Counted from the first letter of the stretch, positions 1 through 64,000 are shown. The stretch: 64,000 bases of DNA from Klebsormidium nitens (GCA_000708835.1 DF236957.1:186001-250000), one strand, 5' to 3'. The notes: generated from the letters alone by a model not told the origin. A program made the numbers and translations.

Positions 1-29
1 TTCTGATGTTGGTCAGTGCACTGGTGCAG

Positions 30-3000
30 GCCATCAAGGGCAAGCCCATAGCGTACCCTCCCCGCCCAAAGGGCCACCTGGCTTTCCTACAGTACACGTC
101 AGGCTCCACCAGTGACCCAAAAGGTACGCCAACGGACGCTGTTCGTTTTTTGCACCTGTTGGCCGACTGTGTGGACAGGTGGTTGCAATGATTTCGTCCT
201 TGATCAGAGGAGCAATAATGAGAACAACGTAACGTTCGGGTTGGAGACAGTCTGCCGAATGCTGGGCCACACACTCTTAGCATAGGGTTGAACAACTGGA
301 TCATGGATTATGTCTTCTTAGCGTTGACCACTGACCCTGTTTGCAGAAGCTACTCCAGGCAATGCAGGTTGCCAAGTCTATGATAGCTTCATCCTGTCCG
401 GGCCTTCTCTTTTGTCGACATTTCTACCGCCGTTGCATAGTTTTTGTTTGACATCGCGGTTGACATCGGCTTTCCTTCACGCCAGGTGTCATGATCACGC
501 ACGCCAACATCGCCCACAACTCGGACAACATCCGCAAGAACATCCGCCTCGATGCGCAGTCCGTCTTCTTGTCCTGGCTCCCCCAGTACCACGACCTCGG
601 GCTCATCGTCGCTTACATCAGCACGATGACAGCTGGCGCGTCAGGAATCTTCATGTCCCCCATCACGTTCATCAAGGACCCCCCCCTCTGGGTCGTCGGC
701 ATGAGCCAGTTCCGCGCGACGCACACGGCGTGCCCCAACTTTGCGCTCGAGCTGGCGGTGCGCAAGTTCCGGCCCGAGGAGCATGCGAAGAACGGGCTGG
801 ACCTGAGCCGGCTCGAAGCGATGCTCAACTGCGCGGAGCCAGGTGGGTGGGGCTCTCTTGGAAAGATCAGGGTTGTAAGTTTTCATTCCAAGCGACACGG
901 GCTGCATCAGGTTTTGGGAGGGTTCCTTATCCAAGCGATGGGCTTTGCTTCTGTTGTTGTCGCTCGGTTGGTCTTTGGTACGAGACCGGGCAAAAAGGCA
1001 CCGTTTGTCAGGACTCTTAACGGTCGATGACAGCTTGTTTATTGGACAGGGAACACTCATTGGTCTTTGGATACCACTGCCTCTTATTGCGTTTCTTGAA
1101 CAAACAGGTCATCAGTCTTGCTGTTTCTTCCCCTCCACCGTGTGCATGTTAAGAGAAGGACGCATGTACAACTTCTGCCTGGACTTGCCTCTTCTCCACA
1201 GCGCGTTTCTTCCTCTTGCCTCTCAGCCCTGCCACTAAGACTACCGACATGACCATTTTCAGTGGTCTAACTGCTCCGAAAGATCGCAGCGCAACTTTTG
1301 CCCCGTACGCTTCTGAGTTCACTGACTCGACCTGCTTGCAGTGCGCATCGACTCCATCGAGAAGTGGAACGCGACCTTCGTCCCGTACTGTTTCCACCCT
1401 GCGGCCATGTGCCCGTCTTACGGATTGGCGGAACACACCGTGGGACTCCTTTCGTGGGGCATCAAGATGGTTCCGGCCGCGAGCGGTGACGGGCTGTTGC
1501 ACTCGAGCGGGCACTGGAAATGCCAGGGAGAGGAAGAGGGGGACGCCGTTTTTGTGGATCCGGATACGCTGGAGCTGAGGGAACCGGGCCAGGTGAGGCT
1601 TCGAAGAGAACTTGTACGGGGCCTTGGGCCCAAAGAAAAGGACCCTTATGCTGAGGAGGTTTTTAAAAGTCAGGTATCTTAGGTTATGAGTTGCCTTGGA
1701 AGCCAAGGAAAGGGTTCCTTATCTTTGATTTGAGCTACCGCGCAAATAAAGGAAAGGGTCGATCGAGCAAAGAAGGCGATTGTGGAGGGTAAAGGTTGTT
1801 GTGGTTGGCTTCATGAAAACCCGTTGTCAAAGCGGAGCGGCGGCCGAGGCTGCGGGTGTCGGAGTCACCTTTTTGAAGCTGACGAGCAAACGTCATCTTT
1901 TGTGACGCAGTCGCGTTTTCTCAGGTCGGCAAGTTTCGCAAGTACAGACTACAACGATGGAAGATTAAGGCTGGGATGCAAGCTGTGGGATGGGCAGCCG
2001 AGCACGAAGGGTGTTGGTCTTTTATCTTCCTCTACTCGATGACGTCATTGTCCTCAAGCCGCATTGCCCCCAGGGTTCCTTGACACCCGCCGCTCCCTTT
2101 TCCAGGTGGGCGAGATCTGGGTGCGCAGCGCGAGTGTCGCGGCCGGCTACTGGCAGCGCCCAGAGCACACGCAGGAAGCGTTCCGCGCCAAGGTCGCCAA
2201 CAAGTCGGAGTGGGCGCACTACGACTGGCTGCGCACGGGAGATTTAGGGTTCCGGTTAGAGGACCAGCTGTTCATCTGTGGGCGGCTTAAGGACCTGATC
2301 ATCGTGCGCGGGAAGAACTACTACCCGCAGGATCTGGAGCTAGCGGCGACACTGGCGCTCGAGGAGGTGATCCGGCCGGGGTGCGTCGCCGCGTTCTCGC
2401 TGAGCGACGGGCCGGGCAAGTTCCAAGACCAGGTAACGGTTTTGTATGTTCTTGGATTCTTGGGTTGCAATGGTGGGTTTGAAGGAGTTTGCTATCTTAT
2501 CTGAACCTGTCTCGTCTGGTCGTTTCACGAAAAGATTTGGAGGTCTTCAGAATTTGTGGCCCAGGGGGCTACGGCTTTTGAGCGCGTTCTCTAAATCTGG
2601 AGAAGGAATTTGACGTTGCAAGGGTCGTGAAGGGCTTATATTTGTGCTTGAGCCGAAGTGAGAGACTCATCGTGCGACTAGGTCTTTTAAAGGAAGTGGG
2701 TGGCAAAGACCTGACTACGGGTTTGACGGGTTAGTTGGCGGATGGGTTAGTTCCTCTGGTCAAGCGTCGGTGGTCAAAATGACAGACAGCTCTTCAGCTG
2801 GGTGTGTGCCCTTGCCAGGACTCTGGTTTGGAGTTCACCAAACCCTGTGGTTCAGCCTGCAGTTACATTAACCCGTTCGTTAATCATTCGCAGGTGGGCC
2901 TGGTTGCGGAGGTCAAGAGCTCGAAGCTCCCGATGCCCCCCCAGCGCGCGATCGCGCTCATCCGACAAGCTGTGTTTTGGAGTCGACCAAACCCTTGGTT

Positions 3001-6000
3001 TCAGCCTGCAGTTAACTTTAACCCGTTCGTTAATCCTTCGCAGGTGGGCCTGGTCGCGGAGGTCAAGAGCTCGAAGCTCCCGATGCTTCCCCAGCGCGCG
3101 ATCGCGCTCATCCGACAGGCCGTCAGCGAGAAGTACGGCCTGGAGCTCGCGCAATTCGCGCTCGTCCAGCCGCGGACCATTTGCAAGACGACAAGTGGCA
3201 AGATCCAGCGAAGCAAAAACCGGGCGGCGCTCCTCGCGGGGACGCTCCAGATCATTTCGGGGGGATTGTTTGTGGACGACGGAACGCTGCCGCGGCAGGG
3301 GGGGCGAGAAGGAGCGGAGGGCGTGAGGGGGGAGGAGGGGGGGGAGAAGGACGAGACGGACCCGTTCAAGATCTTGGCGAGGTTTGGGGTTAAGGAACTT
3401 GACCGCGACGTGTTGAGCCAGGGGCTCGACTCGCTGCGGTGTATGGAGCTGCTGGCGTATCTGAAGGTGGGTTGGGGATAAGAGCAAAGGTCTCGTTGTT
3501 GGATTCTCGCTGTGGGATTGATTGACAGGATTGTTCCCACATTGGATTTATGCCATCCCCGTTAGGTCGATCCAACTTCCTCGAAGGCTGTGTTGAAAGA
3601 GAAGACTCGTTCAAAAACAAAACGAGAAAAATGGCGAATTTGTTTTTCGTCGATTCTGGCGATGCGAGTTTCTAGCAATTTGGTCCGCAGATAATGAGGC
3701 TGATGGGCAACAGGCGACTTTTGGAAGTCTCCCTGGTATCTCAACCGCCCATATGCGGTCGAGCGACAACTGCCCCACAGATGGTGTGACAGTCGTCATG
3801 CAAGCGCCGGCCCTTCGAAATGCTTCGAAAGTCGCCCGTTGCTCGCTTCTTCAACACCGTTATCGCACCCGTCTGCAGAGGCACGCCAACATCGAGATCG
3901 AGCCCACGCTTCTTGCGACGGTGCCGGCCCGCCAGCTGGTGGACGGCACGTACCAGTCAACACCCCTCCGGGTCCAGCGACCCTCCCTAGAAGCACCCCT
4001 CCAGGTAGGGTGTGCGGCTGACTTGGTTTTTCGAGTTTGTGCACTCGTATATTCAGGATCGCTCGTTCCTGTTCTGGGCGGTGTGCAGCATATTCTGTTG
4101 CTATTGAAAAATTAGGAAGAATGCAGCGGTCACAGCCTCATGCTCTGAACGCTGAACCCTCGAGAACCAACGGAGGTCCCATCTCTTTTAGGCAGATCCG
4201 CTTGCTTCCTTTCTGGGCGCATTGCATCTTCCAGATTCGTAAAGTACCAATCACAAGAGTACAGGCCTCATCTAGTCACAGCCTGAAACCCTGGAAGTAA
4301 CAATCCTCAAAACCTAACCCAGGTCGCCCTCTTCTCTCAGGGTCGCCCACTCCCGTACTTGGTAGTGTGCATCATCCAGACGGCGTTCATTTTGCTGATG
4401 GGCTTGCTCCTCGGCGCGGCCATTATTCCCACGTACCACTTCGTGGACCACGTGCTCGACACGCTCAAGACGCCCTTCTCCTACATGACCATTACCAGCG
4501 GAAACAAGGTGGGGCAGGGCCCCTTTTCCCAGGTGTTATTTGCTGCAAATTTTAATACGACGACAAAAAGGGCGGTTTCAGAATCTTAACATGGCAGGGT
4601 TTGCGAATCAGGGTCTTGGGATTCAGGGATGCAAGTTTTATAGGTTCTGTGGCAGTTGTTCTCTTGGCAGTTGTTCTCCCTCCACTTCAGCGAGTCTGCC
4701 TGTGATAAAATTGAGGGGACGGGTAGGGTTAGTATGGGGGTTAGGGTGGGTGCGGGTGCGGAGCGGGTGATTAACTGGGTTTCGATGTTAGTGTTAGCTT
4801 CGGGACCGGAGAGCTTCTCTCCAGCCACACCGAATGCTTACTTCCGCGTCTCACAAACGACTGCGAGTACAAACTTCGTGACGCAATCCCGCAATACTCA
4901 TGCAACCCATTGTTAAACAGCCCGTAGCATCGACTTACAACCCTTGTTAGGACATACATCGACCTAGGTACTACCTTTGCCTAACCGACCCGGGTTTGTC
5001 TTAACCAGGTGCACCGCCACAGCTTCCGCATCTACGGCCTGCTGCTGCCGTTCGCGGTTCCCCTCTGGATGGCAGCCTTCACCATCGAGGTGCTCATCGT
5101 CAAATGGATCGTCATCGGGCGCTACCGCCCCGGCTGCCACGCCCTTAACTCCTGGTGAGGATTGCTTTCTTTGGGATTTGTTTGGATCTGAGGGTTAAGA
5201 GTTTAAAGTTCGACGCGCAGTGGTGCCGAAAGGGCACATTCACGTCGAGGTGCTCGTCTTCAAAGGGGTTGTCATCGGGCGCTACCGCCCCGGCTGCCTC
5301 GCCCTCAACTCCTGGTGAGGTTCAACTTTTAGCTGTTTCCCTGAAGCAAAAAGAGGTCTGGAATTGAAGCTATGTAAATTTCAATTTACATGCGCCTTGG
5401 CATGAAAATGTCCCTGGTGTCCGCATCGGAAATGGTTTGTGACTGGGCGCTTCCGCCCTCGCTGCCACGCCCTCAGCTCTTAGTACTTTTAACTCTTTGC
5501 AGTAATCCCGCAGCGCCTAAGTCTGAAATAGAGCTTTCAAATTTCCATTAGACGCGCGTTATAGGCAACTTCAAGTGACGAGGCTCACTAAGTCAGTGAG
5601 ATGTTTACGGTCACGTGGATTGTCTTCGAGGCCACCGACTCAGCTTCTTCGCTCCAATTCCAATACGACCCCAGCTGTTTTGTGGGTCAAGCATTCTCTT
5701 AAAGAGGGCGTCAGATTCCAAGGTACAGTCGTGCATCTGAGTCCTGAGGACTCATCGGACGGCTCATTTTCCATCTTGAAAACTGCCTCCAGCGACCAAG
5801 GCTGCAGTACTGCGCGCTATCTGGTCGCAGGAGGGGGGCCCAGTCCCCCGACGCCCTCTTTAAGGCGTGATCATTTCTTGGAAGAAGACGTGGGCCCCAC
5901 GAATTGGGACGTCTTCTGGCAATCTTCGAAGGCTCCTGAACTTGCCAGACAACAAAAAGAGTGTGCGCTCTCAGCGTGCAGCGTTATCCTTGCATCGCAG

Positions 6001-9000
6001 TCTAAGAGCTCATCAAAACGCTCTTCTTGCGCCCTGTTTTGAAGTCCTTGTCAGGACGGAAGTTGGTATTTGAGGAAAGGTAAGAAGGAAGGACTTGACA
6101 TGTTTTGGACGGGAGGCAGTTCCCAACAGTTTCTTTTCATCGAACCGAACCGGGAAACAACTTGCTGTTTTAATCCTCAGGTATTTTTTGCGCTGGTGGT
6201 TCATGGACCGCGTGCTGTACATCTGGGAGGAGGTCGTCGGCGTCTACTGCGTCAACACGATCGTGCTGAACCTCTTCTACATATTCGGCGGCGCGCACAT
6301 CGCGTGGAGCGCCAAGCTGGGGGCTTATTTACACGAGTGGGCATTACACCACGTGGGCCCCCATGCCGAAGCCGACGGCCGGTTGGTCGCCCGGTTGATA
6401 TCCCCGGGGAGGCTGTACCTGAATAAGGTCATCGTCGGCCGCGGAGCGGTGGTTTCCGATCACACGGTCGTTCAACCGGGGGCCGTTGTCGCGCCCGGAG
6501 CAAAGCTCCGGCCGATGACGGTTCTTCTCGAGGGGAGCGCGACGGAGCCGGACGTAACGTACCAGGGCAATCCGGCCCGCGCTGTTACGCTGCGCGCACC
6601 GCTCAGTCGCGCGGGGTCGCCCAAGCGGACGAAATGCGGCCGGAGCGAAGCGGAAGTGACCGGAACGAGCGGAAAGGAATTGACCGGAACGACCGGAACG
6701 GAACTGACCGGAACGGAGGAGTCGGAGGACAAGAATTGGTGGGTGCTCGAGGCGGCGAAGATCGTGTTCGGGCTCCCGCTGAGCATCTTCCTGTTCACGT
6801 ACTGCCAGATTCCGATCATGGCGGTCTTTGAGATGATTCCGCGTGGGCGGAATCGGGCCGGAGCGGACTTTCGGTACAAGGCGCTCTTCTTCTTCGGGAC
6901 GCTCATCTTCGCGAGCATGGCCGTCGGCACGTTCATCACCATCTGCCTCAAGTGGGTGCTCTTCGGGCGCGTGCGGCCGGGTGAGTCGGCTTATGATCGC
7001 TACCTACCCTTCGCCCTTCACTTCCTTCGTTTCTTGGTTGGAGTGTGAGGTCTGCAAACTCTGGAAATGGGGGGTTACGCTATCTGCCCCGTCCTTCTCG
7101 TCGTATATACTCACAGTGTCGACCAAATGCCTCACGTAGTTGGTGATCCCTTTTCTGCTGGAACGATAGTATGTCGAGTGTGTCTTTCGGAGCGAAACAG
7201 ACAGGTTTATTTGTTCAGTCTTTCGTGGAGTGAGCGAACGTTATCGTCGATCAGGCTCTTGGCACGGGGGTATGTCTGGAATCGCTTGGGTAGTCTCTTC
7301 GCGAACAGATCTATGGAGTACTCTATTCACGATTGGATTATTTTCTACACGTGATGGTCCACTGACAAAGTGTGGCGCAAAAGCAGGCGGCAATGCGGTC
7401 AGAAAACGAGACACTTGTCTTAGCTGCTGAAGTTGACGTTCCTTTTCGGCTCACTACGTTATCCTTTCCAACAGGCCTTTGACATGACCTTTCTGGAAGG
7501 AGTTCGCAAAAGCTGATTGGACTTATTTCTGCCCCCCGCAGGCCCTTACAAGGACACCAAATGGCTCCAGTGGCGCAAGTGGTGGTTAGACCTGCTAACC
7601 GTGGTTTGCCAGCATAACCTCCTCGACGTCCTCGAGTCCAGCTTCTTCGTCAACTTCTGGCTCTCGGCGCTCGGCGCGCGCATCTGCGCGTCAACCAAGC
7701 TGCTGATCAGCTATACCATCCGGCCATACGAGGCCGACCTGCTTATTGCGGAGCCGGACACGTTTATCTCGGAGTCGTTTGTCAGCTGTGACGACGGGGA
7801 GGGCCACAGAGACCACGTGGTGTTCAAGCGAGGCTCCTGGTAAGGGTTCGTGTCGAGTATGTAAAAGGTTGTAGTTACAGAAAAAAGTCTGAACGCTGTC
7901 TACGAAAATCTTTCCGTATGTGTTTGGCTACGTGCTACTTTGGCCTGAGTTCTGATTCATTTCTCGTAGTTCGTCTTCTGCATTCAGGGGCTCAGGTTCC
8001 AAAAACAGGGTTCTAGAGGGGTTCTAGCGAACGTTGAGCTTATATTACAACCAAGTTTGCCTATGTATTCTTCATTTGAAGTGCGTTGACAAGTCTGATC
8101 GGGTCGGCTCCAACTTGTTCCGAGCGAAATCCTGAAGTAATTGTCCGCCAGGTGTCGCTAAAATCCTGTTTCGCAGACTCCCTGTTCATCCGCAAACGCT
8201 GCACCAATTAAACTCATTTGCTTCAAGCTCTTGCTCCCAATCTCACCACGAATCATCTTGGGCATCTCTTTTTCTCTCCCATTTCAGGACCGGTCTCGAC
8301 GCGGTGATCAAGCAAGGGGTGGTCGTCGGCGAGGGCTCTGGCGTTGGCGCGATCACATACGTGGAGGGCCCGCACGAGTCCTATCCTTAAACTCGCTGAT
8401 TTGTTTGTACTATCTACTCACGTTCCTCTAGGGGTTCAATCATCTTCTTTCTATTTTTATCCAGGACTGGCCTGGGCGCAGTGATTGAGCAAGGCGTGGT
8501 CGTCGGCGAGGGCTCCGGCGTCGGCGCGGTGACGTACGTGGAGGGCCCGCACGAGGCGCTGGCGGGGGAGAACGTGATGCTGTTCGGAAACCCCCCCATC
8601 GTGCTGCAGCACAAGAAGGCGCAGGAGGCCCTGAAGCGGATCAAGGTATGCGTGCCGCCTTATCCGGTCATTTCGAAGCGGTTCAGGGTGCTTGGTCGAG
8701 TCCATCATTGCCAGCTTCCGAGTTCGTAGCTTTCACCCCTGGAGCCTTTTCCGTCACCTCGTGGCCTGCTTCTGATGCGGATTACACGTAAGTTCTCCAA
8801 GTCCGTTCCCTCTCTCTTCCATCTACCCCTCTCTTCCATCTACCCTACCTGCTTCTTAAGCCCGGAAAACCGCATTTTCAGTTTTCGCACCTTGGATTTC
8901 AAGTTTTCTCCGGTCCTTCGTTCTTTAACAAGTTCACTTCCAGCTTCTGAGTAGTCGCTTCAAGCCGTTGTCTGAGCTACCGTCATTTCATCCCTCGACG

Positions 9001-10977
9001 GGACTTCCATCAACCATATTGAACCTGCTTGCCCAACCCACTCCGGTTCACTTTCAGCATGGGAGTCTGTCAAGCTTGGTCACCCTAAAACCTCTCATTC
9101 AGCTAAAACAAAGTTTCACGTCGGAAGCATCAACAACCCACTCTCTTTCCAAGAGTCGGGTCTATTCACCCGAAGGCCTCAACTTGTCGAACTTATCCCA
9201 GTTCCTTGTATTGTGCAGATTGGCACTCTGAAGCTCGTCTTCTTCCACACCGTCGTTCTCCTCCAGCGCATGGGCATCCTGGGCATCCTCGTCGTGTGCG
9301 CGATTCCGGGGCTCGAGTTCGGCATGGCGATCCACCGCAGGGGGATCCCCCTCGACGTGGAGCTACTCCTCTACGGGATTGGCATTCTGCTCTCGATTGC
9401 CACGCTCGCGGTCACGTCCATTGTGCTGAAGTGGGTCGCGCACGGGAAGTTCAGCACGGTGAGTGACCACGTCCCTGCTCTAGTGATTGCATTCGGTTTG
9501 AAGTTTGATACTTTTCACATCGTGCTGAAGTGGGTCGTGCACGAGAATCCTAGCACCTTGAGTCCTCAGTTCCGAGCTCTGTTATCTGCATCAGGTCTTA
9601 AGATGGTACTTGTCACGTTGTGCTCACGTCCGTCGGGCGCCAGTGCTTCAGCACTAACAGTGGCCGGTTTCTTGCTCTAAGTAATGCCGCGGTTTTACAA
9701 TTTGGTGCTTTCCAAACACCCGGGCAAACACCGGTCTGTTTGCCCGTCCATTATATTTTGTCTCTGCCACTTAGAAGAGCAGAATAGCGAGCGATTCATC
9801 CCCCTACTTCTTTTTTAAACTCAGCGAAAATAATTGTTGTCCGCTGGTGCAGTTTCTCAATGCTCTCCCGACCCTTTTCACATAAGAGTGACCCAAGATC
9901 TCGAAGAAAGTCGCTGAGAGGTGCGAATACATTTATGGTCCGTCGAAACAATTTCACTTGTCATGTAAAGCTTGCGCCTTTCTGATCCATGCTCAATCCT
10001 CTACAGGGTCCGCTGAAGCACTCGCTTTCGATTGGTACATACACGACCACCGACACGCTCGACAACTACATGGTCTTCCGCTTCGTGTTCCCCTTCATCA
10101 ACGGCTCTTATCTGGCGGTTCTCTTCCATCGCGCCATGGGCGGGCGCATTGGCAAGAACTGCTTCATGAACCCGGGCTCCTTCCGGGACCATGACATCAT
10201 CGCGGTCGGCGATGACGTCATCCTGGACGAGTGCCACGTGCAGGTGAGAGGAGACGTGATGCCGGGGTGTTCTGGGATTGGTTGTTCTGGTTTCGGGGGT
10301 GTTTTCAAAAACAGGAATGTTGCTTCCTGTCGACTGGTCCTATACAGACGGGGTTTTTTCAAGCAATTGTGTCCCCTGTCTTGGGGGACATGACGCACTG
10401 CTGAGAAAGGTGCGACTTGCTCGTTGGCTGTGTTTCTCAAATAGCGGCTATCGGGAACACTGCATGGCTGTTTTCTTCTCGCAAAGAGTCCCTGTCCGTC
10501 CAAAGTGAGGCTTGCTAGAGCTGCAGATTAGCCAGTCACCGGTTTTGATTCGGTCATCGTCCTACAGCGATTACAGCAGATGTCGTCAAGCTGCCACAAA
10601 TCGCTTTCAGCCCCTGTATGGAAGCTTAAGAACATAGGTCTCTGGTGCGTTCCACCCCGCATCGAAATCGCACTGCCGACCCCCGCCCGTTGTTTCTGCA
10701 GGGTCACAAGTTTGAGCACGGACACATCGCCTTTGACGTCACTGCCATCGGCTCGGGGTCCACACTGCAACCGGAGGCGATTTGCATGGCGGGAGACACG
10801 CTGGAGGACGGGGCCACGCTGGCCTCGTTAAGCAAACCCTTCCCCGGGTTACCGTGCTCTGCGGACCGGTACTGGGTGGGGTCTCCAGCGGTTAAGGCCA
10901 AGGTTATCCTGTCAAACGGGGAGGAGATGGAGGAAGCCGACAGTGGCTTGGGAGGGGGATACGATATGGATGTTTAA
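30..10977 (+). CDS. 5'-truncated multidomain protein: fatty acyl-AMP ligase (FAAL) - acyl carrier protein - three repeats of [TM helices + hexapeptide left-handed beta-helix] (TIGR02353 / Pls-like NRPS terminal domain)
   Basis: Exons 30-123, 486-842, 1342-1592, 2106-2432, 3044-3466, 3879-4004, 4341-4508, 5009-5154, 6181-6980, 7542-7839, 8465-8645, 9219-9458, 10007-10243, 10702-10977. All are GT-AG with consistent phases and total 3924 nt (1307 aa plus stop). FAAL motifs: FLQYTSGSTSDPKG, SWLPQYHDLGL, CPNFALEL, CAEP, YGLAE, GEIWVRS, WLRTGDLG, GRLKDLIIVRGKNYYPQDLE, KTTSGKIQR. ACP motif GLDSL near 3421-3435. Three modules carry KWxxxG[RK], G[AG]xI and [YFW]xG[NS]P[AP] with hexapeptide repeats. 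Confidence 0.92.
2826..3125 (+). repeat. Two-copy ~150-bp tandem duplication spanning an intron 3' end and exon start
   Basis: ACCCGTTCGTTAATCxTTCGCAG|GTGGGCCTGGTxGCGGAGGTCAAGAGCTCGAAGCTCCCGATG occurs twice, with acceptor AGs at 2892-2893 and 3042-3043 (offset 150). Confidence 0.95.
5078..5320 (+). repeat. Two-copy tandem duplication spanning an exon end and donor site
   Basis: TCGAGGTGCTC...GTCATCGGGCGCTACCGCCCCGGCTGCC..GCCCT.AACTCCTG|GTGAGG occurs twice, with donor GTs at 5155 and 5315 (offset 160). Confidence 0.95.
6653..6724 (+). repeat. Exonic 24-bp minisatellite (3 copies) encoding EVTGTSGK-ELTGTTGT-ELTGTEES
   Basis: GAAxTGACCGGAACG recurs at 6653, 6677 and 6701, in frame in the linker after the first beta-helix module. 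Confidence 0.85.
8251..8555 (+). repeat. Two-copy tandem duplication spanning an acceptor and exon start
   Basis: CAG|GAC.GG.CT.G.CGC.GTGAT..AGCAAGG.GTGGTCGTCGGCGAGGGCTC...TACGTGGAGGGCCCGCACGAG occurs twice, with acceptors at 8286-8287 and 8463-8464 (offset 177). The upstream copy runs into TAA at 8388-8390. Confidence 0.93.
9419..9563 (+). repeat. Two-copy tandem duplication of an exon end; the second donor is mutated
   Basis: CATTGTGCTGAAGTGGGTCGCGCACGGGAAGTTCAGCACG|GTGAGT versus CATCGTGCTGAAGTGGGTCGTGCACGAGAATCCTAGCACCTTGAGT (offset 99; GT changed to TT). Confidence 0.88.
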
Positions 10978-11005
10978 TTTTGATACGTCGTGAAGCGCAC
11001 GACAT

Positions 11006-11168
11006 GAGAGAAAGATGCGCATGTATTGAGGTGCTGCGGTTTGATTGGGCTGTAGAGGAGAGAGAAAGCTGCGCATATATTGAGATGCTACGGTCTGATT
11101 GAGCTGTAAAGGGGAGAGAAAGCTGCGCATAGATTGAGATGCTGCGGTCTGGTTGAGCTGTACAGGAA
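11006..11168. repeat. 54-bp tandem repeat, 3 copies, just 3' of the FAAL gene stop
   Basis: GAGAGAAAGxTGCGCATxxATTGAGxTGCTxCGGTxTGxTTGxGCTGTA starts at 11006, 11060 and 11114. Confidence 0.92.
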
Positions 11169-14059
11169 GAGAGTGTAAAGGGCTGAGAAGGTCTACGTCT
11201 TTCGAAAAGGAAGAGGTATCTTTCAACGAACTTATGATCACTTTCGAGAAAGCTTATGTTTAGCTTAGCATTGGTCCAATAACGAGTCGCACCGCGTCAC
11301 GCATTAGCGTCTAGCAAAAGAGACTTTATAAAAAAAAAACTTACGAGGTAGTCGCATCAGCGTCTAGTAAGATACCTTAAACATTTTTCTTACAAGATAG
11401 TTCGAAGGCTATAAGTTCCTTAAGATTTTATTTTACGAGTCTCCAACTTTCACAAAGCGCAATATTGATTAAATAGTCTCAATGGTCGGCTTCTTGTAAC
11501 CTCGTATAAATCAGCTAGTGTGGCCATAGGCTCCCCTCGACATACCTAAATGTATGAGTCTGCTAAAACTGTCAACAAGGAGTTTTTTCTGCGTTACATG
11601 ATTTCCGAGGCTCAATCCAGCTCATATATGTCGAGAGGCTACGTCTCTCCGATCTGCAAACTTTCCTTGTACACCATACGCCGCCGGCTCGTCGTACACA
11701 ATCCGACTGTCAACGACATATGCAGCCCCCAACCTGCCATGAAACGCAGGCTTGAGGCTTTTAGCTAGCAGAGCCTGGGTGCCCCTGTAGCGGACAGCTG
11801 GCCAACTTGTGATATTCTGTTCCCAACGCCTGGCTCGATGCAAGCTGCATCCATTTGGCGCTCTCTGCGAGCTTTGCCACATTTGAGGCTTTCTGCAAGC
11901 TCCGCACACTTTCGGCACTCTCTGCGAGTCTCTAGCCACATGCATCGCTTTTGCAGCGTCGCTCAATATCTGGCGCTCTTGGCCCGATAGAATTCTTGCT
12001 TTCACCATATTTATTGTGGACTCTTGGTATCCGCATGTGCATGGGGCTTGTTGCGCCTGTCAGTGAAGCTATGTGCACGGCAATGCACCGAGTACCTTTT
12101 CCCTCTCCCCAAAAAACCGGACGCAGCAAAACAGGGCGTACCGGGGAAAGGGTTTTTAACGGCTCATCGTTGTGTCCTATGCCATGCAACAGCAGGGATG
12201 ACAAGCTATTTGCTGTGAACATGTTCGGGTAATCCGAGATGCCACCACCCAAACGTTAAGCCCAGTTGGTGACGCCGTGATGCACAAATCTTCCTCAGAC
12301 CTGGCGACCCGGCCAGCTGGCTACCATCCTCCCCCAAAGAGGCTTGGTGGTTGACCTAACCCGGCGGGTTGATGCATCACGTGCATGCATCCTTCCCGGC
12401 TCTTGCTTGTACACCAATCTGATGCAAGTTTTTATAAAATCGACCGGAAGAGGAGCTCTACCATGTCAACAAAGCCGGGGAACGTCAACAAGTGACTATA
12501 CAAGGCTGTCAATGGACCAAGATTCAAGACCGATGCTTGCCTATAATCTAGTCGTCCACAGCGTACAGTCATAGCCTTTTGTATTGCTCTAGCCTAAGCC
12601 TGTCAAGTCGCAGGATTGCTACAATTTGGTAGTAGCTTACTATTCCATAATAATAGACAATTGCTGGTGATTCTTTTAGCGTGCTTACTTAGGCTAGCAA
12701 TGCACAAAACTTGAGTTGATCGTTCATGCTACCATGATAGGGTTGAGGCATAGGCATAGGTAGAGTAGCTTCTTGACTGTCGAACTTGCATTGATTGTGT
12801 ACTTGCACTTCCAGGTCCATGGCTTAACCGCTACGGCCTTATAAAAGAAATATACATGATCCGGACATGCGGCTCGAATCAATCTGAGCCGCCATTATCA
12901 TGTCATCGTGTCATCGGACTCCGGGACGGGTCTTCATTTCGCCCACAAAGGAGTGTCGATCTTCCTCCACACCTTCATAAGCCAAAGGACCCCCCCGACC
13001 TGTTGCTGGAACGCGTTACGGCGTTCTGTAACCCGAGTGGGGGCAGGGTGAGCGGAATCACGCCCATTTGCGGCGGCCCACGTCTGCACGTCGAGGGCTC
13101 GCCCGCCCCAAGCTGGGAATCGGCAGCGTCGCCCTCCGGAGGGGGGGTGCCGTGGTCGGTGAAGAAGGGGGAACCGCACGAGGCAGGTGACTGAGCACTG
13201 CAAACTCCTCGTTCTCAGCAGTGGGGGGAAGACGAGCCTGATCGATAGGAGGTGGATCACTGGCGCGGACAGGAGCGGGGGAACCCTCACCCATTTGACC
13301 AAAACCTTTTTGAAATTTGCACCTCAGGGGGAAATGCAATTTGGCAAAGTTCTGGGGTTCACTTCATCAGGGGGAATTGCAACCGCAGCTACACTTCAGC
13401 TGGTGCGTAAGCTTGCTGGATTGAGCACGCATTGCCATCGCTGCTCTCACCAAAACCTTCGGAGCAAATGCGGTGTTTAATTGCAAAATCCATGATGCAG
13501 AGAGTGACTTTCTTCAATGTGCAATGCTGCAAGGAATTGCGACCGAACCTAGGCAGTTGCACCAGTTGCCATGTTCAGAACGCGCTCTCCCTCGTACAAT
13601 GCTGCTGCCTCGATCCGTGCGCGCCCGAGACGGAGCATGGCTTGCATCACTTTCAAAGATTGAGTAGCAACCTGGCCACCTTTTGTCAGCTTAGCAAGGA
13701 CTGGGGTGCAAGAGGCAGAAGTTGTAGTGCGGCTCTGCAAGCCCCCACTCGAAAACGCACGCACTCGAAAATCTCAGTTCAAACACTGCGCTTGTACTTG
13801 ATACAGGCTAAAGTAGCAACGTAGAGAAAGATCAAGACATGAAATGTACAAGAGAAACAAGAAAGTGTGATGCAAGAAAAGATTCTCGTTACACCACCGC
13901 AGCATCGATCTAGCAGGAAAGGGCAGTAGCCCAAACCTGCACTTCTGCCTGCAACCTTTTCCCATCCACTTTGCAGATTGAACGTTGTGTTATGTCAGAT
14001 TGCCCTCTGCGCATCAGAGACGTTGCTAGCCTGAGCTGACGCCAAAGGAGGGAGGCAGC

Positions 14060-17000
14060 ATGGCTGGTCTTGTACTCCAGCTCTGCCCTTGGCAAAGCGG
14101 CAGAGAGCTTGTCAATATCCATCCAGTCACAGCCGCACTTCGCAATGGCTCACCAGTCGCCCCAAATCCCAGCAGCAGAGTGATGCTTGACTGTACAATC
14201 TCCGCTCCCCATCACTCATTCCTCTTGCAGAGCGCAGTCAATGTCAGCTTAAGGAAAACCCTTCCAAAGCGCAGCCAAGCACCCAGATTCCAACTAAGTT
14301 CTTCCCAATGTACAGCCTTCCCTCCGTGTCAACGCTCTTTCACACCCCCACGATCAGATCAAGGTTCACTTGTACCCGCCTTGCCCCGTCCCCACACCCT
14401 GCACATACCAGGTTTGCTTTTGACCACAACCTTAACCAGCCGGTTAAGCAGAGCTTACCCCCCGGCTCAAAGGTGCGCTAGCGAGGGCCGAGCGCCGATG
14501 CAGACCGCCCCAGCTTTTGAGGACGACGAGAACGAGGATGAGGAGATGCAGGTGATCGCTGTTGCGAGCACGGAGTATAACGAGATCGTGGTGTTGCGGA
14601 TCCCCGAGAAGACGGACCATCCGTACGCTGGAGCCAAAGTTCTTCTATTAGATCTGACAGGTGAGGATTTTGTGTTTTTCCTCCAATAAAAGATCCAGTT
14701 GGTATATTCTTCTCCGTGTGCAGAGTTCCTGTGGTGAATGCGGACTGCTTCTGGCCCTGTCGCTCGTTAACAAACAGTCAGCTAAGGTTCCGGCCAAAGC
14801 AGGAACCAGAGAAGCAACGCAAACAGCATTCTGGAAGAAGGTCATTAAACATATCCCATGCTCTCGAAACGGCCCTGAAAAGCCTTTGTGAATGGGAATT
14901 GTACTTTGCTGGCAAAGACGGCAGCACTTACTTTTCCCTCCAAGGTAGCTTCGCATCGGGAATGTGGCCTTCAATTGCCCTTGATAGTCTCTCCGTTCCC
15001 AACACAGGCCCCCAAGTGAAGAATCATGCGACGAACACTTGTGCTTGCAAAAAAATGGAAATATAGAAATAGAAATGGTCCTATCCAAATCCCAGGACCC
15101 TGGTCGACAAGTCTGTGCGGAAACCCCTGTAAGATGTCATTTCGTATCAGGAGGATCACCCTTGGCTTAAACTGCCAGCTCGGATCTCCTCTTTACCAAT
15201 TTTTGTAAGAGCACCTTCCGCTCCTTGTGAATCGATAGGGAGGTCGGATCTAAGATACTGGACCCCTGACGAGAAAATATGGTTAGTCGGGAGTCCCGAA
15301 CCGTGAAAACCCAGCTTTCGGGGGTCCCGAAAGGTCGTCAAGACTGTTTCTTCGGTGCTCCCCGAGCAAGTTCGAGACTACCGAACGATTCTAGCACCGC
15401 ACCAGAGGTTCTCCGGTAGTTGATGGCAATGGACAAGACCTCACAACATTTACTGACCCGCCAGCCATCAAGGAGGGAGGTTACACTTTTCATGCAAAAA
15501 ACAGCTGTTCGAAGTTTTCATTTGGTGGTGCAGGTAACATCCACAGCATGTTGTGGGAGGGCCATGCCTGGACATACTCCTATTGGGTACGCATCGTTAC
15601 CTTGCAAAGAAAAGCTGTTACTAAGAATCTTGCCATCCCAATTAAGTGCTGCCTACAGCAAGTATGAACGTTGTTGTGCTACATGTTGCTGATGCGTTAA
15701 GATCACCCTCCTTTTTGAAGGATTTGCAACCCTCGAACCATCATGTTAAAAGCCGTACCGTACGAGACCCTGTACCGGCTCACCTTCTTTTTTTAGCGCT
15801 TATTTGCAATGCTGTGCTCAAATTCGTATCATTTGAAGCACAGCTTTTTGCACATATCCGGTTCTCATAAAGCGCATTGAGGGCAACATTCGGATTTTGA
15901 TCTGACCCTCAGACGGTCCTTGTAGCCCAGAAAACCTTCGATTTTGGCGAAAAGATCACAAAATTTTGAGCGATCAGCAAACGTTGCAGACTGGAGCAAG
16001 ATAACGAAAATATCGATCCACTTCTAGCTCGCCCCGATCCACTTCTGGTGCCGATTCGGTTCTGGGGTTCGTACGGTAAGGGCGTTCTCGTCGTCCTGAC
16101 AACGATAAGCGCCTTCTTTAGCGCGGTCAACTCATTCTGGTCCACTATCCACTGCCTTGCAACTTCCACCGAGTGTCCTTCAAACCGAGGAAAGTCGTTT
16201 CAGGTCCCGAGCCTATACAATGGTCGTCGCTCACAAGCGATTGTTGCTTTTTCAGGACGAGTTTGTTGCGCTCCCGCCAGTCATTCCCGAAGGACCCGTG
16301 GGCTTCCTCGGTTTGGTGAGAGGTCTGCTTTGCGTTCAACCTCAGAACTCCGTCTGAGACCAAGCGTTTCATTGAGCTGAAGCTTACCCGGACACAAGCT
16401 TCCCAAGCAGTTTCTCATAACCGTCTCCTGGTTTGGGAATCCTCGTCCAGATGCCAGAGGTTCTCTCGCAGCGCTCTTTGACCCTCGCAGGTTTCTGTGT
16501 ATCTTTCTACGTTGTTATCTGTTCAATCAATTCTCGAGGGCACGTGCGGAGTGTTGATTAGGACAAGGATCGAACCTGCGACGGACTTTCTGCTTCCTCT
16601 TCTTCTCCACTGCGACGCTGTCCACAGAACTGCTCTCAGGAAGAAAGGCCCCGGCAGCTCTTTGTGGGGCATCAATCGTCCGCGAGCATGTAATCTGAAG
16701 CTGGAAAAAAGATCGTCACAACTATTGAGAAATCAAAACGAACAGTTGAAACAATCAGGACGGTCTAATTGATCAAAGCGGTTGACCGGTTTTTGTTGTA
16801 CTGCTGATCTCGAACGGTTCGACGCTCTTGCAGGCGGGCGGAACAGGCCCCGCGCTCTACCGGCGACAATGGCCGGCGCTTCAAGTGGAGGGGTGGGAGA
16901 TTGACGGGGAGGTAAGGATACTTTTTCTAAAGGTTACGATCTTAGCCGGATCATTCGTTGTTTTACCCGTCTTTAAAGTTGTGTCCTTATTTTTTCGACA

Positions 17001-19374
17001 ACAGGTGACCAAGAGCTCGGGCCTTTCGCCCGTCTTACAAGCATGATAGCTTGACTGTTGTTTGTCGTTCACAGCGTAGTTTCCTCTCGCTTCAACGTTG
17101 TCCAAGGGCGAAGTGACTGAAAGGTGTGCGCCAACTTTTTGCCACTATTATCTGTCTGCGAAAGACACGTGGACCGTTGTACGCGTCATCTTGCCACCTG
17201 TAATGTCTTCTTGATGAATGCGCGCGAAGCCATTTTCTCACTGGGCCGAAACGCTGTACGAATGAAGAAAAGAATTCAGTGGGCTCCCACTCACTCACCA
17301 GAGACTCCTCTGAGTTCAGAAATAACGTGCTTGCTTTCTTCCTCCGAAAAGGTGGTCCGACTTGCACGCGAGCATCTTGGCCTCGCTGATCTCGAGAGGC
17401 CCACCGAAGAGGGGGGGCGGCTAGTGGTCAACGTAGGTGACGCGCTTGCGCCTGAAGCGAGCGTCGAAGGGGGTTTTGCAGGTACGAAACTGATCATTAC
17501 TGTTCAGATTTTGTTGCATCTTGCTTTCCGATGATGTCATCTGAAAGAGGGTGACGTGTACCTGGGCACTTGACTAAAAAGTATAGTGCCAGTTCGGGTT
17601 TCGCGAGTGCTAAACTACAAAAGTCTGGAAGTGTCAAGTCTTCGAGCACTTTCCCCTTGCTGATCGACAGGGGAAGATCGCAGACTCGAGCTGGGCAAGA
17701 GAATGTTACTGTGCAACTTTAACCACAAGAACGTCAGTACGTAGAGTGGGATAGCGCTCGGGCAGATCAGGTGATGTTTTCAGATGGGGATTGAGCCGCA
17801 TGTCGGAAATGATAAGGCCCGAGAACAGGTAGACTGGACTCAACGAAGCGTTAGAAAAGTCCTAGATTTCACGCACGTAGAAAAGGTTGACCGAGAATCA
17901 TCGTGCCCTTTTCAGAAGTACAAAGTAGGACTCACTTCGCAACGTGAGCGCTCCAGCCTACCTCGAGCGTCGAAAATTTGCAGCCCCTTAAAGCTTTCGA
18001 GTTAACTCAAGACTCGTCTTCATCTGGCTAGATTTGGCTTGCAGGCCTCGTTGTGGATCTCTTCAGCCATGGCACGGCCCTTCCGGAGCTTTGGGAGGTG
18101 AGGGACAAGGCCTTTGCTTGGTTTGGGCACCTGTTTCGTTGCCTGAGAACGATTCTTAAACCTAATTCTCACATCTCGTGTTCGTCGTGACAATTTCCCG
18201 AGTGTGTAACCTACCCACCCAAAGTTGTTCGATGCTGACCTCCTTCTGAGAGTGCCTCTGCCTGGCCGTCTCTAGAGGGCTCTTTAAAGGTCGCAGAATT
18301 CGAACCGGTTGCTCTTCACTGACTCAATCGCTGAGATTCGCCTTACTATTGCATGACGCGTTGTCCAAAACTGACGCCGTGCTGACTCAGCAAGCTTCAC
18401 TTCTCAGGCTGACACGTGGCGGGATCTGAAGGCAAAGCTGCGCCCCGGGGGCCGCATCCTCGTGAACGTCGGGTCCGCGTCGACGGGACTGCAAGGAAAC
18501 GCCAGTGATGACGTCACTGAATTTTCGCGTGGTGCTGGTCAACCGGGCCGACTAGTGCTCGAGGCGATGCAGGAGGTGTGGCCCGGAGAGGTGAGCCTTC
18601 AGCTGTAGGATTTACCTTAAAAGTCTTTCGCACTTGGTGTTTCGAATATTCTTCCTTTGTGCTCCTTGCTTGTCGTTCCAAGCAACTAGCCTCAGATGTA
18701 GGTGCGTGTGAATAAACCGGTTGTGATCAATCCTGCTCGAGTACACTTTAGGCAAAACAACCAAGCGTGGTTGCTTATTCTACACCTTCTCCTTAATTTA
18801 AGCAATACTGCTAAGACCTCCATCTTGGACAGCGTGCAGTGGCAAACCTAGGTTACCTCCTGTCCATTCGTGGGTGTGTATGGTCAGGTTCATACTACAT
18901 CTAAAACGTCGCACCGTGCTCTTTAGGGAAGCTCTGCGTAGCCCAATGGCACTCAACGCACTCTATGGCACGTTTCGTGAGAGGAATTTCAAAAGGAGAA
19001 TCGTCAAGGCGTACTCCTCAAAATGTCACTGAATACACTGTCGACAAAAGTCCAGAGCTTAACCCAGTTATAGCGTGGGTGCTCTAGATGTTATCTGGTC
19101 GGATCGGAGCGGCTGATTGCTGCGAATGCAAGTTCCATTTTCCCGCGCTTGAATACAGCGCTGCCGAGAAATGTGAATAGTTCTCCCTCAAAGCCTTGAC
19201 CGGATCACTCTCCTTATTGTACAGTTGCTGGTACGACGGTTAGACACCCTCTCAGACAACGTGGTCGCTCTGACGGGGCCTCTTCCAGACCTGGACCGGT
19301 GGGCGGCGGCGGTTCCGCCCAATCTAGCGAAGGGAGTGAAGGAGTTCAAGTTGCTGGAAGCTCTTGGCTCGTAG
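14060..19374 (+). CDS. Class I SAM-dependent methyltransferase, spermidine-synthase-like, plant uncharacterised family; probable N-terminal organellar transit peptide
   Basis: Exons 14060-14660 (start uncertain), 15534-15586, 16256-16315, 16834-16911, 17352-17481, 18045-18097, 18408-18590, 19225-19374 total 1308 nt with consistent phases. Motifs: STEYNEIVVL, LLLDLTGNIHS, YWDEFVALP, FLGLAGGT (SAM motif I), EGWEID, VNVGDAL, VVDLF, LRPGGRILVN, ALTGPLPDL. Resembles Arabidopsis At5g63100-type proteins (from memory). Confidence 0.85.
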
Positions 19375-20337
19375 AGGGGGAACGGAAACATCGAAAGGCT
19401 CGGGCTCGAACTGAACTGCTCAAGAATCAGGGAAGAAGAAGCAATCAGACTGATTGGACGTACGCAAATGAACAGCCACGAATATAATAGCCAAGGACCT
19501 GCTTAATTAGCGTGCGAAAGAGTGCATGAGATTGGATGACAAGTGCACAACGTCCTTTCCTACCGTTTTCCGATGCCGGGGATCGACCTACTTCTCCGGG
19601 CGCGATGCCAAAGGGGACACCATAAGGACGATTCAGGTGCAATCCGAAGCTAGCAAAGTCAAGGTTCACGATTACTTTGCTTTCGTGGATCTATGCGCGC
19701 TAGCTACCTTATATGAACTTAATGATTGACATACAAATGAAAACCTTCGCAATCTGACTCAGTGATCCTCCAATCTGATTCAGTCTTCGTCAAAGTCATG
19801 ATCCGTTTGGTTTTGTTGGAGCCATCAAACACGGACGCGTAAATTCAAGTCGGCATGCAGCAGTATATATTCGATCAGTTTATGTACTGCACATGAATGT
19901 CTGTATATGCCGAGCAAGGGGTAATGATGCCCTTCATCTGAACGACATATGCGAGGTCAGAGTGGCGCGTCTTTTGATCAGCGCCACGCGTCCTACAATT
20001 TTGCAAATTTTGTAGCACCGGAAGCACTCTAATATGAAGTGCCATGTGCGCGCCAATGAGTACTGATACGATCGACCATGATTTTAGGCGTTGAAAGCAC
20101 CATCATTTGCATGCTCACAGCTGTCCCGTGCTCTCATATCTGTCCCATGTTCTCATTTATATCTCTGAATTTGTCGCAAAAGGGAAAGGAGGATGAGATA
20201 CGGCCGGAGTCATTTGCGAAAGACACGCACTACTTGATAAGCGGCAAAGCGTCTAGGGCCGGCATGTTCGACGACTGAAAGTGCACAAAAGTGAAGCTCT
20301 CAGACTAAGTTGAGGAAAGTAAAGCGGCGGTCTCTCC

Positions 20338-21318
20338 TTATTGCTTCAATCGAGACACTAGCAGAGAAAGTACTTCCTCAGCAATCTCTGTGTCCTTCTC
20401 GCCGTTTGCGGCTTCCAGCAGATACCCTGTCCGGAAGTCGTCCCAGTATTCGTGGCCGGGCCTTGGATAGTAAGGATCATTTGCCAGGAAACTATCGACC
20501 AAGTCCTGAGCCGACTTCCAAGTCCGGAGCTGGTTGAAGTCAAAGCAGTAAAACCCAATCTTTCGGAGGGGGTTGCTCTGGTGTCCTCCCAGAACGAACT
20601 CAATGTCCCTACCGTCGAATCCAGCTTTGAAATGGATCCTTGACAGCAGCCGCCCCATATCCCGCGCAATCTCCGCGATTGGAACCCCCACCTCTAGTTG
20701 CGATAACCGGTTTGCATCAAGGGGGAAGTTCAGAGGGTTGAAGAAGCGCTTTGGCTCTGTGCAGTCCTTTCCCAGGTAGATCCTTGCCACGAAGCTCTGC
20801 TTGTTGTCCTTAAAACCGGCGGGAAAGAAGCCTTCACGAATTTTAGAAGCTAGGGGGGGAGGCACAGGCCACGCGCGCTCCATGGAATACACCCCCGAAG
20901 GATTCATGCTGGCATCCTCTAGGTAGCCCTCTTGAAGTCCCATAGTATCACTGAACTCACTGTAGCTGGGAAAGTGCTCCATTGCTTTTGGGACCTTGAA
21001 AAGCAGCTCGTTTCCAACCTGGGGATACAAAGCCTGCAGACGGTTGTACTCCCGGAGCAACACGTCATTCTGCAACGGTTCTGCCACCTTCTTGAGCACC
21101 ACAGAATTGTAGCTCTGCCAGACATATGCAGTAGCAAAGCTGCCCGCGCCCACTCTCACAATGCTCACTTCCTCTGCGCTCATTGGTTCTTCCTTCAGGA
21201 TTCGCCGATCGAGCTTGGAATGACAGGGCCGAATGGTGCCACCAGCACTGTCAGCAGACCTGAGCAGAGGCTGAAGGGGGCTAAAGCATGCAGGGGAGCC
21301 TCGTAGACGCTCAGCCAC
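20338..21318 (-). CDS. Intronless protein-kinase-like protein resembling fungal DUF3669-annotated proteins
   Basis: 326-aa ORF; a likely ATG start is at 21183 (MSAEEV). It has a Gly-loop VGAGSFA, VVLKK, RIYLGK, NFPL, IHFKAGFDGRDIEFVLG, FDFNQ (DFG position) and NDPYYPRP followed by WDDFRTGYL. Confidence 0.75.
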   Translation of the reverse strand: MAERLRGSPACFSPLQPLLRSADSAGGTIRPCHSKLDRRILKEEPMSAEEVSIVRVGAGSFATAYVWQSYNSVVLKKVAEPLQNDVLLREYNRLQALYPQVGNELLFKVPKAMEHFPSYSEFSDTMGLQEGYLEDASMNPSGVYSMERAWPVPPPLASKIREGFFPAGFKDNKQSFVARIYLGKDCTEPKRFFNPLNFPLDANRLSQLEVGVPIAEIARDMGRLLSRIHFKAGFDGRDIEFVLGGHQSNPLRKIGFYCFDFNQLRTWKSAQDLVDSFLANDPYYPRPGHEYWDDFRTGYLLEAANGEKDTEIAEEVLSLLVSRLKQ

Positions 21319-22570
21319 ACTACAGAGGACGTTCTCTGACCCTGCTCGTCACCTCTTATGTGGTGAGGCACCCGTGCGTCCGTGCGCTTCCTTAATCCAG
21401 GCAGCGTGTCTCATGTATTCCCCAGCTGCTAGCTGCGGAGCAAGTAAAGCAATGATGCGGCGTATAATATGGGAAATTGTCCTGAGCGAGACACAAGCGT
21501 CAAATAATGTGACACATTTAGGGCTCAGCCTGAGTGCAAACTTGTCTTTCTCGTTGATGAATCTCTCTCACGCGCCGGTCGACATCTGCTCTCTTCACGG
21601 TTTCTGCACCCATTGCAAGCCTCACTTATGTGGTGGTCCAGACTTAACGGAAGCCGCTGCAGCTAAACAAGGTAAAGTATAAGTCCAACCAGTGATAATG
21701 ATAAGCGTGCCGCCTATAATGACGACGGTATACGAACATACGAACGCGCCGTGCATGACGGCCCGTCACACTGCGGCTGCCAGCGCGGCCGCATCTCTAA
21801 AACCTAGCTCGAGGCTAAGTTTGTGAAACCTTTTGTGAGCGCCGATTCACACTTTGGTTTTGCCCGAAGCTGCCACGTCATCTCCAAATGTGGGGGCAAG
21901 CTAGGTGGGGCAAAACCAAAGCCTGAGGGTTTGCAAAAGCTGTTCGCAAGCAGCAAGGTCCAAGAGGAGCAACATGGCGGTCACAGCGTGCGCTTTGGAA
22001 AGGGGGGCGTGCCTCTCGATCGAATGTGCCCGGCCCGCCATCAGGGACAGATGTGCGTCGGCGCATTGTGCACCACTGGGCTTGCAAAGTGGCCTACGGA
22101 AGCAACGGTCTTCGGATTCCTCCAGTGAGTTGCTTCGAAGAACTTTGTGTTGCATACGGATGTTGCACTTGAAGGGTATGGTGCCTCATCTGATCACAGT
22201 ACGAGCTTGGGCTGCATGATCTTCATTAAGCAAATGTATTGTAACTCCGGCGCCGGTCTTCACAATGTGGCGGAATGAAAAAATACAGCACCCTCAGCTG
22301 ATGTGAAAACATTTCAAGCAGCGCAGTGAAAGTTTTTAATAAGAGCCCGGATCGGCGGTGTGTTAAGACGCGAGTGTTTGTGTTTCTACGATATAAGGAG
22401 CCTTGAGACGCTGCTTTGTCCTTCTACTGAATGGACAAGTGGTCCAGGAATGTCAGTGATAGTCTGGTGGATGGAAAGGCAGTGCTGAGCTAAAGGTTAA
22501 GCTTCTGACATCAGCAGCCAACAATAAGGGGCTCTCAAGGTGGTGTCATCAATGAAGTTGGGGGTCAGGA

Positions 22571-22579
22571 TTAGGGTTT
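22571..22579. promoter_or_regulatory. Possible telo-box (TTAGGGTTT) upstream of the bPH_2 gene
   Basis: Exact 9-mer about 650 bp upstream of the coding start. Sequence match only. Confidence 0.2.
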
Positions 22580-23223
22580 GGGGTTCGGTGGTTGGCGGTT
22601 GGCTTCCGGCGCCTCATGTGTGTTTCCTAAGATGGCCGCGTAGTGTTCTAGTACTTCTGCCTACTCCAAAGCTCAAATCTTTACTCTAACTGCACCCGGG
22701 CAGATATGTTCTAGAAGGCAGATGTGTAATCCTCTCTCGCTCATAACGAGTGCTGTCCCTCTTGGGTGGATATGATGCTGTAGTAGCCTCGCTGGATGAC
22801 AGACTGGACGCACTGGGGGAGTCTCCATTCCCCCTGCACTTGCAGACATACTATTCAGACTGCCAACGTCACCATTTCATCAGCAGATAACCTGCCAAGG
22901 TCCTCACAAACTTTTGCCTCACGAACGGACCCCCGCCTGCACAATAGATCCTGCTTTGCAATATTTGCCTTCCACTTGCTTTTTGTATTCTCTTTCAGCA
23001 TTTCAACAGCCAACTCACTCTTCGATTCTGCTCAATACAACCTACGACCTTTCTGCTCTTTTTAGAACTCGCTATCTTTTGAAATGATGAAAAGAAAGAT
23101 ATAGGCACCAGGGATTTCGGCCGCGACTCTGTGGCGCATTCGGGAGGGGTACGGAACCTCCCCTTGCTGTCTCCTAGCTCTATCTGCTCAATCCACAGCC
23201 CCTCAATCACTTCCCAAAGATTG

Positions 23224-24810
23224 ATGATGTTTCTTTTCCCTCCCCCAGGTCCTTCCATCTCATCCCACGTCGGTTTCGCCCGCACCACCACCCTTTCTCA
23301 AGTCTGCTCCCCCTCTAGCAGCACAAGCCAGCAATGGCTCAAAGCCACTGCACGCGCCAGGCAGACATCGAGGCTGTCTATGATGGCAAAAGAGCAGGTG
23401 TTTTTTGACGGGGGGCCGCACTGGGGCGACCTCGCAGTCAACCTCGTGTTTGGGATCTCGGTGCTGTGGTTGCCCCTCACGGTGGCCGCCGTCGCGAGGG
23501 GGCTGCTGGCCAGGTAAGGCTGACCCCCCTGGAAGAATACACCTACCTTCTTCGCCATTTCGCGACAGAGATTGTTGGAAGAGGTCACCTAGTCCCTGGT
23601 TGTTCCTACTTATAGACCAAACCGATTCGAGCTCGGCCGTTGTTGAAGAGAAGAGTAGGCGCGGTTTTCGTAACTCCTGGTTTTTGAATCACGGATTGAA
23701 GAGACAATAAATGCAAGAAGGGGGTTTCCAAGGAAGCTCGTACATGGCGAAATCAGCCGCAGCTCTTCTAAACCAGTGTTCAAAGGTTGATGGTTTTCCA
23801 GAGATGGTCCTTGTTGCCTGGGTTCTGTGGATTTCCGGACATAGGTGCGGCTGGTTATTCGGGTCACTAACCATTTCTTGGCTTTTCGAGATCGTTGTTG
23901 ATGCACACGCTTGGAAGTGCTTGTCGTCGCTTGGTTGTAGGCCACATCGTAGGCTGAAAGTTCTCATAAGGACAACGAAGGAGCTCGCCTGCTTGATTGG
24001 TTGTCCGGATTGGCATATGCATTGGCGTCCGACCACATATGCCAAGGCTTTACAATGGGATGACAAAGAGGTGAAAGGTGCCTTCTTCCTCTCAGTCGTC
24101 GCACTCAAAGCAGTGACCGCAGTGATCTTTCCCCGAGATTGGGCACCCGCTGCTTATTCGAACAGACTGTTTTAGGTGCGTGAATGCGTCGAGAGGATTC
24201 TGCGGGGGTATGTTGCTTTGTACTAACCGGTTCCAACAACACCACCTCGAGGGCGTATTGTAAAGGTTGCCTTTCTGGTTTCTCGGAAAGGGTGTAAAAA
24301 ACTTCTGAAGCTGCAGTCGTTCATAGAGCAGGCACAAATGAAGGTCCATTAACAGCAAAGCGTGCACGTTACGAACATGTTGCGAACGGTACGAACGTTT
24401 TCTGTCCCCTGATTAAGTGTAGTCTGTCCTTGCAGTCAGCAGAGCATGACCGCTCAACAACGGAAAGAGCATCAGTAGTCTCTTGGGGCACGTTTCACGA
24501 AGAAATGCAACACCCTGCTAACGCCCTTCTTTTCTGTTTGTGCAGGTACCGGTTCACCGACCAGCGGGTGACTATCATCGGAGGCCTTTCAGGGGAAGAC
24601 CGACGCGATTTCAGCTACAAAGACGTGAAAGACGTGAAGTATGTGCCTAGGTTCTTGGGCGACTGGGGAGACCTCGTCATCAGCTTGAACAACGGTGACC
24701 AGATCGAGTGCCAAAGGATACCCAAACATAAGGAGATTGCAGCGTTTGTCGAGAAGCAGGCTGCTGCCGCAAAGCCCGGAAACGTTGCTGCAGGGGCAAA
24801 GGGACAATAG
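23224..24810 (+). CDS. Small bPH_2 (DUF304) domain membrane protein of cyanobacterial type, with probable plastid transit peptide
   Basis: Exons 23224 (or acceptor at 23249)-23513 and 24546-24810. It reads KEQVFFDGGPHWGDLAVNLVFGISVLWLPLTVAAVAR, then RYRFTDQRVTIIGG...PRFLGDWGDLVISL, which matches the conserved cyanobacterial/plant PH-domain family from memory. The N-terminus is Ser/Thr/Arg-rich. Confidence 0.85.
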
Positions 24811-25932
24811 CCGGGAAAGTTGCTTCACAGGCAGTTCAAGGGGACCCTCTAAGCCGTGTTGATCTTGCGAAGGCGAGATATCTTGCCGTTGTTCGGATTG
24901 CAAATCTAGCGGGGCGCTGTTGTGCACAGGCTTTGGCAAGCCTTGTCTCAGTGTGCGGAGTCCTAACAGTTTTGTCCTTTACCAGAACTGAGAAACGTCG
25001 TCAAGCTTTGTCCTTCAGGGGAAATCTATCATAGTGGCAAACGCTATTAACCTGAATTGTGAGATCGACTTCAAGCCTTCGATTACCAGAGTTGGTTGCT
25101 TTTGATTGTTGAAGCATCTAGGACACCATGCCTACCATCGTGCGCACAATCAGCTGCAAGTCACTCTGCCCTGGCGGCATGCCAACTGGGAATGTTGACC
25201 ACGTACCTAGGACAGGGCCGGGGTTTTGCCAGTCAAGGCTGCCAATTAATCGGTGATCCACGATCATGCCGCCGTGCTTGACGCGTCACATGTGGTAACA
25301 AACATCATTACGTCCTCATATAAGTGTGGCAGCGACCTGGAGCAGGATTATTTATGTCTTTTGGACAGGCTTCAAGATGAGCCGCAAGATAAGCATACAT
25401 TCGGATTTTGCCCCTGACTCTTGCTCTCTCGATCACGCTTCAGTGACACGCGGAAGCCTGTCAGCTCTATGCCATAGGCATATATGATCTGATCATACGT
25501 GGAGTGTCATTAGCTTTGTCACTGACATTCTCTGTCATGCTTACACCGTACACCGGAGCCTGACACTGCAAGCTATGATCGAGTATGTCATAGGCAATAT
25601 ATAAAGTTCTATCATGTATGGCGCGGCGTTCAATTAAATATATGCATGCCAACAGGCCGGGCCCCACTGTACGATGGTTAGTAGCCATGTTTGAAGTTGT
25701 GTATGCAAGGGCGGCCGGTGCATCAACGCTTCCCACGGACACTGGTGTTATAGCAATCCAACAACGATTTTGCAACACGAATTGTTGCAATAGTGCATGA
25801 CTAGATCAATTCAACACAAGCGGTTTTTTGCGAAGTGCATAAGAGGACCGTTCAAACTATGATCGAGCTGTTCTTAGTCAGCTGGACGAATGTAGTATAT
25901 AGGCGAGATCTGTTTCCGGATTCCGACACTAC

Positions 25933-25992
25933 AAGGAGGAGCAATCAATCATTCAAATGGATAAGGAGGAGCAATTGATCAGTCAAATGGAC
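25933..25992. repeat. 30-bp imperfect tandem duplication, intergenic
   Basis: AAGGAGGAGCAATCAATCATTCAAATGGAT followed by AAGGAGGAGCAATTGATCAGTCAAATGGAC. Confidence 0.8.
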
Positions 25993-26604
25993 TCCGACTT
26001 CGCTTTGACAACTTTGAGCATGACCGTTCAGGGGGCTCTGGGAGAATAAAGCGGACTGAGTTCCCGTTAATCAAGCAGATGAGCGCATATTAATGGTTTG
26101 CTCGATATTGCAGTGATTGCCCATCATACACATACTTGCGGTGTTAGAAGCTCTTTTGCATTCTTTTGATTGTCTTTGTCTGCTTCATAACTCTTATGCA
26201 AACGGTCGGAGTAGATGATTTCGCACTGAAGTGCATTGGGTGAGTGTAGCTTCTCTTTCCCTCAGCTTTGCCCTTGATTTGCAAAGGGGTTTCCAAACCT
26301 CGGCTTCAGAAAGCACGACGTTCTGTTTCCACTTGCCGTTACGTAATCCATGTCTCTTGAACTTACACGTTCAAGAGAAACAAAGAAGCATTCTGCTCTA
26401 CACTGACATCGGCGCCATATGATTTCATGGCATTGATGGGCCATCGATCCAAAGAGCTCTTAGATCTTGCTCTCCAAATCTGTTCCTCACCCGCTACACT
26501 GGCATGTGTTTACTGATATGCGGCCAGTCCGTTGAAGTCAAAGTTCGTAGTTGAATCTGTTCTGACAAATCTCATAGTGCTACACATAGCCTCATCCTCT
26601 CGTT

Positions 26605-27912
26605 TCACTGATCCTCTGCACAGAATGCGTCGCACCAGCGCCGAACAGCGGCAGTCTGTCCCAAGGCTCGCTTTCGGGTGTTGAGATCGTCCCAATTGAT
26701 CGAGCCAGACTTGAGCGGAACGATGCGCCTGAACAGGCGCACTGAGCAGAGAGGCCCGCACCCCGTCATCGCCCCCGTTCCTCTGAGTCCTCCGTCTTCC
26801 AAAATGAGTATCTTCTTGATGCACCAACGTTCTTGCTTTAACCCCAATCTGGATTTGCGGAGGAGATCCAAGAAGTCACGCTCGCTGACCACCTCTCCTC
26901 GGCTTATAACAATCTGCTCCACTTCCGGACACTTCTCGAAGAGATCAGCGGGGAGTTGCAGGATGCTCCTGTCGCCAACAAGTTCGGCTGTGTGGTGCGG
27001 GCTCAGATGCACGGAAAGGTGCTTAAGACTGGGGCAATGTGCTGCTACATCATCAAGCAAAGAGTCCAGTGAGCTCCGGCCATAGACGATGTCGAGACGC
27101 AAAGTCTGTAGGTGCGTCAGTTGTGAAAGGCGGACGAATTTGGCAGGAGGCCATTCCGAACCGGTTCTGAAGATTCCCCATTTCAGCCTGAGGGAGCGAA
27201 GGCAGCAGAGGGAATCTGGCAGATACTGGGAAACGTCACGCAGGTCCTGGAAGTCCATGTTGGCAAAATTCAGGCTGGTAAGTCTGTTAGTCGCAGACTC
27301 GAATTTGATCCCGCTGCCTTTGAAACACTGCAGACGGCTTCCGCGGAGAGTCAAGGCCTCTAACCTGGGAAAGGCGCGCAAGAGGTTTTGTATATCAGAG
27401 TCTACATACCCTCCTGAAGAATAGGTACTCAGGTCCAGAGCTAGCTTGCATAACGAGTTTGTTGAGGGCAGCAGGAGCTCAATGAATTTCCTCAAGGATT
27501 GCACGCAAGCACCAGCTGCCTCGACCCTGCTCCACTGAAAGCCTGTGAGACCAGCCCGCCTGAGATCTGTCTCTGCTACTCCTTTCAAAACTATCTTAGA
27601 AAGATTCGGCCGAAGACTCATTTGCTTGATGAGAGCTGAGCATGTCTCTAGTTCTCCTTCAAGCGGCTGGGTCGTCTCTGATTTCAGCCTCCGTCCAGAG
27701 GAACGGAGCACAAGAACTCTAGAGCATCGCCTTGCAGAGTCTAGGAAGGCTTTGTTCACTCGCGATAGCCATTCCAAGCTCCGAGGAATTTCTTCTGCAG
27801 CTTTCTGCACAATGCAATCCAAGAGCTCCGGACAGAGTGTCTCAAAGATGTCGCCTACATTTCCCATCTGAGCTTTTCTGGACTGCTTAGTACGAGCAGG
27901 GGATCCCGCCAT
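26605..27912 (-). CDS. Intronless F-box / leucine-rich-repeat (RNI-like) protein
   Basis: 435-aa ATG-initiated ORF. N-terminal F-box-like segment IFETLCPELLDCIVQK...LSRVNKAF. LxxLxL repeats: LSKIVL, LCKLAL, FPRLEALTL, LTSLNF, LRSLRL, LTHLQTLRL, CPSLKHLSV, CPEVEQIVI. Confidence 0.75.
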   Translation of the reverse strand: MAGSPARTKQSRKAQMGNVGDIFETLCPELLDCIVQKAAEEIPRSLEWLSRVNKAFLDSARRCSRVLVLRSSGRRLKSETTQPLEGELETCSALIKQMSLRPNLSKIVLKGVAETDLRRAGLTGFQWSRVEAAGACVQSLRKFIELLLPSTNSLCKLALDLSTYSSGGYVDSDIQNLLRAFPRLEALTLRGSRLQCFKGSGIKFESATNRLTSLNFANMDFQDLRDVSQYLPDSLCCLRSLRLKWGIFRTGSEWPPAKFVRLSQLTHLQTLRLDIVYGRSSLDSLLDDVAAHCPSLKHLSVHLSPHHTAELVGDRSILQLPADLFEKCPEVEQIVISRGEVVSERDFLDLLRKSRLGLKQERWCIKKILILEDGGLRGTGAMTGCGPLCSVRLFRRIVPLKSGSINWDDLNTRKRALGQTAAVRRWCDAFCAEDQ

Positions 27913-28416
27913 GCTTTAAGGAGCCTGATGCGAAAAGAGAACTGCTCACAATCACATGTCGAACTGCTTGCGCAAGTGGGGAAGCCTCAAGCTTGGTCTT
28001 GCGGCGCAGCTCTTCTTTGGCTCCATTCTGACGTTGTTCAAGTCCCTCATGAGACATGACTCATGAGTGATTGTTGCCTTGTATTGACAGAAACAAGTAT
28101 CTTGATCAAAAATACTCAAAGATCATGCGCAGCGGCTCTGACGTGACGACAACCACGCCGCGGCCGCGCTTGCGCACCGCCCGGTGTGCCGAACCCGCGC
28201 AGCTATGAGTCGCGCGGCCGCGCGCGGGTGGCGGAAAACATCTGAAACCCTGCAGGTTCAAGCCTCCAACCAAAACCCCGCGGCTTTTGTTTGGCGCCGC
28301 GGCACAGACTCAGTCCCTTGAAGACGTAACGCGACTACTCAAACGAAGTGCCTGAAATTTGTCGCATTCACATTTGCGTGGAGCCAAGAGGCAGGCGCTT
28401 TGATTCACCAGCGACG

Positions 28417-29715
28417 ATGTTGTCGTGGCTTGTTTCCGCAGTGTGCTTCGACGTGGCTTGGCTGCGTTTGTTCAGGGCTTCAGCTTCGCATGGAAATCAT
28501 TCTCCCGCCGGCCCTTTGAAGCGGCCGCGACCGCGAAAAGCTCTTCGGCCTGGTGAGAAGCCTGCAAAGCGGCTGCGCATGATAGGGTTTCATGGGGACT
28601 CTGAGTACTATGAAGCAGTCACAGGTCCAGATACCGTGCAGCGATCCGTGACTGAGAAACTCTACAACAAGGGGTTGGTTGCAGTAGGAAAAGGACTCCA
28701 CGCAGACGCTTTCGAATCATTTCGCACTGGAGCTGCTTTGGGTAGCGTCAACTGCATGAATGAGCTCGCCGTTTGTCTTGCGGGAGTGGAAGGATGTCCG
28801 CAGGACTTGATTGCAGCGGTTGCTCTCGTCAGAGGAGTCCAGAAACTTCTCGGCAGCTCGGCAGTCTTCAAGAACCAGCTTGGCGCAGTTATAGCTCGTG
28901 TGTATTACAATCTTCGCGAGAGCGCTCGGCAAAACGAGGAATATGCCAAAGCGGCGGAGTGGCTGCAAAACGCGGCGGACAATGGACATGCTGGCGCGCA
29001 ATACGAGCTAGGACAAACCTTCGAATACGACCAGGAGAACTTGGAGGAAGCTGTTGCTTGGTATGAGAAGGCGGCGGATCAGGGCAATATTGGCGCGCTA
29101 GTCGCCTTAGGATTGTGCTACAAGTTTAGCAAAGGAGTCGAAGAAAACATTGTTGAGGCAGCTGCGCTGTTCAGAAAGGCGGCCGAAGCAGGCAATGACA
29201 CTGCGCAATACCATCTAGGAGAATGCTATGATAAAGGGGAGGGAGTGCCTCAGAACGCGGCGGAGGCGGCCGCGTGGTACGAGAAGGCGGCCGCGCAGGG
29301 GCACGTGGACGCGCAATATAACCTGGCGCTGTGCTATGATAACGGCCGCGGACGGGCCCAGAGCAACGCCAAAGCGGCCGTCTGGTGTAAGAAGGCGGCT
29401 GAGCAAGGCCACGTGACTGCTCAGTACAATCTGGCCATAAGCTATGCGTGCGACATGGGCGTCGCGTTCAACCCCGTCGAGTCCGCCAAGTGGTACCGGA
29501 AAGCGGCGGAACAGGGCCACCGTGAGGCGATGCGTGCTCTGGGCGTGTGTTACGAATTTGGTGACGGCGTTCCCCTAGATGCGAAAGAAGCGCTCGTGTG
29601 GTATGAGAAGGCGGCCGACTTGGGGCATCCAGGGGCGCAAGCCGACGCGGAAGAGCTGAAGAAGGAGAATGAGTGCCTTGAAAGCTGTCTGCTGAAGCTA
29701 GGCTATGATGTGTGA
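28417..29715 (+). CDS. Intronless Sel1-like repeat protein
   Basis: The ORF is open from 28348; first ATG at 28417, alternative at about 28579. It has about 7 Sel1 repeats of the form AxxWYxKAAxQGxxxAQYxLGxCYxxGxGV. Confidence 0.9.
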   Translation: MLSWLVSAVCFDVAWLRLFRASASHGNHSPAGPLKRPRPRKALRPGEKPAKRLRMIGFHGDSEYYEAVTGPDTVQRSVTEKLYNKGLVAVGKGLHADAFESFRTGAALGSVNCMNELAVCLAGVEGCPQDLIAAVALVRGVQKLLGSSAVFKNQLGAVIARVYYNLRESARQNEEYAKAAEWLQNAADNGHAGAQYELGQTFEYDQENLEEAVAWYEKAADQGNIGALVALGLCYKFSKGVEENIVEAAALFRKAAEAGNDTAQYHLGECYDKGEGVPQNAAEAAAWYEKAAAQGHVDAQYNLALCYDNGRGRAQSNAKAAVWCKKAAEQGHVTAQYNLAISYACDMGVAFNPVESAKWYRKAAEQGHREAMRALGVCYEFGDGVPLDAKEALVWYEKAADLGHPGAQADAEELKKENECLESCLLKLGYDV

Positions 29716-31135
29716 CGAATGAGTCAGGGCAGCCCGTCTTTCTGTCCTGCTGGGCACATGAGGTAGTGAAATTTCTCCGACTCACAGAAACGGTACGTCG
29801 TGCGGTTCATTTTATGAGTATCCGGTGAGATTTTTATCATCACCACAGCATTTGAAGAGATTTGTGACAGTTCGTCTGCGCCTTCGTAAGCATCTATCTT
29901 TAGCCGGGATCTTCACGTCGCTCTTGAGGGGGTTGATCTTGCATTATTATAAGCACCAGTTCACTTCTACCTTCGCGCCGGACTCTTGATCTTTAGCCTG
30001 CTCCAGTCCCAATGCGCACAATAGCTTTTGGAGGTCTGGACGGTATAGGCTAAATGGTGGAATCTAGATATGAATGCATTGCGCATGTAAGTTAGCTACG
30101 GTGTCTGCAAGCAAGCCAACACTGTCTTTCAGGTCTTGTACATGGAAGTCTGTGGCGCATACTCGGAATGAGTTCAATTAATGCTTTACAGATTTGTGCC
30201 GCCTCATGCATGACAGGTAACTTGTTTAAGTAAGTAAATACGGTGAGGCGCCATAATTCTGACTGAATGTGCATTTTGTGCCAGTGGTATTTGTCGGGCA
30301 GAAATGGTTTCGTACAAGGCCGGCAGCACTTTTCAATTGAGCGAGCATGCATGGTTAATTTGCAACCATGGTTAAGAGCGCATGGAGCAATCCCAATCTA
30401 CACTGAAGGGCCGTCGATCATGCGAGCAACAGGTTACATCAGCGTCGGCAAAGCACGCATGCAGCTACGGCGCCCACCAGACTGCAATGTTCGCTCATTG
30501 CTTGATTCTAATCGACTGGACGCGTACGTCGAGTCTACATACTCACGATTTGGCAAAGTGGTACCATGCATGGGAAGGCGTTGCCGCAGCGGCGGTATGG
30601 ACATGCACACGTTAACGTAATAATCGATTAAACCGACTCCATGGGTTCCAGATACGTACGTGTCTGCGAAAGTTTGCAATGTGCATGGTGCCAGTACGGG
30701 ATGTACAGCTGCCGCATCTCATGGCTTCGTGATCAAAGTGCACATACTACAGACACCTTGATATGTCCTTAGCGCACCCTGGGGCCAGGATGACGGCAAC
30801 TTCACTTGAAACCTGACAAGAGGCCGGGTCAAGTTGGCGCAGCTGACTCCTGGACAGGCCAGTACAAGCCTGAAAGTACGGTCCTTCGCACATTTTATTT
30901 AAGGCCTGCAAGACGATCAAAATCATCGCGGACCCAGGTCAAAAGAGATGAGCGGCCGCTTGGAGCGGCTCACCGACTCTTTCTCTCATCGACAACAGCA
31001 TATGCGACCTCAACATACGTCACAGGCATGGAAGGATTGCATAAGTAGCTGTACATCGCAATACGCGGTCAGTCGAACAATCAACGTTTACAAACAAATG
31101 CGAGTACCTCGTCCGGCAACCCGCCGTTCTCCACA

Positions 31136-34100
31136 TCAAGAAGCAACCTCTATCTTCGAGAACGCCGAGTGCACCGGCGGCGCGAGGCCCGTGTAGATTT
31201 GCAGCGGGCTCTGTGGGACAAAGATCTTGTCCTTCTTTCGCGTGCAGGCTTGCAGAGTGTCGAGCGTGATGATCCCGTCGGAGAGCGGCAGCAGGTCGCA
31301 CTTGACCGCGGTGGTGGCGTGCGGCGGAACGCGGCTGTTACAGGCGGAACGTGGGTGAGAAGCCGAGAAACGCTCAGCTACGGACATCTGGTGATATATT
31401 ACGCGGCGTTCACAGATAAGCAAGAACCACCGAATTTCGAGAGTAAAGAGAAACTGAAGTTCAAACAACCGCTGCTGATTGAGTCGCGGCAGTAAGAGGC
31501 CGAAATGTGGACTAGGAGCCAAGAACTGCTTCAGTTGGGGACGCCTGCTGACTGAGCTGACTGAAATGATGTCGACACTTTGACAACATCTGGTAGCGAC
31601 AAGACTTGAAGGTATCAAAAACGAACCGTAAAGCAAAGCAGGGCCGGAAAGATTATGAACGATGGCGTCCAAGTTGTTCGCTGGTCAGACAGGTGTAAGG
31701 TCACACGACGAACCTAACTTTATGAGCGTTAATGATCGAAATCAGGTTTGGTGACAAACATACGAGGCCACTCGAAAGAAGCTGTCGAGCCCCCGTCCTC
31801 GACACAGAGGCAGGTTGAGGGATCGACATCGAGGAAAGCAAGACGGCCTTGACAGCTTTAACGGCCTTCCCATCTTTGATGAAAGTCCCAACGCGAGAAT
31901 ACAAAAGGTCGGCCAAGTCCCAAAGGGGCAATATAAGCACCTGGCTGAAATGGTCGCAATTGAACGCTAACCATCTGCGAAGCCAAAACATCGAGGAGGG
32001 TCATAGATACGTTATGGAAAGGTCATCGACATTGGCGACGGCGTTTGCGTGTCACTCACCCCAGTGGCACCACGTTCTGCAGCCACAGGTGCGACCGCTC
32101 TGTTGCGGCGCCCGTGGCGAAGTCCGCTGTTCCGCCGGAACCAGCAGCCCCCACCGGAACGGAGTTCCCGAGCGGCTTCACCTCCAGCTTGAGGTTGTGC
32201 CCCACGATGCTTTCCATGCGGTGGATCGGCGGCAACGAGGCGGTGCGCTCGTACGTCTTCTGCTCGGGCTTGCCGGCCTGATGTGTGAGAAAACCAGTTA
32301 AGAGTTTTGTTTGCTTGGTTAACCCTTTTTCCTTTTAATCCTCGGTTTGGGTCCAGTTCTAGCTTGAGATGGGCGACAACAATTTCCCCAGAATTTCCGG
32401 GCGTGCGTTTAGGAAAAGCAGTAGGGGTCTTCTCAGGTGGTCCGCGCTTTGCTCATGATGGCTCAGTTTGGGTGCCTGGGACGGGTGCCCCGGTCGGATT
32501 CGCCCGGTGTGCTCAAAGACGTGCGCAAGTGCAAAGTAACCGCAGAAACTCGGATTAGTCAGATCAAATTCAGCGTTGCGTTGTCCAAAAACAATACGAA
32601 TTGCGCCTGTCCTTGAATGCATTCTAGTAAGCCGCTCGACTTCCCCCTTAGCTAAAACACAAACTTTAAAAGATCAGAAGCGCCAGCAGTCCAGTCTTTG
32701 TCAAGAACCGCGACTCAAGATTCTGGAAAGGACAGGGATAATCCTTGCTGAGAACCAAGATGCGAATCAGCAAAGTGGAGCCACAAGCAGCAAGAAGGAC
32801 AAGAGAGGACTTCGAAGCAGAGCAGCTTCACTCGCTCCTCCGGCTTCGACAACCGGACATCTGGGATGGATTTGGATGGGGTAGAACAGCTTTTCAAAAC
32901 CCCCAAAACAAAGCTTGATGAAGAACAATCACAATCTCTGACAGATGAAAGCATTGACTTATGAACCGAAGGAACAGGCAGTAACCAGCGGAACTGCACG
33001 AAAACCAAGGTCGAAGCAGCGCAGTCTTACCCGGTCCTCCAATTGCAGCAGCCCAACTTCCGGGATGCCGATCGAGAGCCTTCCCCCTGGCCCGCGCACG
33101 GGGCGGGGGCCGCCTGGTTGTTGTCCCCCGGGCGAGGAGCTGGGCGCCAGGAGCGTCAGCATGAGCTCAGCGGAGGTCAAGTTGGTCGCCCGGATGGTGA
33201 CGGTCCGGGGGACGAACAGCGGAGGCGCCTGCACAGAGTGCAAGAGTGGGTGAGGAAAAGAGATGCATGGAGGCTAGATTTGCAAGGGATACTGACGACG
33301 TCATGAATTACTTCTAAGAGGAGCGATTTGGGGAATGAAGAGCGAAAGCGCCTGAAAGAAGCCACACGCGTTGCTGTAAAACGGACGTAGAGAATGACCA
33401 AAAAGCCATAGGACGGACGGAACAACGACCGCGGAAGCATCGGAAAAGGGAGAGTCAGAGACGTCGCATATAAGAAGATTGAACATGAGAATGAAACCGG
33501 AAATTGTAAACAAGCAACATAATCTGCACAAAGAAGAATCGTGATAAGCAACTCGACGGGTTGACACAACAGCGCTGTCCCGGGACACAATGCGAAACTA
33601 CGTGGTCCTCCGCGCCCAAAGAACGCAGATACACGTGTCAATACTACCGCGCCCAGGATGAAAGTGACGTGTGCCGTGCAACTCACCGTGCTCTGCTTGG
33701 CCGCTGTGAACGGATTCCGCCCCTCTTCCTCCAACGTCACCGACAACAGTAGCTCGCGGGAAGTCTTTGGTTTCCAGGTCAGGCTATGCCGGTACAAGAG
33801 CCTCGACTCTGCAATACGACGACAAAGTCAGCTTATTTGAGTCTGTGGGCGATCATAGAGGATTCATCTCGCGTCCTTTTTCGGAGGGCAAAAGTTGGAG
33901 TCATTGCAGAATAGACGAGAACGAATCATCCGGTTGCCGTGGCTCCTGCGGGAAGAAGTAATCGACGCCTCAATCAGTGTAACCCTGAGAAACTTAACAC
34001 CCGTCGACAGTGTCCTATAACACTATAACACTTATCCGGATCGTCGACTCTCCACGAGCGCTCTCCGTACTTTTAGTCAAAGCCTCCAGATTTTCGGGAT

Positions 34101-37100
34101 AAGGAACTCTGACCCTAAAAAAAGGTCAAGCCATCCACGGCGCAACAAATGATTACTGCTGACACCATTCCTTCCCCACTCCCCTTACCTGTATGGCTGC
34201 ATCTACACGCAACGACCACCGCGTACTCCAGCCCCCCCTCGCTGAACGCACTCTCGGGGGGGGTCCCGCGTCCTCCGGCGGCGGGCCCCCTTTTTGAGAA
34301 CCGGGCATGCTGCTCGACCGTCTGTGCCCTCGTGGAAGGGGTGAGGCGCCCGGTAATTCCTTAACGTTGGAGTCTGATTCTGAGCGGATTAGGTGGGGGT
34401 CTGAACCAGGAGGATGTGGACCGGCGAAAAGGGAAGCGGGCCGCAGGATGAAGGAGTGCTGCTCGCCTGGGCGGAGGGGGAGGTTGGGGAGTGATTGAGC
34501 ATCGCCCACCTGCACATAGGATTAGGTTAAAGTTCATCCAGTGCAGGTTAAGCGGGCCGCAGTATGAGGTTAGGAAACGATTGGGCATAACCCACCTGCA
34601 CATAGGGTTAAATGGTTCAGTTAGTGGAGGTTAAGAAGATGCGACCCGGGGGGAAAGGATGAAGGAGTGCTGCTCGCCGGGGCGGGGGGGATGTTAGGAA
34701 GACGATTGGGCGTCACCCACCTGCACATGGATTAGGTTATGAGTCGGTTAGGGTAGGTTAAGCAAAGATGCAGACAGGGAAGAGGGGCAGTGGGCCGCAG
34801 AGGGAAAAGTGCTGCTCGCCGGGGCGGAGGGGAAGGTTTGGAAGAGATTGGGCGTCGCCTACCTGCACATAGGGTTGAATGGTTTTTTTAGTGGAGGTTA
34901 AGCAAAGATCTGGCCCGGGAAGAAGCGGGGCGCAGGATGAGGTTAAAGATTAATTGGGGCGTTGCCTACCTGCAGATAGGGTAGATGGTTCAGTTAGTGT
35001 GGGTTAAGCAAACATTTGGCGCGGGGAAAAGGGAAGCGGGCCGCAGGATGAAGAAGTGCTGCTCGCCGGGGCGGAGGGGGAGGTTGGGAAGAGATAGGGC
35101 GTCGCCCACCTGCGATGAGCCGACTTTATTGCGGTCGCTGTTTTCGTGCAAAAATTTTCTTGCACGGGAAAGGTGAGCAGAAACACCATATTTTGCACAA
35201 AGGGCTGGCTGCGGTGGCGGAAGATTGTGCGCGACTTAGTCGCCACCCACCTGGAGGTCTTAGGAATCCGGGCTCTCTTATTGGTCCATTTCTGACGAAC
35301 AAAGAACAGGTTTTGTGCAAAGAGACCAGCCATTTGCTTACAGGAACCGGCCCGCTAAGAGAGACTAGCTCGAGAACACAGCGTGCTTCACTCGATGTAA
35401 AGTACTTTCTTTCCCACGAGCAAGCAGAACTCGGAAATCCAAGCGGGAAAATGCTCCTCACCTCGACGCAAGCAACGTGCACCGGCAGCGGCCCGCTCCC
35501 GGGCGCCCCCGAGCGCCACTCCAGGCTGATGGAGTCCACGTACATGGTGACGTCAGCCGTCGGCCCAACCGGCGGCAGGACGTTCTCCACCGACACGCAG
35601 ATGAGCTGCTCCGCGTTGACCTCCGTCCCATATGATTCCACCATAAGCGGGTGGAGTACCTACGGAAAAGTCGGAAAACACGTGTCGTAAGTTGGGTTGT
35701 GCTTTGTGCCATACAATGCCATCATAAGTGTGAACGGATTGACTAAAGTGAGAGGTCAATTCTTCGGAAAAATAGCTAGATGAAGCTGACGTGCAGCTAG
35801 ACAGCTAGACAATCTACTCAACTGCGGAATGGACCGTCAGCAAAGGACGACTTGTTCGATTAGACGCTGAATTGCACATTTTCATGCAAATGAGTTGTCC
35901 GGTGATCGGCTCCTGTCCCAGGAGAGCCAATGGAAGTACCGAGCAGAAAGTGCTTCAGCAAATTTTAATGGCGGATTTGCATGTAACCCGCATGAACAGT
36001 GGATTCTTCACGAGTTGAAGCATTCGTCCATGCACTCAGTTTACCCGTCAGCTTGGATAGGACGTACGGAATTGAGAGACGACACTTGTGAGGGGTAGGG
36101 AGAATGTGGGCATGCCTATCTTGGGGTTCAAGATGTCGCTCGTGCGGTGTTGACACGCTACATCATTGAGCTCTGGCCCATGAAAAGACGAGAATAGATC
36201 ATGCCCAAGATCTGAGTTGATTCGTTGAAAGCAAGACGCAAGGGGTGCACATAGAGCTCTGGCCTATGGGAGAAAGGAGAAAGGAATATGCCCAAGCTCT
36301 GACTCAAGTTGTTGTTTAGAGATGCAAGGGGACAGGGACCAACGAGCACGCCCTACCTGCACGCGCTTTTGCCACCGTTTCCCCGGCACGTGCGGCCCCT
36401 CCAACCCACACTGCGGCGTAAACCGTTGCGGCTCGAGCGGTGCCCCCCTGAAGCTCAGCAGCCCCTCGCTTCCGAGCGCACCCCTTGCGAGATTTCCGGC
36501 CGCGTGCACAGGCCCCTCGCCCGCATTTTCCGGTAGGGGTGCCCCTCCGGCCGCCGCTCTCGCCGCCGCAGCGCCGAAGTTGAACGACATTTGGCGGGGG
36601 GGGGATGCTGGCGGGGTGGGAGATCGAGAGTTCTCGATTGGGAGGAGCCATTGAAGGAGGTCCCGTTTTGGATCGGGGGGGTAGGGCTCTAGTAATTGAG
36701 CCCGGTCGAAAGAGGGGGGGGCGGGAAACTCTGGAGGGGTAAGCGGATTTGCGGTTGAGTTGCCCCGCGAAAGTGGCGCTTGCTTGGGAGACTGCAGAAC
36801 AGCAGAGCAGAAGAATAAAGCCGATATCAATCCAGTATTCGCCTCGGTATTCGATGCTCCCCGACTTCGCAGGTATCAAGTTCTCAAATGTGGCAATAGG
36901 AGTCAGGGCGCAAAAGAGGGCAAGCTTGATTCTGTACCTTCCTGACGTAGATCTGATGCTTAGCTCCTCAGCCCTTTCAAGAAGCACAGAAGACGGCGTT
37001 GTCCAAGTACGCAGGCACGAGCAACGGAAGAAGCGCAACATGCACAACAACTAGGTGCGAAACGGGCTCGAGACGGACCTGCGCAGGGGGTGCGTCAAGC

Positions 37101-40100
37101 CGCTCGAACTGGAGGACTTCGAGGAGCGCCACGTCGGAGGTGGTGTGAATGGCCACCGTGACGTCAAGCAGGACGCAGAGCTCCCCGCTGGGGAGGCAGT
37201 GCGACAGGAGCGCGCCGCGCGCGAGGCCGCCCGCCTGGTGGGGGTCTAGATTGCCCTGCAAATGAACAAAATTGCTTCGTGCTTCATTGAAAATTAAAGG
37301 TGTGATAAAGTAACCAAGACAAGGTCATGTAAGAGCTATCGTGTAGCTGTTGAGTCTGATTCAAGCCGAGGCGCCGAGGTCCTGTCTCTGATGGGAGGGT
37401 CCGCCAGGTCCACTTCATCCTGTTATGTAGCGAAGTAGGCAGATGACATATTAGGGTCCGATGCTGGTTCAGATTTGTGACATGACGAACCAAGGCTTAT
37501 GCCCTTTTAGGGCTATGTTGTGGGCGATAACTTCGAGTGGCGCAGAGTACCTATTCCTAGCAAGTTTGTAGGCCGGCCGCCTGGTGGAGCTCCAGAGTGC
37601 CCTGCGAGGCACCGACTCTTGGCGCTCAATGTTCGTGATAAAGAGGCCGCTTCCGTCAGCTTCTTTGAAGCATCCCTGTCATCACGAAAGAAGACCTTCA
37701 AAGCAAGCCACCAATGAAACACGAGGATCAGCGTCAAGGCTGCAAAACCCGCTCCAACAGGCAGTGCCGTACTTGGTCCTCTTCATTGTAATGTTGTATG
37801 TGTAGTGGTGAACGTGCGATAACACAGTCCCTGAACCAACTTGTCAGAGTAATACATCCATATCTACAAGGAGCACAACGACATGGTTTGTCGAAACCCT
37901 CACCTGTTCCGTGAAGATGGGGGTGCACCCATGCACTCCCCCCTCGCTCCCCCACCCTAGTTCCGCCACCCCTCCCCCCGCCCCTCCCCGTTGGCTCATA
38001 TCCACCGACGGCCGTCGGCTCGTGTGCGCGCTCCCCGAGGGGGTCAACTGCACCAGGTGGTTCGAGATGTTGGGCACCCCCCCGGCGCCGAAGCTCCCGC
38101 CACTGCCCGCGCTGCGCTGCCGCCGGTGGCTCGGGATCGTCTCACTCCCTGCAGAGCTTAACACAATACTTTGTTCTTGCTGGTTAGCGTTATAAACATG
38201 GTGCGTTTTGGTGTCAAGTGTCCGGTTCAGGGATGTTTGGTTCAACCCGAATTCCCCAGCGCCGAAGCAAGCCGCCCTGCCGGCGCTGCGCTGCTGCCTG
38301 TGACTCACGATCGTCTCATTTCCCGAAGAATCTGACACAAAGTGTTCTTCTTTGCTGTTATCGATCGTGATCTGTGGGTCTGTGTCGAAAGTCTGGTATT
38401 GTGGGTCTGTGTCGAAAGTCTGGTACTGGTCAAGAAGGATCCAGGGCGCCAAAGCTCTTGCCAGTGCGGTTGCTGCGCTGACACGCCCACCACTGCCCAA
38501 GAATACGCTGCAGCTAACGGCTTCAAATGATATGAAACTAATCTTGTTGCGAATCTCGTTTTCTATAATATCTTCTGTGTCTCTCGTGTGCAATGATTGG
38601 CATTTCGACCGGCACGCCCTGAGCCCGAGCATGTGCTGTTTTCATAGCTGTATTGCAATGGTGGTTCTGGCTCGTCTTGAATTTAAATGGATAAGAGCAC
38701 TGCACTCCAAATATGACCCAATAGTAGTCCTCAAGAATAGCCTATCCACAAACCAAGCCATAACTTACTCACTTACTCAACAACGCCAGCCGGACAACAG
38801 GTAGACAGAGCCTGGCGCAGATCCAAAAAGCACTCGGCGCCCATCGACCATCATCATGCTCCTCAAAGCCAAAAGATTGACGACTCACCGTCAGACAGCT
38901 GGACGAAGAAGTGCGAGCGCCGCAGGCTGTCCAGCTGCAGTTGGCTCCGCCGCAGAGCGCCCTCCCGCCGCAGGCTCGACATGCTCTTGAGCAGCCGGGG
39001 GGGGTCGGATCCTGCAGCGAAACAGCCCCTGAGATCAGAAAAACGGGGACATTCACGTCCATCTATGGATACCTTAGTCATTATAAACGATGATAGACTT
39101 CTCGTTCCTAACCGAAGGCGCTGAAAACTGTTCCCTCTCATTGCAAACGTCACACGGGCTTCGTCTACCAAGTTCTTTGGAAGTGTGGGGGCTGTGTATG
39201 TGCCCTATGTACGTTAACTTCAGGGGTCTGGGATTGTGAGGTGTAAACGAATCGCACAATAGCCCGGCTCTGACCTGGCCCGGCGCGGCCCCTTGACGGG
39301 GGCTCCGAAGGCGGTGCTCCACTATTCCTCCGGCTAGGATTCCGCTCTCCATCGCCTCTCAGTTGCGCCGAAGACTCCGCCCCTGGAGGCCGGACAGCTG
39401 CGTTTGCGTCGGGTGATGCAGTGGCATCTGAAATTGAGCCGGCGTTGCCAGGGAGGATGTCGCGGGCTGGAACAACTAGGGAGGGCCGACTGCTGCTGTG
39501 AGCGGATGGGGGCAGGTCCTGGGGCTTGGTGTGCACCAAAATGTGGAGATGCTCGCCTGCGGGAATTAGTTGTGACTTCAAGATAAAGCATAACACCCGA
39601 ATCAATGAAATTATTCTTGGACTTTCAGAGCCCTCTACTCTGGCTATTTTGGGATCTAACATGTATAACATGTCTCGTACATCTGTTTGACAAGGTGCGT
39701 GACTCTCATTACGAGCAATTTGGAAATAGAGTCTGAAGACCGCCAAAAAGAACAAAACCTGCAGTTCAGGGTCGATTGAAAACAGCACACAGCTGTCTGG
39801 TCGGCCCCCAGTGCAACACTAACCCAAAACTGAAGCATCAAATCCGGTGCGTCGGGCCATTTCACTTCAGTATACCATGAGTGGTTGCCCATCGGACGCC
39901 CTTCAGATAAGCTCTTTCAGCTCCTGACTCCACACGACACTCATCGAACTGAACGGAGCAGATTGAGGAGGACAAGAGCAGAAGAGGCAGTGTGACAAGG
40001 GACGGGACTGAAGGGGGCAAAAAAAAGTGTTCACTCCACACCTGGAAACACAAAGTCTCTGCTGAGGACCGGTATGCTGGCCACCTCCTTGGCAGCGGCC

Positions 40101-40252
40101 CACCCCTGAGAGAGTAGCCCCTTGGGCAACAGAATGCCCCCCTCATCGCTTAGGACGTTCATGTGGTCGGCAAGCGCCATGCGACTGCGGCGGACTCTCC
40201 GCTCTCCATAGTAGTTCCCGGCGGGCACCAACGGGGGCTGCCCTGCTTCGGC
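31136..40252 (-). CDS. TRIPP: TRAPPII-associated TRIPP homologue; 5'-most exon(s) unresolved; one apparent 1-nt deletion
   Basis: Exons on the - strand: 40252-40042, 39556-39275, 39011-38889, 38148-37904, 37255-37079, 36791-36357, 35659-35462, 34509-34189, 33808-33687, 33228-33031, 32277-32060, 31334-31136. Motifs matching Arabidopsis At3g17900 from memory: SRDFVFPGE, RRSHFFV, LEVLQFE, LLQWLLP, LLSFRGAPLE, CGLEG..VPGKRW, SLPNL.LR.GEQHSFI, CRCSHTESRL, SHLWLQNVVPLG, LLPLSDGIITLDTLQ. All phases are consistent except exon 34509-34189, which is 321 nt where 322 is needed. Confidence 0.85.
34430..35113 (-). repeat. Six-copy degenerate tandem array of [branch point + acceptor + exon start] units in the TRIPP gene
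   Basis: On the - strand, GCAG|GTRGG junctions have exon-side starts at 35109, 34969, 34862, 34720, 34595 and 34509 (spacings 140, 107, 142, 125, 86). Each is followed by a partial copy of the VGDAQSLPNLPLRPGEQHSFILRP coding sequence and preceded by TTAACC/CTAAC-containing intron sequence. Confidence 0.93.
38080..38350 (-). repeat. Two-copy duplication of an acceptor and exon start in TRIPP; the upstream acceptor is mutated
   Basis: GSETIPSHRRQRSAGSGGSFGAG versus GNETIVSHRQQRSAGRAACFGAG (offset 174). The upstream copy has TTCG|GG in place of TGCAG|GG. Confidence 0.85.
38373..38426. repeat. 27-bp direct tandem repeat, 2 copies, intronic
   Basis: TGTGGGTCTGTGTCGAAAGTCTGGTA(T/C) occurs twice. 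Confidence 0.9.
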
Positions 40253-41267
40253 CTGCAAACCAAAATGGATTGGGGGGCATATTTGCAAACTGTTGAAGGC
40301 TCCACATTCTCGCTCAAGTTCCCGCGATTGAAATTGATTGAATGTCATAGATGCATTCTTGGAGTTGGTACAACCAAGGGCATGGATTAGTACGAGGGGC
40401 TCAAGAATGTGGGGTTGTCTCATGTTCAAACTGCCTGGAGATGAGAGATGCATGAATGTCATTGGAGGCTTTCTTGGTGCTGCTCCAATCAGGGCTTGGA
40501 ATGATGAGTTGCGAAGGACATCTGGTTCTGGTTCTACTCTCAAAGGTCTAATAGCTAGCGCACTATAATGATTGTGAAATACCCTGCAGCGTACGAGCTG
40601 AAAACTCTTTTGGCGCCTACAACCAATCTGCGCCCAATATGGAACGCCACAGAGGATTATTTCCAAGCAACAACTTGGTCAAATGGATAGCTTTAGGACT
40701 GTCTCGCTTACTAGTCTACCACCACAGAGAAAGCCCAAGTACCTGAATGTAAGCACTAACTCAGCTACATCCGCAATTCACCTGGGAGTCCTCCGAAATC
40801 ATCACAATGTTTCAACCACCACTATGAAAATTCTACCAGGTCAATATTCCTTCTCTATGAACCAGATTGGACATTGCAAGCCAGATTGCAAGAGCTCAAT
40901 TGGTTGAAAGAATCGAAAGCCAGAATCCAACATAGGCCTATCAAGCTAAAAGTGCAGCGCTGCTCCTACTTTGCAACATTCCGGATCAATGCAAGGCAGC
41001 TTCTGCTTACCTGCGGGACGAGTGGTGCTTGCAGCTCTTTGCCCTCCACCGGACTTTGGAGAGTAGCCATCCCTAGCCCAGGCCGCCTTTGGATTCTTCC
41101 ACTTGTGCCAAGTTGTGGTGTCCTGCATGAAACCTTTTTGCAAATTGTAGAGGACAGAGCTCTGCATCAAAAGGAGCTCTGAGTCTGTAGCCTGTAGTCT
41201 GTACAGTGTAGGCTGTCGTGCCAAACCACTATGCATGTGCAGCTTCTCCTCTGAAGGTCATAATAAG

Positions 41268-41276
41268 TTAGGGTTT
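41268..41276. promoter_or_regulatory. Possible telo-box in the bidirectional TRIPP / phosphoesterase promoter region
   Basis: Exact TTAGGGTTT between the two divergent genes. Sequence match only. Confidence 0.25.
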
Positions 41277-41706
41277 GCTGTCTGTTTTCGTGGCCGAAGG
41301 GGTGGCTACTGGGACTGGACGGCCAAAACACCAAAATTTGGGACGGAACCCTAGACTCAGAGGTGCTCAGAGGTGCGATGTCCCCAAAAGTCGTGCCATT
41401 CAGTCGTGCTGTGGATCCTGTCGTGGATCCTCTCGCACTTGAGCTTCTGACAGTGAAGCCTAGGGCTAAGCCTAACGTTGCTGCCTAAAACTTGCAAGGC
41501 CCTTCTTGCTCATTGAAGGCCATTCTGGCTCAGTCTTGCTCAGGTTTACGGCAATGCAGGGGGTTCAGCTGCCTCAATAAAAGGTGTCCCCAGCGCCAAT
41601 CTAAATCGGTTCCTCCTCTACTTCTCCTCCGTGCTCACTCGTCATCATTTGGTATAGAAGGAGCTTTCAGCAGCTGAGCTCTGGGCCTCATCAAACCCAG
41701 TTCAGG

Positions 41707-44700
41707 ATGAGCGGTCGGCGCGTCAGGATTGCCATCATCGGCGATGTGGTGAGCTCTCACAGATTCAAGTTGACCTGGTGGGCCCCAGCATTGTTGACTG
41801 ACATTATGTGTGAGTTTCATGGTTGCGTCCATCATACCTCTGATGGCCCCTCCAGCATGAAACCCAGCATTCCTGGAAGATGCATCTTGCTCTTGCTTAC
41901 ATCATTTTAGTCACTAATACTCGGTGCAAAGGTGAAAGACGAAGCGTTTTTAAGCACCTTAAGGGTTCCTGTACTTCTGCTTTCATAGAAAGACATCTCA
42001 TCTGGTTAAAGCGTCGCATGCCTTCAAATAGACCTTGCGTAGAGAATGCCGCATGCTCTGATTTTGCAAAATCTTATATGCAGCACGAGGTTTGGGATGC
42101 TGATATTGACAGAAGAGCGCTAGAAAGCTTGGAGGTTAGTCCACCAATCCTTGTTCTCCACTTTTACTTTGAACTTTTGGATTTGATTGCAAAGGTGGTG
42201 CACATGCTCCTGGTGATCATACTCTGCTTAATTGACTGCCAACGAGACTTTTAAGAAAAGCATGCCATGCTTGTTTTGTTCAAAGGCTCACTCTTTCACC
42301 TCACCCTTGATTTGCTGATTGAGGGGGGAAACCCCCCTGTGAATGTTGCTTTTTAAAGGTGCTTCACAAAGTTTATCAGCAGAGACCTGTGAGACCCTAC
42401 TGTGAGACCAGAGTTCAACCAGAAAAAGACGTTAAAAACGTAAACCCCTGCTTGATAGTATTACAGGAGAGCTTGTCACATGTCCAGTTACTTGTGGAAT
42501 CTGCTTTCCACTATTGTCAAGCAAGAGGTGTCAGGTCGTTCAAATCACCCCTGAGTCAACATAAGATTCCTGCTGATGTGAGTTTCCCAACGCCCTCAAT
42601 CCTGTCTGCAGGTTGACCTGACCCTCTTCGTAGGTGAGTCCGAATTCCAGAATTGAGAACCTAGTGTCAAACATCAGCAGTTTGATAATTGCAAGCAGAA
42701 AAGATCTTCCGCGGACAAAACAAATTCTACTTGATGTCCAAGCCCCATATGTGCTACCACTCTAATCAGCTGCGTAGACCCATCTTTCAGCACCGTCCAA
42801 CCCCTGTCAGAAGGCTCATCAAGTTGGAATAACAACCTTGGGTTTGTCAATCTTGGTGGCCGCTGTCTTTTCTGTTAAGGAAATTTGCTTATGCTCCTCA
42901 ATGATGGCTGTTTTGATGGACAGGCGACTTTGGCGAGCAGAAGGTGGAGCTTGTCCAGGCAGTCAGTGAGCTGCCCGTGCCGAAGGCGGTCATTCTGGGA
43001 AACCATGACGCCTGGCTTCCTTTCGGGCCCAAGAAGGAGTTAGCAACGCCTTCTTCGTCGCTCCATTCCTCGGAAAAGTTCATCAGTAGCGAGTTCTCAG
43101 TTTTTTTTGCAGTTGAGCCTGCTTTAGTGATTTTTTTTTTCTTCACAATGCTTTTACAAGCTCTGGTTACACTATCGGTTTGTGACATCAGCTGAGGGCC
43201 AATGGAAGCCAAGGGGAGAGGATGACCGTTGACTCTTCTTCTCCTGAAACCTCTCCTGAGCCCTTACGGCAGCTTGTGGTCATCGAGTTTTTGACTTCAA
43301 TGTTCAGATCTCAAACGTTCAATGTTTGAGGCCTTGCATTGTCTGCCACCATCACCGCTTGCATCCCCTATTTAGACTTCTTGCACTATTTGCACTCTCC
43401 CAGGATCGCTGTACTTCGATTGAAACAAGAATTTCTGTATGCTATCATTGGATCTCTGGTCTTGATCAGTGCTTACATTCATGTTTAAAAGCTTTTCGTC
43501 AAATGCATAGCACATTTCCTCAGACTTATCATGCACACTCTGGTCTGAATCTCGGTTACTTTCCATCTGAGCAGTGTTTCTACTCCGTTCCCCTCTGCAG
43601 GGATGGCATTGACGGGGTGCAACAGCAACTTGACCTGTGAGCAATCATCTCAAGACTCCTTCAGACTTTCCAAAATCCCAAGGACTTGAAAATCTGCGGC
43701 TAAGGCTTCCAATCAAAGGATAGGGCATCAGATTTTCTTGTCTAGCAATGGAGATGTTATGAGGTGCCAGCTGGGTTCTGTGAGCACGTATTTTCAGCAC
43801 AGGAAGTCCTCAAGCAAGAGCTGCTAACTCCTTTGCTTAGTGTTAGAAGAACTCGGCACTTTCCATAATTTGACGATACTTGAAGCTTGATCGAAAGCGT
43901 ACTGATTGCAACCAAGAACTGAAGTTCGACGCTCCTTCAGCGCAGGCTTGGCGAGTGCCACGTGGGCTACGGACGGCTCGACTTTCCGGACCTGCAGCTG
44001 AGCGTCGTGGGGGGACGCCCGTTCTCGTCCGGCGGCACTGATTGGGAGTCTTCCGCAGCTTATTCAAAGAAAAGGTGTCACGCTACTCCCTTTCCTTTGA
44101 AATGTTCGTCAAGGCGCTATTGCAAGGGACGTCTCCACAGATAGTACCGATTCAGAAGCCAGCCAACGCTGCAACGATCTGATTGAGAGCATATGAAGAC
44201 AGCGTCTGGTGCTTGAGAGATGTCTGCGGACGGCTCTGCTGCAACACTGAAGAAACTTCGAAAAGCCCGTGATCGGACTTAGAGTATGTCTATTGATATT
44301 GATGCAAGGTTTTCCTTCCTGTAAAGCCACAGGTCGAAACGTTCTCATGCGAACGTTACTGACCAGAAGCTCTTACCGCTTCTCTCGTTGCTTCCGCAGG
44401 TACGGGTACACCAGCTTCGACGAGTCTGCACGAGCGATCGCCCAGCAAGCGCTCGCCGCCCCTCGCGACGACACGCTGATCGTCATGGCTCATAATGGCC
44501 CCACAGGTGGGCAAAATCTCAAACTTGACTGAGAAACAATTTGTGGTGTCTGTGGGTCAGGACTGCCCCGTTTTTGAGTCCTTCTATGGACATAGTCTTT
44601 ATCCTGGCCCACTTTTGAATATTCTGTAACGAACAAAATGAGGTCATTGTGGGCTAGGACGGCCCCGTTTCGAGTCGTTTTGTCCGGAACTTCGAAAACA

Positions 44701-47700
44701 ATCTGGAAACGATGTTCATGTGAGGGCCATATCAAAGATTTACAGGCACAAAGCAGCAACCGTTTCTAGACCAGTGGAAACTATTTTCTTTATGCCTCTT
44801 GCTGTGAGGCCTCAATTGCCACGGCCAGAGGCCAGAGCACCAATTGCAAGCAGAAACGAAGAAATGGAAGCAAGTGAGCATCTGGTCAAACGCCGCTCCC
44901 ATGATCCGCAGGTCTTGGCGATCGGCCGGAGGACATTTGCGGAAGAGACTTTGGGCGGCCTGCGGGGGGCGACTACGGAGACCCAGGTAAAACCTCTTGC
45001 TTTGTTGCCCCACGCTCGAGCCCTGCCAACGGGGACCCCTACTTTCTCGTCGAGATCTCCGAGCTCGTGTGGCGAATAGCACTCACGTTACTTGATTCAT
45101 GGCCCTTTAAAACGATCACGAGTCAAAGTTGTCTGGACCGGGATGGGAGTCTTACTGGATGCCAATATTGCTGACTGGAAAGTGACCGAGACTTTTGGCG
45201 GCCAACCTTTCTGTTTTGGCCAAGACTGGGCCTTCCGTTCGCGACAAAGCCGCTGCGCCGATGCCGCAATGTTACCAGCCGTTGCCCATACTATTCTGTA
45301 CCTTCAGATCCTCGCAGAAAATTGGTTAGTGTTAAAGCGCGGTTTCAGAAATGTACACTTTGATTCCATGTCGCCAGAGTTGCTGCGGGTCGAAGGAGCC
45401 TGCGGCTGTGAATGAGGCCAGGAAAGCGAGCATTGGTTTGCTCAACCAGTCCCACAAGCGCTCGGATGCTGCTCGAATAGCTGTGAACTTCATTGTCGTG
45501 TATTCGAGTTTCTCAAATGTTCATGTTTTTTGTCGCCCCAGAATTGATTGTTGTAAGAGCCCATTTAGGTCTGCTTGTCGGGCAGCTACTTGGTGCGGGA
45601 TATGGTAAAGCAAGATCACACGATATTTGCAGACCTCGAACTACAAGGTTTCGAGTGGGTCGTCAAAAACAAAGAGTTTTACCCCGTCCTGTATCTGAAT
45701 GTTTCAGGGGCGCGGGCAGTTAAGTGCCGAAGGGCCGGAAGTTTGTTTAGTACGAAAGACGATTAAGGTTGTTTGCGGCAATGACGATCGGAAACTTGAG
45801 GATCCTTAGCTCAAAGTGCGCGTCCATCAAGCAGGAAGCCGCCAAAAGTGCCGCTCATCGCTCGCCACTTCAATTCCCGGCGTGGAATCTGATACTCGAA
45901 ACCTGCAAGCTGACTGCCTGCCAGCGGTAAATGCATTTCCAGTCCTCAAACTTTTTAAGAGCGTCCTGAATGCTACGATTGGCCATGCTTTTGGTCGTCG
46001 CCAGGATCACAGGAGGGACGTCCTCTGTAGTTCTGGGCATGCTTACATCAATGTCATCTCTCTTGCGTTTCACATGCCTCGTGCATTGTCTAGGATTGTG
46101 CAGCGACTTAGCCTTTGATTCTGCCTGTTTAGAAGCACTTGTGTAGCGGCACTCGGAGCTTTCTCGACAATTCTGAAGTCAGCCGACCTTGTTAGTTGGC
46201 GTGTGGTGGCGACGGGTATGCCCTGTCCGAATATAAGCCTAGCTTCGTTGCTTGTTCGGTTTCGGAAGCCGCTCGTTGAGCAGTAGAATTGTTCGATTGG
46301 TTTTTGTCAAGCGGATGCGTCTCGTGGCGCACTCGCTGAACATTGTCAGACGCATTCGCAGCCTCCCAAAGTGGTTTGAAGCAGATCCAAGGGGATCGAA
46401 CATAAGGAGAAAGTGCAGCGGCTGTTGCGAGCTGAGCTTCTTATGAGCAATTCGTTGGCGGAGAAATCATCCGCTGAAGGTCATTCTGGGCTGTGAAGAC
46501 CGCAAACGCGCAAGGATTGTCTTGCTTAGGGCAATTTGTTGCGCCCCAAGTTACGGAGGCCACTCATTGAAGTCTGTACAGTTGACGATCCCAACGATCA
46601 CCGTATGCAAGGTGGCTTCACAATCAGAGTCTTGTCCTACGTCTCCCGTTGGTGCAGTTTTGCCAGAGTGCTTGCCAACGCTCTTTGCAGCAAGATTGCT
46701 GATGTCAAGTGCCAGACAAGCGACGGTCTGTGTGTTGCCAATTTATCCGTGGACGGTAGATGCTAGTGGCGGTGATGAGGCCAAACATACGAGCACCGCT
46801 TGCTCATATCCTGCAGTTTCTTTTGACTTTTTGATGTCCCTGAGTGTCCTTTTCCTTCCTGTGTTGATCGAGCCTTGTTTCTAGCAACAGTTGGTGACAG
46901 TGGGCTTTGCATGCAACTTGTGCAACCTTCTTCTTGGCCACATGATCCATGCTGGTTTTAAATGAATGAAGAAGCCACCGTATTTTGCTTTCTTTACCAA
47001 TGGGCGACGCCGGAGGTTACAGCAAGCTCAGCACACGAGCATGGTTTCGCCAATACGATCTTACATTGCCCATGCAGTAGCCAGTCCAATATTGTCTTGT
47101 CGACGTCATTTGTGTGAGTCAAAGCACAAGTCAAGCGATTCCTTGTGTCAAACCGCAAGTGGGTTGTTAAGCCGTTGCAGCCTCCATTGGTACCATCCGT
47201 CTGGCACTCTCGCGCTAATGGACCACCACTGGCTTTTGGCTGTTCTATGGTGGCAGTGCGTCCCTGGCTCAGACCAGCCCCTCCCCAAAAGTGTCGTTTG
47301 GGCCAACAGGCTTCCCGATCGAGGAGTCCTCGGTGTTGGTAGAAAGTTGGTCTTGTGGGTTCAGAGTAAGGTTGGTATCCGGGTTTGCCCTTCGCTTCGT
47401 GAAGATACGTGTTTAGCGGCAGTCTATCTCGTTGCTCAAGACCGGCTACTGATGCTTGTTGCGACTTCATTCCCTGGGGTTTCATATTCTAAGTTACGAG
47501 CCTCGCTCTCCTCAAGGAGCGGCTGCGTCTTGAAAGCTGCTCAATACCCTTTTCGTAATTGGTCGCACTGGTGTCAAAATGGAATACACGACACTCATCA
47601 GCTTTTGCCAGACCAGCGGTTGGCGCCGACCCCATGTTTGCAGCCTACGCGTAGACGAGATTCCTCGTGCCGAAATGCCAATCGTTGTTTTTCTTCTGGA

Positions 47701-49919
47701 CGACGGAGTGCACCCCTTCGTCGCATTGGCGATGACGCGAGCGTCAGAAACGAGCATGTGTTTGCTCAGAGGAATTCACCGCTTTGGATGCTGCTCGGTA
47801 AGGAAAACAGACCCTGCTGACGTCAGGGGCTACTGAAGTTTTTCTTTCTCGCATTCGGCTCCAGTCAAGTGCATGCGCTGATGCGTCTTCGTGGAGCAAG
47901 TAACCAAGTCCACGAAGCGTAAGAGCCGGGCGGTACTGTGTGCCAGGACCTTAGCTGGTGAGATAGCAGCGACTGTGACGAGCTTGGAGCAGGGGCACGG
48001 CTTGCTCAAATGCTCTTTCTTCGAATATCTCGGAAGCCGCTACCAACATAAATGTGGAACCGCGAAGGATCGGAGTTTGCAAACCCGTTCTGTAGCTTTG
48101 CCCGACACCCGCACCGTATCGGTTGCCGTTCTGAATCTCTTTTGTGGACACTCAAGCGTGTAGTTAGAGGGCTCAAGCTAGGAGCGCAGAATATTTACTG
48201 CACTAGTTGTAGAGTGATGCTTATCTGCTGGAATCAAAAGGCGGGATCTTTTCGCTGTCTGATTTTCAGAAGGTGTGCTGGTCGGTTCTCTGAATCGAAG
48301 TTTCTTATCCGACGATCAAACGCTTGATGACGTCATTGAGAACCTGTGTAATGTGGTCGTAAGAGGTCGACTGTTGTGACTCACTTAGGTCGGATTAATC
48401 TCGAGCAGTGGTCGAGAGCTTCTTCAATTCCTGCTCGTAAGGCCCGCGTATACAACTTTAACGTGCTTCATGAAGTGTGATTTCTTGCATGATCCCCAAA
48501 AGCCCATTCGTGGTCACTCCACATGGACGGTCGGCGAACGGGGACATCTTAACCCCTGTTTATGGTGGCCGAAGCAGTACTGAATTCAGCAGGCCCTCTT
48601 TACGAGTTTCTGATATTGGATGTTAGCTAGCGAGCAGCTATGACGAGGTTGGGCGACTGGCCCACTGGCCATCTGTCGGCGAAGGAAACAGATGCTGTGT
48701 CTGTTTCTCTAGTGCATGCCTTTGCGACACGTTTCCTGCTCTTATCTGCTTATTTACGTTCTCATGCATTGCCGGGCTCTTCTGTCAACCTCGATTTGCC
48801 CACTCACCGAGATCCTGAATCACCAGTCGCGCGAGCACAATTGTAGGCTGTGTGCTCAGTTTGCAGCTTGCGAAGATGCGTGCCGTCGCAATCAGGAGCC
48901 TCCTCAAACATTGCTTGATTGGCTTTACCAGTCACTGTTCCTTTCAAGACCCAAGCCCGCTTGACGAGTGCGCCCAGAAAGTTCCCTGCTTCTCGTACCT
49001 GCTTCCGTTAGACTGTAGAGAATCCATACTCACCTGGCACTTACGACAGCGCGCCTTATCAAAGAGAAGCCGCTCTGTGCATTTGCGGACTATATCCGCA
49101 GACTTTCATGCGTTTGCAACCCTAGAAATTTAAATATATGTGGCGATCCTGTTTGTCGTCTCTTGCTGGCGGCAAAGATGTTGAACATTCTTGAGCGGAA
49201 ATAGTGGCTCAAGGATTCTTTTCTCCGGCCGAAGCCAGTCTGTGCAAGCTATCCTTTTTGGCGCTCTCTTCGCCGTTCTTGGCGGAGATGGGAAGTCAGC
49301 AGCTCCGTAAGCAGGTTCAATATCTTCTGATGCCCCCGTAACCTTCCTTCTTCGTTCTACTCAACAAACTCAAGCATGAACGCCCTCCCTCCCGCTGATC
49401 GTCATTGACAACCGACGCAGCTGGGCGCGAGCGCTTGTCTGTACAGCTTGCTTGAATCGTTACCATATCGGCACTTCTCTGCCCTAGAATTCATCCTTGG
49501 ACATGGAGGGATTCGCCAGGGAAACATCACGTCGACTGATTTACGCACCTCTTTTTGCAGATCTGCAAATTGCTCTGGATTTGGTCCGGGCTGCCGGGCG
49601 CGACGTTCCACTGGTCACCTTCGGCCACATGCACCAGATCCTGGCCCACGGGAAAGGGGAGCGGAAACTGCTGGTTAACAACCCGTCGACCGGGACGGTT
49701 TACCTTAACACCGCCATTGTGCCACGGGTTAAAGATGTGTGGTCAGGACAGGATGACGAAGGTTCGCCAGTCAAATGTCGGGATTGTCGAAACTTTTTCG
49801 TGGTTGAGATGGAGGATTCGCGGGTTCGGTCTGTTCAGGAGTTGTGGGTCAGTGTAAGTCCGGGTGAGAAGCCCGCTTGTATTGTGAGCAGGCAAGAATT
49901 GCTCATTGAGACTGTGTAA
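41707..49919 (+). CDS. Calcineurin-like metallophosphoesterase, DevT / TIGR04168-like family
   Basis: Exons 41707-41748 (a further 5' extension is possible), 42084-42134, 42612-42633, 42924-43038, 43601-43636, 43946-44074, 44400-44506, 44912-44986, 49561-49919 total 936 nt with consistent phases. Motifs: IAIIGDVH, FVGDFG, ILGNHDAW, LSVVGGRPFS, MAHNGPTGLG, DICGRDF, GDPDL, VTFGHMH, YLNTAIVPR. Confidence 0.88.
46966..47820 (+). pseudogene. 284-codon ORF of unknown origin inside the 4.6-kb intron; possible transposon or gene remnant
   Basis: It is the longest ORF outside the identified genes. HHWLLAV at 47224-47244 loosely resembles the Ulp1/C48 His motif. No other catalytic motif was confirmed. 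Confidence 0.25.
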
Positions 49920-50229
49920 ATTCCACAATTAGATACGAAGCCTGAGTACAGTCAAATAGACCGATACAGACCGATACAGGTTACAAAACCAGATGTTGAT
50001 AAACTTACATAAGAGTCTTAAGGTCAACATCAGGCCTTGTCCTTCATAAGAAAGAGGAAGACACATCGATGTCAGAATGTCCCCTTAGACGACCTTTGGT
50101 TTCAAATTAACGAGGTCTGATCTCAAACCCTTTCTGTACCATGTTTGAGATCCAAGTGTCACCAAACGTCACCCTTTGGTTCGGGTCTCGATCTCTTTGT
50201 TTCGACCTGTCAGTGGAGGGTTGTTGGTC

Positions 50230-51240
50230 GAATTCCTCTACCCGACGGAAGAGTAGACTCCTTATGCCTAGATTTTTTTGTTTGGGTGATTCCTAAGATT
50301 TTGCGCCCGGTAGGCGTTTGTCGCATCTTTGATGCGAAGTTTGTTTGTCCGGCTAGCCTAGCTCGGCAGATCCTTGGCACTCAGTTTGAGTACGTACACC
50401 CTGAGAACGTCCTTAGCAACCTGTCTTGACAGTCGAACGTACTCTGGCGTTGAGTCGGATCAGATCGGTCGCATCGGGTCGGATTGTCGATGATCTGCTG
50501 CATATATTCAAGTCACTGAGTCAGAGACTCGGAGACGCCCTTTGTGATTTGAGGACTGTCGTCCCCCCAAGCGTCTTGCGGTTCTGACGAACAAGGGCGA
50601 TTCGCGCAGAACACGTTCTCATTCATGAAGCTTTCATTTTTCGGACGTCGTTCCAAGTTTGCTCGTTGACGGTGGCAAGGGGCCGAGAAGCGGCAGGCTC
50701 CGTTTTCGACACTGATCCGATCTGCCAGGCTGCACTTGGTTGAAGGCAGATGGCGCGCCGCTTTGCGGAACGGCTTGCTCTTTCATTCGTGGTCACTCAC
50801 GCTGGAAGCATCTTGACTGTCTTGGAGCAGTTCATTCATGGTTTCATCCAGTGCCGTATCAAGGGCCAAATGGCTGGATTTTTTGCAAAATGTATCAAGT
50901 GCTAGCGTGATGCGATTACAAACACGGCCCCACATCGCCCACATGCCTTTTGTAGGCACGTCGGAGCCTCTCGAAAGCCCGAACGTGAGTCACGGGGTCG
51001 AGTCACGATCTGTGGCGATTGCAGATCACGAGCGCTTCCCTCATCAGATCAGCTGCAACTTTTCACCGAGATCCGATGCCGCAAAACGAGCTGTAAGCCC
51101 TTTCGGACTTCGACAACGGGTCTGTCCGGAGGCTAACCCGTTATCTGCATTTCAGTACTCCCCTTTTGAAGCACTCAATTGTTTCTTTCGTTTGTTTGGC
51201 TTCAGACGGTGCCGTTGCCCTGACGTTGTCGACCTCTAGC
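50230..51240 (-). pseudogene. Decayed helical protein with a C-terminal J-domain-like motif
   Basis: The - strand reads VLKLSAKDLPS*ASRTNKLRIKDATNAYRAQNLRNHPNK (50393-50277). The spacing AYR-x3-L-x2-HPxK equals that of the J-domain AYRKLALKYHPDK. There is an in-frame TAG at 50358-50360, and upstream helical fragments are interrupted by stops and frameshifts. Confidence 0.4.
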
Positions 51241-53139
51241 GAGTAGCTCCGTCTCATGACTTAGTGCAGAATACGATTGCAATTCTAGGGGATCCCCGGT
51301 AAAATTTGGCTGCGATTATGACGGGCTCAAAGAACGAGTGCAAAGCTGCTCAGAAGAGAGCTGTCTGATTTGGACGCCGCTCCCCAAGCTCGCGTGATGA
51401 TTTCAGCACTGCTCTAATGCTTAGCAGCATGATCAGTTTTGATCATTATTATTGCGTGTCGCCGTCGAGCTGTGGAACATGGACTGATCAATGGGTTTGT
51501 ACTTTGTACCACCGTAAGTGATTTCTCAAAGTGGGAACGTCAGATCGGCTTACTGTTAATGGCTATGGCGCTCGGTAAGGCCTGCTCGAAGTCGGAGCGG
51601 TTTCTCTTTGTCCCCCCCTGCAACCCCCTTCCCTCCCCGGGTTCAGAGCAAACGACTTGTTTTTAGCGTCGAATTACCGAGCCCAACTGGCTTCTGCGAC
51701 GAGTCTTCTTGGCGCATGGCGCGGCAATGATACGCCCAGTACGAAATGAGCTTCACTTTCAGCTCAAAAGAGGCATCAGCTTGGTGATGCTGCCTGCATA
51801 ACAAGAAACTGCGCTTCCGGTCCGATCGATGGTGAGCAATAGGGAACGCATTGGGCGGAGCGCCAGACGGCGCGGCTAGCAACTTCTCAGAAACTTCAGT
51901 TCTGCCTGGCGGCTTGAACGGATTCGAAGTTAGGACGCCCACTTCGACGTGCAGCCGAGTCGTTGTACATGTGAATGGTCAGATGCCGGGTTTCCAAAGC
52001 GACGTTCTTCGTACTTGTGGGTGTCGGATGGATTTATACTGCGTGTCTTCTGAAAAGCATTCCCCTTGTCTTGCGTCTGCTTGGTCCATTCTCCTCGCGA
52101 CTCTCCCAGGCTGGATGTGTGGTGGAATAACCTTGGTCGTCCGACCGCTAGGGTGCCGAAATCTCAACGTCCCGCTGCGCTGAGTGGTGCGCGCCAGTCA
52201 CTCAGCCCAGTAGCGGCTATGATCGACGATCGATTATGAGCTGGCATTGCCTCATCTACTGTAGATGACGCAAATAGGTCATCATGCCAATCTGGATGCC
52301 GTTCAAAAGCTTTTTCGTGGCGGCTGTTGAAGATTTATGATTATCTTTCGGGGAGACTGCTAGGAGACAGTTGAAAGAACTTACTGGAAGTTGCTTTGTC
52401 GCTTGTCCAGCGTACCCTTAATGCACATGCAGAAGGCTGACAGAGCGAATGTGGACCGAGGAAAAGTTCACATCGCCAGAAATCTGAGATTGGGTCATTT
52501 CACTGAATTTCTTTAGCAGAAATTCGTGTCGTTTTGCTGGAACCCACCGGCTCAATCACCGAGCACAAGGCATGTTGTACACGTATGCAGGCCTAGTCGA
52601 CCCCGTGGCCTCGCCTATGGCGGCGCGCTGCAGTACTATGCTAACCTAAACCCCCAGTGAGAAGATTCACCGACGAGCAATTGGGAGGCCTCGTGCCGTT
52701 CTGTCGGAGCATATGTGCCCCCAACAGGAGCTTGACGGTGAGAAGTGACTGTGAGGCCGCTCAAGCTCAAGGCACACATTGTTTTTAGCACGGTGCTTTT
52801 CTGCCGTTTCGTCTTATCGTTGGGCATACTTTGCCCTTCCCCCCTCCTTTCTCCTTCGTGGAATGGAGGCGACAGGCAATAAGGCTTACGTTTGGTTAAT
52901 GGCGCCCCAATGCTTGCAACCCCCTTGTAACGGCAAAGGGAAGGGGGTATCAGGGGTTTCAGTAGTTGCGCTGGGTTTCGTTGGTCGAATGGGTATGAAT
53001 TTGTGCTTTGCAACTATATTTCACCCTACGTACCATCAGCGTTTTTTGAGTGTTCTGGCAACTTCTCAACGTCGGACGAGCGAGCTCAAAACCAACACGA
53101 GATTTCCGATTTGCTAAGTCAGTGAAGCGGTAGCTGTTG

Positions 53140-56100
53140 ACGAACTAGCGGCCAGGATGCGCGTGACTTGGGCAGGCAGCTCAATCGTGTTAACGTCTTG
53201 GTCAGAGGCCGCTTGCGACTACTGAAGCAACCGTACTGCCCCTCTACAAAGACAAGCTGGACATTGAAGCAAACTTTTGCCTTTAGTTTGTTTCTCTCTT
53301 TGCTGCGCTTGCGATAGATTGAAAAGACTCAAGGAGATGCTTACAGGCGCGTCGAAGCTGAGGCCTGTTTGTACTCATCTGCCCTCAGTATTCTGTGTAC
53401 ACTCCTCTATGATCTATTTATCTTTCTGGCCGAAGCGAATGCTTCGAGCAGGTCCTTGCTGCGACCGGTACGACCTGACATTGAAAAGTTGTTTCAAATT
53501 TTGACCGTGTAGTCACCATGTCTAGAATGCTTCAAGGGACTGATTGAATTGCAAACGCGGGACTCCTTTCCTGGCATCCTAAGCACGCCTTCGCATAAGC
53601 CGTGGGCCTTGTACCTGCTAATGAAAGCTAGTCGACGCACAATATTGAGTCATGTGCATCATACTGCCCTGATGCAACTCCCCGTAGGGTTCTGCTCACT
53701 GCCCTGCTTTTGAAATTTTGAGTTCTGGCAATGAAGCTTTCAAAAAACGAGGATCCGGCTCTCGATGCTGAAGATAGGTGTGACGTCTGGGATGCCATTT
53801 GAAAACCTCTGATCTTTTCCTTTTTCGAGGCCACGAACTATTTTCTCCTCCACACGTGAATCCACCGCCTCATCCCAACAGCAGGTTCGAGTTTCATCCA
53901 TCACTTACGTTGATCTTGAAACAAGCCACTTAAAGGCTCAAGTTACAAGACTGAAGGAGTTGGCTGAGCCGTGACTTCGTCTGTACTGGACTGCGCGGAC
54001 TGCTCGGTAGAAGACAAATATTCATTCCAGTCCGTCCTGCTTGAATCCACTCATTAAAAGTTGGAGAATCCACATCCGTTTGGTCTTGATTATATCCCAC
54101 TGTCGCTAACACAGCCTGGGCTGCTTTGCAACGGCTCGATCGGAGTGGTATCGCCCTGCATATATGATGCCCAACTCTGTCGTTCGCTAAAATAATGCCT
54201 TTCGGTTGCGAAAGTCTGTTTACAGCAAGTGAGTTTCTTAACGGGTCCACTGACAAACTCAACCGTGATCTGCGACCAGTACGTCGGCGCTCAAGGCGCG
54301 GCGATGATACGAGATCCGAGCATTGCCCCGCTCAAAAATCAGATTCGTCCCTCGTGATGCCATAAAATAGGCAGTCACCGCGAATCCGCTTTTTGGTTGG
54401 GATTACGCCAACTTTTGAGGGTTCTGCGATACAAGGCGATGCCGCATACCTCCGAACTTTCAAAAGTCGGGGGCCCGGTTGATGTCATGTGTGGACATTA
54501 CAAGAGTTGAGCGGAATCCTGAATGCCCGACAAAGCTTTCATGCCGTAGACTCCACAGACTTCCCGACTTCCAACTACAAGGGTTTGACTAGTACCTTCG
54601 TCAGCTTTTTTGTTCGCATCGAGACTGCACATACTGTTCGTCGACAATGCAAGTTTTACTCCTGATCATTACTTGTTTAGATGCCCTGATCCTCTTTTGC
54701 TGTTCGTTGTTCAGCCGGACACGGGTCAGCGGCCATGAATTGCAAAGCCACGAGCATATTCGAGCTCAGCGCTGGTCCCAACCACCTAGCTAGCTTCCAG
54801 ATGCCGACCTCGTACTTTTGTTCCCCCGTGATGGCAAGAACCTCTTCAGTGATATCCCATCCTGATTGTTTCTGTCCTTGTAAATTTGATCTGCTCCTAT
54901 TTGCGTTTGGATCTGATTGAAGGGGCGTTGGTATTGATTCGGGGATGAAGAACATCATCTGACGCCGCGGATCCATGTAGTTCGGAGCGCAACGCAAGCT
55001 GCCGGCTGTGATGCAGTGTGCTCGAGGGGCACCATATCAAGGTGCATCTGAAGCCGGTGCCAAACTCAATAAACTGTCTAGATTATGCGAATATCTGCCT
55101 ACCTGGTTCAAATAAAGTATCATATTGTGAGTTGCCAGTGCCTCTGGATCCCAGCCATTGAATGGTTTCTGACTGCACCTAATTCAAGATGTTTCCATGC
55201 AAGAATACCGCAGCTTGCCGCCAATTATCTGTATGTGGGCTCTGGCATGGTTTGCGATAAAGTCACCGATTCGACTGCTCCGGTGCACCCCTTAACGTAC
55301 CTAGCTAATCATGCTATCTTCTTTTCAAACGATATGAAAAATTGTTGAGAGGGCACGTGGGAAAAAGTTCGTTTAACCCAGTCACCATTCGAAGCATCTG
55401 TGCCTTTAACAAGCTGCTATTCTCGGGTAATCATGGATCTGAGGGGCATAAGCTCGAGGCACAATTGTCAGTTTGATGCCGTCCTGCCACTTCGTCGGGT
55501 CACGAAGTGTCCCGATGATTAAAAAGGCAAACGGGACGGGAATTTGCTCTTGCATACTAGAAGGCCGTCCATCGAACAATGCTTGTGGGTCTTTTTCTGG
55601 TCTCTTAATATCTGGGCAAAAGTCTTTGCTCTGTACGCACGACTTCGGGCCCACCTTCGAAGTCGCTTCTGAACAGAGTACTTTCTGCCGCCTTCTTGAT
55701 GGACGGGACGGCCCAGCAGACTAGAATAAAGATCGCAGAGGTACTAGCCGTTTGGCGAAGTAGCGGCCAGGAAGAACGGTGACCTTGGGCAGGCCCTAGC
55801 AGCTTAGTAAAATTCGGAGCTTCTGGTCGGAGGCCGCTTTTTACTTGAGTCAATCAGAACGCTCCTTGACCGAAATAGTCTGGAATCCGAGAAAATTTGG
55901 TGCACTTCTTCTAAGACGCTCCGTTTCTGTGCATTCGATAAGTTGAAGCGCTAATTGTGCAATCTGGTCAAAAGCGCTATAAGAGCTGAGACCTCTCAGT
56001 ACTTAATATTGGAATCTGTCCTGAGGCTTCCGTAATTATACCCTCTGTTGTATGTTTCCGGGCCAAGCAAACCTTCGGTGCTGCGAAGGGGGCGACATAA

Positions 56101-59100
56101 CGTGTTCGTCTTGAAGTATGGACTGCGTGGTAATCATATCCATAATTGAAGCTAGTTGGCATCTCCAACAGATGAGAAAAGACGTTGCTCCACGCGGGGA
56201 AGTCCTTCCTCGCTCCCTAAGGCTGGCGTCACAAATGCCATGCGCCATTGGCTTGCTTGTTGGAGCAGGTTCTTCCGCTTAAGTTATTGTGGGGTACCTG
56301 ATGGACCAGAGACTATGCGCAGCATGTTGCAAATCGTTGTATTTCTGCTTTGAACACTATAAGTCAGTGGCGATGACGCGCTGAGAAAACGAGCATCCTC
56401 TTTTTCCTCATTGGGGGAGTGATGGTTTGCATGTTTCTTTAGCTTGGATGCCGCTGGGACGCCCTAGATTTTCGTGGCAAAGGAAGTTCTGGCGTTAGTC
56501 CGACATTGACGTCGGTATCGGTTTCAACGGCACGTGCCAGTCCGAAAAATTCCTGTCTCGCTTCAAGCTATGATCGAAACAAGACGCATCAGCAGTTCAC
56601 CTTCTTGATTTGGAGGAGCATGTAACAACTACTGGTGCCAGCCGGATCCAAATTTGTGGCAGCTTGAGTGTGTTTAGATACGTGTACGAGTTACGGAGCT
56701 CAGTCACGTTGCTAGCAGTTGTGACGGTTGCCCAAAACAAAGTCTAGCGCTTCGCCCAGGCTCGATTGAAATGATACTGATGTCGGATGCTGCGGTGTGT
56801 GTTACGTCGCTTGTGGACACTTTCGGAAGTCTTTGGAAGATTGCTTGGAGGCCCGGGGCCGGCCATCTGACTTTTCAGTCGCCTGATGTCGAAAACATCC
56901 CTTGATCTGTATCTGGTGCTCAAATCTGATTAGTGTGCCACCTTATGTCGACTGCTGCCACAACCCACAAATTCTGAAGTGTGTATCGTCTTCGTTTCTC
57001 CGTCTTTAGGCTTGTGTGCGAATGCACCCAAAGAGATTGCAGGATTTTGCCTTGATAAAGGGGGAGGTATTTGGCTGGCGGCTGTGACGGGCCCAAATCA
57101 AAGAGCATGACATCGCTCATGGCAGGTGCTGATCTCTTCGGACGCCGCTAGCTCGACAAGCCCAGCGTGAAACCTCAAGTTTTACAAGTATTTCCTAGAT
57201 TTGAATTGTCGCTTCCGCCCCCGAAGCCAGCGAGTGAGACAGCTCAAAAATGACAGAACCGGCCCGTAGTAGCACTGCCAGGTTGGCTATTGGATACGAC
57301 ATGCAAGGCCTGCTTGAATCCGGAAAATCAAAGAAGCCGAAACCATTCTCGTCGCTCTTGTTTGAATCTCGGGTGTCGCTGAGTCGACAGCCGGAACTGA
57401 TTTTCACCGGGTCGAGCTCGCTTTGGTTTTTGCATACTACGAAACTCCATCCTACCAGCAGTAAAATCTCTGGAAAACACAAGCCTTTGAGTTCACGAAG
57501 CGTGCATGAAGGGTGGTAATGATTGATTACGTTTATTCGACCACTCTGTGCGCATGCTTAGTATACGTCAGCGCGGCATTAATATCACATAAGCCCAGCT
57601 TCGTGACCCAGCTTCGTGACCCGAGCTCACCGAGCTTTTATTTCGCTTAAGGCCAGTGAGTACGTGAGCGATGCCGCACATGTTCAAGATATGCGCTCCT
57701 GGCCGTCGACTGTTCGGTTTGATCAACATTGACGTCACGAGTTTGTACGCGCGCAAGCGGTCGGACTGAGGCGCGATTGGGGCCCGGCCGTGCAGGCGGC
57801 CGGCCAAGCCCTGCTAACGTACACAGACATAGTCACGCTGGCGTCTTGCCTGAAGTCGGGCGGATACTCCGTCCGTGCAGATAGTAGTTTTGATGTCATA
57901 CAGAAAGTGAATCACTCTTTGTGAGGATTGTGAAAAAACTGGAACTGATCGTGACGTATCCCGCCGAACGGCCTCTTCATTTTCAACTACGACGAGCAAA
58001 GTTTTGAGCACGCATGTGCTCATCCGCATGCACCGTTTCAACAGAAACATATTCCCTGAGTTGGCGAGACAAGCTGAACTAGTGAGTCCTGGTTAGGGTT
58101 TCTTGAAAGAAAATTATCGGACGAGGCCTTTGAAACGTGAGAAATTTGCGACTTTGAAGGCTTGACAATCATGAATGATTCTAATACTTCTGCTGAATGG
58201 CTGCTATTCTTACACGTAAAGCGAGCTTGAGCAGGTGGGCGAACCGATTGATTTCTGGACCGTTTACAATTGAAAAGGTCGCCTGATTCTCACTTTGTTT
58301 TTAATTGCTGCCAGTCAGCGTACAGACAACTAACCCACGAGCTGTATCTTCGCCCATAGCCTTTCTTCCTCAACTGCTCATATTAGCATAATTTTCGAGG
58401 CCCGTGAGTTCTATGATACTTGCCCAGCTGACTTAGTATATGCTTAAGTTCCTGAGTTGCGAGGCTTGGCGCACTCTTTGCATGCACCACCAATTCAAGA
58501 CGGATAGCGTATCTCTTGGTGCTAGCCTAGCAGCTTGTTAAAAGCAGGCCCGTTCGACTTTTTGGGCTGCCACTTTTGGGCTGCCGGCAGGCCGAATGTT
58601 GGTCAAAGGTTCTGCTTTTGGGGCCTTAGTCGCAGAATTTTGAAACGCCACACGGTATAGACAAGTGGGCTCAGAGCCTTTGTTTTTCTTCGCCTTCTTA
58701 AAACATTGGCATATCAGAGAAGACGGCAATTAGGCTCCGAAAGTGTTTTAGCGTGCTTCTGGGGAATCAAGAGCGTCATACTGGGGTGTTTTGTGCGGAT
58801 CGTGAAGTCGGGCTTCGCTTGCGTTCAAGTGGCTGGGCGAATCGAACGGCGCTAACGTGGTCAGGAAATGAGCGTGTCTGCTCAAAAATGTCGGAATGCC
58901 GCTCATGCAGGAAGTTCTGCTTCCCGATTATGCCAAGGAATCCTATTGCATTCCGCCCACGTCTTCAAATTTTTCTCTATGTATCCTGTCCACGCGTGCC
59001 GGGGTTCCACGTGTGCCCACCAATTTTGAAGCATATTACTCGTACATCCAACTCAAAATCTGGACGCCAAACTTTGAAATGTTCAAGTCCGTTGGACGAT

Positions 59101-62100
59101 GAGCACTGGAGAAGCATGGCACGAATTCCTGGATTTGAGATAGACGGTCTGCTTGAACTGGAAAACTCGTGTCACCTTGCAACTTCCGCTTTGTGCTTGC
59201 GTTTGGAATCGGTTGGTATGTGTAGAGTTTGTAAGGAGGGTGTCTTTCATTCGCAATTCCTCGCTCTTTCATCGACCTCCTAGTACAACTTAAAGACAAA
59301 AGCTGTCGTTTGAGCCCTGCCTAGCTTCAGCCACTCGTGAAGGCCACCCTGGAAAAGTAGGACGACGTCGAATTGCCCAAAACACCGATACATGCGCCAC
59401 ATTTGAGCAATCTTGCCATGCCAGGCCTCTGAAGGTTGTCGCACCTTGAGGAGCAAACGAGCTCAATCAAAAGTGCGATTCTGCTGAACGGCCGCCGGTC
59501 GCTTTCTTGTCTCTATGCAAACAATAGTATGAGCGACCCTGGCTCTAATTTGCCTGACCGCAAAGACTGGTATCAGCAACCCCGGCTCTTTTATCTTGTC
59601 CTGGCCCTGATTCGCATTCGACCTAATCTTGCAGTAGCCGGTACCATTGTACAACTGTGTTTGCCGTTCGTTTCCATTCATCTGTCTTCTGCTGCTTCTT
59701 AAATTTGACTTAAGAATGTATCCTCAAAGCCGTTCTGATCAATAGCACTAGTAGCCAACAGATCTGGTAGGGGGTAGCCATAGTGCGACTCCTCTGTGCG
59801 TGCTGACGTTTCGCTGATTTGGTCCGCTTCTGATTCCGATGCATACTAGGATGCTTTTTCAATGCTCGTAAGGCTGGTTAGCCCACTTCGTGGTATCTAA
59901 ATCTCATAAGTCCTGCCAGATAGCTCACGTCTCTTACTTACGTCGCCACGAGCTAACAGTGTTCGGCGTCCCCTCTGTGACACCGAGAGAGTACGTCGGA
60001 CGGTGAGACGGGTTTCATACCAGTACCAGATAGGTTCAGACATAATCCAGACATCTCCTGGTCACGGCCGGAACGAGCCTCCAGACACGGCGGACAACAT
60101 TCAGACAGGTCGATAAAATTTCGACGGACCCGCAGGCGAACAGCGCTCGCGGCCATGACGACCAGCTTACTCCATGAGCACTTTGTCTCAACCGAGATGC
60201 GAACGTCTTAGATGCCGCCCGTCACGGTGTCGCCTTTGGTAGCTAGCGCTGACGTTCTCCATTTGAAAAACCCTCACGAAGCCAACTCGCTTTCGAGCAC
60301 TAGGCTGTCTGTCAACCAACTCTGGAGCTCCATTTGCAGGCAAGTGCTCTCCTGTGTGCGCCCAAATGACAAGTCGACGTTATAATTTGTCACGATAGCT
60401 TTGGCGGCTTTTTGGTCGCGACTATGAAAAGCCCTGGAGTGACGTTGGAATAACGTCACTCCAATGTTTCGGCTTCGGGTTTCGCACGACAAACCAGAAA
60501 GTCGTTCGGTCGATACCTCAGAAATTGCATTTCAACAAAAATAAATGCAAGCTTCTTTTGTGTAGCAGCCGGGCGGGGGCCAGTCCGAATCCTTCTGCGC
60601 TCGTTGTCAGAATTTCTGGGTGCTAAAGAGCACTTCGAACAAAATTGAGAGATTGTGACTTCGATTAAACGAGTGATGGGCGGCTGTGCCGAGTCTTGGA
60701 GCACGACGCTTCAACAGCTCTCTCTGGGTTTTCCTGACGCTGATCTAATCGGGCCTCTTGACACGGCGAGAATCCCGGATTGTTGAGTGCCTCACTTTCA
60801 GATTGTTATATACGAATTAAACTCGGCGCGTCAATCTCAAAGCTAGGAGCTGAAATATGATTCAAGCCGTGGTGCTTGCTTCACATTACCATGTTCTTAG
60901 TAGCCGTTTCATGCGGATGCACTATTGATCGACACGTCCAGCAGGTACCGGTGGCTATGACGCACGTCAGAACGCGAGCATCGCTCACCGTTCCCGGCAA
61001 ATAGGACAGCTGTACCGTACTGAGACAAGCAGAGGATTGGAAAGCAACGATTGATCTCGTAACTCAAGGGTTAGCCGGCCTTGACATATCTGGTCCTGGC
61101 ATGCGGCCTTCTTCAAAGTATATTTTGCATCCGATACTGACAAGTTTGACGTCCGCAGCGTGCAAGGTGCTCGCTCTTGATCATCAGACGATTAGATTTA
61201 TCCCCCAGCGCTACATGAGTAGACAGACTTAGTTTGTCCGTCAAAGGACCGCTCGTCTCAACCCGGGAGTCCTTGCGCTGCGCATGCAGATGCCCTTTCC
61301 TGAGCATAGTACTCATTGTGGACTCGCGGAGTGGGCGAGGCATCCTGAGTTCGAATTGGCTAGTCGAGACGTTTGCTTGTATGATTGCCTCGTGCATACG
61401 CTTTGGCCCACTGGCCGGCAGAGTCCGAGGCAAAGCGCCTCAAGAACGCTGATTGAGGCAGCCGGGGCAACGAGTGGCTGTGACGAGAAGCTAATTGAGC
61501 AATATTAGCTCATTTCTTCTTGGTTGGTCCAGATGCCTTTCAAAAAGCTCTTTTTGGCTTTGGTGTGAGAAGATAATCCAATCTCTTTTCCGGCAACTGT
61601 ATCCACGGATTCTTGACAAGCGTATCCTAGTTCCAATTCTAGAAGGCAAACAGGGTTCCCCATTTGCGTCAGAAAACGAATGATCATGCGTGCTCGGCCC
61701 GGAAAGTGTGCACGACAAAGTCCTGCCGATCGGGCTCCGGTCAAACACACTTGGAGACACCACGTGTCTTACGCGGTCCACGTATCGCCCGGAACGGTGT
61801 TTCGTCAGCATCCGGCAGCTTAACTCCATTGCGGCCAGTGTAAGCAAGCTGTTTTTGAATGCCAAATCACCAGGTGATGTTGCCACAAGTGTTTTTGGCC
61901 AACAAACTTTGCGGCTCTGAAAGAATCTGAAGCACGAGCAGCAGCCGCTCAGAAAAAGGTTCAATTGTGGATGCCGTTTCTCAAGGTATCGTCAAATTGA
62001 ATCTGCCTAGAGCACTGGTCAGCCCGGCGCTCATCCCATTGTTTGCTTTGAGTGACATCAGATTGAAGGAAGAAGAACTTTAGATCAGTAATCAGAAGAC

Positions 62101-64000
62101 TTCGCAGCTTATCAAAGCCCTAAATCCATGTTTCAAGTGGGCAAAAACAACGTGTGACAGCGCGATGGCCGAATGGCTATGCGACGCAGGCGCGTAAGCT
62201 ATGCTTGAGTATACATCGTATGGCGTCCAAAGCCGCTCAACCGGTAAACAACTCCTGCATTCGCGGGATATAATGCTGACCTGGTTCTTCCGAGATTGGT
62301 CTCCGCCCACTTTTCCGGTCCGTCGATAACGCAGACTCGCACATTATATATACCTTGCGTGATTCTGTCACGAGGCCCAAGTTCGAAGAGATCCCTTCGC
62401 AGCCAGCTTCACCAAAGCTTCTTCGATGCAGGTATCTGCGGTCTTCTGAGCGCCTGGAGCCCCATATCCCTTCTAATTTGTTTCGCGGTTAGGACGAACT
62501 TAGATAATCTGAGCACGTGTTGCTCAAAGTAGCTTCCACATTCGGTCCGAGTTGACCAATGCGGTGCGCATTTCAATTCTGGCCTCGTTACGAGTTCGTG
62601 TGCCGTTCAAGTTGTTACAAGCTCGTGCGTCTGGATGCAGGCGGAATGTGTTGGACGCGATTTTCCCTTCATCCAGAGTTGAGTCGCAGGCTGCTTCTGG
62701 TCTTTCCGGTAACGTTGTGCATGGGGGATTCAGTGGTTGGCTGACATTTAATTTTGCCTATGGGAAACTATGAAGGAGGAAGCCCAGTTCGTCAACTTTT
62801 CTTTTTCAGAACGATTTCATAGTGCCTCGAAAATGCTGGCGGAGCTTACGTGCAGTAAACTCTGCCTTCATGGAAAAATCAACATAGTTTCTATATTTAT
62901 CTTTATCTGTCGCAGTCTCTGACGTGAGCTGACCGATCTAGGTGATAGCGGCTGTGAAGAAACAGAATTGTGCGCCCATGCTTCACCGACATGATGCACA
63001 TGTACCTTAAGAAATCGGGAGTCAGATGCCGCTCAGTGGGGTTAACAGCCCGTCAAAGGCAACGCGCTCTGAAGTCCTCAATGATTCGTTGTCTGGGTCC
63101 GGAGGCTGAATGCGTTACAACCTGTGCAATTTTCGAGCTATTGCGACCAGCAAAAGTGCCGGCTGCTGCGACACTCGAAGACAACTGGTTCGGTCTCACG
63201 CGGGTTGAAGGCCCGAGGTGAGCTGAAGCTTATGTGATTACATTGGTGCAAGCAATCGAAACCGTGGATACGAGCACGGGTGTACTGAATTGACGTCGTT
63301 CTAAATCTCTGCTCCAGACGCCGTTCGACAAGCTGTGCGCTGAACGTGTCTAGCCCTTAAACAATGCTTTTTCTTGCACGTGCTTGTTGCCCTCGCAGAG
63401 ATCTACTGACGTTCTCTTTCCTGCGCGCTTTGTAAAGGATATTAGCTAAAGCGCGAGAAACTTGAGTCGGTCTCTTGTCCCAAAAAGCGAGGCACTTCAG
63501 ATCGACGGGCCGTGTGAGAACTAGGAGTGGTTGGTGGCTATGATGGGCTGGCCAAAAGCACGAGCTGCGACCCGCTCAAGCACAATCCTCACTTCAGACG
63601 CTCCCGATGCCGTTCAGTAGCTTGCGCACCTTCTTTGCCGCTGCCCTTCATACCTGATCAGTCGCGCTGCTGGCTATCTCCGAGAAATAGCGGGGTCGAG
63701 CTTGATTGCCAGCGTTTGGCAGTACTCATAGTAAAGTTGACACTCATACGGAACCGCCAAACCACCCCTGTCATTTGCCCCCGTTTCATGCGCGGAGGCG
63801 GAATGGAGGCATTGATTACGCCATTCGAGGAGTGGGCTCTGTTTAGGCTCACCCCTCCTTCTCAACCTGTCGGATGCCGCAGCATACAGGGGTTGTTTCG
63901 ATGAAATGTCATCAGCATACAGCTTCTACAAACTTCGCCTTTGGGTACTCAGCGATTACTTGGAACAACTTATCCGCTACGATGCAGCTTTGAGATCCAC
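53140..64000 (+). pseudogene. Possible heavily decayed alpha-helical gene remnant(s); family unidentified
   Basis: Some + frames are stop-poor and helix-like: 53141-53685 has 2 stops in about 180 codons, and 61495-61920 has 1 internal stop in about 142 codons. Other stretches (56100-57460, about 17 stops in 455 codons) are close to random expectation, so support is weak. Confidence 0.25.

Follow-up and report, generated by a model that had tools for sequence, protein, structure and literature searches.

A Klebsormidium nitens gene predicted to join a FAAL-type adenylation domain and a carrier to a Pls/PosA-like membrane tail

The window analyzed here, a 64,000-nucleotide stretch of the Klebsormidium nitens genome (GCA_000708835.1, DF236957.1:186001-250000), carries a single gene at positions 1-10977 on the + strand, with 14 canonical GT..AG exons and approximately 1,317 codons. 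The first-pass annotation had also proposed one spliced gene and had correctly placed its end at 10977; its 5′ part, however, is cut by the window edge, and approximately 205 N-terminal codons lie upstream. The 14-exon frame is continuous, with AG/GT sites in place, consistent phases, and zero stop codons interrupting it. The encoded product is one membrane protein of approximately 1,520 residues, in which a FAAL-type adenylation domain is followed by a predicted carrier domain (ACP) and by three repeats of two transmembrane (TM) helices ending in KWxxxG(R/K), two short helices, and a left-handed beta-helix. The exons are listed below, together with matches to a family HMM of the Pls/PosA-type C-terminal machine and to the ortholog locus of a related alga (L006).

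1..123, + strand: exon A, 5′ end cut by the window edge; adenylation motif LQYTSGSTSDPK at 87-122; Pfam AMP-binding, E 2e-6; ortholog exon at L006 3189-3287
486..842, + strand: exon B, core of the FAAL N-terminal domain; NCBIfam FAAL families, E 1e-19 to 1e-28; PDB FAAL 3KXW, E 2e-20; 91% amino acid identity to the ortholog
1342..1592, + strand: exon C, with YGLAE (1419-1433) and the site where a FAAL-specific insertion would fall
2106..2432, + strand: exon D, GEIWV and RTGDLGF together with the hinge and the beginning of the C-terminal subdomain; PRK05850, E 6e-31; PDB FAALs, E 2e-24
3044..3466, + strand: exon E, end of the FAAL domain with KTTSGKIQR (A10 lysine motif, 3185-3211; aligned by PDB 7R7G), a linker rich in Gly and Glu, and then the carrier's first half, which contains GLDSL (Ser codon 3431-3433); RNA contigs join 2432->3044 and 3466->3879
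3879..4004, + strand: exon F, second half of the carrier; spliced in 4/4 RNA runs; 88% amino acid identity to the ortholog
4341..4508, + strand: exon G, TM helix 1 (4356-4436); family HMM positions 6-49, E 3e-8; RNA joints
5009..5154, + strand: exon H, TM helix 2 (5030-5101) ending in KWIVIGR (5102-5122); family HMM 49-94, E 3e-16; RNA joints
6181..6980, + strand: exon I, two helices (RWW motif) and beta-helix module 1 (about 6290-6583), next a disordered linker containing three copies of a 24-nt repeat (6643-6715), then TM3 (6752-6829) and TM4 (6881-6949) ending in KWVLFGR (6950-6970); family HMM 96-330, E 3e-60; TIGR02353, E 6e-9; AF2 pLDDT 84; PDB beta-helix matches
7542..7839, + strand: exon J, helices plus the opening portion of beta-helix module 2; family HMM 333-432, E 4e-19; RNA joints
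8465..8645, + strand: exon K, remainder of module 2, ending in GNPPIV; family HMM 436-488, E 5e-11; TIGR02353 profile 413-461; RNA contigs
9219..9458, + strand: exon L, TM5 (9234-9314) and TM6 (9363-9428) ending in KWVAHGK (9429-9449); family HMM 501-578, E 4e-6; ortholog exon at L006 13976-14209
10007..10243, + strand: exon M, helices plus the opening portion of beta-helix module 3; family HMM 587-659, E 4e-17; TIGR02353, E 1e-5; 95% amino acid identity to the ortholog
10702..10977, + strand: exon N, remainder of module 3 with a His (codon 10705-10707), GSPAVK, and the stop codon; family HMM 660-724, E 2e-16; TIGR02353 profile 634-695

Contigs from four RNA runs carry GT..AG joints linking exons of the gene, and one contig of 4,130 nt leads from the FAAL exons to position 7817, inside the second module. 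The first-pass annotation had named separate transcripts for the FAAL and C-terminal exons as the outcome that would speak against it; the spliced contigs join both. In 3/4 runs the contigs break at 3300-3349, which could point to two adjacent genes, one for a FAAL-ACP protein and the other for a Pls-like membrane protein, or to a faulty assembly. However, the break falls within exon E, where the sequence is G-rich and of low complexity, a contig from run X1 crosses it, the reading frame is unbroken, the ortholog shows the same order, and dozens of relatives are natural one-piece proteins, so that this explanation is hardly credible. The ortholog keeps all 14 exons at 64-95% amino acid identity; dN/dS between the two genes is 0.10 over ten equal-length exons, and the introns are unalignable. 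Tail exons have dN/dS values of 0.04-0.14, as low as in the FAAL head, which shows that purifying selection acts on both halves. The gene is real, transcribed, and conserved.

Several introns contain copies of neighboring exon edges:

2865..2973, + strand: tandem copy (“mirage”) of the exon E acceptor site and start, 94% identical to 3015-3123
5245..5488, + strand: two decaying copies of the exon H end and donor site (91% and 61% identity)
8285..8378, + strand: copy of the exon K acceptor site and start (86% identity)
9518..9700, + strand: two decaying copies of the exon L end (71% and 60% identity)

The exon E copy is not spliced in, as RNA contigs pass directly from 2432 to 3044. RNA depth over the exon H copies is near zero, and the joint used is 5154->6181. 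For exon K, the RNA letters match the real copy, with 13 differences from 8285-8378, and the onward sequence is the one that follows 8555.

The adenylation core motifs, noted in the first-pass annotation as a FAAL signature, are present: at 87-122 (continuing over the junction of exons A and B as LQYTSGSTSDPK|G|VMITH, 87-502), YGLAE at 1419-1433, GEIWV at 2109-2123, RTGDLGF at 2232-2252, and KTTSGKIQR at 3185-3211. FAAL families rank first in NCBIfam, with an E-value of 6e-31 for PRK05850 on the exon D open reading frame versus 1.7e-12 for AA-adenyl-dom; PRK06187, which comes next among the CoA-ligase-named families after the FAAL-like PRK07768, reaches E 3e-15 on exon D. In PDB, the best sequence matches are without exception FAALs (3KXW, 7R7E, FadD23, FadD28, and FadD32). 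For exon D, matches 1 to 14 by E-value are FAAL or FAAL-like entries, and FAAL structures reach 2e-24 versus 1e-8 or weaker for CoA ligases and amino acid A domains. By these criteria, the adenylation domain is of the FAAL type and not an amino-acid-activating one. The stretch from YGLAE to GEIWV comprises 54 residues, whereas Pls A domains have 42 there and most of the relatives checked have 48-86 (one has 151), and the AEP-to-VGEIW region is approximately 14 residues shorter than in the PRK05850 FAAL profile, so that the FAAL-specific insertion is not demonstrated. This leaves some room for a head that activates a non-fatty acid (an amino, beta-amino, or aryl acid) and an enzyme that makes a Pls-like homopolymer of it, the more so as the adenylation specificity of the head is not readable from these data. 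We regard such a substrate as very unlikely: FAAL profiles and structures outscore amino acid adenylation domains by more than 10 orders of magnitude, and in relatives the C-terminal adenylation subdomain is of the DIP2/FAAL type, whereas Pls has AMP-binding_C.

The ACP serine motif reported in the first-pass annotation, GLDSL, is present at 3422-3436, between the adenylation domain and TM1. An intron divides the predicted carrier domain between exons E and F, and its significance is weak when the exons are scanned singly: a half domain gives an E-value of 0.16 with Pfam PP-binding, and a purpose-built HMM gives 0.002. A fused carrier would be consistent with a FAAL that rejects CoA and loads holo-ACP. 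Relatives have a clear PP-binding domain at the equivalent place between the adenylation domain and TM1.

The tail consists of three repeats, as proposed initially, in which KWIVIGR, KWVLFGR, and KWVAHGK each follow two hydrophobic helices and precede a hexapeptide region ending in GNPARA, GNPPIV, and GSPAVK, respectively. The six TM helices, arranged as three hairpins, alternate with three tandem C domains. This is the layout of Pls, where A and carrier domains are followed by TM1-2, C1, TM3-4, C2, TM5-6, and C3 (PMC7179176). Exons G to N tile positions 6-724 of the 729-position family HMM collinearly, and TIGR02353 matches exons I (6e-9), K (0.013), M (1e-5), and N (3e-4), also collinearly. 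The relationship to Pls suggested in the first-pass annotation thus holds as collinear homology with six TM helices but not as membership in TIGR02353: exons scanned singly score 12-35 bits and full-length relatives score 105-152 bits, against a curated cut-off of 423 bits, and by score the gene is not a member of that family. In one relative (P0003), module 1 and modules 2 plus 3 can each be aligned with their counterparts in bacterial Pls/PosA. The AF2 model of another relative's tail (P0006; pLDDT 88, pTM 0.90) superposes on Pls/PosA clusters with TM scores of 0.77-0.80 over about 670 residues. The exon I model contains the helices, the beta-helix, and the TM hairpin, with Foldseek beta-helix matches at a probability of 1.00; the beta-helix repeats also match Pfam Hexapep (E 0.008) and PDB 9GVA (E 5e-5). 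Sequence alignments and structure models together show the C-terminal two-thirds to be homologous to, and collinear with, the TM-C1-TM-C2-TM-C3 machine of Pls/PosA synthetases and to have the same overall predicted fold. The gene fuses a predicted fatty-acid-activating head and a predicted carrier to the type of six-helix, three-domain membrane assembly with which bacteria build polylysine.

Alignment A1 has only five invariant columns family-wide. One of them is a module 3 His, conserved in 34/34 sequences, bacterial ones included, and present in exon N; the module 1 and 2 consensus lacks this His. The small number of invariant columns and the absence of the His from modules 1 and 2, together with the low TIGR02353 scores, might be taken to indicate that the tail is a noncatalytic membrane anchor or scaffold and that the FAAL-ACP head passes its acyl group to separate enzymes. 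That seems quite unlikely, given that the tail exons are as constrained as the head and that the tail has lost neither the invariant His nor its G-x-P-A ends or KWxxxGR motifs. Pls, too, is active only with all three C domains together, according to PMC7179176 as it cites its reference 23. We infer that the module 3 His has a catalytic role and that the three domains act as one unit.

The fusion is common to dozens of eukaryotic relatives, including those from a choanoflagellate and protists and a Klebsormidium paralogue; both halves are present in approximately 60 of the 150 best representatives. In the tree of the module 1 region, the eukaryotic FAAL-type group is split from the sampled bacterial Pls/PosA proteins of the amino acid type. 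The gene shares with Pls/PosA its predicted domain order, KWxxxGR after the hairpins, the invariant His in C3, a collinear alignment, and a predicted fold (TM about 0.8). It differs from them in its FAAL-type head without AMP-binding_C (Pls/PosA use a lysine or diamino acid A domain), in its eukaryotic, intron-rich structure, in TIGR02353 scores far below the cut-off, and in lying across the branch from the sampled bacterial proteins in that tree. The K. nitens protein P0161 joins the group at its base, on a long branch, and combines an amine oxidase, a FAAL, and two carrier matches with the same tail. Patil et al. 2021 (PMC8460268) describe plant FAAL-like proteins that have HemY/amine-oxidase and catalase domains. 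Two modules of the tail model also find a match in a Streptophyta “Catalase + Hexapep” Atlas cluster. These proteins and P0161 resemble the window gene in having a FAAL-like head in a streptophyte, whereas the window gene has no oxidase or catalase domain. Our literature search found no paper that describes a fusion of FAAL with a Pls-type tail, and PMC8460268 does not mention a Pls-like tail. The earlier view of the plant relatives as uncharacterized fits that paper and the Atlas cluster.

From the sequence and the predicted structures, we consider it probable, if far from certain, that the enzyme charges its own carrier with a fatty acyl group and then, at the membrane, passes this group to an acceptor with an amine or hydroxyl function. 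The head would adenylate a fatty or other long-chain carboxylic acid, which would then be loaded as a thioester on the phosphopantetheine of the carrier serine. The hairpin arrangement of the TM helices is expected to keep every soluble domain on one (cytosolic) face, where the carrier could reach the three beta-helix domains. The amine or hydroxyl group of the acceptor would attack the thioester, probably with the help of the module 3 His, and the N- or O-acylated product would be released into or across the membrane. The acceptor could be either a separate molecule, with one transfer per cycle, or a functionalized fatty acid or growing chain, giving a polymer. In relative P0009, FAAL-ACP-KS-ACP precedes the same tail, an order suggesting that the tail accepts acyl-ACP as a donor. 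Its position after the ketosynthase resembles that of an off-loading domain, which argues that one acyl transfer to an external acceptor is no less likely than polymerization.

In an iterative polymerase, as put forward in the first-pass annotation, the head would activate a fatty acid bearing a hydroxy or amino group at the omega or a mid-chain position. The Pls-type machine would add this unit again and again to a free chain and extrude the resulting polyester or polyamide through the membrane, for instance as a coat resembling cutin or algaenan. All characterized users of the Pls-type machine are iterative polymerases (PMC7179176), the entire 6-TM, three-domain assembly is retained here at a TM score of about 0.8 to Pls/PosA models, and the linkers, which set chain length in Pls according to that paper's citation of its reference 20, are present. 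The oxidase- and catalase-like domains of some relatives and plant kin (PMC8460268) could add the hydroxyl groups. The window gene, however, has no such tailoring domain, ordinary fatty acids lack a second nucleophile, self-polymerization is improbable in P0009, where the machine follows a ketosynthase, and no family member has been linked to any polymer. Choanoflagellates and other protists, for which we know of no such coats, have members of the family as well. On balance, polymerization of this kind appears unlikely, and none of the present evidence bears out a polymer or polyester product or a surface coat.

Two further groups of known proteins are comparable. In polyketide and lipopeptide pathways, FAAL-ACP loading didomains (e.g., FadD32, the Legionella FAAL 3KXW, and HapA-type; PMC11837247) have the adenylation domains most similar to that of the window gene, which likewise has a predicted carrier fused directly after it. 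Its downstream partner, however, is not a PKS/NRPS module but a Pls-type machine that is embedded in the membrane and belongs to the one polypeptide. The fold of each tail module is that of left-handed beta-helix acyltransferases (maltose/galactoside O-acetyltransferases, the N-acyltransferase AntD, and gamma-carbonic-anhydrase-like proteins). Whereas those are soluble homotrimers using acyl-CoA, the window gene encodes three unlike copies in one chain, set between TM hairpins, with the fused carrier as the presumed donor.

The gene at window 1-10977 (+) joins a FAAL-type adenylation domain and a probable acyl carrier (ACP) to a tail of six transmembrane (TM) helices and three β-helix modules. 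It is split into 14 exons, delimited from splice sites, reading phase, and homology; AG/GT sites are in place throughout, the phases agree between exons, and no stop codon interrupts the frame. The exons total 3,953 nt, or 1,317 codons. The spliced model was searched exon by exon.

Exons of the gene in the window, with the positions matched in the hidden Markov model (HMM) of the tail family
Exon A: 1-123, + strand
Exon B: 486-842, + strand
Exon C: 1342-1592, + strand
Exon D: 2106-2432, + strand
Exon E: 3044-3466, + strand
Exon F: 3879-4004, + strand
Exon G: 4341-4508, + strand; family HMM positions 6-49
Exon H: 5009-5154, + strand; family HMM positions 49-94
Exon I: 6181-6980, + strand; family HMM positions 96-330, E 3e-60
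Exon J: 7542-7839, + strand; family HMM positions 333-432
Exon K: 8465-8645, + strand; family HMM positions 436-488
Exon L: 9219-9458, + strand; family HMM positions 501-578
Exon M: 10007-10243, + strand; family HMM positions 587-659
Exon N: 10702-10977, + strand; family HMM positions 660-724

Among the full-length relatives, the best is P0003 (1,749 aa), whose collinear alignment covers window 72 to 10920 and whose first 212 residues have no match, so that the N terminus of the gene is missing from the window. Another relative, P0002, shares 79% identity with the exon I frame and led to L006, a metagenome contig (157 kb) from a related alga, which encodes all 14 exons in the same order with 64 to 95% amino acid identity. 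Exons of L006 upstream of the shared part match residues 3 to 230 of the relatives, and the first called frame there begins ~70 residues ahead of the FAAL core and contains no further domain in this segment; the full-length protein would thus most likely comprise ~1,520 residues with an N-terminal FAAL domain. For ten exons of equal length in the window gene and L006, dN is 0.097 and dS is 0.98 (dN/dS of 0.10), tail exons do not exceed head exons in this ratio, and the DNA alignment of the two genes ends at the exon borders. A missing exon between exons C and D is ruled out, as P0003 has 82 residues there versus 83 in exon C, and a block 30 nt upstream of exon D that is conserved in L006 is intronic, judging from the reading phase and the VDP...GQ/VGEIWV motif. 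The G-H intron (window 4509-5008, 500 nt) is absent from L006, where exons G and H are contiguous in frame at 9341/9342, and represents a gain or loss between close relatives.

The motifs on which the first-pass annotation based its assignment of the head and carrier (LQYTSGSTSDPK/G/VMITH, YGLAE, GEIWV, RTGDLGF, KTTSGKIQR, and GLDSL) are all present. In the NCBIfam search of open frames, FAAL families rank first (PRK05850 with E 6e-31, then FadD32, FadD21, and FadD28), and Pfam detects AMP-binding in the head frames. The closest solved structures for exons B and D are FAALs (E 2e-20 and 2e-24, respectively), the matches being to Legionella 3KXW, the PKS-linked 7R7E, FadD23, FadD28, and FadD32, whereas acyl-CoA ligases and amino acid A domains trail behind them at E 1e-8 or weaker. 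The E-values of full-length relatives against FAAL families range from 1e-87 to 1e-108, and the C-terminal subdomain of these proteins is of the DIP2-like (FAAL) type, not AMP-binding_C. The spacing between YGLAE and GEIWV, where a FAAL-specific insertion would be expected, is 54 residues in the window gene versus 42 in the A domains of the ε-poly-L-lysine synthetase Pls; the region from AEP to VGEIW is ~14 residues shorter than in the FAAL profile.

The GLDSL serine and the helices after it resemble a carrier domain, which is split by an intron. Each half alone gives a weak score (Pfam E 0.16, custom HMM E 0.002), and two custom carrier-domain HMMs produced no significant match at the level of single exons. 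Clear PP-binding matches are found at the equivalent place in the relatives, and a carrier domain is probably present in the window gene as well.

Of the tail features that had been read from the sequence, the three KWxxxG[RK] motifs, each behind two hydrophobic helices, and the three hexapeptide regions, each with G-x-P at its end, are in place. The proposed Pls-like triple module holds up as homology and as a shared working plan, yet the protein fails membership in TIGR02353, the profile of the Pls/PosA terminal region, by score and by the type of its A domain. Two later open frames match TIGR02353 in NCBIfam (4e-10 and 2e-5). Exons G to N tile, in order, positions 6 to 724 of a 729-position HMM built from 34 tails, 23 non-bacterial and 11 bacterial of the Pls/PosA type; exon matches to TIGR02353 run in this order too. 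TM pairs and the KWxxxGR motif are common to the window protein and bacterial Pls/PosA. Module 1 of P0003 pairs with Pls module 1, and its modules 2 and 3 pair with Pls modules 2 and 3, with E-values down to 2e-27. For P0006, a choanoflagellate relative, the AF2 model of the tail is confident (pLDDT 88, pTM 0.90) and matches Atlas clusters named Pls/PosA with TM scores of 0.77 to 0.80 across ~670 residues, and two of its modules match a Streptophyta Catalase+Hexapep cluster at 0.51. No Pls-type structure was found in PDB by sequence or by fold. The exon I model (pLDDT 84) consists of two helices, a β-helix, a disordered linker, and a helical hairpin, and its solved neighbors are all trimeric β-helix proteins. 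Just five columns are invariant among the 34 tails, one of them the module 3 His, kept in exon N (GHKFE); the matching position in module 1 is a conserved Arg. The His would probably be the catalytic base. The disordered linker between β-helix module 1 and TM3 contains an in-frame 24-nt repeat in three copies (TGT/ELTG-type octapeptide; window 6643-6715); in Pls, such linkers reportedly control how long the polymer becomes (reference 20 of PMC7179176).

Eighteen sequencing runs contain part of this stretch; their type is RNA by guess, with about 0.3 of the words matching exons only. Contigs from four runs were placed on window 2425-8424, with GT..AG joints exactly at the modeled E/F, F/G, G/H, H/I, and I/J junctions. 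Run X1 yielded a single 4,130-nt contig that leads from 7817 back through exon E and then 2,188 nt farther, and the letters ahead of 3041 are the end of exon D. Since this contig joins the end of exon D to tail exons, FAAL and tail exons belong to one assembled spliced transcript, contrary to the possibility of separate transcripts raised initially. The mRNA upstream of the window amounts to ~1.1 kb at most. In the other three runs, contigs break within exon E at a G-rich stretch (3300-3349); this break is an assembly effect and not a gene border. While contigs cannot prove a single molecule, two genes are very unlikely because the reading frame is continuous and the relatives are in one piece. 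In three runs, RNA contigs continue for ~1.85 kb beyond the end of the coding sequence, suggesting either a long 3' UTR or overlap with a neighbor; a 54-nt tandem repeat (3.1 copies, window 11006-11173) lies directly behind the stop codon. Two intronic segments, 4716-4773 and 5697-5749, are matched in each of the four runs by numerous RNA contigs whose flanks on both sides are unrelated, and are probably fragments of a dispersed repeat or transposon also found in other transcripts.

A search of all libraries identified 328 relatives; among the best 150, ~60 have matches to the head as well as to the tail of the window gene. Those that can be placed or are named are eukaryotic, including two from Salpingoeca kvevrii and one, P0161, from Klebsormidium nitens itself, and on the contigs of others the neighboring genes encode TMEM144, UNC-93, TPX2, RGS, or PRP39. 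The family is sizeable, comprises members from a choanoflagellate, uncultured protists, and streptophyte algae and is kin to large plant proteins. Some relatives have additional domains: a WW domain ahead of the rest in P0007, an inserted amine oxidase in P0064 and P0161, and, in the 2,920-residue P0009 of an uncultured eukaryote (L004, 10001-18763), a FAAL-ACP-ketosynthase-ACP arrangement followed by the same Pls-like tail, which appears to close a small polyketide module in this protein. When a tree is built from the module 1 region, one branch (SH-aLRT 88) splits non-bacterial from bacterial Pls/PosA rows, and the window gene clusters with P0001, P0002, and P0152; all 27 non-bacterial rows carry the FAAL-type label, with the head verified for ~17 of them and the others being fragments or unmatched. 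A word search with the P0161 tail returned just P0161 and one metagenome protein. A genome search with one peptide pattern retrieved L002, an ordinary bacterial Pls/PosA gene that shares 36% identity with Streptomyces Pls over its full length, and a short match in an archaeon; a single pattern gives no basis to call the FAAL type absent from prokaryotes.

Pls combines A and T domains with six TM helices and three domains in tandem, and polymerizes lysine (PMC7179176). Because the window protein retains all these parts except the A-domain type, the conservative reading is that it would catalyze carrier-dependent acyl transfer at the membrane, and the ketosynthase-containing P0009 is an argument for a possible off-loading role of the tail on acyl-ACP. 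Polymerization, which the first-pass annotation also entertained, requires a monomer with its own nucleophile, and none is indicated by these data; we consider it unlikely for this enzyme. Also unlikely is its specific form, a Pls-type polymerase of functionalized fatty acids that yields an extruded polyester or polyamide. If this is true, a streptophyte alga close to the origin of land plants would make a hydrophobic surface polymer by an enzymatic route not known before, and related enzymes in many protists would do likewise. To our knowledge, the Pls machine is the sole membrane-embedded, template-free polymerase in the NRPS world and has so far been tied to cationic polyamino acids; here, it would be fed by a fatty acid-activating head in a conserved, transcribed eukaryotic gene. 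A full-text literature search found no description of this combination or of its family, and a 2025 FAAL review does not mention the Pls-like tail. Patil et al. (PMC8460268) describe FAAL-like domains that in plants occur with HemY and catalase domains and have no known function; the searched text and supplements mention no hexapeptide or Pls-like tail. Identifying the product would reveal either membrane lipid conjugates of a new class or a novel means of making lipid polymers and would also supply the first function for plant FAAL-like proteins.

Four of the 13 introns (window 2865-3123, 5085-5488, 8285-8555, and 9419-9700) contain tandem repeats of the neighboring exon edge together with its splice site, in decaying copies with periods of 99 to 177 nt and identities from 94% down to 60%; such repeats have been called "mirages" in amphioxus (PMC3087553). 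The junction copies at 2894-2971 (in frame, then GT), 5245-5320, and 8285-8378 were considered as extra or alternative exons, and all are skipped by the RNA contigs. The L006 ortholog has mirages at 8236-9150, 5005-5218, 9606-9668, 11847-11936, and 13737-13871, one example being five partial copies of the exon G start; they are mostly at different junctions from those in the window gene, which indicates rapid turnover of the arrays between species. Elsewhere in the window, a tandem repeat at 34850-35051 (period of 106 nt, 1.9 copies) is probably another mirage.
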